Below, piece after piece: positions 1 to 41,863 of a stretch of 41,863 nt of DNA (position 1 is the stretch's first letter; every line of letters begins with the position of its first letter). The notes beneath the pieces are model-generated. The model was not told where the DNA came from. It was given only the letters and a program-made list of their open reading frames with translations, and searched no databases. Source of the stretch: a virus; UHGV virus genome UHGV-0159554. One strand, 5' to 3'. The position numbers and the translations under genes are program-made.

Positions 1-56
1 CCGGACTTTATGGCGTTACGCAGGAAGAGCTTTTGATGGACGATGAGGACGAGTAG
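1..56 (+). CDS. 3' end of the acidic protein starting at 41671
   Basis: In-frame continuation (P)GLYGVTQEELLMDDEDE-TAG. Confidence 0.85.
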   Translation, partial: GLYGVTQEELLMDDEDE

Positions 57-103
57 AAGAACGATCTGGCAGAGTGAAGACGCTATGGGTCAGCCCAGTA
101 AAG
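42..103 (+). repeat. 62-bp direct repeat, copy 1 (gene end plus intergenic spacer)
   Basis: 53/62 identical to 357..418 by manual alignment. Confidence 0.9.
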
Positions 104-110
104 AGTCGAG

Positions 111-371
111 GTGGATAAGGTGGGAATAGAGTTTTCAGAATACCAGCTGCTTTTGAGAGATCGTTTTCTTGCTCAGGTAGATGAGGATGAAAAAGTCCTT
201 ATGATTGGATTAGCACTCGGCCCGGAACAGTATGGGGTGGAAGATGAGATGCTTCAGTATTTGAAGTGCCACCCAGGCGCAAGTTTCCAGGAGGTAGATG
301 AGTACTTTTATTCCATAATACCGCCCCTGGAAATAGTGGATGATGACCTCTTGGATGATGAGGACGAGTAA
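111..371 (+). CDS. Acidic 86-aa protein; putative immunity protein 2 (divergent paralogue)
   Basis: EDEMLQYLKCHPGASF aligns with EQDIIDYGIAHPDAPF; ends DLLDDEDE like its neighbours. Confidence 0.8.
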   Translation: MDKVGIEFSEYQLLLRDRFLAQVDEDEKVLMIGLALGPEQYGVEDEMLQYLKCHPGASFQEVDEYFYSIIPPLEIVDDDLLDDEDE

Positions 372-418
372 CAGAACGATTTGGCAGAGTTAATACGCTG
401 TGGTTCAGCTCAATAAAG
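357..418 (+). repeat. 62-bp direct repeat, copy 2
   Basis: 53/62 identical to 42..103. Confidence 0.9.
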
Positions 419-437
419 TAGCATGGAGGCTATTGGA

Positions 438-686
438 ATGGAAGAAAGGTTGAGATCGTTTCTCTCCCGATACCTTGGGCAGGGAATACAGAAAAAGGAT
501 ATTGTCACTCAAGAGGCTATTGACCTTCTGGTAATGGCAGCCACAATAGACCATTTTGAACAGGATATTATAGACTATGGAATCGCACATCCAGATGCAC
601 CATTTTGGGATTTTATGCAGTTTGGACCGGATGGATTGCTCCCAGACGATGATGGGGCTGATTTGCTGGATGATGAGGAGGACTGA
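438..686 (+). CDS. Acidic 82-aa protein; putative immunity protein 3
   Basis: GGAGG at 425-429 before ATG 438; paralogue of the junction-spanning ORF; ends DLLDDEED. Confidence 0.85.
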   Translation: MEERLRSFLSRYLGQGIQKKDIVTQEAIDLLVMAATIDHFEQDIIDYGIAHPDAPFWDFMQFGPDGLLPDDDGADLLDDEED

Positions 687-786
687 GCATGTCGAAAGAT
701 GATTACTTTCATGAAGCGGGTGCAGGAGTTCCTGGGCCCGGAAGGCGAGATCGCCAATATGGTGATCTCCCGGTTTGCATGATGCC

Positions 787-2211
787 ATGCCAGAGCTGAA
801 GAGAGCCCCCAACGCCGAGGAGCTGGAAAAGCTCATCGCCCTGTTTCTCAAGGCGGAGACCGATATCATCAATGAGATAGGCCGCCTGAGGTCGATGGGC
901 AATGTGGACTATCATGCGGTAGCTGCCCTGGAGCGGGTGCAGCGGATCCTGCAGAGCTTGGAAAATGACTGCTGGGAGTATGTCCCCAAAATGGTGGAAA
1001 AGCAGTTCTATGTGCGTGTGCCGGAAGCCCGGCGCATTGCCGGTGAGACAGTGGAAAAACACATAGCGGGTTACAAAAATGCCGCGGTGCTGACCGCTGA
1101 TCAGTATGCCATCGTGGACAAGCTGGTCCAGAACCTGATGGGGGAGATCACCGCCGCCAATGTCACGGTGATGAGCACGCTTCAGAATGCGCTCATCGGG
1201 CGCCCGGAGGCAGACTTTTACCGCCGGGCGGGGATCGAGGCCACAGCAGCCATGCAGGCCGCCGGTAAGGGCGCATACAAGGCCCTGCCGGAGTTTGTGC
1301 AGACGCTGAAGCGGGAGGGCGTGACCGCCTTTGTGGACAAGGCGGGGCGCAACTGGAGCCTGCATACATACGGGAGCATGACACTGCGTACTACTTCCCG
1401 GCAGGCCGAGGTGCTGGCTGTTCTGACCGCAGACCCGGAGCAGGACCTGTACCAGATCAGCAGCCATGGCAGTACCTGCGCTATCTGTGCTCCGCTGGAA
1501 GGGCGGGTCTACTCCCGGAGCGGCAGCGACCCGGACTTCCCGCCGCTGGCCGCTGCCTTTGGTAAGGTGGATCCAGACGGGCCGGACGACCTGAGCAACA
1601 GCTATCTCAACATTCACCCAAACTGTATTCATTCGCTCCTGCCCTGGTCGCCTGCAGGCAGGACGGAACAGGAGATTGAGAAGGTCAAACGCTTTTCCTC
1701 CTTCCGTACCAATCCGCCCAGCATCGACCCGCGAACAAAAAAGCAGATCGAGGCGTACCGCAAAAAGGAAGAGGCCCGTGCCAAGTGGCTGCGGGACTAC
1801 CGCCAGTGGGAGCGCTACCGTATGACGCTGGGGGACAAGGTGCCCAGGACCTTCGCCACCTTCCAGAAACACAAGCGGGCGAACGATGGGAAGTACAAGA
1901 ATTGGCTCCGTGAATATCGAGCAGCAAACCGAATTTCTGATTTAGCAGAAACACTGCCCCTCCCGGGTCATATGGCGGGTATTGTCCCTGCCGGTGCAAC
2001 TATTGAGCACATACGCACTATTGCCGGATATGGCAGCAGCAGTGCTATTCGAGATGCTGAGCGCCTTGCTGCTCAATATGGCGGAGACCCGTTAAAATGG
2101 GAGAAAAAAGGTGGTATAATAGAGACAAACAACTATCGCTATGATGTCCATTGGTACGAATTAAATGGTTTGCATCATGAGGAAAAGCTAAAGGGTGTGA
2201 AGCGAAAATGA
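787..2211 (+). CDS. Phage minor head protein (MuF / minor capsid 2 family) with C-terminal putative toxin domain
   Basis: CxxC and HPNCxH motifs, position after portal; last ~95 aa are lower-GC (IRDAERLAAQYGG...HWYE); start could be 775 or 787. Confidence 0.85.
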   Translation: MPELKRAPNAEELEKLIALFLKAETDIINEIGRLRSMGNVDYHAVAALERVQRILQSLENDCWEYVPKMVEKQFYVRVPEARRIAGETVEKHIAGYKNAAVLTADQYAIVDKLVQNLMGEITAANVTVMSTLQNALIGRPEADFYRRAGIEATAAMQAAGKGAYKALPEFVQTLKREGVTAFVDKAGRNWSLHTYGSMTLRTTSRQAEVLAVLTADPEQDLYQISSHGSTCAICAPLEGRVYSRSGSDPDFPPLAAAFGKVDPDGPDDLSNSYLNIHPNCIHSLLPWSPAGRTEQEIEKVKRFSSFRTNPPSIDPRTKKQIEAYRKKEEARAKWLRDYRQWERYRMTLGDKVPRTFATFQKHKRANDGKYKNWLREYRAANRISDLAETLPLPGHMAGIVPAGATIEHIRTIAGYGSSSAIRDAERLAAQYGGDPLKWEKKGGIIETNNYRYDVHWYELNGLHHEEKLKGVKRK

Positions 2212-2480
2212 AGGTTAAATATGTAGGGCCCTCAAAAGGAACGCTTTCTCTCACGGATGGAAAAGTATATGAATGCCTCGGTGTGGAATACGGATTCCTC
2301 CGCGTGATAGATGATGAAGGATACAGCTATTGGGAGAAAGAGCCGGACGAAAAAGAAGGCTACCTATATCCGCCTGTGGGGGTATTTGTAAATGAAGACG
2401 GCTCACGGGCAGGGCGCTTCGAAATCGTAGAAGACGATGCTCAGGGAACGCTGAGCCGATTGTTCCAGAATAACAGATAG
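2208..2480 (+). CDS. Putative immunity protein for the MuF C-terminal domain
   Basis: ATGA overlap with MuF stop; small, acidic; MKVKYVG...LTDGKVYECLG...LRVIDDEG. Confidence 0.7.
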   Translation: MKVKYVGPSKGTLSLTDGKVYECLGVEYGFLRVIDDEGYSYWEKEPDEKEGYLYPPVGVFVNEDGSRAGRFEIVEDDAQGTLSRLFQNNR

Positions 2481-2527
2481 CCTGCAATACACAGCGAAGC
2501 AGCAAAGGCAGTACAGGGAGGCGGGCA

Positions 2528-2656
2528 GTGAAACCGGAAGTGATTGAGACGATCCTAAAGATACTATCCAAAGGCGACCGGGTAGAGCTTATCCCGGGGC
2601 CGGGCGGAACGGTGAAAGTGATCCACATCAAACGGGAGACCGTTGTCGAAAAGTGA
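2528..2656 (+). CDS. 42-aa small protein MKPEVIETILKILSKGDRVELIPGPGGTVKVIHIKRETVVEK
   Basis: GGGAGG RBS upstream of GTG 2528; below ORF-track cutoff. Confidence 0.65.
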   Translation: MKPEVIETILKILSKGDRVELIPGPGGTVKVIHIKRETVVEK

Positions 2657-2698
2657 ACAGCATTCCCCGCCCGAAGCGTTGGGCGGGAAGGACCGAAC

Positions 2699-2740
2699 GG
2701 GGTCAGCTTGTAAGGAGAACTTGCAGGCTGGCCCCTTTTT
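2699..2740 (+). terminator. Intrinsic terminator-like hairpin inside the head operon
   Basis: GGGGTCAGCTTGTAAG-gagaa-CTTGCAGGCTGGCCCC (16 bp with 3 G-U pairs) then TTTTT. Confidence 0.7.
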
Positions 2741-2759
2741 GCATGTCAGAGGTGACGAG

Positions 2760-2993
2760 ATGGATTACAAAGCGGAGTATATCAAGCTGCTCAAACAAGC
2801 ACTGGCGGCAGAGACAGAGGCCGTCCGGCTCTACACCGCCATGATGGCGATCGCACCGGCCTCCATCCTGGAAAAGCTGCTGGAGGTCAATGCGGACGAG
2901 ACCGACCACCAGGCGATCATTGCGGATCTGCTGCTGGAGGCGGTAGCGGGTGAGAGTGCCGACCAGGAAGAGCGTATACCGGGGGTGGATTAG
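2760..2993 (+). CDS. Ferritin-like (two-helix half-ferritin) protein
   Basis: ExEAxxxY and DExxH carboxylate/His motifs; GAGGTG RBS; stop abuts the next ATG. Confidence 0.75.
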   Translation: MDYKAEYIKLLKQALAAETEAVRLYTAMMAIAPASILEKLLEVNADETDHQAIIADLLLEAVAGESADQEERIPGVD

Positions 2994-4193
2994 ATGGCGA
3001 TCGCATATTTTGGAAGCCCGATCAGCCCCAATCAGATCGAGACGGCCGAGGGATACCTCATCTGCAAAAATGTCCCCATCGCCCGGACCGGCAGCCAGAA
3101 CTATCTGGCCAGGGAGATGGGAGTGGCAGATGCCGACCCGGAGGCAGTGATACCGGTGATGCGCTACCCCGAAGATGTGTTTGCACCGGAGACCATCGCC
3201 TCCTTTGAGGGCAAGCCGGTGACAATGACCCACCCGCCGGAAGATGTGACACCCGAGAATTGGTCGGCCTATGCCAAAGGGCATGTACAGAATGTGCGCC
3301 GGACCGGTGAGCACATCATGGCCGATTTGGTCATCACCGACCCGACGCTCATCGACCAGGTGCGCAGCGGATCCATGCGGCAGGTCTCCTGCGGGTATCG
3401 CTGCGACTATGCGGCGGATCCGGCCGGGGGATACCGCCAGAAACGGATACGGGGCAACCATGTGGCTGTCGTCCCCCTGGGACGGGCCGGGGCTGCTGTA
3501 TCAATACAAGACGCCGCCGCACCGGCGGCAGAGAAAGTGAGGAAGAGTATGAACATGTTTAACCGCGTGATCTTGACCGCTCTGGGCAAGGCGGCCAAGG
3601 ATGCAAGCCCGGAGGAACTGGAGGAGCTTGTGGCCACTGTAGAGACTGCGCTGGACGCCGAACCCGCCGCACAGGCGCAGGAGGCAGTACCCGCAGCCGA
3701 TGAGATGACGGAGAAGGTGGCCGGGGACGACGATCTCGGCGGCAAGCTGGACAAGGTCCTTGCCATGTTGGGCGAGCTGGCAAAGAAGAATGACCGGGAG
3801 GAGAAGATGGAGCGTAAGATGTCCGACGAGGGCGATCTGGAAGAGCTCATCGAAAAGCTGACCGGAGAGGATGGCGAAGAGGCGGCCACTGTGACCGAGC
3901 ACGACGCTGCTCCCGATCCCGAGGTACGGGACGCCGCCCTGCAGATCCTGAAGAATGTCCGTCCCGCCGTGGCCGCCATCAGGGATACCAGGGAGCGTGC
4001 CCGGGTGGTGGACGCCCTGCTCAAGTCGGTGCAGAGCGACGCCATGACCGGTGTGCTGGGTGCAGTCACCAGGACAGCCAAGGCAAAGGCCGATGATGCC
4101 GCCACCGCCCAGCAGAAGTACGCCGACCGTTGTCGTGAAGTGGAGTCGGCCTATGCCGCCCGCAACCCCCACATGAAGAAGGAGGAGAAGTAA
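2994..4193 (+). CDS. Head maturation protease/scaffold (DUF2213 family)
   Basis: NVPIARTG, SFEGKPVT..HP, SCGY, NHVAVV..GRAG motifs; acidic helical C-terminal half. Confidence 0.85.
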   Translation: MAIAYFGSPISPNQIETAEGYLICKNVPIARTGSQNYLAREMGVADADPEAVIPVMRYPEDVFAPETIASFEGKPVTMTHPPEDVTPENWSAYAKGHVQNVRRTGEHIMADLVITDPTLIDQVRSGSMRQVSCGYRCDYAADPAGGYRQKRIRGNHVAVVPLGRAGAAVSIQDAAAPAAEKVRKSMNMFNRVILTALGKAAKDASPEELEELVATVETALDAEPAAQAQEAVPAADEMTEKVAGDDDLGGKLDKVLAMLGELAKKNDREEKMERKMSDEGDLEELIEKLTGEDGEEAATVTEHDAAPDPEVRDAALQILKNVRPAVAAIRDTRERARVVDALLKSVQSDAMTGVLGAVTRTAKAKADDAATAQQKYADRCREVESAYAARNPHMKKEEK

Positions 4194-4718
4194 ATGGCAG
4201 GAATCAGACCTCAGACCATTGGAAAAGAAATGCCCTACGGCTTTGCCGGCTGCTACGCCAGACAGCCCGACATGATCGCAAACACCCGCCCCTGCGGCGG
4301 TAAGGTCCCCATCCCTTTCGGCGCCCCGCTGATCTATGACAGTGATACCCCCGGCGCCGTTGTACAGATGGGTGCAGCCGCCACGGCCACCCAGTTTGTG
4401 GGGGTAGCGGGCGCAGAGATCAAGAACTCGCTGGCCTACCTGGAGCAGAGCACCGGCCAGTATGCCCCCGGTGACGCCGTCTCGGTGTTCCAGCGCGGTG
4501 CGATCAATGTGACCTGTCAGCGCGGTACGCCGGCCCTGGGCGGCAAGGTGTATGTCCGCATCACCGCCAATCCCAGTTACAGTACCGCAGCAGTGGGCGG
4601 CTTTGAAGCAGAGGCGGACGAGACAAAGACTGTGGAGCTGACCAACTGCCAGTGGGGCGGCCCCGCGGACGCCAACGGAACCGCCGAGCTGCGGATCCTG
4701 ACCATGCAGAACGCATAA
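4194..4718 (+). CDS. Capsid decoration/cement protein
   Basis: Between scaffold and major capsid; Gly/Ala/Thr-rich beta protein. Confidence 0.7.
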   Translation: MAGIRPQTIGKEMPYGFAGCYARQPDMIANTRPCGGKVPIPFGAPLIYDSDTPGAVVQMGAAATATQFVGVAGAEIKNSLAYLEQSTGQYAPGDAVSVFQRGAINVTCQRGTPALGGKVYVRITANPSYSTAAVGGFEAEADETKTVELTNCQWGGPADANGTAELRILTMQNA

Positions 4719-4730
4719 GGAGGACATGAT

Positions 4731-5771
4731 ATGAGCTATGTAAATGTCGGAACTTTTGACGCCGGTATCATCGGCGGCAGCCAGGCCCCGCAGGGCGTGG
4801 CCGGTGTGCCCGCTTTTGATGCCGCAGCAGTGGCAAGCGGCAACGCCTTTCTGGTGTCGGAGCTGGAAAAGCGCGACCCGGATATCCGCAAACCTCTCAA
4901 CAACTTTACCTATCCCCGTGACATTGTCATCGATGTGGGCGGCGGCTGGGCCGATTACGCCAGCGCCATGACCGTGGGCTATGGCATGACCGGCGGCGCC
5001 GGCGAAGGCGCCGTACAGGCCGGTGGAGCCAATGGCATCCCGGTGGTACAGGCTTCCCTCTCCAAGGGAGTGTACAAGGCCCACGCCTTTGCCGCTGCCC
5101 TGCGTGTGATGTACTGGGACATGATGCGCTCCAACTTCGTGGGCCGCAGCCTGGATGCTCTCCTCACCGATGGCGTCCGTATGGGCTATGATAAGCACCT
5201 GGATCAGAACAGCTATGTCGGCTTTGAAAAGTACGACACCACCGGCCTGATCAATAACCCGGATGCGGTGGAGACCACCGTGGCCCAGGGCGCTGCCGGT
5301 GACACTGCCTGGGCAAAAAAGACCCCGCAGGAGATCCTCAAGGATATCAATTCGGCGATCAGTGCAGTCTGGGAAGCTGCAAACAATGATGAGAGCGCAA
5401 TGCCCAACCATATCCTGCTGCCCTATGCCCAGTACACCTACCTGCTCAACACCCCGGTGAGCGCCGAGATCGTGACCCGCACCACCATTCTGGACTACAT
5501 TATGGAGAACAATGTGGCCACCAAGGCCGGAAAGGGCTTCTTCATCGGCGGCACCAACTGGTGCAAAGGCGCCGGCACCGGCCAGAAGGACCGTATGGTC
5601 GTTTACAACAACGACCGACGATTTGTAAAGATGGACGAATTGGTGCCGCTGACCCGTGCCATGACCAACCCCAACGCCACCGAGCTGTGCTATGACACCG
5701 GCTATGCCGCCAATGTCTCAGAGGTGCAGATCTTCTATCCTCAGACCGTCGCCTACTTCGACGGCATTTAA
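4731..5771 (+). CDS. Major capsid protein (DUF2184 family)
   Basis: 346 aa, position, GLINNP and terminal YPQTVAYFDGI motifs. Confidence 0.88.
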   Translation: MSYVNVGTFDAGIIGGSQAPQGVAGVPAFDAAAVASGNAFLVSELEKRDPDIRKPLNNFTYPRDIVIDVGGGWADYASAMTVGYGMTGGAGEGAVQAGGANGIPVVQASLSKGVYKAHAFAAALRVMYWDMMRSNFVGRSLDALLTDGVRMGYDKHLDQNSYVGFEKYDTTGLINNPDAVETTVAQGAAGDTAWAKKTPQEILKDINSAISAVWEAANNDESAMPNHILLPYAQYTYLLNTPVSAEIVTRTTILDYIMENNVATKAGKGFFIGGTNWCKGAGTGQKDRMVVYNNDRRFVKMDELVPLTRAMTNPNATELCYDTGYAANVSEVQIFYPQTVAYFDGI

Positions 5772-5783
5772 GGGGGCGGCAAG

Positions 5784-6044
5784 ATGGTCATCGTAAGCAA
5801 AAACCATATCCTGCTCCCCTCGGAAGATCAGTCGCTGGTCTTTCCGGTCCCCCGGGGCTGGATGGGCGAGGCGCCGGACTGGGCCACCAGTACCCGGTAC
5901 TTCCGGGAGCTGGTAGCCGATGGCAAGATCATCGTCTCGGAGAGCCGCCGGGATCGGGACCTGCAGGCCGCCGACGAGGCCGGCACTGCAGTGACCAGAA
6001 AGCGCCGCAAGGCCTACGAAGAGGAGAAGGCGAAGGAGGAGTAA
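5784..6044 (+). CDS. Hypothetical virion-associated protein
   Basis: RBS; in structural operon. Confidence 0.7.
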   Translation: MVIVSKNHILLPSEDQSLVFPVPRGWMGEAPDWATSTRYFRELVADGKIIVSESRRDRDLQAADEAGTAVTRKRRKAYEEEKAKEE

Positions 6045-6047
6045 CCG

Positions 6048-6557
6048 ATGGATCACAGCTGGCTTTGTAAGCCGCAGTTTTTCGGCGTCAGAGCCGCCGC
6101 TGCCAATATCGGTACAGGCAAGGGCAGCCTCACCGCTGAGCAGTTTCAGGCGATGTTCCCGCAGTTTTACACCGCCGGGAGCGAAGGACAGCCGGCGGCC
6201 TGTCTGGTGCCTGCCGCCATGCTGGACCGCTTTATCGCCATGGCCAATACCTCCATCATTCCCAGCCAGTGGGGGGAGCTGTGGGAGTACGCAGCGGGGC
6301 TGTATGTGGCACATTACGCCGCCCTTTATCTGCGCACCTACGCCGAGAGCTCTGCCACGCCGGCCCAGGCAGCTGCCTCCGGCGCCCTGGTGGGGGTCGT
6401 ATCCTCTGCCAAGCTGGGTTCTGACAGTGTCAGCTACGACACCGACGCCCTCACAAAAGCCACTGAAAAGTGGGGCGACCTCAATGCCACCCAGTATGGG
6501 CAGCTGCTTGCCACCCAGGCGCGGCTGATCGGTATGGGCGGCAGCTATGTGATTTGA
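6048..6557 (+). CDS. Head-tail connector (DUF4054-like)
   Basis: FxAxFPQF, LYVAHY, TQYGQ motifs. Confidence 0.8.
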   Translation: MDHSWLCKPQFFGVRAAAANIGTGKGSLTAEQFQAMFPQFYTAGSEGQPAACLVPAAMLDRFIAMANTSIIPSQWGELWEYAAGLYVAHYAALYLRTYAESSATPAQAAASGALVGVVSSAKLGSDSVSYDTDALTKATEKWGDLNATQYGQLLATQARLIGMGGSYVI

Positions 6558-6558
6558 G

Positions 6559-6954
6559 GTGATGCGGATGAATTTTCGGGACTGGTACACCGATACGATG
6601 GACATCTGGCGGGTCAGTGAGGTCAAAGATGGGGCCCTTACCCGCCACGAGCGCAAGCAGGTCGCCGCCGGGATCCCCTGCCGGGTTTACCAGATGGGGG
6701 ATGGCCGGATCCAGATGGAGGCGACCGCTGCCCATGTGGAGCAGGGCCACTGGCTGCAGTGCGGTAACGAGGTGGATATTGAGGCCGGCGATGAGCTGCT
6801 GATCCACCGGGGAGCCGTACTGGGGAAGGAGATCAAGAGGGTCCGCGCCTTTGCATCGGAGCCCAATCATTACTTTGAGCCGTTTGGTGCCGTTCTTCCG
6901 GGGCTGGCGCATCAGGAGATCCGGCTTTTGCAGGAGGAGAGAGTGAGAGCATGA
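6559..6954 (+). CDS. Head-tail adaptor/closure protein
   Basis: Position; IPCRV, DIEAGDEL, HQEI motifs. Confidence 0.7.
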   Translation: MMRMNFRDWYTDTMDIWRVSEVKDGALTRHERKQVAAGIPCRVYQMGDGRIQMEATAAHVEQGHWLQCGNEVDIEAGDELLIHRGAVLGKEIKRVRAFASEPNHYFEPFGAVLPGLAHQEIRLLQEERVRA

Positions 6955-7481
6955 GCAAGACAGTCACCTTCCAGCAGCGGATCCAGCAGCTCAGAGAACT
7001 GGAAGCCGATTTGCCGGAGATCCTCGGGAGGGCCGCCGAAGAGGCCGCCAAGAGGGCTGTGCAGGCCGCAGCGGCCGCCACACCCCCGAAAGAGGGGAGC
7101 GGGCGGGGTTCGGCTTACAGCGGCACGCACACCCTCACAGGCGAGCTGAAAGCCCACTGGGCCACCGACAGCCGCACCCAACCGGTGGGGGGAGGCTTTA
7201 CCAGCGGCGGGGAGTTTCACACCAAGCTGGCCAACAACATGGAATATGCCAGCTATGTCAACGATGGACACCGGATGCACCGGCACTTTGTGCCTGGACT
7301 CCATGTCAATCCTTATAGCGGGCTGCTGGAGTATGACCCGGCAGCCGATGTGGGTATCGTAGTCGGCACCAAGACCAAGTATGTCAAGGGGGAGTACATG
7401 GCGGATAAAGGCATCGAGGAGTATCAAAAAGCGGTCCGGGAGATTCTGGACAAGGTGATCGAGGAGGCGATGAAAAAGTGA
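6951..7481 (+). CDS. HK97 gp10-like neck protein
   Basis: TP...TGELK, NNMEYASYVNDGHR motifs. Confidence 0.8.
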   Translation: MSKTVTFQQRIQQLRELEADLPEILGRAAEEAAKRAVQAAAAATPPKEGSGRGSAYSGTHTLTGELKAHWATDSRTQPVGGGFTSGGEFHTKLANNMEYASYVNDGHRMHRHFVPGLHVNPYSGLLEYDPAADVGIVVGTKTKYVKGEYMADKGIEEYQKAVREILDKVIEEAMKK

Positions 7482-7975
7482 ATTTTACCATCACAACCAT
7501 CGCCCGGTCGCTGGCCGGGCATCTGGCCCCGGTGCTGCCGGATGTGACCTTTTACGAAGACCCCAACCAACAGGACAGCCGGATGCCGGCGGCCTTTCTT
7601 CAGCAGAGGTACAGCCACCTGGAACGCCGGACCGGTCAGCGGTGGCTGCGGCGCATCGGTCTGGATCTGACCTGTTTGGAGGACTACAACCTTCCCGACC
7701 TGCAGCAGCGCTATCTGGCTATGGCCGAGGCGCTGGACCTGTCGATGGAGATCTTCCCCTACACCGACGGTTCCGGGGAGGGATCGGTATTGCTTCGGAC
7801 TTACGACCGGAAGTGGAACATCGACCTGGATGCTCTCCACTACAAGTTCGAGCTGCGGGAGATGGTGGAGCTGCCCGATCCCAAGGCTCCCAGCATGCAG
7901 CGCATTGCCGAATACGATGCGGAGGTGATCCCAAACGATGGCAGGCAAAAGACCCCAGCGACGGTACACCCGTGA
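7478..7975 (+). CDS. Tail terminator/completion protein
   Basis: Position before sheath; YEDPNQQ...PAAF motif. Confidence 0.7.
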   Translation: MNFTITTIARSLAGHLAPVLPDVTFYEDPNQQDSRMPAAFLQQRYSHLERRTGQRWLRRIGLDLTCLEDYNLPDLQQRYLAMAEALDLSMEIFPYTDGSGEGSVLLRTYDRKWNIDLDALHYKFELREMVELPDPKAPSMQRIAEYDAEVIPNDGRQKTPATVHP

Positions 7976-8108
7976 GGCACTGCTGAACAGCAGGCGGTAT
8001 GCCGGCTGGCAGCAGGACTTTCTCCGGGCTGTCCTGCACAAAGAAACCTATACCATCCCAGAGGCCGATCGGGCGCTCCGGGAGTTCTTTAAGATGAAAG
8101 GAGAGTGA
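7938..8108 (+). CDS. 56-aa YqzN/YkzM-like small protein
   Basis: GGAGGTG RBS; YTREALLNSRRY...YTIPEADRALREFFK; usual position before the sheath in PBSX-like tails. Confidence 0.7.
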   Translation: MAGKRPQRRYTREALLNSRRYAGWQQDFLRAVLHKETYTIPEADRALREFFKMKGE

Positions 8109-8113
8109 TCGTA

Positions 8114-9451
8114 GTGGCAGGTGGAACATGGAGCGCCCAGAACAAGGTGCGGCCTGGCGTCTACATCAACTTTAAGAGCGAATCGGCGGTGGGCTTCACC
8201 GTGGGGACCCGTGGAGTGGTGGCCATTTGTGAGCCGCTGTCCTGGGGCCCCGAGGGACAGGTGACCGAAGTCACCGCCGGCATGGATACTACGCCGATCA
8301 TCGGCTATCCCCTTACGGCGCCTCAGGCCAAGTTTTTGCAGCAGATCTTCCGAGGCACCAACCGCACCTCCGGTGCGGCCCGGGTGCTGCTCTACCGCCC
8401 CATCGGCAGTTCTTCCTCCCAGGCGACTGCTACGGTGGAGCCCCTGACTGCCACCGCCCGGTATCCGGGCACTCGGGGCAACAGCATCACCATCGTGGTC
8501 ACTGCTCTGCCGGATGAGGAGGACAGCTTTCAGGTGGATACCATCGTAGATGCGGAGGTGGTGGACCGACAGACCGCCGCCACGGTGGAGCAGCTCACCC
8601 CCAACGACTGGGTGAACTGGAGCGGTACCGGGGCACTGGCTGCCAGTGCTGGAACACCGCTCACCGGCGGCAGCGATGGCACGGTGTCCAGCGCCGGATA
8701 TGCGGCATTTCTCACTGCTATTGAGCCCTATCGCTTTGATATCCTCATCTATGACGGCACGGACGCTGCCACCCTCACCGCCATGAGCAGTTTTGTGAAG
8801 CGGATGTGTGAGGAGAACGGCCAGCACTGCCAGCTGGTGGCCAGCTTTTCCACAGCACCGGACAGCCGCTATATCATCAATGTTCAGTCCGGCCTGCATC
8901 TTGCCGATGGAAGCACACTGAGCATGCAGCAGGCCTGCTGGTGGGTAGGCGGAGCGGAGGCCGGGGCACAGTCCAATCAGAGCCTGACCTATGCCGCCCA
9001 TCCCGACGCCGTAGCCCCGGACCCGGTGCTCACCGGCAGCCAGGTGGAAGCGGCGCTGTCCGACGGACACCTGGTGTTCACTGCCGACTATGATACGGTA
9101 CACATCGAGCAGGATATCAACAGTCTCACCACCTATACACAGGAGATCGGAAAGGTGTTCCGCAAAAACCGGGTGATGCGTCTCTGCAACGCCATTGCCA
9201 ATGATATCTACCAGCAGTTTTCATCCAGCTATCTGGGTGTTATCAACAACAACGAAACGGGGCGCAACCTGTTCAAGTCGGCGGTGGTCAGTTACCTGCT
9301 GACACTGCAGGGACAGGAGGCGATCCGGAATTTTTCTGCCGACGATGTGGAAGTGCTCGCCGGCGAGGAGATCGACAGCATCGTGGTCAATCTGGCTGTT
9401 CAGGCGGTGGACGCCATCGAGAAGGTCTACATGACCGTCACCGTGTCGTAA
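8114..9451 (+). CDS. Tail sheath protein (XkdK-like)
   Basis: AGGTW..QNKVRPGVYINF, LSWGP, KNRVMR motifs. Confidence 0.92.
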   Translation: MAGGTWSAQNKVRPGVYINFKSESAVGFTVGTRGVVAICEPLSWGPEGQVTEVTAGMDTTPIIGYPLTAPQAKFLQQIFRGTNRTSGAARVLLYRPIGSSSSQATATVEPLTATARYPGTRGNSITIVVTALPDEEDSFQVDTIVDAEVVDRQTAATVEQLTPNDWVNWSGTGALAASAGTPLTGGSDGTVSSAGYAAFLTAIEPYRFDILIYDGTDAATLTAMSSFVKRMCEENGQHCQLVASFSTAPDSRYIINVQSGLHLADGSTLSMQQACWWVGGAEAGAQSNQSLTYAAHPDAVAPDPVLTGSQVEAALSDGHLVFTADYDTVHIEQDINSLTTYTQEIGKVFRKNRVMRLCNAIANDIYQQFSSSYLGVINNNETGRNLFKSAVVSYLLTLQGQEAIRNFSADDVEVLAGEEIDSIVVNLAVQAVDAIEKVYMTVTVS

Positions 9452-9467
9452 GAGAGGAGGGAACAAT

Positions 9468-9947
9468 ATGGCTTATCTGCTTGCAAAGGACACCGTCAAC
9501 GGCGCAGAAGGAAAGATCTTCATCACCCGAAACGGAAAGAACATCGAGATCGCCGGCATGCGCAACATCACCACCAACGCCGAGATCCAGAACAGCGATA
9601 TGCGGGTCATCGGCACCCGCAAGATCCAGCAGAAGGCGAATGGAGTCAAACAGACCGGTACCGGCAATATCTACTACGGCAGCAACATCTTCACCGATAT
9701 GGTGCTGGAGTACATCACCACCGGCATCATGCCGGAGTTTGACATTCAGATCACCAACACCGACAAGGCGTCTGCTACGCTGGGCAGCCAGGTGATGGCC
9801 TACTATGGCTGTACGCTCACCGGCACCATCCCTCTCTCGGTCCTCAATGACGAGGAGGCGATGCTGAATTACGACTTTAACTTTGCTTACACCGATCTGG
9901 CCCGTCTGCAGGCCTTTTCCGACCCGGCCCGCCTGGGCAGTGAATAA
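9468..9947 (+). CDS. Tail tube protein (XkdM-like)
   Basis: Follows sheath; 159 aa; DTVNGAEG motif. Confidence 0.88.
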   Translation: MAYLLAKDTVNGAEGKIFITRNGKNIEIAGMRNITTNAEIQNSDMRVIGTRKIQQKANGVKQTGTGNIYYGSNIFTDMVLEYITTGIMPEFDIQITNTDKASATLGSQVMAYYGCTLTGTIPLSVLNDEEAMLNYDFNFAYTDLARLQAFSDPARLGSE

Positions 9948-9961
9948 AGGAGGAACCAACT

Positions 9962-10378
9962 ATGTCAAATCTCAACGCATTTCTCAACCCCATCAGCCTG
10001 GTGGAGGAAAAGGAGGTCGTGATCAGCGACCGGTTCCGCGATGCAGAGGGCAATCCTGTGCCGTTCCGCATCCGCTCCATCTCGCAGGAGGAAAATGAAG
10101 CCCTCTCCCGCAAATGCCGGAAGGTGCACAAGGTAGAGGGCCGGCAACAGGAGTACTTTGACGGGCTGGAATACAACCGGCGTCTGGTGGTGGCTTGCAC
10201 CATTTACCCCGACTTTGCCGATGCACAGCTCTGCGACCACTATGGTGTCATGGATCCCCTGATGGTGCCCGGCAAGATGCTGCTCGGCGGCGAATATGCC
10301 GCCCTGCTCAGTGCCATCACTTCTCTGTGCGGCTTTAATCAGATGGCTGTGGAGCTGGGGGAAGAAGTAAAAAACTGA
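9962..10378 (+). CDS. Tail assembly chaperone (XkdN-like)
   Basis: ISDRF, LLGGEY motifs; ends EEVKN on a slippery sequence. Confidence 0.85.
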   Translation: MSNLNAFLNPISLVEEKEVVISDRFRDAEGNPVPFRIRSISQEENEALSRKCRKVHKVEGRQQEYFDGLEYNRRLVVACTIYPDFADAQLCDHYGVMDPLMVPGKMLLGGEYAALLSAITSLCGFNQMAVELGEEVKN

Positions 10379-10557
10379 TGGAAGGGCCAGCTCCAGACGC
10401 AGACACGCAGATCGCGTACTATTGCTTTGAAAACTGGGGGTGGCCCCCATCCAAATATCTGGCCCTGCCGGTCAGAGAAAGAATCCTGGTGGCGGAATTC
10501 TGCCGCAGGAGCGCACAGAACCAGATGAAGCTAAAGGCGAAAGCAGGTGACTTGTAA
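10369..10557 (+). CDS. -1 frameshift extension of the tail assembly chaperone
   Basis: A AAA AAC heptamer at 10369-10375; -1 frame open to TAA 10557 (LMEGPAPDADTQIAYYCFENWGWPPSKYL...). Confidence 0.75.
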   Translation, partial: KKLMEGPAPDADTQIAYYCFENWGWPPSKYLALPVRERILVAEFCRRSAQNQMKLKAKAGDL

Positions 10558-12654
10558 ATGGCAACGATACAGGAGGAGCTTGTTCTGGTGGATCGCTTTT
10601 CCCCGACCTTTTCCCGGTATAATCAGATGGCAGCGGTGGCCAGCGGCCAGACCACGATGGCGGCCGCTGCAGCGACCAACTACCAATCGGTGCTTACCGG
10701 ACTGGATCGCCGGCTTATATCCCTCAACGCACAGTGGCAGTCGGCCTACCAACAGCAGAGGAAAATGGTTGATGCCGGGGTGCAGAGCGGGGCGGCCTTT
10801 GATCAGCTGGACGCCAGACTGGACAGCTTGGGGGCCACGATTCGGGACCTCAACAACCAGTATGACATGGTGGAGCAGCAGATGCGGGAGGCGCAGGGAG
10901 CCGCCGCGGGAGCGGCTGCTGCCCAGAGTGAATACAATGCCGAAATGGTAGCGGGCAAGACGGCGGCAGGGAACCTTACCGGCTCCCTGCGCGGCCTGCT
11001 GGGCACCTATGCCAGCCTGCAGGGAATCCGGGCATTGGCGGGCCTGTCCGATACGATGGCCCAGACTTCCGCCCGGCTGGATATGGTGAATGATCAATTC
11101 GGTACCACGCTGGACCTGAACCAGATGATCTACGAGAGCGCCCAGCGCAGCCGGGGTTCCTATGCGGATACGGCAAACTTTGTAGCCAAGTTGGGTACAC
11201 TGGCCCCGGACGCATTCAGCAGTCCTGAGGAGTTGGTGACCTTTGCTGAACAGATCAATAAGCAGTATGTGCTGGCCGGTACCTCTGCCCAAGGAGCCGA
11301 GGCAGCGACTCTCCAGCTGACACAGGCACTTTCTTCTGGTACCTTGCGGGGAGAAGAATTGAACTCAGTTCTGGAACAGGCTCCAACCATCGTAGGGACC
11401 ATCGGTGACTATCTGGGCAAGACTACCGGAGAGATCCGGGAGATGGCCTCGGAAGGCCTTATTTCCAGTGAAGTGGTCAAAACGGCCATTCTGGATGCGG
11501 CGGGAGAGACAAACGCCAAATTTGAGGAGATGCCCATGACCTGGTCGCAGACATGGACGATGATGAAAAACACCGCCCTGATGTCCGTTCAGCCGGTGCT
11601 GGATGGCGTCAACTGGCTGGCGAATAACATTGATATGATCGGGCCCATTGTACTGGGAGCCGGCGCGGCGTTTGGGGTCTTTCAGATTGCAGCCAATTGG
11701 ACGACCATTGCTGCTACGGCTACCGGTATCTATACTGCGGCAACAAATTTTCTATCCATTGGGTTCGGAGTACTCACTGGAAACACAGCAGCGGCCTCAG
11801 CAGCTGTACACACTTTTAACAGCGCATTGATGGCATCTCCCATCACATGGGCCGTGGGCGGCGTTCTACTGCTCGTCGGAGCTCTGTACGGAGGTGTGGC
11901 GGCTTATAACAAACTTACCGATTCTTCCGTTTCTGCTACGGGAATCATCACTGGCGGTTTAGCGGGTATTGGGGCGGTTGGATATAACACGATGGCACTG
12001 CTGTGGAATAGCATCAGTGACTTTGTCAATTTCTTTGGAAATGTGTTCACTCATCCGATTGCTTCGGTAGAGATCCTCTTTTTGGATATGGTCAGCCATG
12101 TTCTGGGGTATATTTCAAACCTGGCCCAGGGGATTCAGGATCTGGTGAACAAGATCCCCGGCGTCGAGGTAGACCTGACATCCGGCATCAATGGATGGAT
12201 GTCCAAGGTATCCGGCGAGTCGGAACGAATCAAAGCAGAGAGCGGCTGGCAGGAATACGCCGCCCCCTTCGACTACATCAATCCCAGCGACTGGGCTTCC
12301 AAAGCCTATGGCTGGGGAGCTGATCTGAAACTGTTTGGCGGATTTAGCGGGTTTGATCCAGACGAGTGGCTGGCAGACTACTCCCCCAGTATCGACAGCA
12401 TTGCCGCTGATGTGAACAGCATCAAGAAGACCACCAACCTCACCGAAGAGGATCTCCGGTCGATGGTGGACATGGCCGAACGCCGGTATGTAAACAACAT
12501 CAACCTGAGCACCCAGGCGCCGGTGATCCAGGTATATGGCCAGAACACCGGCGATTTTGCCGCCGACAGACGGGCGCTGGGCAATGTGATCAAGGACATC
12601 ATGGTGGAGGAGTTATCCAGCGGTTCGCTGCGTTCCACCGCCCGGGTCAATTAG
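10558..12654 (+). CDS. Tape measure protein
   Basis: 698 aa, Ala-rich helical, QLTQALSSGTLRGEELNSVLEQAP motif, hydrophobic segments. Confidence 0.92.
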   Translation: MATIQEELVLVDRFSPTFSRYNQMAAVASGQTTMAAAAATNYQSVLTGLDRRLISLNAQWQSAYQQQRKMVDAGVQSGAAFDQLDARLDSLGATIRDLNNQYDMVEQQMREAQGAAAGAAAAQSEYNAEMVAGKTAAGNLTGSLRGLLGTYASLQGIRALAGLSDTMAQTSARLDMVNDQFGTTLDLNQMIYESAQRSRGSYADTANFVAKLGTLAPDAFSSPEELVTFAEQINKQYVLAGTSAQGAEAATLQLTQALSSGTLRGEELNSVLEQAPTIVGTIGDYLGKTTGEIREMASEGLISSEVVKTAILDAAGETNAKFEEMPMTWSQTWTMMKNTALMSVQPVLDGVNWLANNIDMIGPIVLGAGAAFGVFQIAANWTTIAATATGIYTAATNFLSIGFGVLTGNTAAASAAVHTFNSALMASPITWAVGGVLLLVGALYGGVAAYNKLTDSSVSATGIITGGLAGIGAVGYNTMALLWNSISDFVNFFGNVFTHPIASVEILFLDMVSHVLGYISNLAQGIQDLVNKIPGVEVDLTSGINGWMSKVSGESERIKAESGWQEYAAPFDYINPSDWASKAYGWGADLKLFGGFSGFDPDEWLADYSPSIDSIAADVNSIKKTTNLTEEDLRSMVDMAERRYVNNINLSTQAPVIQVYGQNTGDFAADRRALGNVIKDIMVEELSSGSLRSTARVN

Positions 12655-12668
12655 AAAGGGGGAGGGGT

Positions 12669-13406
12669 ATGGCCAACAACTACGGCATCTTTTTTACCAA
12701 AGGCAGCACGGTGATCCGTCTGCCGGTAAACCCGGAGGAGCTGCCTGAGAGCCGGGAGAACGCCAACAGCGAATACAATGTGTTGGGGGTGGGCCCCATT
12801 ATGGTGCCCCGTATTCCCCGGCTGAAAACGGTGAGCATCTCCGGTCTGCTTCCCGGCCGCCCGGAGGGTGGCTGGGTGCTTACCAAGGGAGGCTTTGAAC
12901 CACCGGAGTTTTACATCACCTTTTTTGAAGGGGCCATGAAAGACCGGGAACCCATTCTCTATACCCCGGTGCGGTACTATGAGGATGGGGAGGCTTTCAG
13001 CACCGGGGAACCGGGGTTTCAGGTATTGGTGACCGGATTTTCCTATCAGGAGAAGGCCGGGGAGACCGGAGACTTCTACTACGACCTGAACCTCACCGAG
13101 TACCGGGACTATTCCCCGCAGACGGTGGAGGTGCGTCTCAGTTCCGGGCGAGCCACCGCCACTGCCAAAAAAGGGCGCACCAAGCCGGCGGGCCAACTGT
13201 GCGTGGGCGCCACAGTCATTGCCAATGGGAGGTATTACTATTCCAGCTATGGGGACGAACCCTATGGCAACGGGAACGGCCGCCGCTGCAAGGTCAGCCG
13301 GATCATCACCAATGACAGTTCTCGGGCCTACCCGGTGCATATCACCACCGAGAGCGGCGGTTGGCTGGGCTGGACCAAAGCAAGCAGCCTGGAGGTGGTG
13401 GGCTGA
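12669..13406 (+). CDS. XkdP-like baseplate/tail protein with SH3-like C-terminus
   Basis: RLPVNPEE motif, position; C-terminal YPVHI...LGW. Confidence 0.75.
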   Translation: MANNYGIFFTKGSTVIRLPVNPEELPESRENANSEYNVLGVGPIMVPRIPRLKTVSISGLLPGRPEGGWVLTKGGFEPPEFYITFFEGAMKDREPILYTPVRYYEDGEAFSTGEPGFQVLVTGFSYQEKAGETGDFYYDLNLTEYRDYSPQTVEVRLSSGRATATAKKGRTKPAGQLCVGATVIANGRYYYSSYGDEPYGNGNGRRCKVSRIITNDSSRAYPVHITTESGGWLGWTKASSLEVVG

Positions 13407-14362
13407 TGGCGCTGGAACTTTTGGTGGCCGGTTCATCCGGGGAGGTGTGGGACCTGGCTTCCTGCGCCCAGCGGGTGGAATGGAGAACCAGCCGCACCGG
13501 AAGCCCCGGGACGCTTAAATGCACGCTGATCCTGCCGGAAGGCGTCTCCTTTGAGGAGGGGAACACCGTTCGCTTCTCGGAAGATGGGCAGGTGCAGTTT
13601 TTCGGCTGGGTGTTCACCATCAGCCGGGACCGCTGGGGCGTGGTGGAAGTCACCTGTTACGATCGGCTGCGGTATCTCAAAGCCACGGCCTCCTATGCGT
13701 TTTATGCTCAGACTGCCGGTGAGATCATCACCCAGATCGCCGGAGATTTTCAGCTCACCACCGGAACGCTGGCCGATACCGGATACCCCATTCCATCCCT
13801 CATCGAACAGGAGCAGACCTGCCTGGACATCATTGGCGCCGCTGTGGAGCAGACGCTGCTGAACACCGGCGTGCTGTATGTGTTCTACGATGACGGTGAC
13901 GGACTGGCGCTGCAGGAAGCAGCTTCGATGATGTCTGGAGTAGTGATCGGTGACCAGAGTCTGCTCACCGAGTATACCTATAAGACTGATATCGATGAGC
14001 AGACCTACAATTCGGTGAAGCTGGTGCGCCCCAATGAGGAGACCGGCCGGGCGGATGTGTTCGTTGCTCATGATACCGAGACCATCGGCCGGTGGGGGCT
14101 GCTGCAGCTCTACCAGACGGTGGACGGAGCCGTCAACGACGCCCAGATCACTGCCCAGGCGGCAGCTACGCTGGAATATTACAACCACGCCATGCGGACG
14201 CTGCGCATCGAAGCGTTGGGCGTCACCGGCCTGCGGGCGGGGCAGATGGTGCTGGTGAAGATCGATGCCCTGGGCCTGTCCGAATATGCCCTGCTGGAAC
14301 AGGTGACCCACAGCTATGAGAACGATATCCACACGATGACCATCGAAACACTGTCCATGTGA
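13406..14362 (+). CDS. Baseplate hub (XkdQ-like)
   Basis: CYDRLRYLK, IDEQTYNSVKL, WGLLQ motifs. Confidence 0.85.
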   Translation: MALELLVAGSSGEVWDLASCAQRVEWRTSRTGSPGTLKCTLILPEGVSFEEGNTVRFSEDGQVQFFGWVFTISRDRWGVVEVTCYDRLRYLKATASYAFYAQTAGEIITQIAGDFQLTTGTLADTGYPIPSLIEQEQTCLDIIGAAVEQTLLNTGVLYVFYDDGDGLALQEAASMMSGVVIGDQSLLTEYTYKTDIDEQTYNSVKLVRPNEETGRADVFVAHDTETIGRWGLLQLYQTVDGAVNDAQITAQAAATLEYYNHAMRTLRIEALGVTGLRAGQMVLVKIDALGLSEYALLEQVTHSYENDIHTMTIETLSM

Positions 14363-14376
14363 GGAGGAGAATACGG

Positions 14377-14895
14377 ATGCTACTGATCGATGCGCTGCAG
14401 CAGGTCTGCCAGGAATCGATGAAGGCCGCAGGGCTGACCGACCTGCAGATCGGCACTGTCACGGCTGCCGCTCCGCTGGAAGTGACGGTGGACACGCTGA
14501 TGCAGCCGCTGAAGGCCGAGGTGCTCTACCTCACCGAACCGGTGGTGGAGAAGAAGATCCCAGTGCTGACGCACCGGCACACCACCGCCGGCTTCCGGCA
14601 TACCCACGAGATCACAACGCTGGCCCACACCCACACCACCGCCGGGAGTACCACCGGTGAGGGGTTATCGGGCAGTTATCAGACTGGGGAGGGGCTGGAA
14701 CAGGATGCCTTCCAGAGTGATGAGCAGCTGGCAAACATCCTCTGCTATGAGGCCGGGGCGCCGCTCCCGGTGGAGAACGGATTTATCATCCTCAACCGTG
14801 GACTGGCCGTGGGGGATAAGGTGCTGCTGCTCCGGGTACAGTCGGGGCAGAAGTTTATCATCCTCTCCCGTGTGATGAAGGGAGGCGCATCATAG
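14377..14895 (+). CDS. Baseplate spike (XkdR/DUF2577-like)
   Basis: GTVT..PL, GLAVGDKVLLLRVQSGQKF; HxH repeats typical of spike tips. Confidence 0.8.
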   Translation: MLLIDALQQVCQESMKAAGLTDLQIGTVTAAAPLEVTVDTLMQPLKAEVLYLTEPVVEKKIPVLTHRHTTAGFRHTHEITTLAHTHTTAGSTTGEGLSGSYQTGEGLEQDAFQSDEQLANILCYEAGAPLPVENGFIILNRGLAVGDKVLLLRVQSGQKFIILSRVMKGGAS

Positions 14896-15308
14896 TGGCA
14901 ACACTGCCAAACAGCCCCGCCAACCTTACGCAGGGGGTCACCTTTGAGGAACAGCCGTCGCTGACCTGGTATGTGGATCCGGTATCCAGGCAGGTGAAGG
15001 GCACAGCGGACGGCCTGCAGGCAGTGGCCCAGACGGTGGAGATCATCCTGTCGGTGGAGCGGTTTTTCTGGCAGATCTATGGCCCGGATTTTGGGATGCA
15101 GTGGCAGGGACTGATCGGCAAAGACCCGGGCTATGTGGCCAGTGAGTTCCAGCGCCGGGTGCTGGACGCCTTTTCGGTGGATAGCCGCATCAATGGGATC
15201 TCTGAATTTTCCCATGGCGTGGAGGGGGATACCATGACCGTTTCCATGACGGTGGATACGGTATACGGCCCCACCGCACAGACAGTGGAGGTGAAACTGA
15301 ATGCTTGA
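14895..15308 (+). CDS. Baseplate protein (XkdS/DUF2634-like)
   Basis: ER...IY..DFG, DSRI, TVYG motifs. Confidence 0.82.
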   Translation: MATLPNSPANLTQGVTFEEQPSLTWYVDPVSRQVKGTADGLQAVAQTVEIILSVERFFWQIYGPDFGMQWQGLIGKDPGYVASEFQRRVLDAFSVDSRINGISEFSHGVEGDTMTVSMTVDTVYGPTAQTVEVKLNA

Positions 15309-16425
15309 CCTGACAGGCAAGACCTACTCTGCCCTGCTGGCTGAGATGCTGGACCGAGTGCCGGCCCGGTATGACCAGCGGGAGGGAAGTATCATCCAGA
15401 CGGCGCTGGGTCCCGCCGCCTATGTGTTGGAGGGCTTCTATCTGGCGCTGGGCCAGGTGCAGACTTCCGGTTTTGTTCAGACCGCCGTGGGCCAGTCACT
15501 GGACTATCTGGCGGCCATTGCCGGTTTGACCCGGTATCCGGCTTCAGCGGCGGTGCGGCTGGGCGTATTCAATACAGCGGTGCCCATTGGGGCCCGATTC
15601 TCCACAGTGGATGGCAGTGACAGCATCAACTTTCAGGTGACGGCAGCCACAGCGGAGGCGGGAAAATATCAGCTTACCGCCGAGACGCCGGGTGGGGTCG
15701 GTAACCGGTATACCGGCTCGATCCTGCCCATTACCGCCATTCCCGGGCTGACCTCTGCGGTGCTCACCGACATTCTGGTCCCCGGAGATGACGAGGAGAC
15801 CGATGAGGAACTTCGGACCCGACTGATCACTGCTCTGAATGAGCGGCCTTTTGCGGGGAATTTGGCGGCCTACCGGCAGAACATCCTGGCGATCGATGGC
15901 GTGGGGGCAGTACAGGTATATCCCACCTGGGACGGCGGCGGAACGGTGGCCTGTTCCATTTTGGGAGCGGATATGCTGCCGGGCAGCGCCACACTGGTGG
16001 AGAATGTCCAGAACGCCATCGACCCTGAACCGGGGCAGGGACTTGGTCTGGGACTGGCCCCCATCGGCGCCAAGGTGACGATCACCGCCCCGGAAAAGGT
16101 CACGGTGGCTGTCTCCGCCACGGTGACGCTGGCGGCCGGGTATGACATTGGGCAGGTGAAGCCGCTGGTGGAACAGTCGGTGGAGGCCTATCTGCTCACC
16201 GTGCGGCAGAGCTGGTCCACTCAGATCGGAGAGACCGGTGTAGAATATGCTGCCGATGTCTATCTGGCCCGGGTGCTGGCCGCTATTGTGGGGACGACCG
16301 GCGTGGTGAATGCCACCGATGTACAGCTGAACGGCGGCACCGCCGATCTGGTGCTCACCGAGACCGGCGCTTTGCAGCAGGTACCGGTGCTGGGGGAGGT
16401 GACGCTGCATGAGCCTTCGGCTTGA
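15301..16425 (+). CDS. Baseplate J-like protein (XkdT)
   Basis: DQREGSII, GDDEETDEELRTR, GN...Y, APIGA motifs. Confidence 0.9.
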   Translation: MLDLTGKTYSALLAEMLDRVPARYDQREGSIIQTALGPAAYVLEGFYLALGQVQTSGFVQTAVGQSLDYLAAIAGLTRYPASAAVRLGVFNTAVPIGARFSTVDGSDSINFQVTAATAEAGKYQLTAETPGGVGNRYTGSILPITAIPGLTSAVLTDILVPGDDEETDEELRTRLITALNERPFAGNLAAYRQNILAIDGVGAVQVYPTWDGGGTVACSILGADMLPGSATLVENVQNAIDPEPGQGLGLGLAPIGAKVTITAPEKVTVAVSATVTLAAGYDIGQVKPLVEQSVEAYLLTVRQSWSTQIGETGVEYAADVYLARVLAAIVGTTGVVNATDVQLNGGTADLVLTETGALQQVPVLGEVTLHEPSA

Positions 16426-17311
16426 TACACAGTTTCTGCCGCTGCTTCCGACCTGGTTTCAGGAGATCCGGGAGTTCCAGGAGATCTGTTCTACCGAGCA
16501 GCAGGAGGCGGAAGCATTGGCCGCTGCCATCAGCGCCGTAGCGGATAACCTGTTCTTTCAGACGATGGACACCGGATCGGTGCAGATGTGGGAACAGATC
16601 CTGGGGATCGTCCCAAACCCCGCCGCTGAAAGCCTGGAATTTCGCCGGGCCAGAGTGCTCAACCGCATCTCTACCCGGCCGCCCTTTACGCTCGGGTTCC
16701 TCCACCAGAAGCTGGACGAGCTCATCGGTCCTGACCGGTGGCAGGTTACGGTGGACTATCCGAATTATACGCTTTATATCGACAGTGCCGCCGAAAATCA
16801 GGCCTGGGCCACCGAGGTAGCCATCACGGTGAACACCATCAAACCGTGCCACATCGTCTACCGCAGCCGGCCCTATACCCGGGACCTGCTCTATCTGAAC
16901 GAGGGGATCCGTTTGAGCAAGGTGGCGTGGAACTACCGGCTGGGGGCGTGGCTGCTGGGACAGCTGCCCTTTGCACAGGAGGAACCATTGGGGGAGATCA
17001 AAATGCCGACACAGAGATCGATACAGACCGGGCTATTGGAGAACACGGCCGCCTTTGTGGAAGGGGATGTGGCTGCTGCCCGGATCAACGGCAGTGTGAC
17101 CATTTCCGCCCTGACCCGTTCGGTCAGTGGGAACACAGCGACCATCTCATACACCGTTACCGAGGACGAGGCGGATACCGTTACGCTGACGGAGCTGCTG
17201 GACAGCGCCGGTCGGGTGTTGACGGCCTCTGCCGTCTATGTACCCATCTCTGGCTCGGCTATCTTCCGACACATCATCACCATTGAAGAGGGGGTAACAG
17301 CAAATGGCTGA
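16409..17311 (+). CDS. Baseplate wedge protein (XkdU/YmfQ-like)
   Basis: WEQILGI, LEFRRARV, KPCH motifs. Confidence 0.8.
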   Translation: MSLRLDTQFLPLLPTWFQEIREFQEICSTEQQEAEALAAAISAVADNLFFQTMDTGSVQMWEQILGIVPNPAAESLEFRRARVLNRISTRPPFTLGFLHQKLDELIGPDRWQVTVDYPNYTLYIDSAAENQAWATEVAITVNTIKPCHIVYRSRPYTRDLLYLNEGIRLSKVAWNYRLGAWLLGQLPFAQEEPLGEIKMPTQRSIQTGLLENTAAFVEGDVAAARINGSVTISALTRSVSGNTATISYTVTEDEADTVTLTELLDSAGRVLTASAVYVPISGSAIFRHIITIEEGVTANG

Positions 17312-18200
17312 CATCATTCATCCCAACCTGCCGGCGGATCTTCCCACCGACTGGAACACGGCCCAGTATGTTTCACCGAATGGCACTGAGGTGGGGCTCA
17401 GCGAGAAGCACGGCTACAACTACCTGATGCGCCAGCTCAACGATACGCAGACGGCGCTGAATACACTGGCCCGGCAGACCAGACAGGCCGTAGCGGGACT
17501 GGAGGAGGGGGAGTATAACGCCACCGCCACCCGCACCGGTACCACCGTGGCCATCACCGGCCCCGACGGAGCCAAGGCGGTCACCTTTCTGGCCCCGGCC
17601 GACTGGACGGAGGGGGATGGCTATACTTATAACGGAGCTGAAGTTGCGCTGTCTGATCTGAATGGTGGCGCCGTGGCCAACGCCTGGACCGCCGGAGCTC
17701 CGGTGACCTTCTATCTCACCGAAGGCCGGGCCTATTTTGCAGCGGGGGCATCGCAGCTTTCCCCACAGGAGATCCTGGACAAGCTCAAAACAGTGGACGG
17801 CGCAGGCAGTGGGCTGGATGCCGATCTGCTGGATGGGAAGCAGGCAAGCGAGTTTGCACAGCTGGGTACAGATGGGAAAATCCCTGCTGAGCAATTGCCT
17901 TCTGATGTGGGAAAGGATACGGCAGAGGAAATTCTGGAGAAGCTTAAGACAGTAGATGGTGTTGGCAGTGGTTTAGATGCAGATTTGTTGGATGGAAAGA
18001 AGGCAAGCGAATTTGCGGCAGCTATTCATACTCATACAGCCGATCAGATTTTATCAGGAGTTTTACCAGTTAGTGTTATAGCAACCAACAGCACCGATTA
18101 CGGTACAAGTCGACTTCGTAATATCCGAGCCAGTACCACAGATTTGACAGCTGGGTCCAGCCCGCTGGCCAACGGCGAGCTCTATCTTGTTTACGAGTGA
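17304..18200 (+). CDS. Tail fibre protein
   Basis: Position; two DGxGSGLDADLLDG repeats; terminal GELYLVYE. Confidence 0.8.
   Translation: MADIIHPNLPADLPTDWNTAQYVSPNGTEVGLSEKHGYNYLMRQLNDTQTALNTLARQTRQAVAGLEEGEYNATATRTGTTVAITGPDGAKAVTFLAPADWTEGDGYTYNGAEVALSDLNGGAVANAWTAGAPVTFYLTEGRAYFAAGASQLSPQEILDKLKTVDGAGSGLDADLLDGKQASEFAQLGTDGKIPAEQLPSDVGKDTAEEILEKLKTVDGVGSGLDADLLDGKKASEFAAAIHTHTADQILSGVLPVSVIATNSTDYGTSRLRNIRASTTDLTAGSSPLANGELYLVYE
17769..18017 (+). repeat. Internal 30-codon duplication in the tail fibre (17769-17858 and 17928-18017)
   Basis: EILDKLKTVDGAGSGLDADLLDGKQASEFA vs EILEKLKTVDGVGSGLDADLLDGKKASEFA. Confidence 0.9.
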
Positions 18201-18209
18201 GGTGGTTAG

Positions 18210-19301
18210 ATGGCGAAGAAATTGTATACCGGGGTTGCCGGTGTAGCTCGCAAAGTTAAGAAAATGTACTTTGGGACGAACGGTGTGGCGCGAAAGATTA
18301 AAAAGGGATATATCGGAATTGGTGGGGTTGCAAGGCCCTTTTTCAGTGGCGGAGAAGTTGCGTATTACGGCTCTATAACATCATTGAGTGATGATAAAAT
18401 GGATCACGCAGGAACAACGGTCGGCAATTATGCATTGTTTGGCGGAGGGCAAGGCGGTAACGATAGAAATGTTGTAAATGCATATAACAGCGAACTGACA
18501 AGAAGCATACCAACCTCTTTGACTGGCGGTAGTTATTATATAAGTGCAACAACAGTTGGTAACTATGCTCTATTTGCCGGTGGCTATGAAAAAGTGTCTA
18601 ATGTAAACACTTATAACTCAGCTTTGACAAAGGGAACAGCTACTGCATTAAGTCAAGGAAGACATCAAATGGGTGCAACTACAATCGGTGATTATGCTAT
18701 TTTTGCAGGAGGTGGAAATTCGGGTCAAACAGGTAGTGTTAATACTGTGGATGCTTACAGTGCATCTCTGACCAGATCGACACCTTCCGCATTGAACAGT
18801 GCAAGAAGAAGAACAGCAGCTGCTACAACAGGCGATTATGCGATATTTGCGGGAGGAGCTTCGAACAGAAACAACGATCCAATGACAGATACGGATGCTT
18901 ATAACTTTGAGTTAACAAAAACAAATATTGCGAATATATCTGTTGCAAAAGATTATCACAAAGGTGTGAGTGTGGGGAATAGAGCTGTGTTTTTTGGTGG
19001 ATATCCTAATAATGAAATAATTGCCTACGATAGTTCTTTAACTCAATCTCTTGTGGGAAGTACTGGTGGAAACCAGTATTCTCGTGTTAGCTCCACAGCA
19101 ATCGAAGATATTGCAATCTTTGGCTTGATGAGTTGGAGTGGATTTATGAGTATTGATTCGTCGATGACATTGCGTAGCGTGTCTGGCCCCAGTTCAACCA
19201 GTACTGAACGAGGCGCAGCGGCATCAGTTGGTAATTACGCTTTGTTCGCTGGTGGATATAATCCTATTTCTAATGCAGTATATGCATTTATAGTAGCTTG
19301 A
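18210..19301 (+). CDS. Putative receptor-binding adhesin with Kelch-like beta-propeller repeats
   Basis: N-terminal triple GVARK repeat; recurring TTVGNYALFAGG...AYNSxLT units; AT-rich. Confidence 0.72.
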   Translation: MAKKLYTGVAGVARKVKKMYFGTNGVARKIKKGYIGIGGVARPFFSGGEVAYYGSITSLSDDKMDHAGTTVGNYALFGGGQGGNDRNVVNAYNSELTRSIPTSLTGGSYYISATTVGNYALFAGGYEKVSNVNTYNSALTKGTATALSQGRHQMGATTIGDYAIFAGGGNSGQTGSVNTVDAYSASLTRSTPSALNSARRRTAAATTGDYAIFAGGASNRNNDPMTDTDAYNFELTKTNIANISVAKDYHKGVSVGNRAVFFGGYPNNEIIAYDSSLTQSLVGSTGGNQYSRVSSTAIEDIAIFGLMSWSGFMSIDSSMTLRSVSGPSSTSTERGAAASVGNYALFAGGYNPISNAVYAFIVA

Positions 19302-19315
19302 AGAGAGGAAAAACA

Positions 19316-19660
19316 ATGAAAAGATATGCAATTTGGGATAAAGTCAGTCCAATTATTACACCTATTGGGGAAGTCCTTACACCGGAACAGTGGATTGAGC
19401 GATATCCGGTTGCTGGACTTGATTCGATTACTGTGGTATGCGCTGCTGGTGAAGTGAATGGAGCTTTTTTTGGAACACTCGGCCAGATGAAGCAGATGTA
19501 TGAAGTTGCTGGTGCAGATTTTTCTGCTTGTCAAACTGACGAGGATATTCTGGAGACGATTGAGGCGTTTGAGAATACACAGAACACTGTAACTGTTGAA
19601 CCCAGTGCAGAAGAACGGATCGCAGCGGCTCTGGAGTATCAGAACTTAATGAGTATGTGA
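19316..19660 (+). CDS. Hypothetical tail-associated protein (XkdW-position)
   Basis: RBS; ends PSAEERIAAALE; precedes XkdX-like gene. Confidence 0.7.
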   Translation: MKRYAIWDKVSPIITPIGEVLTPEQWIERYPVAGLDSITVVCAAGEVNGAFFGTLGQMKQMYEVAGADFSACQTDEDILETIEAFENTQNTVTVEPSAEERIAAALEYQNLMSM

Positions 19661-19675
19661 TGGGAGGACGAATTG

Positions 19676-19810
19676 ATGACTTACGAAACGATTAAGAAAA
19701 ATTTTGAGCGTAAGCTGTGGAATAAAAAAATGGTGGCTGTAGCGGTAGAAAAAGGCGTCATTACTCCTGAACAGTATAAAGAAATTACTGGAGAATGGTA
19801 TATAGCGTAG
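19676..19810 (+). CDS. XkdX family small protein
   Basis: MTYETIKKNFERKLWNKKMVAVAVEKGVITPEQYKEITGE; GGGAGG RBS. Confidence 0.85.
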   Translation: MTYETIKKNFERKLWNKKMVAVAVEKGVITPEQYKEITGEWYIA

Positions 19811-19885
19811 AATAAAAAAAGTACAAGGACACCACCCATGTGCTGGTGTATGTACACGGCCGCATCGTATTGTAAAGGAGGACCC

Positions 19886-20563
19886 ATGCAAAAACTGATC
19901 ATGCCGTTTCAAAGTCAAATGATGCTCTGTGGGTATAAAAACGCCCAGTACCGGAAGCACTGGGGATATGAGCACTATGGGGTGGATATCTCCACCATAC
20001 AGGGCGGGGCCGGAGAGGATCATACCATCTATGCGTCGGGCAACGGCACCGTAGTGGCTGCCGGGAGAGATACCAAGCTGGGATACGGCATTTGTATTCT
20101 GTACCGGGATGCCTGGACGCCGGACGGTTCCCGGGATCTGATCGCCCGGTATATGCACTGCCGGGAGATGTATGTCCAGCCGGGCCAGGCGGTGGAGCGG
20201 GGAGACCGAATCGCCCTGGAAGGGAAGGAGGGTACCGGGGATTACCATCTGCATCTCGAGTTTGACACCGACACCAATTATCCCCGATACACGCCTCAGG
20301 TGGCCAAGCGGCAGGATTTCTGGCTGAGAGGGACCGACACCACGGTCAATCCGTCCACGGTGTTGCACATCGGCCCCGGACAGGTCATCGTCGAACCTAC
20401 ATATAACCCGGCATGGCTGAACCCGGAGGACAGGGAGATCCCGGAACTGCCCGAGGACAAGCCCAAGGACCCGCCGCTGGACAGCGGCACCATCGGGATC
20501 CGGCAGCTGGCGGAGCTGCTGCGGGAGCAGTACAGCATCACAAACATTGATTTGAGCAAGTAG
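19886..20563 (+). CDS. M23-family peptidase endolysin
   Basis: HYGVD and HLH zinc-binding motifs; adjacent to holin. Confidence 0.88.
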   Translation: MQKLIMPFQSQMMLCGYKNAQYRKHWGYEHYGVDISTIQGGAGEDHTIYASGNGTVVAAGRDTKLGYGICILYRDAWTPDGSRDLIARYMHCREMYVQPGQAVERGDRIALEGKEGTGDYHLHLEFDTDTNYPRYTPQVAKRQDFWLRGTDTTVNPSTVLHIGPGQVIVEPTYNPAWLNPEDREIPELPEDKPKDPPLDSGTIGIRQLAELLREQYSITNIDLSK

Positions 20564-20575
20564 GGGAGGAGCAGG

Positions 20576-21061
20576 ATGGAAAACAATATCAACGGCGCAA
20601 AAGCTGCGCTTACAGCCGTCATCGGGGCATTTGGTGCCATATTTGGTTGGTATGGCTGGCTGGCGGTGCTCTTTGCGGCCGGCATGACCATTGACATCAT
20701 CACCGGTGTCATGGTGGCCAATCTGCACGGGGAGTGGCGATCCAGCATCATGCGGGAGGGGCTGGCCCACAAGGTGGGTTCCATCTTTGCGGTGCTGGTG
20801 GCTGTGCTGCTGGATGCGGCGCTGTCGCTGGTAGTGGGGAACCTCCCCGGAGTGCAGTTGCCGCCCTCGATCCCGGCCATACTGGGACCGCTGACGATGG
20901 TGTGGTACATCATTGCCGAGTTTGGTTCCATTATCGAAAACATTGGCCTGATGGGCGTGCCGGTCCCGGGCTTTCTGCAGAAAGCAATCAAGGTGCTCAA
21001 CAACGCCGTGGACGCCGCCGGTGATGCGGCAAGCGGTGGGGAAGAGAATTCGGAGGAATAG
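20576..21061 (+). CDS. Phage holin (holin_4 type)
   Basis: Hydrophobic helices, DIITG, EFGSIIEN..MGVPVP motifs. Confidence 0.9.
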   Translation: MENNINGAKAALTAVIGAFGAIFGWYGWLAVLFAAGMTIDIITGVMVANLHGEWRSSIMREGLAHKVGSIFAVLVAVLLDAALSLVVGNLPGVQLPPSIPAILGPLTMVWYIIAEFGSIIENIGLMGVPVPGFLQKAIKVLNNAVDAAGDAASGGEENSEE

Positions 21062-21068
21062 AGACAGA

Positions 21069-21096
21069 AAAAGGGCCCCTAATCCGGGGCCCTTTT
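21069..21096 (+). terminator. Late operon terminator
   Basis: AAAAGGGCCCC-taatcc-GGGGCCCTTTT. Confidence 0.85.
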
Positions 21097-21100
21097 GAAT

Positions 21101-21223
21101 TTGATTTTTGATATTGAATTTGTTATAATAATTTCAACAGGATCCCCCACACCTCTTCGCAATGTGTCCCAGTGGAGAACGGTTCGTCCTCCGGTGACCT
21201 TCGGGCCCGGGGGCTTTTATTTT
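21101..21223 (+). ncRNA. Orphan small RNA unit (promoter, ~85-nt transcript, terminator)
   Basis: TTGATT-17-TATAAT with TG extension at 21101-21129; no credible ORF; hairpin with C(UUCG)G loop and T-tract at ~21187-21223. Confidence 0.55.
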
Positions 21224-21224
21224 G

Positions 21225-21345
21225 TTGACATATCGCCCTGAATGGGTGTATACTATAAATATAAAGGGCGTTGCCGGTAACGGTTATCCCCTGTTAGCTA
21301 CTTAAAAAGTAACCGCAATCTGGGGAGATGGGCGGTTACTTTTTT
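21225..21345 (+). ncRNA. Putative type I antitoxin RNA with its promoter
   Basis: TTGACA-18-TATACT at 21225-21254; ends in AAAAAGTAACCGC...GCGGTTACTTTTT hairpin overlapping the 3' end of the toxin ORF. Confidence 0.6.
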
Positions 21346-21398
21346 ATTGCGATGATGGTATACAACACGATGATCAAAACCAAGGTTATGTACTCCAC
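21336..21398 (-). CDS. 20-aa hydrophobic peptide MEYITLVLIIVLYTIIAIKK; putative type I toxin
   Basis: AGGAGG RBS, GTG start, one TM helix plus KK; own promoter TTGCCA-17-TATAGT at 21519-21491. Confidence 0.7.
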   Translation of the reverse strand: MEYITLVLIIVLYTIIAIKK

Positions 21399-21622
21399 TG
21401 CATCACCCCTCCTGGATAGAAGGGGTAAAAGCATCCCCCCTTCAAATATGAAAGGGGATAACCGCCTGCCGTATGGCAACGCCTGTTTATACTATACCAC
21501 ATTTGCCGAGTTGTGGCAATAAAAAGTAAATACTGACCTTTTCCGGGCAGCTCAGATATGGGAGATCAGTCGGGTATTGTTCGATGATCTCGCCGCTCAT
21601 AATGCACGGCCGGTTCGTCTTT

Positions 21623-21832
21623 TTAAAAAATGGGCACGATTTCGAGATGGCAGTCAAGGGCAGCGACAATTTTTAACAGGGTATCGAGCTGCGGAGTGGC
21701 TTTCTTGCTCTCCAAACGGGCAATGACTGACTGTGTCAGGCATGCAGCCTGGGCCAGGTCTTTCTGTGTCATTCCCTTATTCTTCCGAATCGCAATCAGG
21801 CGATCGATCAGAGAGATGCAGGGATCAGGCAT
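21623..21832 (-). CDS. XRE-family HTH regulator
   Basis: RKNKGMTQKDLA...IARLES...P.LDTL; GGAGG RBS. Confidence 0.85.
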   Translation of the reverse strand: MPDPCISLIDRLIAIRKNKGMTQKDLAQAACLTQSVIARLESKKATPQLDTLLKIVAALDCHLEIVPIF

Positions 21833-22193
21833 CGTAAGCACCTCCCGGAACAGGAACACTGTCAACATAGCAGCTGTCAGGGGACAGATCCACCTTATTG
21901 TTCCAGACAACATTGCTGTCAACAGTGGGGTCAATATCCCAGGCGACGCAGTTTTCATTGTCCAGGTATACCCGTTTGAAGTTATCATACTGAATGAACG
22001 GAGCAAATACAGTGTTGGGTTGTAGCAGGGGTTTGCAGTCGTAGATCCTCCGCTCCCCATTGTCAAAATCCAATGTTAAAGTAAAATCTTTATTCGGAGT
22101 TACGGCCGTGATGCGCTTGCGCCCGGCAGCAAAATACTCCGCCATCGGTCTGTCAAATCCTTTTGAAAGGTAAAAGTGAACATCTCTTTCCAA
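21825..22193 (-). CDS. DUF2442 family protein (putative antitoxin)
   Basis: VTPNKDFTLTLDFDNGERRIYD, VAW, DLSPD motifs. Confidence 0.8.
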   Translation of the reverse strand: MERDVHFYLSKGFDRPMAEYFAAGRKRITAVTPNKDFTLTLDFDNGERRIYDCKPLLQPNTVFAPFIQYDNFKRVYLDNENCVAWDIDPTVDSNVVWNNKVDLSPDSCYVDSVPVPGGAYDA

Positions 22194-22230
22194 GTCGTGA
22201 ACCTCCTTATATAATATGCCAAAAGGCCGC

Positions 22231-22500
22231 TTATTTCAGCGGCTCGATGGCGAAAAGCTCTTGTTTTTTCTCGGCAAGAGCCCAGTTTTCCAGAAGCTCC
22301 TCCTGATGGAATGCAGCCCACCCCAACAGCATTTTTAACTGTTTGCTTGGCATTGACCCTACCAGGACTTCAAGCTCCCGGATGGAAACGATCACTTCAT
22401 CTCCACCGTAGGTGGCATGGAAGTGGGGCGGCTGATGATCCCGCCAGTTGATAAAAACTTTGATCCCGCGGAACATACAGATTGTCGGCACTTTTTCCAT
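22231..22500 (-). CDS. DUF4160 family protein (putative type II toxin)
   Basis: PTICMFRGI, DHQPPHFHA, WAxxHQEELLENW motifs. Confidence 0.88.
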   Translation of the reverse strand: MEKVPTICMFRGIKVFINWRDHQPPHFHATYGGDEVIVSIRELEVLVGSMPSKQLKMLLGWAAFHQEELLENWALAEKKQELFAIEPLK

Positions 22501-22517
22501 CTCCTTTCTATGTTTAT

Positions 22518-22561
22518 ATTATAGCAAATACGCTATAATAAATCAATAGCGAATTCGCTAT
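22518..22561 (-). promoter_or_regulatory. Promoter with two palindromic operators upstream of DUF4160
   Basis: TTGATT-17-TATAAT on minus strand; ATAGCAAATACGCTAT (22521-22536) and perfect ATAGCGAATTCGCTAT (22546-22561). Confidence 0.75.
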
Positions 22562-22818
22562 AAAATAAGATCGGTTTTCCAACCTTGCGGAACAGACATT
22601 TCATACAGTTCATGTGGGGCGATGTCCTGCCCATCAGCCCACTCGACTGTCCGTCCGGCGGGACGCACGGCAGCAAAGTAGGCAGGATCGGCCAGCTTGC
22701 CATACCAGTCACCAAGGATATATGGTGTGACATCAAATATCTTCACTTCGCCGGTGTCAAAGTGGATTTTCAGGCGATTTTGTTCCATTGGCGTGACCTC
22801 TAAAACCGTTGGGTTCAT
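22558..22818 (-). CDS. Second DUF2442 family protein
   Basis: LKIHFDTGEVKIFDV, TVEWADGQDIAPHELY. Confidence 0.82.
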   Translation of the reverse strand: MNPTVLEVTPMEQNRLKIHFDTGEVKIFDVTPYILGDWYGKLADPAYFAAVRPAGRTVEWADGQDIAPHELYEMSVPQGWKTDLIL

Positions 22819-22841
22819 CTTTCCTCCCTTATTCCGCATGG

Positions 22842-23075
22842 CTACGCCGCTTTTTCCGGGTAGTTGACTACGGCGATCTCGGCCGGCATTTCTTTTACCC
22901 TGGTGACGATGGTTTCCAGCACGGCGGCCACCTCGTCGGTGTACGCCTTTTCATCGCACTGCTCACAGATAAGGGTGGGGACATTCTTGACGATCACGAT
23001 ACAATCGCCGAAGTCCGCCATATATGAAGTATGCCGCAGCACTATATCGCCCCTACACACAAAGCATTCTGTCAT
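22842..23075 (-). CDS. YgiT/MqsA-type zinc-finger protein
   Basis: CFVC, VKNVP..ICEQCDE motifs. Confidence 0.85.
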   Translation of the reverse strand: MTECFVCRGDIVLRHTSYMADFGDCIVIVKNVPTLICEQCDEKAYTDEVAAVLETIVTRVKEMPAEIAVVNYPEKAA

Positions 23076-23076
23076 G

Positions 23077-23253
23077 TTATTTCTTTTTTTCACTGTATTC
23101 CTCGATGAACTGATTGATGATCGAATGGATGGATTGGCCGTTTTCTTCGGCCCTTTGTGCGAATGCAGCGTATTTTTCCGGGTCCACCCAGACCCGCAGC
23201 TGCTTGCGCTTTTTCAGGTATTCCTTTTGTGCGCTGTATTTATCTTCCGTCAT
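23077..23253 (-). CDS. 58-aa ribbon-helix-helix-like protein
   Basis: MTEDKYSAQKEYLKKRKQLRVWVDPEKYAAF...GQSIHSIINQFIEEY; AAGGAG RBS. Confidence 0.7.
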   Translation of the reverse strand: MTEDKYSAQKEYLKKRKQLRVWVDPEKYAAFAQRAEENGQSIHSIINQFIEEYSEKKK

Positions 23254-23425
23254 GTTTGCGCTCCTTTCGGATCCTGTTCAGCGACAAGCCGATGCTGATG
23301 AGAGCCAGCACGATGCTGACCAGGCAGAGTATAATTGCAAGATTTTTCATAGTTGAACTGGATACTTTGGAGCACAGGGCTGATCTTCGTTTCAGACGCA
23401 GCCGTATGGCCTTTTTCCGATCCAC
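23240..23425 (-). CDS. Small single-TM membrane protein
   Basis: GGAGGTG RBS; LAIILCLVSIVLALISIGL segment. Confidence 0.5.
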   Translation of the reverse strand: MDRKKAIRLRLKRRSALCSKVSSSTMKNLAIILCLVSIVLALISIGLSLNRIRKERKHDGR

Positions 23426-23444
23426 TGCTCACCTCCATGGCTTT

Positions 23445-23473
23445 ATTATATAATATAGTGCACTATATGTCAA
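23445..23473 (-). promoter_or_regulatory. Consensus sigma-A promoter with palindromic operator in the spacer
   Basis: TTGACA-17-TATAAT; ATATAGTGCACTATAT at 23453-23468. Confidence 0.85.
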
Positions 23474-23660
23474 TGTAGTTGTAAAATTTAAGAGATGTTA
23501 TGTATATTTGTTTTCACTAAAGTGTATAAAGTAGAGTATTAATAGTTTTACAGTATATTTGCTTTTCACTAAAATATCATTCTTAAAACACAAACAAGTT
23601 GATTTGTCAAGTCTTATTATGATATTATCATAATAACATATAATAAGATGGGGGAGCAGA

Positions 23661-24092
23661 GTGTTAGATTTAGAACAGCTTAAGAAAAAATTTCCGGCGA
23701 ATTTTCCAACTCATCTTTTACCACCGGAGGCAAAAGAGGAAAGCATAGTTGTATATAGAATCTGCAAATCGGGTCAAGTAGACGAAGAGTCTTTTTTACC
23801 ATCTTATTTGGAAATAGGAAGAACAAAGGATTTTGATGAAAAGGATATAGGGGAATATTCACTTTCTGCGTATGAGAAAATTGAAGATGCGGAAAAGCGG
23901 TGTGCCTTTTTTGGTAACTATCACCCAGAAGCAATCATAGCAGTTGGTACTACAGATCCATCTTGTGGGTTGTCTCAGAGAACCAGAGAGCGCAAAAAAA
24001 TGAAGAGAGGTAAAAGCCATGTGGATTGGTGGATATATGAAAATGCAAAACCGCATCAGTTCTTCAAAAAGTATGAGGAGGGAGATGATTAG
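23661..24092 (+). CDS. Putative ADP-ribosyltransferase-fold toxin (CmdT-like)
   Basis: VYR, SLSxY and HVDWW motifs; first of three coupled AT-rich genes. Confidence 0.65.
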   Translation: MLDLEQLKKKFPANFPTHLLPPEAKEESIVVYRICKSGQVDEESFLPSYLEIGRTKDFDEKDIGEYSLSAYEKIEDAEKRCAFFGNYHPEAIIAVGTTDPSCGLSQRTRERKKMKRGKSHVDWWIYENAKPHQFFKKYEEGDD

Positions 24093-24094
24093 AT

Positions 24095-24778
24095 ATGAAA
24101 ACAGCAAGTCCATACTTTAAGAGTGTTCCGCAATATGGCGATTTGTTTTTAGATGAAATTGTTGTAGATTATATCTATCCACTTCTTTCAATTTTGAAAG
24201 ATCGAAATGGCAGGCGTTTTCTGTGTGTTTGTTTTGATATTAGGGGGCAGCAACAATGGATAGTGACGCCAGTTTCAATTAATGATTTGAAAAAGATGCT
24301 GACTAATAAAATTACAATGGCAGCTCCTTTTCAAGACGAAAAAACAAAAAAGGTTCATGTAGTTCGGAATTATGAAACACTGGAAGAAAAATATTTTTTG
24401 AAATCCGCTTCAGAAGTTCCCGAGAAATATTTACCCCGCATAGGTGAATTTCTTGATGCGGAAGAGGATGAATGGGAAGATTATATCAAAGATTCTTTAG
24501 ATTTGGATCTTCTAAATAAAACTGATTCTGAAGGCTATGATGTGCATGAAGATGAAATAGGTAATAACATCTATTATTCTTTGAACACAAAGCTACTCAA
24601 TTCTTTAATAGAAAAAGCAGACACATTTAATAGGTTCAAATATTCATCACAGGAAGATCGTATATGCACTCCTGTTTATTTTGGGAGCAGACAAATTAAA
24701 GTTCAGTTTTGTGACAAAGTAGATTATGATGAAACAATATATAATAAAATGCGTTTTGAAAAGGGATGTGTAGTATGA
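24095..24778 (+). CDS. Putative antitoxin (DUF6575/CmdA-like) with C-terminal extension
   Basis: DYIYPLL, WIVTPVS, YLPRIGEFL motifs; about 90 extra residues that may be a chaperone-addiction tail. Confidence 0.6.
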   Translation: MKTASPYFKSVPQYGDLFLDEIVVDYIYPLLSILKDRNGRRFLCVCFDIRGQQQWIVTPVSINDLKKMLTNKITMAAPFQDEKTKKVHVVRNYETLEEKYFLKSASEVPEKYLPRIGEFLDAEEDEWEDYIKDSLDLDLLNKTDSEGYDVHEDEIGNNIYYSLNTKLLNSLIEKADTFNRFKYSSQEDRICTPVYFGSRQIKVQFCDKVDYDETIYNKMRFEKGCVV

Positions 24779-25155
24779 TAAATGAGAACAAACTTAATCT
24801 GACGGGGTATCGCATATCAAAAGTTGAAATGGACTTTGAAGGAGTACCAGAAGGTAATCACCAGATTCAGTTAAATACTATGTTTAATGTTTTGACTCCA
24901 CAAGAAGAAAGCAATCGAAATTGCATCGTTATTGTTCGTTCAGAGTTTTATCAGGAAAACAATAAGAAAATTCTTTCTGCTACGATCCGTGCAACAGTAG
25001 AAGCCTCTGAGAGAAGTGATGATATTGCAGATCGTATTAGAGAAGAGATGGTGCCAACAATATATGGCCATCTTAGAGATTTTATCAGTGCGTTATTGAA
25101 AGAAGCACATATTGAGTTTATTGGATTGCCTCAATATGATGATCTCAAGGCGTAA
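24775..25155 (+). CDS. SecB-like chaperone (CmdC-like)
   Basis: Four predicted beta strands then PTIYGHLRDFISALLKEAHIEFIGLP, matching the SecB C-terminal helix pattern; ATGA overlap. Confidence 0.68.
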   Translation: MINENKLNLTGYRISKVEMDFEGVPEGNHQIQLNTMFNVLTPQEESNRNCIVIVRSEFYQENNKKILSATIRATVEASERSDDIADRIREEMVPTIYGHLRDFISALLKEAHIEFIGLPQYDDLKA

Positions 25156-25175
25156 AATAGGTGTTTTGTATACTT

Positions 25176-25217
25176 AAACGGGAGCCCGCAGCCATTTTTA
25201 GCTGCGGGCTCCTGTTT
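25176..25217. terminator. Bidirectional terminator
   Basis: AAACGGGAGCCCGCAGC / GCTGCGGGCTCCTGTTT stem between convergent genes. Confidence 0.85.
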
Positions 25218-25219
25218 GG

Positions 25220-25450
25220 TTATTTGCTGGACATCGGCAGGGACAGATACTCACGGAATTCTTCCAGGTCAAGTCCCAGGAAGAGGATCAGCCGGAGCAT
25301 TACCAGTGCCCCGGGTGTGCGTGTGCCCTGTTCGATGTATTGGTACCACCGCGGGGAGATCCCCACGGCTTCGGCGGTCTGTGCCTGCGTATATCCATGC
25401 CGTGTTCTGGCCTGGTAGATACGCAGGGAAAAGAGAAACTGAAACGACAT
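25220..25450 (-). CDS. XRE-family HTH protein beside attP
   Basis: RTRHGYTQAQTAEAVGISPRWYQYIEQG..TP. Confidence 0.85.
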   Translation of the reverse strand: MSFQFLFSLRIYQARTRHGYTQAQTAEAVGISPRWYQYIEQGTRTPGALVMLRLILFLGLDLEEFREYLSLPMSSK

Positions 25451-25547
25451 CGCTTATTCTCCCATAGGCGGGAGCGGATGCCTGTGCCCGCTCATCGGCA
25501 CCGGTGCAGAGGGTTGGAGTTCAGTGGAATACTTGGGGAAAAGTGAA

Positions 25548-25591
25548 AATATAGTTAATCGTACTTATTCATAAGTCCGATTTACTATATT
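25548..25591. other. Putative attP site
   Basis: 21-bp inverted arms (19/21 matched) around a central TC dinucleotide, 16 bp beyond the integrase stop. Confidence 0.75.
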
Positions 25592-25607
25592 ACATTCCCC
25601 AAAAAAA

Positions 25608-27131
25608 TCAATCCTCCCAGTTCAGGTAAAGTGTGAGGGAGGGGGGAGTATCACGGTCAAGACGGAGGTAATCGATCCTCCGCAGGATGGTTTTGAGCAT
25701 CCGGTTCTTTTCCAGGGCGGAATCCAGGTATAAGTAGGTATCCAGTACCGACTGTATCCTGGGGATCATGGCAGCCGCCCGCGCCTGTTTGTGTTGTATC
25801 TCATCCCGATTGGTGGTCAGTTGGGCCAGTGTCTCCTCCGTTTCGGCGAGCTGCTGTTCCAAATGGGTGCGTCGGGAAGTAAATGTACTCTTGTCATAGA
25901 TGCCCTGCTCCAGCAGGTCAAACAGATTGTCCAGCTGACGCTGGAGGCGTTCCTGTTCCCGCTTGAGCTGGGTGAGCTGCTGCTCAATGGTGGTTATCTC
26001 ATGGTGGATCACGGTCCTTTCCGATTCGGTTTTCTGAAACTCCGACAGGATCTGTCCCAACGAGGCGATCAGCTGCAGTTCCAGTTCACTGATATCGGTG
26101 TACTGACAGGGGCAGCCGGGAGTTACACAGTAGATAGAACCGCCCCGGGCATTGGTCTGCCGCTTGACGGCATAGCCGCAGAGCTGGCATTTCATCAGCC
26201 CGGAAAAAGGATTCTGGGGTGTGTATTTCTTTGGCGTATTCACCAGGGCCGAGCTTTTGACCTTCTCGGCCGCCTGATACCACCGCTCCTCGGAGATCAG
26301 CCCATCATGCAGGCCGTCGATGAGGGTGTATTCGCCAAATGCCTTGACGGGACGGATCACCTTTTGAATTCCATCCTCAAAGATTTTGACCTTTGGTCGA
26401 TATCCCATCTTTATTTTACCCATATAAACAGGATTTGACAAGATTTTTAGGATATTTGTGGCAGTCCAGAAATGATTTTTTTGGGTGCGATAGCCGGAAT
26501 TGTTGAGGACGGTGGCCAGATCACCGGTGCCCATCTCGCTGGAACTGAGATAGAGGTCGTAAATAAGCCGCACAGTGTCGGCATCGGCATTGGGGACCAG
26601 AGTGTAGCCCTTCTGATCCGGCAGCTTCTGTTTATCATATCCGAAGGGAGGAACACCGCCGATGTATTTGCCCTGCTTGGCCGAGGCTTCCCGTCCCCGG
26701 ATGAGCCGGCGATTGATCGTCTTCAGCTCCCGGCGGGACATGTACAGGCCAAACTCAAAATATTCCTCGTCAAATTCATCGTTTGGATCATAGACCTTCA
26801 TCGGGGTGACGATCTTGGTGCCGCTGTACTGGAAGGCCTTGGCCACCATGCCCTGATCCTGTGTGTCGCCTCGGGCCAGACGCTCGATCTCCACCACCAG
26901 CACACCGTCCCAGTCGCCGGCGCTGACTTCCCGGAGCAGCTGCTGCATCACTGGACGGCCGGCAATGCTGTCGCCGGATACCACCTCCCGGTAGATGGCA
27001 GTCACATTCAGCCCCAGGCGTTTGGCAGTCTCCCGCAGCAACATCTCGTGCCGGGCCAGTACATCCTCATCCGCCTGTCCGGGGTGATCGCTGTCCTTTC
27101 GGGATTTGCGCAGATACATACAATAGGGCAT
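25608..27131 (-). CDS. Large serine recombinase (integrase)
   Basis: YLRKS catalytic motif, ERLARGD, PPFGY, CxxC zinc ribbon, coiled coil. Confidence 0.95.
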   Translation of the reverse strand: MPYCMYLRKSRKDSDHPGQADEDVLARHEMLLRETAKRLGLNVTAIYREVVSGDSIAGRPVMQQLLREVSAGDWDGVLVVEIERLARGDTQDQGMVAKAFQYSGTKIVTPMKVYDPNDEFDEEYFEFGLYMSRRELKTINRRLIRGREASAKQGKYIGGVPPFGYDKQKLPDQKGYTLVPNADADTVRLIYDLYLSSSEMGTGDLATVLNNSGYRTQKNHFWTATNILKILSNPVYMGKIKMGYRPKVKIFEDGIQKVIRPVKAFGEYTLIDGLHDGLISEERWYQAAEKVKSSALVNTPKKYTPQNPFSGLMKCQLCGYAVKRQTNARGGSIYCVTPGCPCQYTDISELELQLIASLGQILSEFQKTESERTVIHHEITTIEQQLTQLKREQERLQRQLDNLFDLLEQGIYDKSTFTSRRTHLEQQLAETEETLAQLTTNRDEIQHKQARAAAMIPRIQSVLDTYLYLDSALEKNRMLKTILRRIDYLRLDRDTPPSLTLYLNWED

Positions 27132-27242
27132 TGTTTCGGCTCCTTTCTGATTCTCTTGATAGACAGTATACCACAGGAAGGGCGTTTCTGTACCCCTCCC
27201 GAAAAAAATTCCGGCCCGAGTGGGGCCGGAAAGGGGAGTTGC

Positions 27243-27920
27243 TTAATAGCACTTCTTGCAGGCTTCGTATCCCATGGAGATGGCTTTGTCCCGGTCGATG
27301 GGGGAAGCATGCTTGGTATTGCCGCAGTTGGGCTTACTGTGGTACTTACTGCCGGTAGCGGTGATGTAAACCTGTCCCGAGGTAAGGGGTGCCGAATCCT
27401 GTGCAGCGTTGTATCCATTCTGGGGCTTGGAGGAACTGGAAGATCCCCGGCTCCCGGATCCGCTGCTTCCGGCTGCGCTGGAACTACTGCTGCTTGTGGC
27501 AGGCTTACTGGTTGTTTCCGGCACGCTGCTGGAGGGTTGTGTTGTTGACGGAATCGAATGATCGGTCTCAGCAGCGGGCTTGCTGCTGGCGGCAGAGGAA
27601 CTCGAACTGCTGCTCACGGCGGGCTTGCTGGCCACCGGTGTGCTGCTGGAAGGCTGCTCCGGCGCCTGACTGGAGACAGCCGGTGGTGTACTGGACACCG
27701 GCGCCGAAGAACTGTTTTCCGATTCGCTGTTCACTTCCGGGGCCGAACTTTCCTCCTCCCGGTGGGCTGAGCTTTCGGGTTCACTCTCCTGTACCTGGCT
27801 GATGCTTGCATCCGTTTCCCGGACGGAGCTGCTGTCCTCACTGTCACTGCTGCATCCGGTGGCCGTCACCGACAGCATCATTGCCGCAGCCAGCAGAAGG
27901 GATATGAGTTTGGTTTTCAT
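27243..27920 (-). CDS. Lipoprotein with Ser-rich linker and C-terminal Cys/His metal-binding domain
   Basis: Signal peptide with TATGC lipobox; VYITATGSKYH...C...CKKC. Confidence 0.8.
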   Translation of the reverse strand: MKTKLISLLLAAAMMLSVTATGCSSDSEDSSSVRETDASISQVQESEPESSAHREEESSAPEVNSESENSSSAPVSSTPPAVSSQAPEQPSSSTPVASKPAVSSSSSSSAASSKPAAETDHSIPSTTQPSSSVPETTSKPATSSSSSSAAGSSGSGSRGSSSSSKPQNGYNAAQDSAPLTSGQVYITATGSKYHSKPNCGNTKHASPIDRDKAISMGYEACKKCY

Positions 27921-27944
27921 AGCGGGTCAGTCCTTTCGAGAAAG

Positions 27945-28406
27945 TTATTTGAATACTCGTTCTTGGTACTCATTCCAGCATTCGGTGATTTTGTCGTCGT
28001 CATATTCCACAAGGACAGTTTTTTGATCACCATACAGGGTATTCAGATTTAAGATCTCCGGTATTTCGTTTTCTCCCCAGTAGCAAACAACGCGACCGTC
28101 TGCCACGGAACCATCTGATAAATTGGCATAGTAGATATAATATCCGCCGATGCCGAGGTCTTCATATTCTTCTTCTGAATATAAGTCCTGATATTTTGAA
28201 TATCCACACCACTCAATGCTTTGATCCAGCACAAACAGTCCCTGATCACTCAGGTAGTCATGCATATACTCAGAAATCTGATCACACTTGGATTCGCTCA
28301 TTTGTACATTATCCACTGAAGAATATTTGCTTCCACTGCAACCTGCCATCAGCGTACTAATTAGAATTGCAGAAGAAACAGAGATGAGCATTGACTTTAA
28401 CTTCAT
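27945..28406 (-). CDS. Acidic lipoprotein
   Basis: Signal peptide with LMAGC lipobox. Confidence 0.8.
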   Translation of the reverse strand: MKLKSMLISVSSAILISTLMAGCSGSKYSSVDNVQMSESKCDQISEYMHDYLSDQGLFVLDQSIEWCGYSKYQDLYSEEEYEDLGIGGYYIYYANLSDGSVADGRVVCYWGENEIPEILNLNTLYGDQKTVLVEYDDDKITECWNEYQERVFK

Positions 28407-28534
28407 AATAAATCCTCCTCAGATAATTTAATACTCGCACCAATATCTGGCGTTTTCCCCATTATACCACGGATTTCGACAAAATACTGGATTTTTGCTA
28501 AAAAAAATTGATAGAATTTTGTCTGATATACCAC

Positions 28535-28563
28535 TTGTCAAATGAAAACATTTGTTCTACAAT
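28535..28563 (+). promoter_or_regulatory. Promoter with LexA/SOS-box-like site
   Basis: TTGTCA-17-TACAAT; AAAC-ATTT-GTTC at 28546-28557 (GAAC-N4-GTTT on minus strand). Confidence 0.65.
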
Positions 28564-28602
28564 GGAATTAAGAGATATTTCTAAAGATAAGGGGGATATT
28601 GG

Positions 28603-28761
28603 ATGGTTGATTCTAAAAAGCCGCCGGAAACACCAAAGGATCGCGCTATCCGAAACATCAATGACATACTTCGTCGTAATGATGAGCAGTATTCCAACTG
28701 GTTGCTTCGCTATGCGTTAAGTTTGGAACGCACAATGGATCGGGAAAAGAATAGAAAATAA
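28603..28761 (+). CDS. 52-aa protein, candidate SOS-induced antirepressor
   Basis: MVDSKKPPETPKDRAIRNINDILRRNDEQYSNWLLRYALSLERTMDREKNRK; AGGGGG RBS; convergent with repressor. Confidence 0.6.
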   Translation: MVDSKKPPETPKDRAIRNINDILRRNDEQYSNWLLRYALSLERTMDREKNRK

Positions 28762-28791
28762 AAGTGCCAGGGCATTAGCCCTGGCATTTTT
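28761..28791. terminator. Bidirectional terminator
   Basis: TGCCAGGGC-atta-GCCCTGGCA flanked by A and T tracts. Confidence 0.8.
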
Positions 28792-29155
28792 ATTTTCCGG
28801 CAATTTCTTCTATCAGGTTTCGGACAATTTGTTTATGCTCCTCTGGCAAATACCAGTAGGCTTTTAACATCCGAACAACAAACTCATCGCGATTTACTTG
28901 AATTTGTGAGAGGATGTCCTCAAGTTCCTGATCAGTATCCTTTATAAGATATGGTTGCCCTTCTCCTGTGAACATCCAGTTTTGATCTATGCCAAATACC
29001 CGGCAGATCGACAAAAGGATAGCATCAGATGGAGTGCGAATATTGTTTTCGTACCCAGTTACCGTATTTCCTTTTATGCCAATCCGAGCGCCGAATTGTG
29101 CTTGGGTCAAGTTATTGTGCTTTCGCACCGCCTTGATTCGTTCGTGCAGCTCCAA
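28790..29155 (-). CDS. CI-like XRE repressor (no S24 peptidase domain)
   Basis: RIKAVRK..LTQAQFG..IG...YE...P, WMFTGEG; divergent from early operon. Confidence 0.9.
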   Translation of the reverse strand: MELHERIKAVRKHNNLTQAQFGARIGIKGNTVTGYENNIRTPSDAILLSICRVFGIDQNWMFTGEGQPYLIKDTDQELEDILSQIQVNRDEFVVRMLKAYWYLPEEHKQIVRNLIEEIAGK

Positions 29156-29178
29156 TATGATTCACCTCTCTATATTAG

Positions 29179-29269
29179 ATTATAGAAAATAAAACTCGCA
29201 TTGTCAATATTTTAGAGAAAAAAGTACTTGACATAACTCTCAATGAGATTTACAATAGTCTCATAGAGA
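29179..29269. promoter_or_regulatory. Divergent lysis/lysogeny promoters with three operator-like sites
   Basis: Minus TTGACA-17-TATAAT (29207-29179); plus TTGACA-17-TACAAT (29228-29256); TCGCATTGTCA 29195, TCTCAATGAGA 29238, TCTCATAGAGA 29259. Confidence 0.8.
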
Positions 29270-29277
29270 GAATCGAG

Positions 29278-29463
29278 GTGAAAGAGAATATGGTAAAAGA
29301 GGATAGGTCCAAAGTCACTGATTTGCAATGGATTGGAAATCAGTTTGATAAGATGAGTGAGTGTCAGAAAATGTACATAGCGGGTGTATTGGGTGCCTTG
29401 ACAGCGGAAAATGCCCGCAAGGCAGAGGCCCAGGGGGAAAGAGCGCATAGGGAGGCGAGGTAA
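29278..29463 (+). CDS. First early gene, hypothetical
   Basis: Directly after the rightward promoter. Confidence 0.65.
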   Translation: MKENMVKEDRSKVTDLQWIGNQFDKMSECQKMYIAGVLGALTAENARKAEAQGERAHREAR

Positions 29464-29483
29464 ATTGCTTGGGTCGGAATACA

Positions 29484-30005
29484 CTATTCGAAAATACTTC
29501 TTCGGTGAGCCCACTCCGCAGGTAGTTGCAGTGACTTTTCAATTAGCTTACCACGATTGGTTGAAATTAGAAAAGTCAGATGAGTGGCACTGCTTTTTGG
29601 AAGCTCTTGAAGATTTTCAAAGAGAATAAACTCACTGACTGCGTTCAATGCCTGTATTTGGATGGGAAGTGAAGCAGAACGCTGAATATCAACCCCTAAA
29701 ATTTCTTTCCCGCTTTTTCTGACATTTTCATAAATGATTTTTGAAGCAGTGGTACACTTTATAGTTCTGTCGTTTATTATTACAGAAATATTGGTGATTG
29801 AAATGGGCAACTTGGAGTTATTTACAAATAACATATTCAAAAATGTAGTTTCTTCAAATGACTTTATGTCATAGATACTTACTTTCAAGTTTACACGATT
29901 GCTGTGCAGAGTATAGATCCAAGCTGTCAATGACATGATAAATCCTAAGATTCCAGCAATATCAACTAAATTCTCCAAGGTCAAAGATTTCAGTAATTCA
30001 AGCAC
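29484..30005 (-). CDS. AT-rich membrane-anchored hypothetical protein
   Basis: N-terminal TM segment, 173-aa ORF. Confidence 0.7.
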   Translation of the reverse strand: MLELLKSLTLENLVDIAGILGFIMSLTAWIYTLHSNRVNLKVSIYDIKSFEETTFLNMLFVNNSKLPISITNISVIINDRTIKCTTASKIIYENVRKSGKEILGVDIQRSASLPIQIQALNAVSEFILFENLQELPKSSATHLTFLISTNRGKLIEKSLQLPAEWAHRRSIFE

Positions 30006-30025
30006 TTTGTTATCCTTTCAACACT

Positions 30026-30424
30026 TCATTTTTGTTTTAGCAGTAAACTGTCCAAGTGCTGCTGCAAGTCCTGAATGATAACATTGAGTGCATCTGGAAT
30101 TTTTTCAAAGTTTTCAGAATAAAGACGATAGTTTAGCGCTTTCATAAGTTCTTTTGCATTCTCCGGCGCATAAAAATATGCCAATGCATAACATCCCATA
30201 TATCTTTGTTTATTTGTTTCGCTGGGCTGAGCGATGTACTCACCAGCAGCACATAAATAGGATTCGAAAATTTTTCTCAAATGTTCAATGTTCTCTCTTT
30301 TTATTTGAGCTTCTCGTTCCTTTTCTGTGAATTTTTGATTTATGCGTGAAGTAATAGCAGGGGCAAAGAGACCAGCAATGGAAACAATACCTGCCAAAAG
30401 GTAGGGTAGAAGAATTTCCAACAT
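30026..30424 (-). CDS. AT-rich membrane-anchored hypothetical protein
   Basis: N-terminal TM segment then helical domain. Confidence 0.7.
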   Translation of the reverse strand: MLEILLPYLLAGIVSIAGLFAPAITSRINQKFTEKEREAQIKRENIEHLRKIFESYLCAAGEYIAQPSETNKQRYMGCYALAYFYAPENAKELMKALNYRLYSENFEKIPDALNVIIQDLQQHLDSLLLKQK

Positions 30425-30489
30425 AATTTCACATCCTTTTTTCTCAATTCTACCACAGGGGAGACAAATAAGAAAGGAGGTGCATAGAG

Positions 30490-30735
30490 GTGCGTATGAA
30501 AAAGGACTTGAGATGGATCCGCTTTACTTTGGAGGATGAGGCTGATCTGGTTCTGTTCTTTGAACATGACCGATTTTGGAACATTTCGGGTGTCGAACTG
30601 TTTCAGAATTACAAAACGCCGGATGGCCTGTGTCCCAAAAGGATCCCAATAAAAAACATACGCCCAAGGCTCGGGAGAGACAAGGAGTTCCGAGCAAAGG
30701 TGCGTATGTATTGGGAGAGGCTGACCAGCTGGTAA
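30490..30735 (+). CDS. Hypothetical protein
   Basis: AAGGAGG RBS. Confidence 0.6.
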   Translation: MRMKKDLRWIRFTLEDEADLVLFFEHDRFWNISGVELFQNYKTPDGLCPKRIPIKNIRPRLGRDKEFRAKVRMYWERLTSW

Positions 30736-30886
30736 TGGACCAGAACTGCACCAAATAAAAACGCCGCTCCCGGGAATGCAACCGGAAAGCGGCAAAGGAA
30801 AGATTTATCGTCTATATTTTAGCATATCCTGCCAGAAAATGCAATACATAAGGTCCGCTCAATTATAGCCCATAGAGAAAGGAAAA

Positions 30887-31066
30887 ATGAAAATGAAAGT
30901 CCAAACAGGGTTGAGAATACCGGAAGAACGGTATACAGAACTTCAATCATTGGCAAATGAGATAGGGGTGTCGACCAATGCTCTGTTGTTGATGTTGATA
31001 GATCTGGGCCTATCTGTTCAAAAAGGAAGGTTTATCGTTCGTCAGGAACCCGAACAGGGCCGTTAA
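30887..31066 (+). CDS. Arc-like ribbon-helix-helix protein
   Basis: MKMKVQTGLRIPEERYTELQSLANEIGVSTNALL; AAAGGA RBS. Confidence 0.7.
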   Translation: MKMKVQTGLRIPEERYTELQSLANEIGVSTNALLLMLIDLGLSVQKGRFIVRQEPEQGR

Positions 31067-31211
31067 TTTGTTCGTACTCATCTACATATTTTTGAACAAT
31101 GTATTCGATGAGATTGTTCAGTGATCTTTGCTCACTTGATGAAATCACTTTGAGTTTTTCATAAAGAGGTTCATTCAGTCGTAGCCCAGTTTGAATTTTG
31201 GATGTTGCCAT
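31032..31211 (-). CDS. Arc-like ribbon-helix-helix protein
   Basis: MATSKIQTGLRLNEPLYEKLKVISSSEQRSLNNLIEYIV; AAGGAG RBS. Confidence 0.78.
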   Translation of the reverse strand: MATSKIQTGLRLNEPLYEKLKVISSSEQRSLNNLIEYIVQKYVDEYEQINGPVRVPDER

Positions 31212-31233
31212 CGTTATCACTCCTTTATCACTA

Positions 31234-31312
31234 TGTTAGCAAAACTCTTATTGACTTTCTACTCACACAGTGCTAACATAATTGTATAAAATAATGTTAG
31301 CACTATGCTAAC
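31234..31312. promoter_or_regulatory. Divergent promoter region with four TGTTAGCA/TGCTAAC(A) sites
   Basis: Sites at 31234, 31271, 31295, 31306; TTGACT-17-TAACAT at 31251-31279. Confidence 0.7.
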
Positions 31313-31328
31313 GAAAGGAGCGAATACA

Positions 31329-31532
31329 ATGATATCTAAAATAGAGAATGGCTATGTTCAAGGTAAAGTTGACCTGACGGCGAAGGAGTTGGAAAGGTTG
31401 GAGGAGTTGATGGATCAACTCCAAACCTTGAGTCGTGAAGAGCAGATTTATGCTCTGGGTTTTGTAAAAGGGATGTGTTGTGCAAATGGCCTTATGGAAA
31501 AAGAGAAACATTCCCTTTCTGCCCAGTCATAG
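31329..31532 (+). CDS. Hypothetical early protein
   Basis: AAAGGAG RBS. Confidence 0.65.
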   Translation: MISKIENGYVQGKVDLTAKELERLEELMDQLQTLSREEQIYALGFVKGMCCANGLMEKEKHSLSAQS

Positions 31533-31574
31533 GACAGGCCCTCGAATGGATATGATACTGCGAGGTGATATTTT

Positions 31575-31781
31575 ATGGCGATCATTCGCACCATTGAAAC
31601 CAAATACGGCCCCTGCATGGTGGACGACACCTATATGACCCGGGATCCCGAGGAGGTCCAGCGGGGCCGGAAGCAGGCGTATGAATTCTGCCTGCGGGCC
31701 ATTATGAACCTGCCGGAGGAACGCCGGGAAGTCTATGATGTGTTCATCCGCCGCAAGTATGGAGAGGAGGCAGCCCATTGA
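31575..31781 (+). CDS. Hypothetical early protein
   Basis: GAGGTG RBS; operon packing. Confidence 0.65.
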   Translation: MAIIRTIETKYGPCMVDDTYMTRDPEEVQRGRKQAYEFCLRAIMNLPEERREVYDVFIRRKYGEEAAH

Positions 31782-31981
31782 AACAGAAAACAGCACCGGC
31801 CGTTCACCAGTATACCGGCAGCGTCGAGCTGATCCGCCGGGGCGGTGGCTACTATATTTACAAGGATGGGGAGAAGTATCTGGGCCCCATGCTGCCCGGG
31901 GATGCAGCCATTGCCTTTGCCAGCGTGCATGAGGTGATGGCCCGGCACTGGGTAGAGGCCCAGGAGATGCCGGCGGACTGA
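31778..31981 (+). CDS. Hypothetical early protein
   Basis: 4-nt overlap with previous gene. Confidence 0.6.
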   Translation: MKQKTAPAVHQYTGSVELIRRGGGYYIYKDGEKYLGPMLPGDAAIAFASVHEVMARHWVEAQEMPAD

Positions 31982-32008
31982 CCATCCCCGGCGGGAGGTG
32001 TAAAAGCA

Positions 32009-32221
32009 ATGAGAAGAAAGATCACCATACATAGATGGCTTGCCGGGGCCAGCCTGTTTCTGGCCTATGGCCTGGTGGGCCGGCTGGATGTCACCGGCGA
32101 AGCGGTGACGCTGTCCCAGGCCCTGCTGCTGTTCGGCTGCATCCTGTCCTTTGGGCTGAATGCCTGGTTGGGCGGGCTGATGGAAGCGGACAGGCCCCGC
32201 CGGCGGCGAGGTGGAAAATGA
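32009..32221 (+). CDS. Small two-TM membrane protein
   Basis: GGAGG RBS; two hydrophobic segments. Confidence 0.65.
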   Translation: MRRKITIHRWLAGASLFLAYGLVGRLDVTGEAVTLSQALLLFGCILSFGLNAWLGGLMEADRPRRRRGGK

Positions 32222-32418
32222 TCCTCTATCACTGCCGGGGCGTCACGCTGGAGCAGGAGGATGGAACATACCGGGTAACAGAAAACGGCTCCGAACATTC
32301 GGAGCCGTTTGAAACACCCGAGGAAGCCGCCGTCCACTTCTGCGAAACACTGGAATGTGTCATGCTCCGCCGCATCAAAGAGATGCGCAAAAGGGAAGAA
32401 AGCCGCCCGGCCCCGTAA
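32218..32418 (+). CDS. Hypothetical protein
   Basis: ATGA overlap; MILYHCRGVTLEQEDG... Confidence 0.6.
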   Translation: MILYHCRGVTLEQEDGTYRVTENGSEHSEPFETPEEAAVHFCETLECVMLRRIKEMRKREESRPAP

Positions 32419-32523
32419 CGGAGACCGCCGGGTCCGGCGGGTGGAAAGTCTGGCGCTGCTGCGCTTTTTCCGCCTTGGTATAGCTATTACCTTATCGACA
32501 AAAACGAGGGGAGAGAAAAAACG

Positions 32524-33267
32524 ATGGCCGGGTATCTGCAAAAGACATACGAGGCAGGGCCGATGAAGATCGTCACCAAATATTTCTCCTCCCGGTATGG
32601 GAGCCGGGGAGGCAGCCGGGAAGATTGGAGCCGCCCCACCCCGGAGAAGGTGGCAGAACTCAACGAACGCCGTTCGGAGTTCAAGCTCTGGCTGCTTCTG
32701 CTGCAGAACTTCCGCCCGGGGGACCTGCACCTGGTGCTCACCTACCGCCGGGAAAACCGCCCGAAGGAGATCAGCCTCCTGAAAAAGGATATGCAGGTCT
32801 TTCTCCGAAAATGCCGGGCCCTCTATCGGAAACAGGGGAAGGTGTTCAAATACATCTGGGTGTGCGAGTACGAGAGTACGGCGCCGCATTTCCACCTCAT
32901 TGCCCCGCAGATCGACCCGAAGTTTCTGGCTGAACTGTGGCCCCATGGGAACATCCGTCCCAGCTATCTGTATGCCGAGGGCAACTTCAAGCCGCTGGCG
33001 CATTATCTCATCAAGGAGACCCGCCGGACCTTTCGGGACAAGCTGGTGAGCGGCCGGCGGTGGAACCCCTCAAAGAATTTGGAAAAGTACCGGGAGGAGA
33101 CCCGGGAGGTGGGGCATCGGAGCTGGACAAAGGCCCCCAAAGCGCCCCGGGGCTACCTGCTGTTGGGGGAGGTGCAGGAGGGGGTGCACGAGCTGTTCGG
33201 CACGCCCTATCAGTATTACGAACTGCTCCGGCTCACCCCGGCGAAAGGAGGACGGAAACGCGAATGA
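32524..33267 (+). CDS. HUH-superfamily rolling-circle replication initiator
   Basis: Motif I LVLTY, motif II PHFHLI, motif III LAHYLIKE. Confidence 0.8.
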   Translation: MAGYLQKTYEAGPMKIVTKYFSSRYGSRGGSREDWSRPTPEKVAELNERRSEFKLWLLLLQNFRPGDLHLVLTYRRENRPKEISLLKKDMQVFLRKCRALYRKQGKVFKYIWVCEYESTAPHFHLIAPQIDPKFLAELWPHGNIRPSYLYAEGNFKPLAHYLIKETRRTFRDKLVSGRRWNPSKNLEKYREETREVGHRSWTKAPKAPRGYLLLGEVQEGVHELFGTPYQYYELLRLTPAKGGRKRE

Positions 33268-33680
33268 CCTACAACGAGATCGACAAGCTGGCCCAGGATG
33301 CCGCCAGTAAATTGGACAAGGGGGCGGATCTTGGCACCGTCTATGCGTATCACGCCCTGCGGGAGGTGTACGAGCTGTACCGCTGCGGGAAAAAGCCCCG
33401 GGAACAGGCGGAACGGGACCGGCGGTTGATCGCCCATGCCTACCGCCGGTGGGAGCAGGATATGGAGCGGCACTTTGCGCTCTGCCGGGAGAGGAACGAA
33501 CAGCTGCTCCGGGCCGGAACGCTGCGGTCGGAGCTGATGAAGGGGCTGGGGCACCGCCCGGCGGAGGAGCTGCTGGGTATCGCCTGCGCCTGTATCAGCG
33601 CCATGGCGGGAGAGGAGACGCTGGCCCGCCGCTGCCGTCAGATCTATGGCGGTACGGATAGCGGGGAGGTGGTGGCATGA
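33264..33680 (+). CDS. Hypothetical protein
   Basis: ATGA overlap with Rep; AAGGAGG RBS. Confidence 0.65.
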   Translation: MTYNEIDKLAQDAASKLDKGADLGTVYAYHALREVYELYRCGKKPREQAERDRRLIAHAYRRWEQDMERHFALCRERNEQLLRAGTLRSELMKGLGHRPAEELLGIACACISAMAGEETLARRCRQIYGGTDSGEVVA

Positions 33681-33835
33681 CGCCGAAAAAGAACCGGTAC
33701 GAGACCTGCATCCGCTGCGGCCGGCGCTGGAATGTGAGCGTGAGAGCGCCGGAGAGAGGAGCATATATCTGTCCACACTGCCGGGGAAAGGAGAGAAGAA
33801 GGGATGGAGCGCAAAAAGACTCCTCCGCCCACTGA
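33677..33835 (+). CDS. Small zinc-ribbon protein
   Basis: TCIRCGRRWN...YICPHC; GGAGG RBS. Confidence 0.65.
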   Translation: MTPKKNRYETCIRCGRRWNVSVRAPERGAYICPHCRGKERRRDGAQKDSSAH

Positions 33836-34283
33836 GGAGCAGCTGGCGAAGATCCGCAGCCTGGCGGACGGCCGCTCCAAGAAGGCCATCGCACTGGAGA
33901 CCGGCGTCTCCAACTGGTGGGTGAGAAAGGCCCTGCCGGGCTATCGGGTCACCGCCCGGAGCACCGGGAAACCGGAGACGCTGAGACAGCAGAGCGGCTG
34001 CCGACACTATGACTGCATCTATTCCATCGTCCTGAGTGGATACCGGGCCTGTGATTACTACGCCCGGAACGGCTGCCCGAAACCTTACCCGGCGGCGGAG
34101 TGCCCGGGATATTACGAGGAGCGGCCCCGAAAGATCATCCGGCAGCATCAGTGCGGCAATTGCGCCCACGCTGCGGAAGCTCCGGACGGCCTGATCTGTG
34201 GATGCCCGGGCAGCCGGGAGTTTGAGCGGCCGGTGGACTATGATCACCTGTGCCGGTATTGGAGGAAAGACGATGGAGTATAA
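33804..34283 (+). CDS. HTH plus Cys-rich protein
   Basis: SKKAIALETGVSNWWVRK; multiple Cys motifs. Confidence 0.65.
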   Translation: MERKKTPPPTEEQLAKIRSLADGRSKKAIALETGVSNWWVRKALPGYRVTARSTGKPETLRQQSGCRHYDCIYSIVLSGYRACDYYARNGCPKPYPAAECPGYYEERPRKIIRQHQCGNCAHAAEAPDGLICGCPGSREFERPVDYDHLCRYWRKDDGV

Positions 34284-34449
34284 CTACAAACTGCAGACCT
34301 GCACCCGGTGCGGGATGGTATGGAACACCGGCCATACTGTGCCGGTGACAGGGAATTATATCTGCCCCCACTGCACAAAGCAGATGGAGAGGGGCAAGGG
34401 AGGAGAAAAGGGTCATGCTGTATGCGGTCGTAACGATAGCGGGGAATGA
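34273..34449 (+). CDS. Small zinc-ribbon protein, paralogue of 33677..33835
   Basis: TCTRCGMVWN...YICPHC; GGAGG RBS. Confidence 0.65.
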   Translation: MEYNYKLQTCTRCGMVWNTGHTVPVTGNYICPHCTKQMERGKGGEKGHAVCGRNDSGE

Positions 34450-34609
34450 GTACCCGGTCAAGGCCGGCCTGATGGAAGGGGATACAGACCTGCTGCCGCT
34501 GGTGGATACCCCGGAAAAGGAGCGGGCCGCCAAGGCACTGTTTGACGGTTTGGAGCCGGAAGCGGTGAAACTGATCACCCGGGAAGAATACGAGGAGATG
34601 AGCCGATGA
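34415..34609 (+). CDS. Hypothetical protein
   Basis: Operon packing. Confidence 0.6.
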   Translation: MLYAVVTIAGNEYPVKAGLMEGDTDLLPLVDTPEKERAAKALFDGLEPEAVKLITREEYEEMSR

Positions 34610-34941
34610 GGAAAAAGGAATGCATCGCCCAGCTGGAGGACCTGAAGCAGCATTGCCAGGCGATGATCATGCCGGATGACCCGGAAGGGAGTGCCGTATG
34701 GGAGCGGGATGTGCAGGCGCTGCGCATGGCCATAGCGGCTGTCCGTGGCCGGCAGAGTTGGGTGCTGTGCAGTGATCGTCGGCCACGGGAACCGGGGGAA
34801 TACATCGTCACCATAGCGGGCGCGGCAAATGCCACAACGCTGCTTTGGGACGGAATGAGCTGGTTTGAACCAGTGGACGAAGAACCGGATGGAAAACTGC
34901 TGTATCCGGTGGAAAAATGGATGGAACTGCCGGAGGTGTGA
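34606..34941 (+). CDS. DUF551-like protein
   Basis: WVLCSDRRP...WMELPE. Confidence 0.7.
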   Translation: MRKKECIAQLEDLKQHCQAMIMPDDPEGSAVWERDVQALRMAIAAVRGRQSWVLCSDRRPREPGEYIVTIAGAANATTLLWDGMSWFEPVDEEPDGKLLYPVEKWMELPEV

Positions 34942-34942
34942 G

Positions 34943-35122
34943 ATGGAAAAGAAAAATCTGCGACGGTTGAATTTAGTGGTGACCAGCCAGACGCTGTACC
35001 ACCTGCGCTGCCTGGCTGCCGCCGGCGGCTGGGGAGAGAAGGACCTGGGGCGTGTGGTGGACAAGCTGGTGCGGGAACGCCGGACAGGACTGGAAGGGAG
35101 GGAAGCACATGAAGCCAAGTGA
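34943..35122 (+). CDS. Hypothetical protein (possible RHH)
   Basis: GGAGGTG RBS; RRLNLVVTSQT...GRVVDKLVRE. Confidence 0.6.
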   Translation: MEKKNLRRLNLVVTSQTLYHLRCLAAAGGWGEKDLGRVVDKLVRERRTGLEGREAHEAK

Positions 35123-35483
35123 AGAACTCGAACGCTTCCTGAACTTTCTGCGCACTGCGGAAAGCCTGCTGGTACAGGCCGAGAGCGGTCAGCAGGAGGC
35201 GGAGGCCGAGACACAGGACATCCTCCACGCCCTGGAGCTGGAATCCCACACCTATCACGAGATGGCGGCGCTGAGCCGGAAGCTGGCCCAGGTCCGGCAG
35301 GACCGGAGACGGGACAAGGATACCGTCGCCCAGCTGACGCCGGTGGTGGAGTGGGCCCACACCAACGAGGGAACGGTCCGCAGCCTGCAGCGCCTGCTGG
35401 GAGAGCTGCGCAAGACGGAGAAGAGCATACAGAACCGGGTCTATACACCGAAAACGGATGTGCTGAAGGAGGAACAGTTATGA
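35109..35483 (+). CDS. Coiled-coil hypothetical protein
   Basis: QDILHALEL...RRRDKD...RVYTPK. Confidence 0.7.
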   Translation: MKPSEELERFLNFLRTAESLLVQAESGQQEAEAETQDILHALELESHTYHEMAALSRKLAQVRQDRRRDKDTVAQLTPVVEWAHTNEGTVRSLQRLLGELRKTEKSIQNRVYTPKTDVLKEEQL

Positions 35484-35674
35484 AATGGATCAAGCCAGAG
35501 GAACGCCTCCCGGAGAGATTTGCCCCGGTCCTGATCTGCCGGGAGAAGGAACCAGGGACCCTCATTGTGGAACAGGGATGCCGGGATGTGGGGGATTGGT
35601 GGAAAGTCTACGGTACACGGATCAAACGGATCCGATACTGGGCCCCGATGCCGAAACCGCCGAAGGAGGATTGA
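35480..35674 (+). CDS. DUF551-like protein
   Basis: MKWIKPEERLPE...YWAPMPKPP. Confidence 0.72.
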   Translation: MKWIKPEERLPERFAPVLICREKEPGTLIVEQGCRDVGDWWKVYGTRIKRIRYWAPMPKPPKED

Positions 35675-35677
35675 CAG

Positions 35678-35953
35678 ATGGACGAGTATATCAACAGAAA
35701 AGCGATAGATTTCCCCTGGCTTGCCAGCGGCAAGATAATTGACGGGGAACTTTATGTGAGAATTGATGAAATTTATGAAGAGGTAAAAAAGCTGCCTGCC
35801 TTTGATGTTGTGCCAGTGCAACATGGTAAGTGGGTCAGTGATGGTGACGGAGGCATCTATTGCAGTGAGTGTAACCGAAGGCCAACACTTTTGGCCCAAA
35901 CAGATTATTGTCCCAAATGCGGCGCAAAGATGGACGGGGGCGAAAAGGAATGA
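35678..35953 (+). CDS. Zinc-finger hypothetical protein
   Basis: HGKW..CSEC..YCPKCGAKMD. Confidence 0.75.
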   Translation: MDEYINRKAIDFPWLASGKIIDGELYVRIDEIYEEVKKLPAFDVVPVQHGKWVSDGDGGIYCSECNRRPTLLAQTDYCPKCGAKMDGGEKE

Positions 35954-36249
35954 CAAGAGAGCAAATACTGTATGCCGCCCGAGATTGTGTGACTGGCCAG
36001 AGGGTGGAGGATTACGGAAAAGTTGAAGATAACTTTGCCACGATCGCCGAGATGTGGACAACATACATGGAGGCGGCAAAATGCGTGGCGACCGGCGTCC
36101 ATGTGGAGCTGCTGGGAGAGGATGTGGCCCTGATGATGGCGCTGCTCAAGATCGCCCGGGCCACGACCAGCGACAACATGGACAACCTCATTGACCTGGC
36201 AGGGTATGCCGCCTGCGCCGGTGAGCTGATAGGGGGTGCTGAATCGTGA
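35950..36249 (+). CDS. DUF6378-like protein
   Basis: R..DYG..EDNF..IA.MW, DVALMMALLKIAR, DLAGYAAC. Confidence 0.8.
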   Translation: MTREQILYAARDCVTGQRVEDYGKVEDNFATIAEMWTTYMEAAKCVATGVHVELLGEDVALMMALLKIARATTSDNMDNLIDLAGYAACAGELIGGAES

Positions 36250-36797
36250 ATTTGAAGCGAATAGCGGGTATGTGTAAGGCCCGGGGAGCATTCAGCTTAA
36301 CGAACATCGTAAACGAAGATGGACAGGTCATTGACCAGTGGGTGCATCTTGGCGGGGCAATGTACCGAATTGGAGATATGGGACTGACGGCATATACTCT
36401 GGCCCGGATGGCGGGAGTTAAGGAGCAGGACACCGAAAAATATATCATTGAGGACAAGAGCAGCGAGCAACTGGACTGGATGCGGGACTATCCCAAGTCC
36501 CGGGAGGATCAGGACGCCGCCAAAGCCACAGTAGGCCTCCTCATCGGTAGTCGGGAGATCCAGTTCTATCGGACCAGAGAGGAGCTGCTGCCTATCAACA
36601 CTGAGTATCTGGCTCCACTGGACACCGAACAGAACTGCTATATCCGCCTGATGGGTGATGAGCCGGTACTGGCAGTCAAAGAAGGGATGTACATTGCAGC
36701 AGTGATCGGGCCTTATGATGTGTTCGGGGAAAAAGATGGGATCAAACTGCCAGAGTTGAAGCGGGCATTTGAGGCCGAAAAAAATATTTGGAGGTGA
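36246..36797 (+). CDS. Hypothetical protein
   Basis: 183-aa ORF, overlap-coupled. Confidence 0.7.
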   Translation: MNLKRIAGMCKARGAFSLTNIVNEDGQVIDQWVHLGGAMYRIGDMGLTAYTLARMAGVKEQDTEKYIIEDKSSEQLDWMRDYPKSREDQDAAKATVGLLIGSREIQFYRTREELLPINTEYLAPLDTEQNCYIRLMGDEPVLAVKEGMYIAAVIGPYDVFGEKDGIKLPELKRAFEAEKNIWR

Positions 36798-36801
36798 ACA
36801 G

Positions 36802-37377
36802 ATGCTCCGAGTAGATGAGGAATGGTTGCTGGAACGCCAGCAGCGCCTGCGGAATGAGAAGATCACCGCCCAGAGAATGAGAAACCAGCGACAGGGAGCG
36901 ATGAGCCATGCCCAGGGCAGACAGTTTGAGGAACTGATCGACGCCGCCTGTGAATTTTACAGGCATAGCGGGCAGGCTGACATCGAAAAGACGCCGGAGC
37001 CGATGCGGCCGATACAGAATCTCGGGGGCGGGCGGTTTGTGGCCTACTACGAGCGCAGCGCCCAGCCGGACTACAAAGGGACGCTGCGGGGAGGCCGGGC
37101 GGTGGCGTTTGAAGCCAAGAGCACCAGCACCGACCGGATCATACAGGACCGTGTCACCGCCGCTCAGGCGGAACGCCTGGCCCGGATGGAAGAGTTGGGC
37201 GGCGTCAGCTTTGTCCTTTGTCAGTTTTCCAGCGGACAGATCTACCGGGTGAGCTGGAGGGACTGGGTCAATATGGCGGAGGTGTTCGGGCGCAAGTACA
37301 TCACCGAGGCGGATCTCGCCTCCCGGGCCTGTCTCCGCTCCGCCACCGGAGTACCGCTGTTTTTGGAGAGGATGTGA
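36802..37377 (+). CDS. recU: RecU-family Holliday junction resolvase
   Basis: G..FE, KTPEP, PDYKG, FEAKST motifs. Confidence 0.88.
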   Translation: MLRVDEEWLLERQQRLRNEKITAQRMRNQRQGAMSHAQGRQFEELIDAACEFYRHSGQADIEKTPEPMRPIQNLGGGRFVAYYERSAQPDYKGTLRGGRAVAFEAKSTSTDRIIQDRVTAAQAERLARMEELGGVSFVLCQFSSGQIYRVSWRDWVNMAEVFGRKYITEADLASRACLRSATGVPLFLERM

Positions 37378-37381
37378 TGGG

Positions 37382-37642
37382 ATGGAGCGAAAGACTTTCC
37401 CTTGTAAGAGTTGCAACCGATGGTCAGAATGCACTGTGGTGTGCGCTGAGTGGCGGGAATGGTTTGACGACGAGTGGGAGAAGATCCGCAATGCGGCAGG
37501 GAGGGAAGTCCATGAGAGAGGAGCAGATCATATTCGAGCAGATCGCGGAGATCCTGTCCGGGCAGCCGGCCTACAAGATGGCCAACCGGACGGGCCTGAG
37601 CCGAAGCAAGATCCGCCGGATGGCCCAGGGGATCCCATTTAA
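37382..37642 (+). CDS. Cys/Trp-rich hypothetical protein
   Basis: PCKSC..C..C.EWREWF...WEKIR; 3' part overlaps next gene. Confidence 0.5.
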   Translation: MERKTFPCKSCNRWSECTVVCAEWREWFDDEWEKIRNAAGREVHERGADHIRADRGDPVRAAGLQDGQPDGPEPKQDPPDGPGDPI

Positions 37643-37751
37643 CCTGGACTACAATGTCGTTTTTGCCCTTGGCCGGCTGGGGTATCACCTGGAATTGGTT
37701 GAAAACGGCGTTGGGGCCAGATGGTGGCCACAAAAGGACAGTCGCATTTGA
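37512..37751 (+). CDS. HTH protein, possible late-gene regulator
   Basis: YKMANRTGLSRSKIRRM; last gene before the packaging module. Confidence 0.6.
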   Translation: MREEQIIFEQIAEILSGQPAYKMANRTGLSRSKIRRMAQGIPFNLDYNVVFALGRLGYHLELVENGVGARWWPQKDSRI

Positions 37752-38033
37752 TACAATAAGCCTTGAGGGGATACTCTCGGGGCTTTTATTCCCCCTGAGT
37801 AGTCCCCGGCTGGGTATAAATCGCGGAAAATGCAGGTGGGGGCAGGCGATTTGTTGTGGAAAGCCTTCGGGGATAGCGGGCATCCGGCAGCTTTGGGCCG
37901 GAACCGGCACCGGAAAGGGCGGTATCGTTCTTATTACGGCTGTCAGCCGTTCCGGCACCCCCATACGCATGCGCGCGGGGGCGGATCCGTCGAAGGAAAC
38001 GATAGAGCGCAAGAGTACAGAAAGGGGGTCAGC

Positions 38034-38636
38034 ATGGGTAAAAGTGGAAAGGTCCGGGGTGGTGGAACATCGACCCGGAGCAAGTATGAAAGCCATGTGC
38101 GGCCTCGTCTGGACTTTGTGACCGCGGCTGCACGGATGGGGAATTCCGAGGAGGAGATCGCCCGGCAGCTGGGGGTGAGCTATTCCACCTTTCGGGAGCA
38201 CAAGAAAAAGCATGAGGAACTGAGGAAGGCCCTTGCACAGGGAGCGGAGGACGCCAATGCTGCGGTGACGAACTCGCTGTATAAGCGGGCGCTGGGTTAC
38301 ACGGTTCGGGTACAAAAGGCCTTTAAGCTGAAAAAGCCAGTGATTGTGGATGGTAAGCGGGTGGCTGACGAGGAGATCGTCGAGACCGCCGAAGAAGATC
38401 TGCATGTTCCGGCCGATACCAAAGCCATCGTGTTTTGGCTCACCAACAGGCTGCCGGCCCAGTGGAAATCCAGCCCTGATGCAAATGCGCTGGAGGCCCT
38501 GCGCCGCCCGAATCGGGAGTTGCTGGAGGCATTGCAGAAGGGGATCCCCGAGCTTTGGACGAGTTTGCCCGAGGGCTGTGAAGCAAAGGAAGAATTGCCG
38601 GAATCCGAAGCCGCAGAGAAGAGAGGAGGAGAATAG
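38034..38636 (+). CDS. terS: Terminase small subunit
   Basis: HTH (EEIARQLGVSYSTF), SLYKRALGY, PADTKAIVFWLTNR; upstream of TerL. Confidence 0.82.
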   Translation: MGKSGKVRGGGTSTRSKYESHVRPRLDFVTAAARMGNSEEEIARQLGVSYSTFREHKKKHEELRKALAQGAEDANAAVTNSLYKRALGYTVRVQKAFKLKKPVIVDGKRVADEEIVETAEEDLHVPADTKAIVFWLTNRLPAQWKSSPDANALEALRRPNRELLEALQKGIPELWTSLPEGCEAKEELPESEAAEKRGGE

Positions 38637-39872
38637 TTGGAATTTTCACCATTCTCCCGCAAACAGTACATGGCCATGAGTTGGTGGACAGAGGGCAGCC
38701 CCTACCGGGACTATGATGCTCTGATCTGTGACGGAAGCATTCGTGCCGGCAAATCGCTGGCTATGGTGATCGGCTTTGTCACCTGGGCGATGGACCGGTT
38801 TGACGGCCAGACCTTTGCGCTGTGCGGCGTATCCATCGGAGCGCTGCGGCGGAATGTGGTCAAGCTGGTGTATGAGGCATTGGGGAGCTACTTTCACATC
38901 CAGGAGAACAAAGCAGAGAACTTTCTGGAGATCCAGGGGGCAAGGAGCACCAACCGTTTTTTTCTCTTCGGTGGTAAAGACGAACGCTCCGCCGCCTTCA
39001 TTCAGGGTATTACCCTGGCCGGCGTGCTCTTTGACGAAGTGGCTCTGATGCCGGAGAGCTTTGTCAACCAGGCAGTGGGCCGATGCTCCATAGCGGGCAG
39101 CAAACAGTGGTTCAACTGCAACCCCGAAGGGCCGAGCCACTGGTTCCTGAAAAACTGGATCAAGGAGCCGAAGGGGCGGAAGGTGCTGCACCTGCATTTC
39201 ACGATGGACGATAACCTCAGCCTGACAGATGAGATCCGGCAGCGGTACAAAAACGGATTCAGCGGCATATTTTATCAGCGCTTTATCCTGGGGCTTTGGG
39301 TGCTTTCGGACGGCGTGATTTACGATATGGTGACCGAGGGATCGTACTACACCGATGACCAGAGGCCGGTTGACATGGAATGGAGATCCATGCGTACGAT
39401 CGCCTGCGATTACGGCACAACCAACCCCTGTGTCTTTTTGGATATATACGACGATGGAGACATGATCCGGGTGGACCGGGAATACCGCTGGGACAGCAAG
39501 AAAAAATCCCGGCAGAAAACCGACCAGGAGTATGCCGATGATCTGCTGGCCTTTATGGGCAAGGAGCAATGCACTGTCCTGGTGGACCCTTCGGCCGCAT
39601 CCTTTATCGCCGAGCTGAAAAGCAGAGGATTGCTGGTCAAGGCAGCAAACAATGATGTGCTGGACGGGATCCGCAAAACGGCCACGCTCTTCCAGCGGCG
39701 CCGCCTGATGATCAATCAGGCCTGCGAAGGCCTGCGAGAGGAGCTGGGCAGCTACCTCTGGGACGAAAAGGCAAGCGCCCGCGGCGAAGAGAAGCCGGTC
39801 AAGCAGTACGACCACGCCCCGGATGCACTGCGGTACTATGTGAACAGCCTGCCCTTGTGGCGGTTTGAGTAA
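38637..39872 (+). CDS. terL: Terminase large subunit, PBSX family
   Basis: Walker A DGSIRAGKS, Walker B LFDE, CNP, DYGTTNP, DHAPDALRY. Confidence 0.95.
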   Translation: MEFSPFSRKQYMAMSWWTEGSPYRDYDALICDGSIRAGKSLAMVIGFVTWAMDRFDGQTFALCGVSIGALRRNVVKLVYEALGSYFHIQENKAENFLEIQGARSTNRFFLFGGKDERSAAFIQGITLAGVLFDEVALMPESFVNQAVGRCSIAGSKQWFNCNPEGPSHWFLKNWIKEPKGRKVLHLHFTMDDNLSLTDEIRQRYKNGFSGIFYQRFILGLWVLSDGVIYDMVTEGSYYTDDQRPVDMEWRSMRTIACDYGTTNPCVFLDIYDDGDMIRVDREYRWDSKKKSRQKTDQEYADDLLAFMGKEQCTVLVDPSAASFIAELKSRGLLVKAANNDVLDGIRKTATLFQRRRLMINQACEGLREELGSYLWDEKASARGEEKPVKQYDHAPDALRYYVNSLPLWRFE

Positions 39873-39884
39873 GAAGGTGAGAGC

Positions 39885-41657
39885 ATGTCCAGGAGAAACA
39901 AACAGAGACAAGGGGGGAGCCAGCCGGCCACCCAAGCCCCGACGGAAAATGTGCGGGTGACGGACGAATTCTCCAACCCGCTTTTCCGCCTGGGCTTTGG
40001 CAGCCAGTCGCCTTTGGAAGCCACAGAGTATCCGCTCACCAGGATGACCGAAAACTATGCCCTCCTCAACTCGCTTTACCGTACCAACTGGATCGTGCAG
40101 AATGTGGTGAGCATCGTGCCGGAGGATATGACCCGGGAATGGTTCATCCTCTCCGGGGCAGATATCTCCCCGGAGATGCAGGCGGAATTTGAACGAACCC
40201 AGCGGGTAACTCAGCTCAAAGCCAAGGTGACCGACGGCCTGCGCTGGGGACGGCTCTATGGCGGCGCCATTGGGCTGATCCTCATTCGTGGGCAGGAGGG
40301 CATCATGGACCAGCCACTGGATCCTGAGAGTATTCTCCCGGGCAGCTTTGCCGGCCTGATGATCCTGGACCGCTGGGTGGGAGTGGCGCCGGGCGACGAG
40401 ACGGTATCGGACATTGGAGACCCGGACTTTGGCCTGCCGGCATACTACCTCATCAACGATCCGGGCACCTGTCAGTTTTCCCTGCGGGTGCATCACAGCC
40501 GGGTGGTACGCTTTACCGGGCGGGATCTCCCGTATATTGAGCGGGTGGCCTGTATGTACTGGGGCGAGAGCGAGATCGAAGCGCTGTATACCGATGTAGT
40601 CAAACATGACAATGTCTCGGCCAATATGGCGGCCCTCACCTTCCGGGCCAATGTGGACACGATGGAGATGGAAAACCTGGATCAGATCCTGTCCATCGGG
40701 AACGAGCAGGCCAAGCGGAGATTCTGGACCACCATGCAGACACAGAGCGTCATGCGCTCCAACTTTGGCATTCAGCTTGTAAACAAGGGCGATCAAATCC
40801 AGAACCATCAGTACACCTTCACCGGCCTGCGGGAGGTCTATGAGAGCATGTGCCTCAACCTGGCGGGCTCGTCCCGTATCCCCATGACAAAGCTGTTCGG
40901 ACGGTCTGCGACCGGGCTCAACGCCACGGGGGAGGGAGACCAGCGCAACTACAACGACTACCTGGACAGCCAGAGGGAATCCAAGCTGCGCCCGGTATTG
41001 GAGCGGCTGCTGCCCATTATGGCCATGTCCGCCTGGGGCATGATACCGGACGGGATCGAGGTGACCTTCCCGCCGCTGTGGACCCCCACAGCCAAGGAGG
41101 TGGCCGAGATCGCCAAGGCCAAGACCGAGGCGGTCATCAGCGCCTATACCGCCGGTCTGCTCAATGTGGATACCGCCCAGCGGGAGCTCAAGAGCATGAG
41201 CGACGAGACCGGCCTCTACACCACCCTTTCCGATGCGGAGATCGAAGCCAACAAGGGCAAGACCTACCAGGACGCCACAGCGCTGCGTGACCCGCTGATG
41301 GGGCTTGGATTTGGAGATGGAGATGGGGACACTGCCCCTTTTGAGGGTGCCGCACAGGATGCGGCAGTTCTGGATTACTCCCCCAGCCAGCCCCGGGACA
41401 GGAATGGCCGGTGGACGAGCGGGGGCGGACATGGTACAATAAAGGGGACAAAGTACGCGCCATCGCCGCAGCGGACAACTGGAGGTATCCAGCTGAGTCC
41501 GAGAACCTATGCAAGACTGACAGGGATACTGAATACCCGCTTTCCTGGACTGCGGGAAGGCGAAGTCAGAAAGATACGGGACACTTCCAAGGAATACACG
41601 GTTAAAGCAGATGGGTTTGGCGGCTTTAAGGCACTGATGGTCATCAAAATAAAGTAA
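39885..41657 (+). CDS. Portal protein (DUF1073 type) with C-terminal putative toxin extension
   Basis: WGRLYGG, VHHSRV, IPMTKLFG...GLNATGEGD..NY motifs; after ~residue 497 DYSPSQPRDRNGRWT then a ~80-aa basic domain. Confidence 0.9.
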   Translation: MSRRNKQRQGGSQPATQAPTENVRVTDEFSNPLFRLGFGSQSPLEATEYPLTRMTENYALLNSLYRTNWIVQNVVSIVPEDMTREWFILSGADISPEMQAEFERTQRVTQLKAKVTDGLRWGRLYGGAIGLILIRGQEGIMDQPLDPESILPGSFAGLMILDRWVGVAPGDETVSDIGDPDFGLPAYYLINDPGTCQFSLRVHHSRVVRFTGRDLPYIERVACMYWGESEIEALYTDVVKHDNVSANMAALTFRANVDTMEMENLDQILSIGNEQAKRRFWTTMQTQSVMRSNFGIQLVNKGDQIQNHQYTFTGLREVYESMCLNLAGSSRIPMTKLFGRSATGLNATGEGDQRNYNDYLDSQRESKLRPVLERLLPIMAMSAWGMIPDGIEVTFPPLWTPTAKEVAEIAKAKTEAVISAYTAGLLNVDTAQRELKSMSDETGLYTTLSDAEIEANKGKTYQDATALRDPLMGLGFGDGDGDTAPFEGAAQDAAVLDYSPSQPRDRNGRWTSGGGHGTIKGTKYAPSPQRTTGGIQLSPRTYARLTGILNTRFPGLREGEVRKIRDTSKEYTVKADGFGGFKALMVIKIK

Positions 41658-41670
41658 ATGAGGTTGTCGC

Positions 41671-41863
41671 ATGGAAGAAAAGCTGAGGGATTTTTTGAAA
41701 AGATATATCGGGCAAGGTGAACTGAAAAAGGACTTTGTGCAAGAAGATGATGTGGAAATGCTGATCCACAGCGCATGTGTTCAAGGAATCGAACAGGAGC
41801 TTATAGATTATGGGACAGCAAATCCAGATGCACCCTTTTGGGATCTTCTTAAATTGGAGAGGC
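41671..41863 (+). CDS. Acidic 82-aa protein, 5' part (continues at 1..56); putative immunity protein 1 of the portal-linked array
   Basis: ATG 14 nt after portal stop; 193 nt here plus 56 nt at window start give MEEKLRDFLKRYIGQG...PDAPFWDLLKLERPGLYGVTQEELLMDDEDE; 38/82 ungapped identities to 438..686. Confidence 0.85.
   Translation, partial: MEEKLRDFLKRYIGQGELKKDFVQEDDVEMLIHSACVQGIEQELIDYGTANPDAPFWDLLKLER

Follow-up and report, generated by a model that had tools for sequence, protein, structure and literature searches.

A variable, strongly basic domain at the C-terminus of a temperate phage portal protein, and its paired acidic ORF: a candidate toxin slot in the phage head

Organization of the locus

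The window, i.e. the whole stretch of 41,863 nucleotides that was analysed, is UHGV-0159554, a circular temperate myophage genome. The phage was regarded as temperate because a serine recombinase and an HTH_3 protein are encoded. The terminase and portal genes lie at the end of the sequence, and the genes for MuF2, the DUF2213 protease, the cement protein, the capsid and the contractile tail at its start. The joining of end to start is supported by locus L090, which aligns in a single piece across the join, colinearly and with 96.5% identity. The gene order is terminase-portal-MuF-protease-capsid, and the portal thus belongs to the head module of this temperate phage. The following features were identified.

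38637..39872, + strand: terminase large subunit
39885..41657, + strand: portal protein of 590 aa, PF06381/DUF1073 family, assigned by a Pfam match and by untailed relatives
41364..41417, + strand: junction, with D497 (codon at 41373) as predicted P1 residue of the head protease, then the tag Y-x-P-x-Q-P-R-D-x-x-G-R-W-T (aa 498-511); cleavage is predicted
41412..41440, + strand: predicted sigma-A promoter consensus, with -35 TGGACG (41412-41417), 17 nt, and extended -10 TGnTACAAT (41432-41440)
41487..41657, + strand: part of the tail predicted to fold, a candidate toxin whose family is undescribed; helix aa 539-552, strands aa 561-565, 569-575 and 581-588
41671..41863 and 1..56, + strand: ORF1, cognate acidic helical protein, candidate immunity gene; its 3' part is 1..56, across the circular join
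37..418, + strand: two direct repeats of 67 nt (37-103 and 352-418) with 85% identity; each comprises the acidic 3' end of an ORF (ORF1 or ORF2) together with the spacer behind it
120..371, + strand: ORF2, paralogous acidic ORF, candidate orphan immunity gene
438..686, + strand: ORF3, paralogous acidic ORF, candidate orphan immunity gene
689..782, + strand: yjcQ remnant, internally deleted; the start and the end of the intact gene are seen in L091
790..2211, + strand: MuF2 minor head protein (PF06152), with a C-terminal tail of its own at about 1930-2211
2208..2480, + strand: partner ORF of the MuF2 tail, phrog_34144, belonging to one family with the ORF that accompanies the portal tail in L111
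2994..4193, + strand: DUF2213 protein, head maturation protease according to PHROGs, proposed releasing protease

Intact yjcQ genes were observed behind the acidic ORF in L091, L103, L047, L011 and L236. A small rubrerythrin/ferritin-like ORF lies at 2760-2993, ahead of the head protease, and L001 has one too.

The portal tail and the acidic ORFs

The Pfam domain Phage_portal_3 (PF06381) spans aa 61-417 of the portal, which is homologous to the portals of Pam3, E217 and Pa193. The portal core extends to about aa 480 and is followed by an acidic linker (aa 481-497) and a tail of 93 aa (aa 498-590). The preliminary description had claimed that the portal runs beyond its usual end into a strongly basic domain of lower GC content, and both points hold. 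Relatives without a tail terminate near aa 480, compared with aa 590 here. The tail has a pI of 10.8, with 18 K/R against 6 D/E, and the region encoding aa 517-590 shows a GC of 0.51 and a GC3 of 0.53, versus 0.60 and 0.77 for the portal core.

With regard to the acidic ORF behind the portal, the start at 41671, 14 nt past the last base of the stop codon, was confirmed. The length of 82 aa given for it applies only if the end of the sequence is read into its start, in which case ORF1 has a pI of 4.2; within the linear stretch it comprises 64 aa and is open-ended. The acidic protein was modelled as a small helical bundle, for which the structure search gave no PDB match. Among the loci compared, ORF2 is closest (51% identity) to the partner of a distant type-B tail in L029, and ORF3 shows 85% and 80% identity to ORFs that in L034 and L236, respectively, are paired with a different tail allele. 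Given that ORF2 and ORF3 match the partners of other tail alleles, they are read as orphan immunity genes.

The MuF2 tail and its partner ORF (1930-2480) have their homologues in the L111 portal tail and its partner, and a perfect extended -10 consensus is present at 2112-2120 within the region encoding the MuF2 tail. Since this pair stands beside the portal tail and its partner, the genome appears to carry two candidate toxin slots in tandem.

Pairing and co-variation among related loci

Related portals were taken from the best 80 of 305 and the best 80 of 119 matches; 162 of 169 loci were kept, yielding 92 clusters at 95%. Among these best matches, a tail of at least 60 aa was found in 37 of the 92 clusters and was absent from 55, and in 46 of the 55 untailed clusters MuF abuts the portal. 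A small D/E-rich ORF was located at most 25 nt behind the portal in 36 of the 37 tailed clusters, versus 2 of the 55 untailed ones, again among the best matches. Within the same set, 28 tails belong to the family of this phage, each of which has an acidic-family ORF behind it; nine further tails fall outside this family, among them those with ADPrib_exo_Tox, CdiA_C and weak DUF4258 matches. A profile search of the 55 untailed loci among the best matches found neither the tail family nor the acidic ORF family in any of them. The tail and ORF profiles were built from these same loci, and the same pair was also found in loci outside the profile building, namely L236, L242, L243 and the HK97-type L171 and L172.

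Joint variation of the extension and the downstream gene had been named as a test in the preliminary description, and the two do vary together in a polymorphic slot. Tail identity correlates with ORF identity (rho 0.63, Mantel p 0.0005, 29 pairs), a rho that linkage alone could yield. The identity of the portal core tracks neither of them (rho 0.00 for core and ORF, 0.04 for core and tail, 29 pairs). Exceptions to the co-variation are L047 and L112, which combine similar tails with dissimilar ORFs.

L090 is mostly 95-100% identical to this genome per 60-nt bin on either side, and only 57-77% identical from 41521 to the join. Judging from the alignment, this difference, which lies mainly in ORF1 and the latter half of the tail, is an allele swap. 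L233 is 95% identical over a stretch of the core and lacks the tail. Orphan cassettes consisting of a tail fragment and an ORF are present in L104 and L039, and two tail/ORF pairs are common to portal and MuF.

Known toxins in the slot and other carriers

Several relatives carry recognised domains in the portal slot: ADPrib_exo_Tox (PF03496) in L076, CdiA_C (PF18451) in L116 and Ntox50 (PF15542) on the HK97-type portal of L175. DUF4258 was matched weakly in L100 and L119. The occurrence of recognised toxin domains in the same slot (L076, L116, L175) supports the earlier proposal that the portal itself is the toxin carrier. The HK97-type portals (L171-L178) show the same polymorphism, with the tail family of this phage, a DUF4258-like domain, Ntox50 or no tail, and orphan ORFs also occur in the HK97-type locus L172.

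When longer proteins were searched with the profile, 108 matches were obtained, comprising 76 with PF06381, 11 with PF04860 and 21 with neither, the latter mostly fragments. The domain is also found on prohead proteases (P0120, Peptidase_S78; P0116, XkdF) and on P0148 and P0164, which are MuF-like by eye and have no tag. One carrier, P0172, joins a portal, a NUDIX and a tail-family domain. Outside the head module, L178 (408-1039) has a basic ORF that stands alone, with an acidic-family member behind it.

Features of polymorphic toxin systems found at these loci are thus a conserved carrier with a variable C-terminus, a cognate small ORF that co-varies with it, orphan cassettes, and known toxins in the slot. 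Examples of orphan genes or polyimmunity are ORF2 and ORF3 of this phage, L104, L039 and L172. This locus is probably a portal-carried variant of phage-head polymorphic toxin systems, and the feature is real: the slot is polymorphic, tails and ORFs are strictly paired, alleles are swapped between near-identical phages, and known toxin families occupy the slot.

Fold and possible activity of the tail

The model of the tail (mean pLDDT 71) is disordered over its N-terminal third and continues with one helix and three strands. The structure search returned no significant fold match for it, with RelE/ParE/HigB and CdiA-CT appearing only at noise level, and neither the tail family nor the ORF family matched any Pfam, PHROG or PDB entry. 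Going by these searches, the tail and the acidic ORF represent undescribed candidate toxin and immunity families. Across 100 representatives, the best conserved tail residues are Y571 (98%), G579 (96%), P554 (93%), T551 (87%) and R/K544 (81%). In the same set, no histidine, aspartate or glutamate is conserved throughout, and no conserved C-terminal T/S was found. The nuclease-like character suggested in the preliminary description is not demonstrated, as there is neither a significant fold match nor a His, Asp or Glu conserved across the family. The chemistry of RelE-type RNases is likewise His-less. Our best guess, and a tentative one, is that the tail, being basic and His-less, could have a minimal BECR/RelE-like fold and act as a metal-independent RNase or as an inhibitor of translation; it may instead be a non-catalytic binder.

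These properties also bear on an alternative, in which the tail would be a cargo other than a poison, either nucleic-acid-binding or anti-defence. The acidic ORF would then be a chaperone or regulator, keeping the tail away from the DNA of its own phage or countering the cargo of relatives that superinfect. A strongly basic tail with about 55 folded residues and no conserved catalytic set is consistent with this, as is the union of portal, NUDIX and tail-family domains in P0172. Moreover, Iyer 2017 and 2022 take portal-fused NUDIX, 2H and InPase domains as counter-defence (PMC5512222, PMC9503650). However, orphan partners for non-self alleles, allele swaps and interchange with recognised toxins form a toxin-immunity pattern, and we consider such a cargo unlikely.

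A promoter consensus embedded in the coding sequence of the tail

The sigma-A promoter consensus was found in 28 of 29 family tails, which are related loci, versus 3.6 expected under synonymous recoding. It was found in none of the control stretches (0/55 and 0/37). Type-B tails place the consensus on different codons, and similar sites are present in the unrelated tails of L094, L100, L117, L011, L173 and L175; no such site was found in the tails of L029, L076, L119 and L121. The HK97-type loci L171, L172, L173 and L175 show a perfect TTGACA-16-TATAAT in the tail linker. Given that no conserved internal start codon was found in the tail across 29 loci, the predicted transcript would serve mainly the acidic ORFs.

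Promoters inside the carrier ORF have been described for Salmonella Rhs loci, where Rhs C-termini are expressed from an internal promoter (PMC7043789). By analogy, the locus could be a selfish intracellular toxin-antitoxin module, whose internal promoter would drive a short toxin in free form together with its antitoxin, the fusion to the portal being incidental. The position of the promoter consensus upstream of the folded core is compatible with this, as are the stand-alone basic ORF and family ORF of L178 outside the head module. Of 29 loci, 8 have ATG at position 537, where this phage has CTG preceded by GGAGGT at a distance of 6 nt. Nevertheless, position 537 is CTC, GTC, ATC, TTA or ATT in 13 of the 29 loci, the Shine-Dalgarno sequence is not conserved, and the reading frame of the domain stays joined to that of head proteins from several families. 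A selfish module therefore seems to us quite improbable.

The tag and predicted release by the head protease

The residue ahead of the tag is D in 85 of 86 carriers of the DUF1073 type. ExR precedes the tag in all 11 HK97-type carriers that were read (nine by script, two by eye), and IVK precedes it in all six carriers of a third group. Three HK97-type loci have DVR in place of ExR. As the residue ahead of the PRDxxGRW tag thus follows the head module, this pattern suggests release by the head protease, with a predicted cut near the tag. Similar motifs were found near the N-termini of 53 of 56 full-length DUF1073 portals. For the DUF2213 protease, no cleavage specificity was found in the literature searched; the prohead protease of SPN3US is described as cleaving the portal at a short motif (PMC5694885).

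The tag also recurs between the domains of long GNAT/ART/2H/MuF polyproteins. In 54 polyproteins of at least 600 aa with at least three tags (P0127-P0258), pairs within one protein agree in the residue ahead of the tag in 71% of cases versus 29% when shuffled, a constancy that could also result from internal duplication. Stand-alone ORFs of the head module in L007 (5481-6215 and 7298-8263) and L011 (6712-7170) consist of a short leader ending in RMMxGD and then the tag. These ORFs probably encode cargo that does not depend on the portal, and the D site predicted for them is the same.

In the E217 portal, the C-terminal barrel projects into the head, and residues 529-765 are absent from the built virion model (PMC10329688); the homologous portals of Pa193 (PMC11456595) and Pam3 (PMC9942802) have also been described. 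In another reading, the tail is never delivered: it would act solely in the portal-producing cell, where induction or co-infection would be punished if the cognate ORF were lacking, and would be degraded at head maturation. The residues left unbuilt in the E217 map would fit such a fate, pieces cut off by the protease are often cleared from capsids (PMC5694885), and injection of MuF toxins remains to be tested according to PMC10083569. On the other hand, the tag is kept before diverse domains in many head proteins, and orphan immunity to non-self alleles together with a separate promoter makes most sense for a toxin that arrives from outside. We regard an undelivered tail as very improbable.

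Proposed mechanism

We propose instead that the C-terminus of the portal is an exchangeable cargo slot, which holds a small basic domain that is likely an antibacterial toxin. The tail would lie inside the capsid, like the C-terminal barrel of homologous portals, and the phage head protease would cut it off there at D497, at a D/Y site. Up to 12 copies of the tail could then be ejected into the next cell, where non-immune cells would be inhibited. ORF1 likely neutralises the tail, while ORF2 and ORF3 likely confer protection from tail alleles that related phages carry. The promoter within the tail region would express the ORF array in the lysogen, separately from the late operon. This mechanism as a whole, with an exchangeable portal slot, a protease-released toxin ejected into the next cell and immunity conferred by the acidic ORF, is in our view the probable explanation.

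A broader version is quite possible, if just short of probable. Temperate gut phages might share a standard plug-in slot, comprising a protease site, the PRDxxGRW tag, an embedded immunity promoter and an exchangeable toxin with its antidote, with at most 12 copies per virion. Lysogens would collect antidotes, resulting in allele-specific kin recognition that is independent of the repressor.

Relation to known systems

Polymorphic MuF toxins of temperate phages have been described previously (Zhang 2012, PMC3482391; Jamet 2017, PMC5576092), and toxin-immunity pairs have been demonstrated experimentally for Apk2 (PMC10083569) and Bxa (PMC11699363). The locus resembles them in that a head-module protein of a temperate Firmicutes phage ends in a variable domain and is followed by a small ORF, and the pool of tails is shared. 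In contrast, the carrier here is the dodecameric portal, whereas MuF is present in 1-2 copies in SPP1. The portal tail further differs in standing behind a tag with a predicted protease site, in its array of orphan ORFs, and in matching no Pfam or PHROG model. Given that the portal has no MuF domain (it belongs to PF06381, and MuF2 is a separate gene), it is not a member of the MuF toxin family.

Fusions of PBECR, 2H, InPase, NUDIX and ART domains to portals have been reported and proposed to be injected (Iyer 2017, PMC5512222; Iyer 2022, PMC9503650). These fusions and the phage polyvalent proteins share with our locus an effector on the portal, its proposed injection, and a tag that recurs in GNAT/ART/2H/MuF polyproteins. 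Unlike the present locus, they are presented in the passages compared without cognate immunity genes, allelic exchange at the portal, the tag or an internal promoter. According to the preliminary description, a portal as toxin carrier was not known to have been characterised; this must be narrowed, since portal-effector fusions are already in print, although not as toxin-immunity loci in those passages (PMC5512222, PMC9503650). No portal toxin-immunity system was found in the literature searched. Salmonella Rhs-CT/RhsI is similar in its orphan cassettes and in that the carrier ORF contains a promoter, which precedes the toxin end and the immunity gene; the toxin is expressed internally there (PMC7043789), whereas no conserved internal start was found here.

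Packaging, release and delivery of phage head toxins are open questions even for MuF toxins (PMC10083569). A portal fusion must assemble into the head, where its copy number is known and it faces the lumen, and at this locus the tag comes with a cut site and a promoter, both predicted. For studying specificity, this phage, L090, L034/L236 and L029 provide cognate and non-cognate pairs that occur in nature, within an undescribed candidate toxin/immunity family of gut Firmicutes phages.

Other insertions were also observed in the gap between portal and MuF (L016:2029-2463, L031:2319-3089, L009 and L105), which we take by eye to be a DUF2829/Tad2-like ORF, a methylase-like ORF and an HNH-AP2-like cassette.
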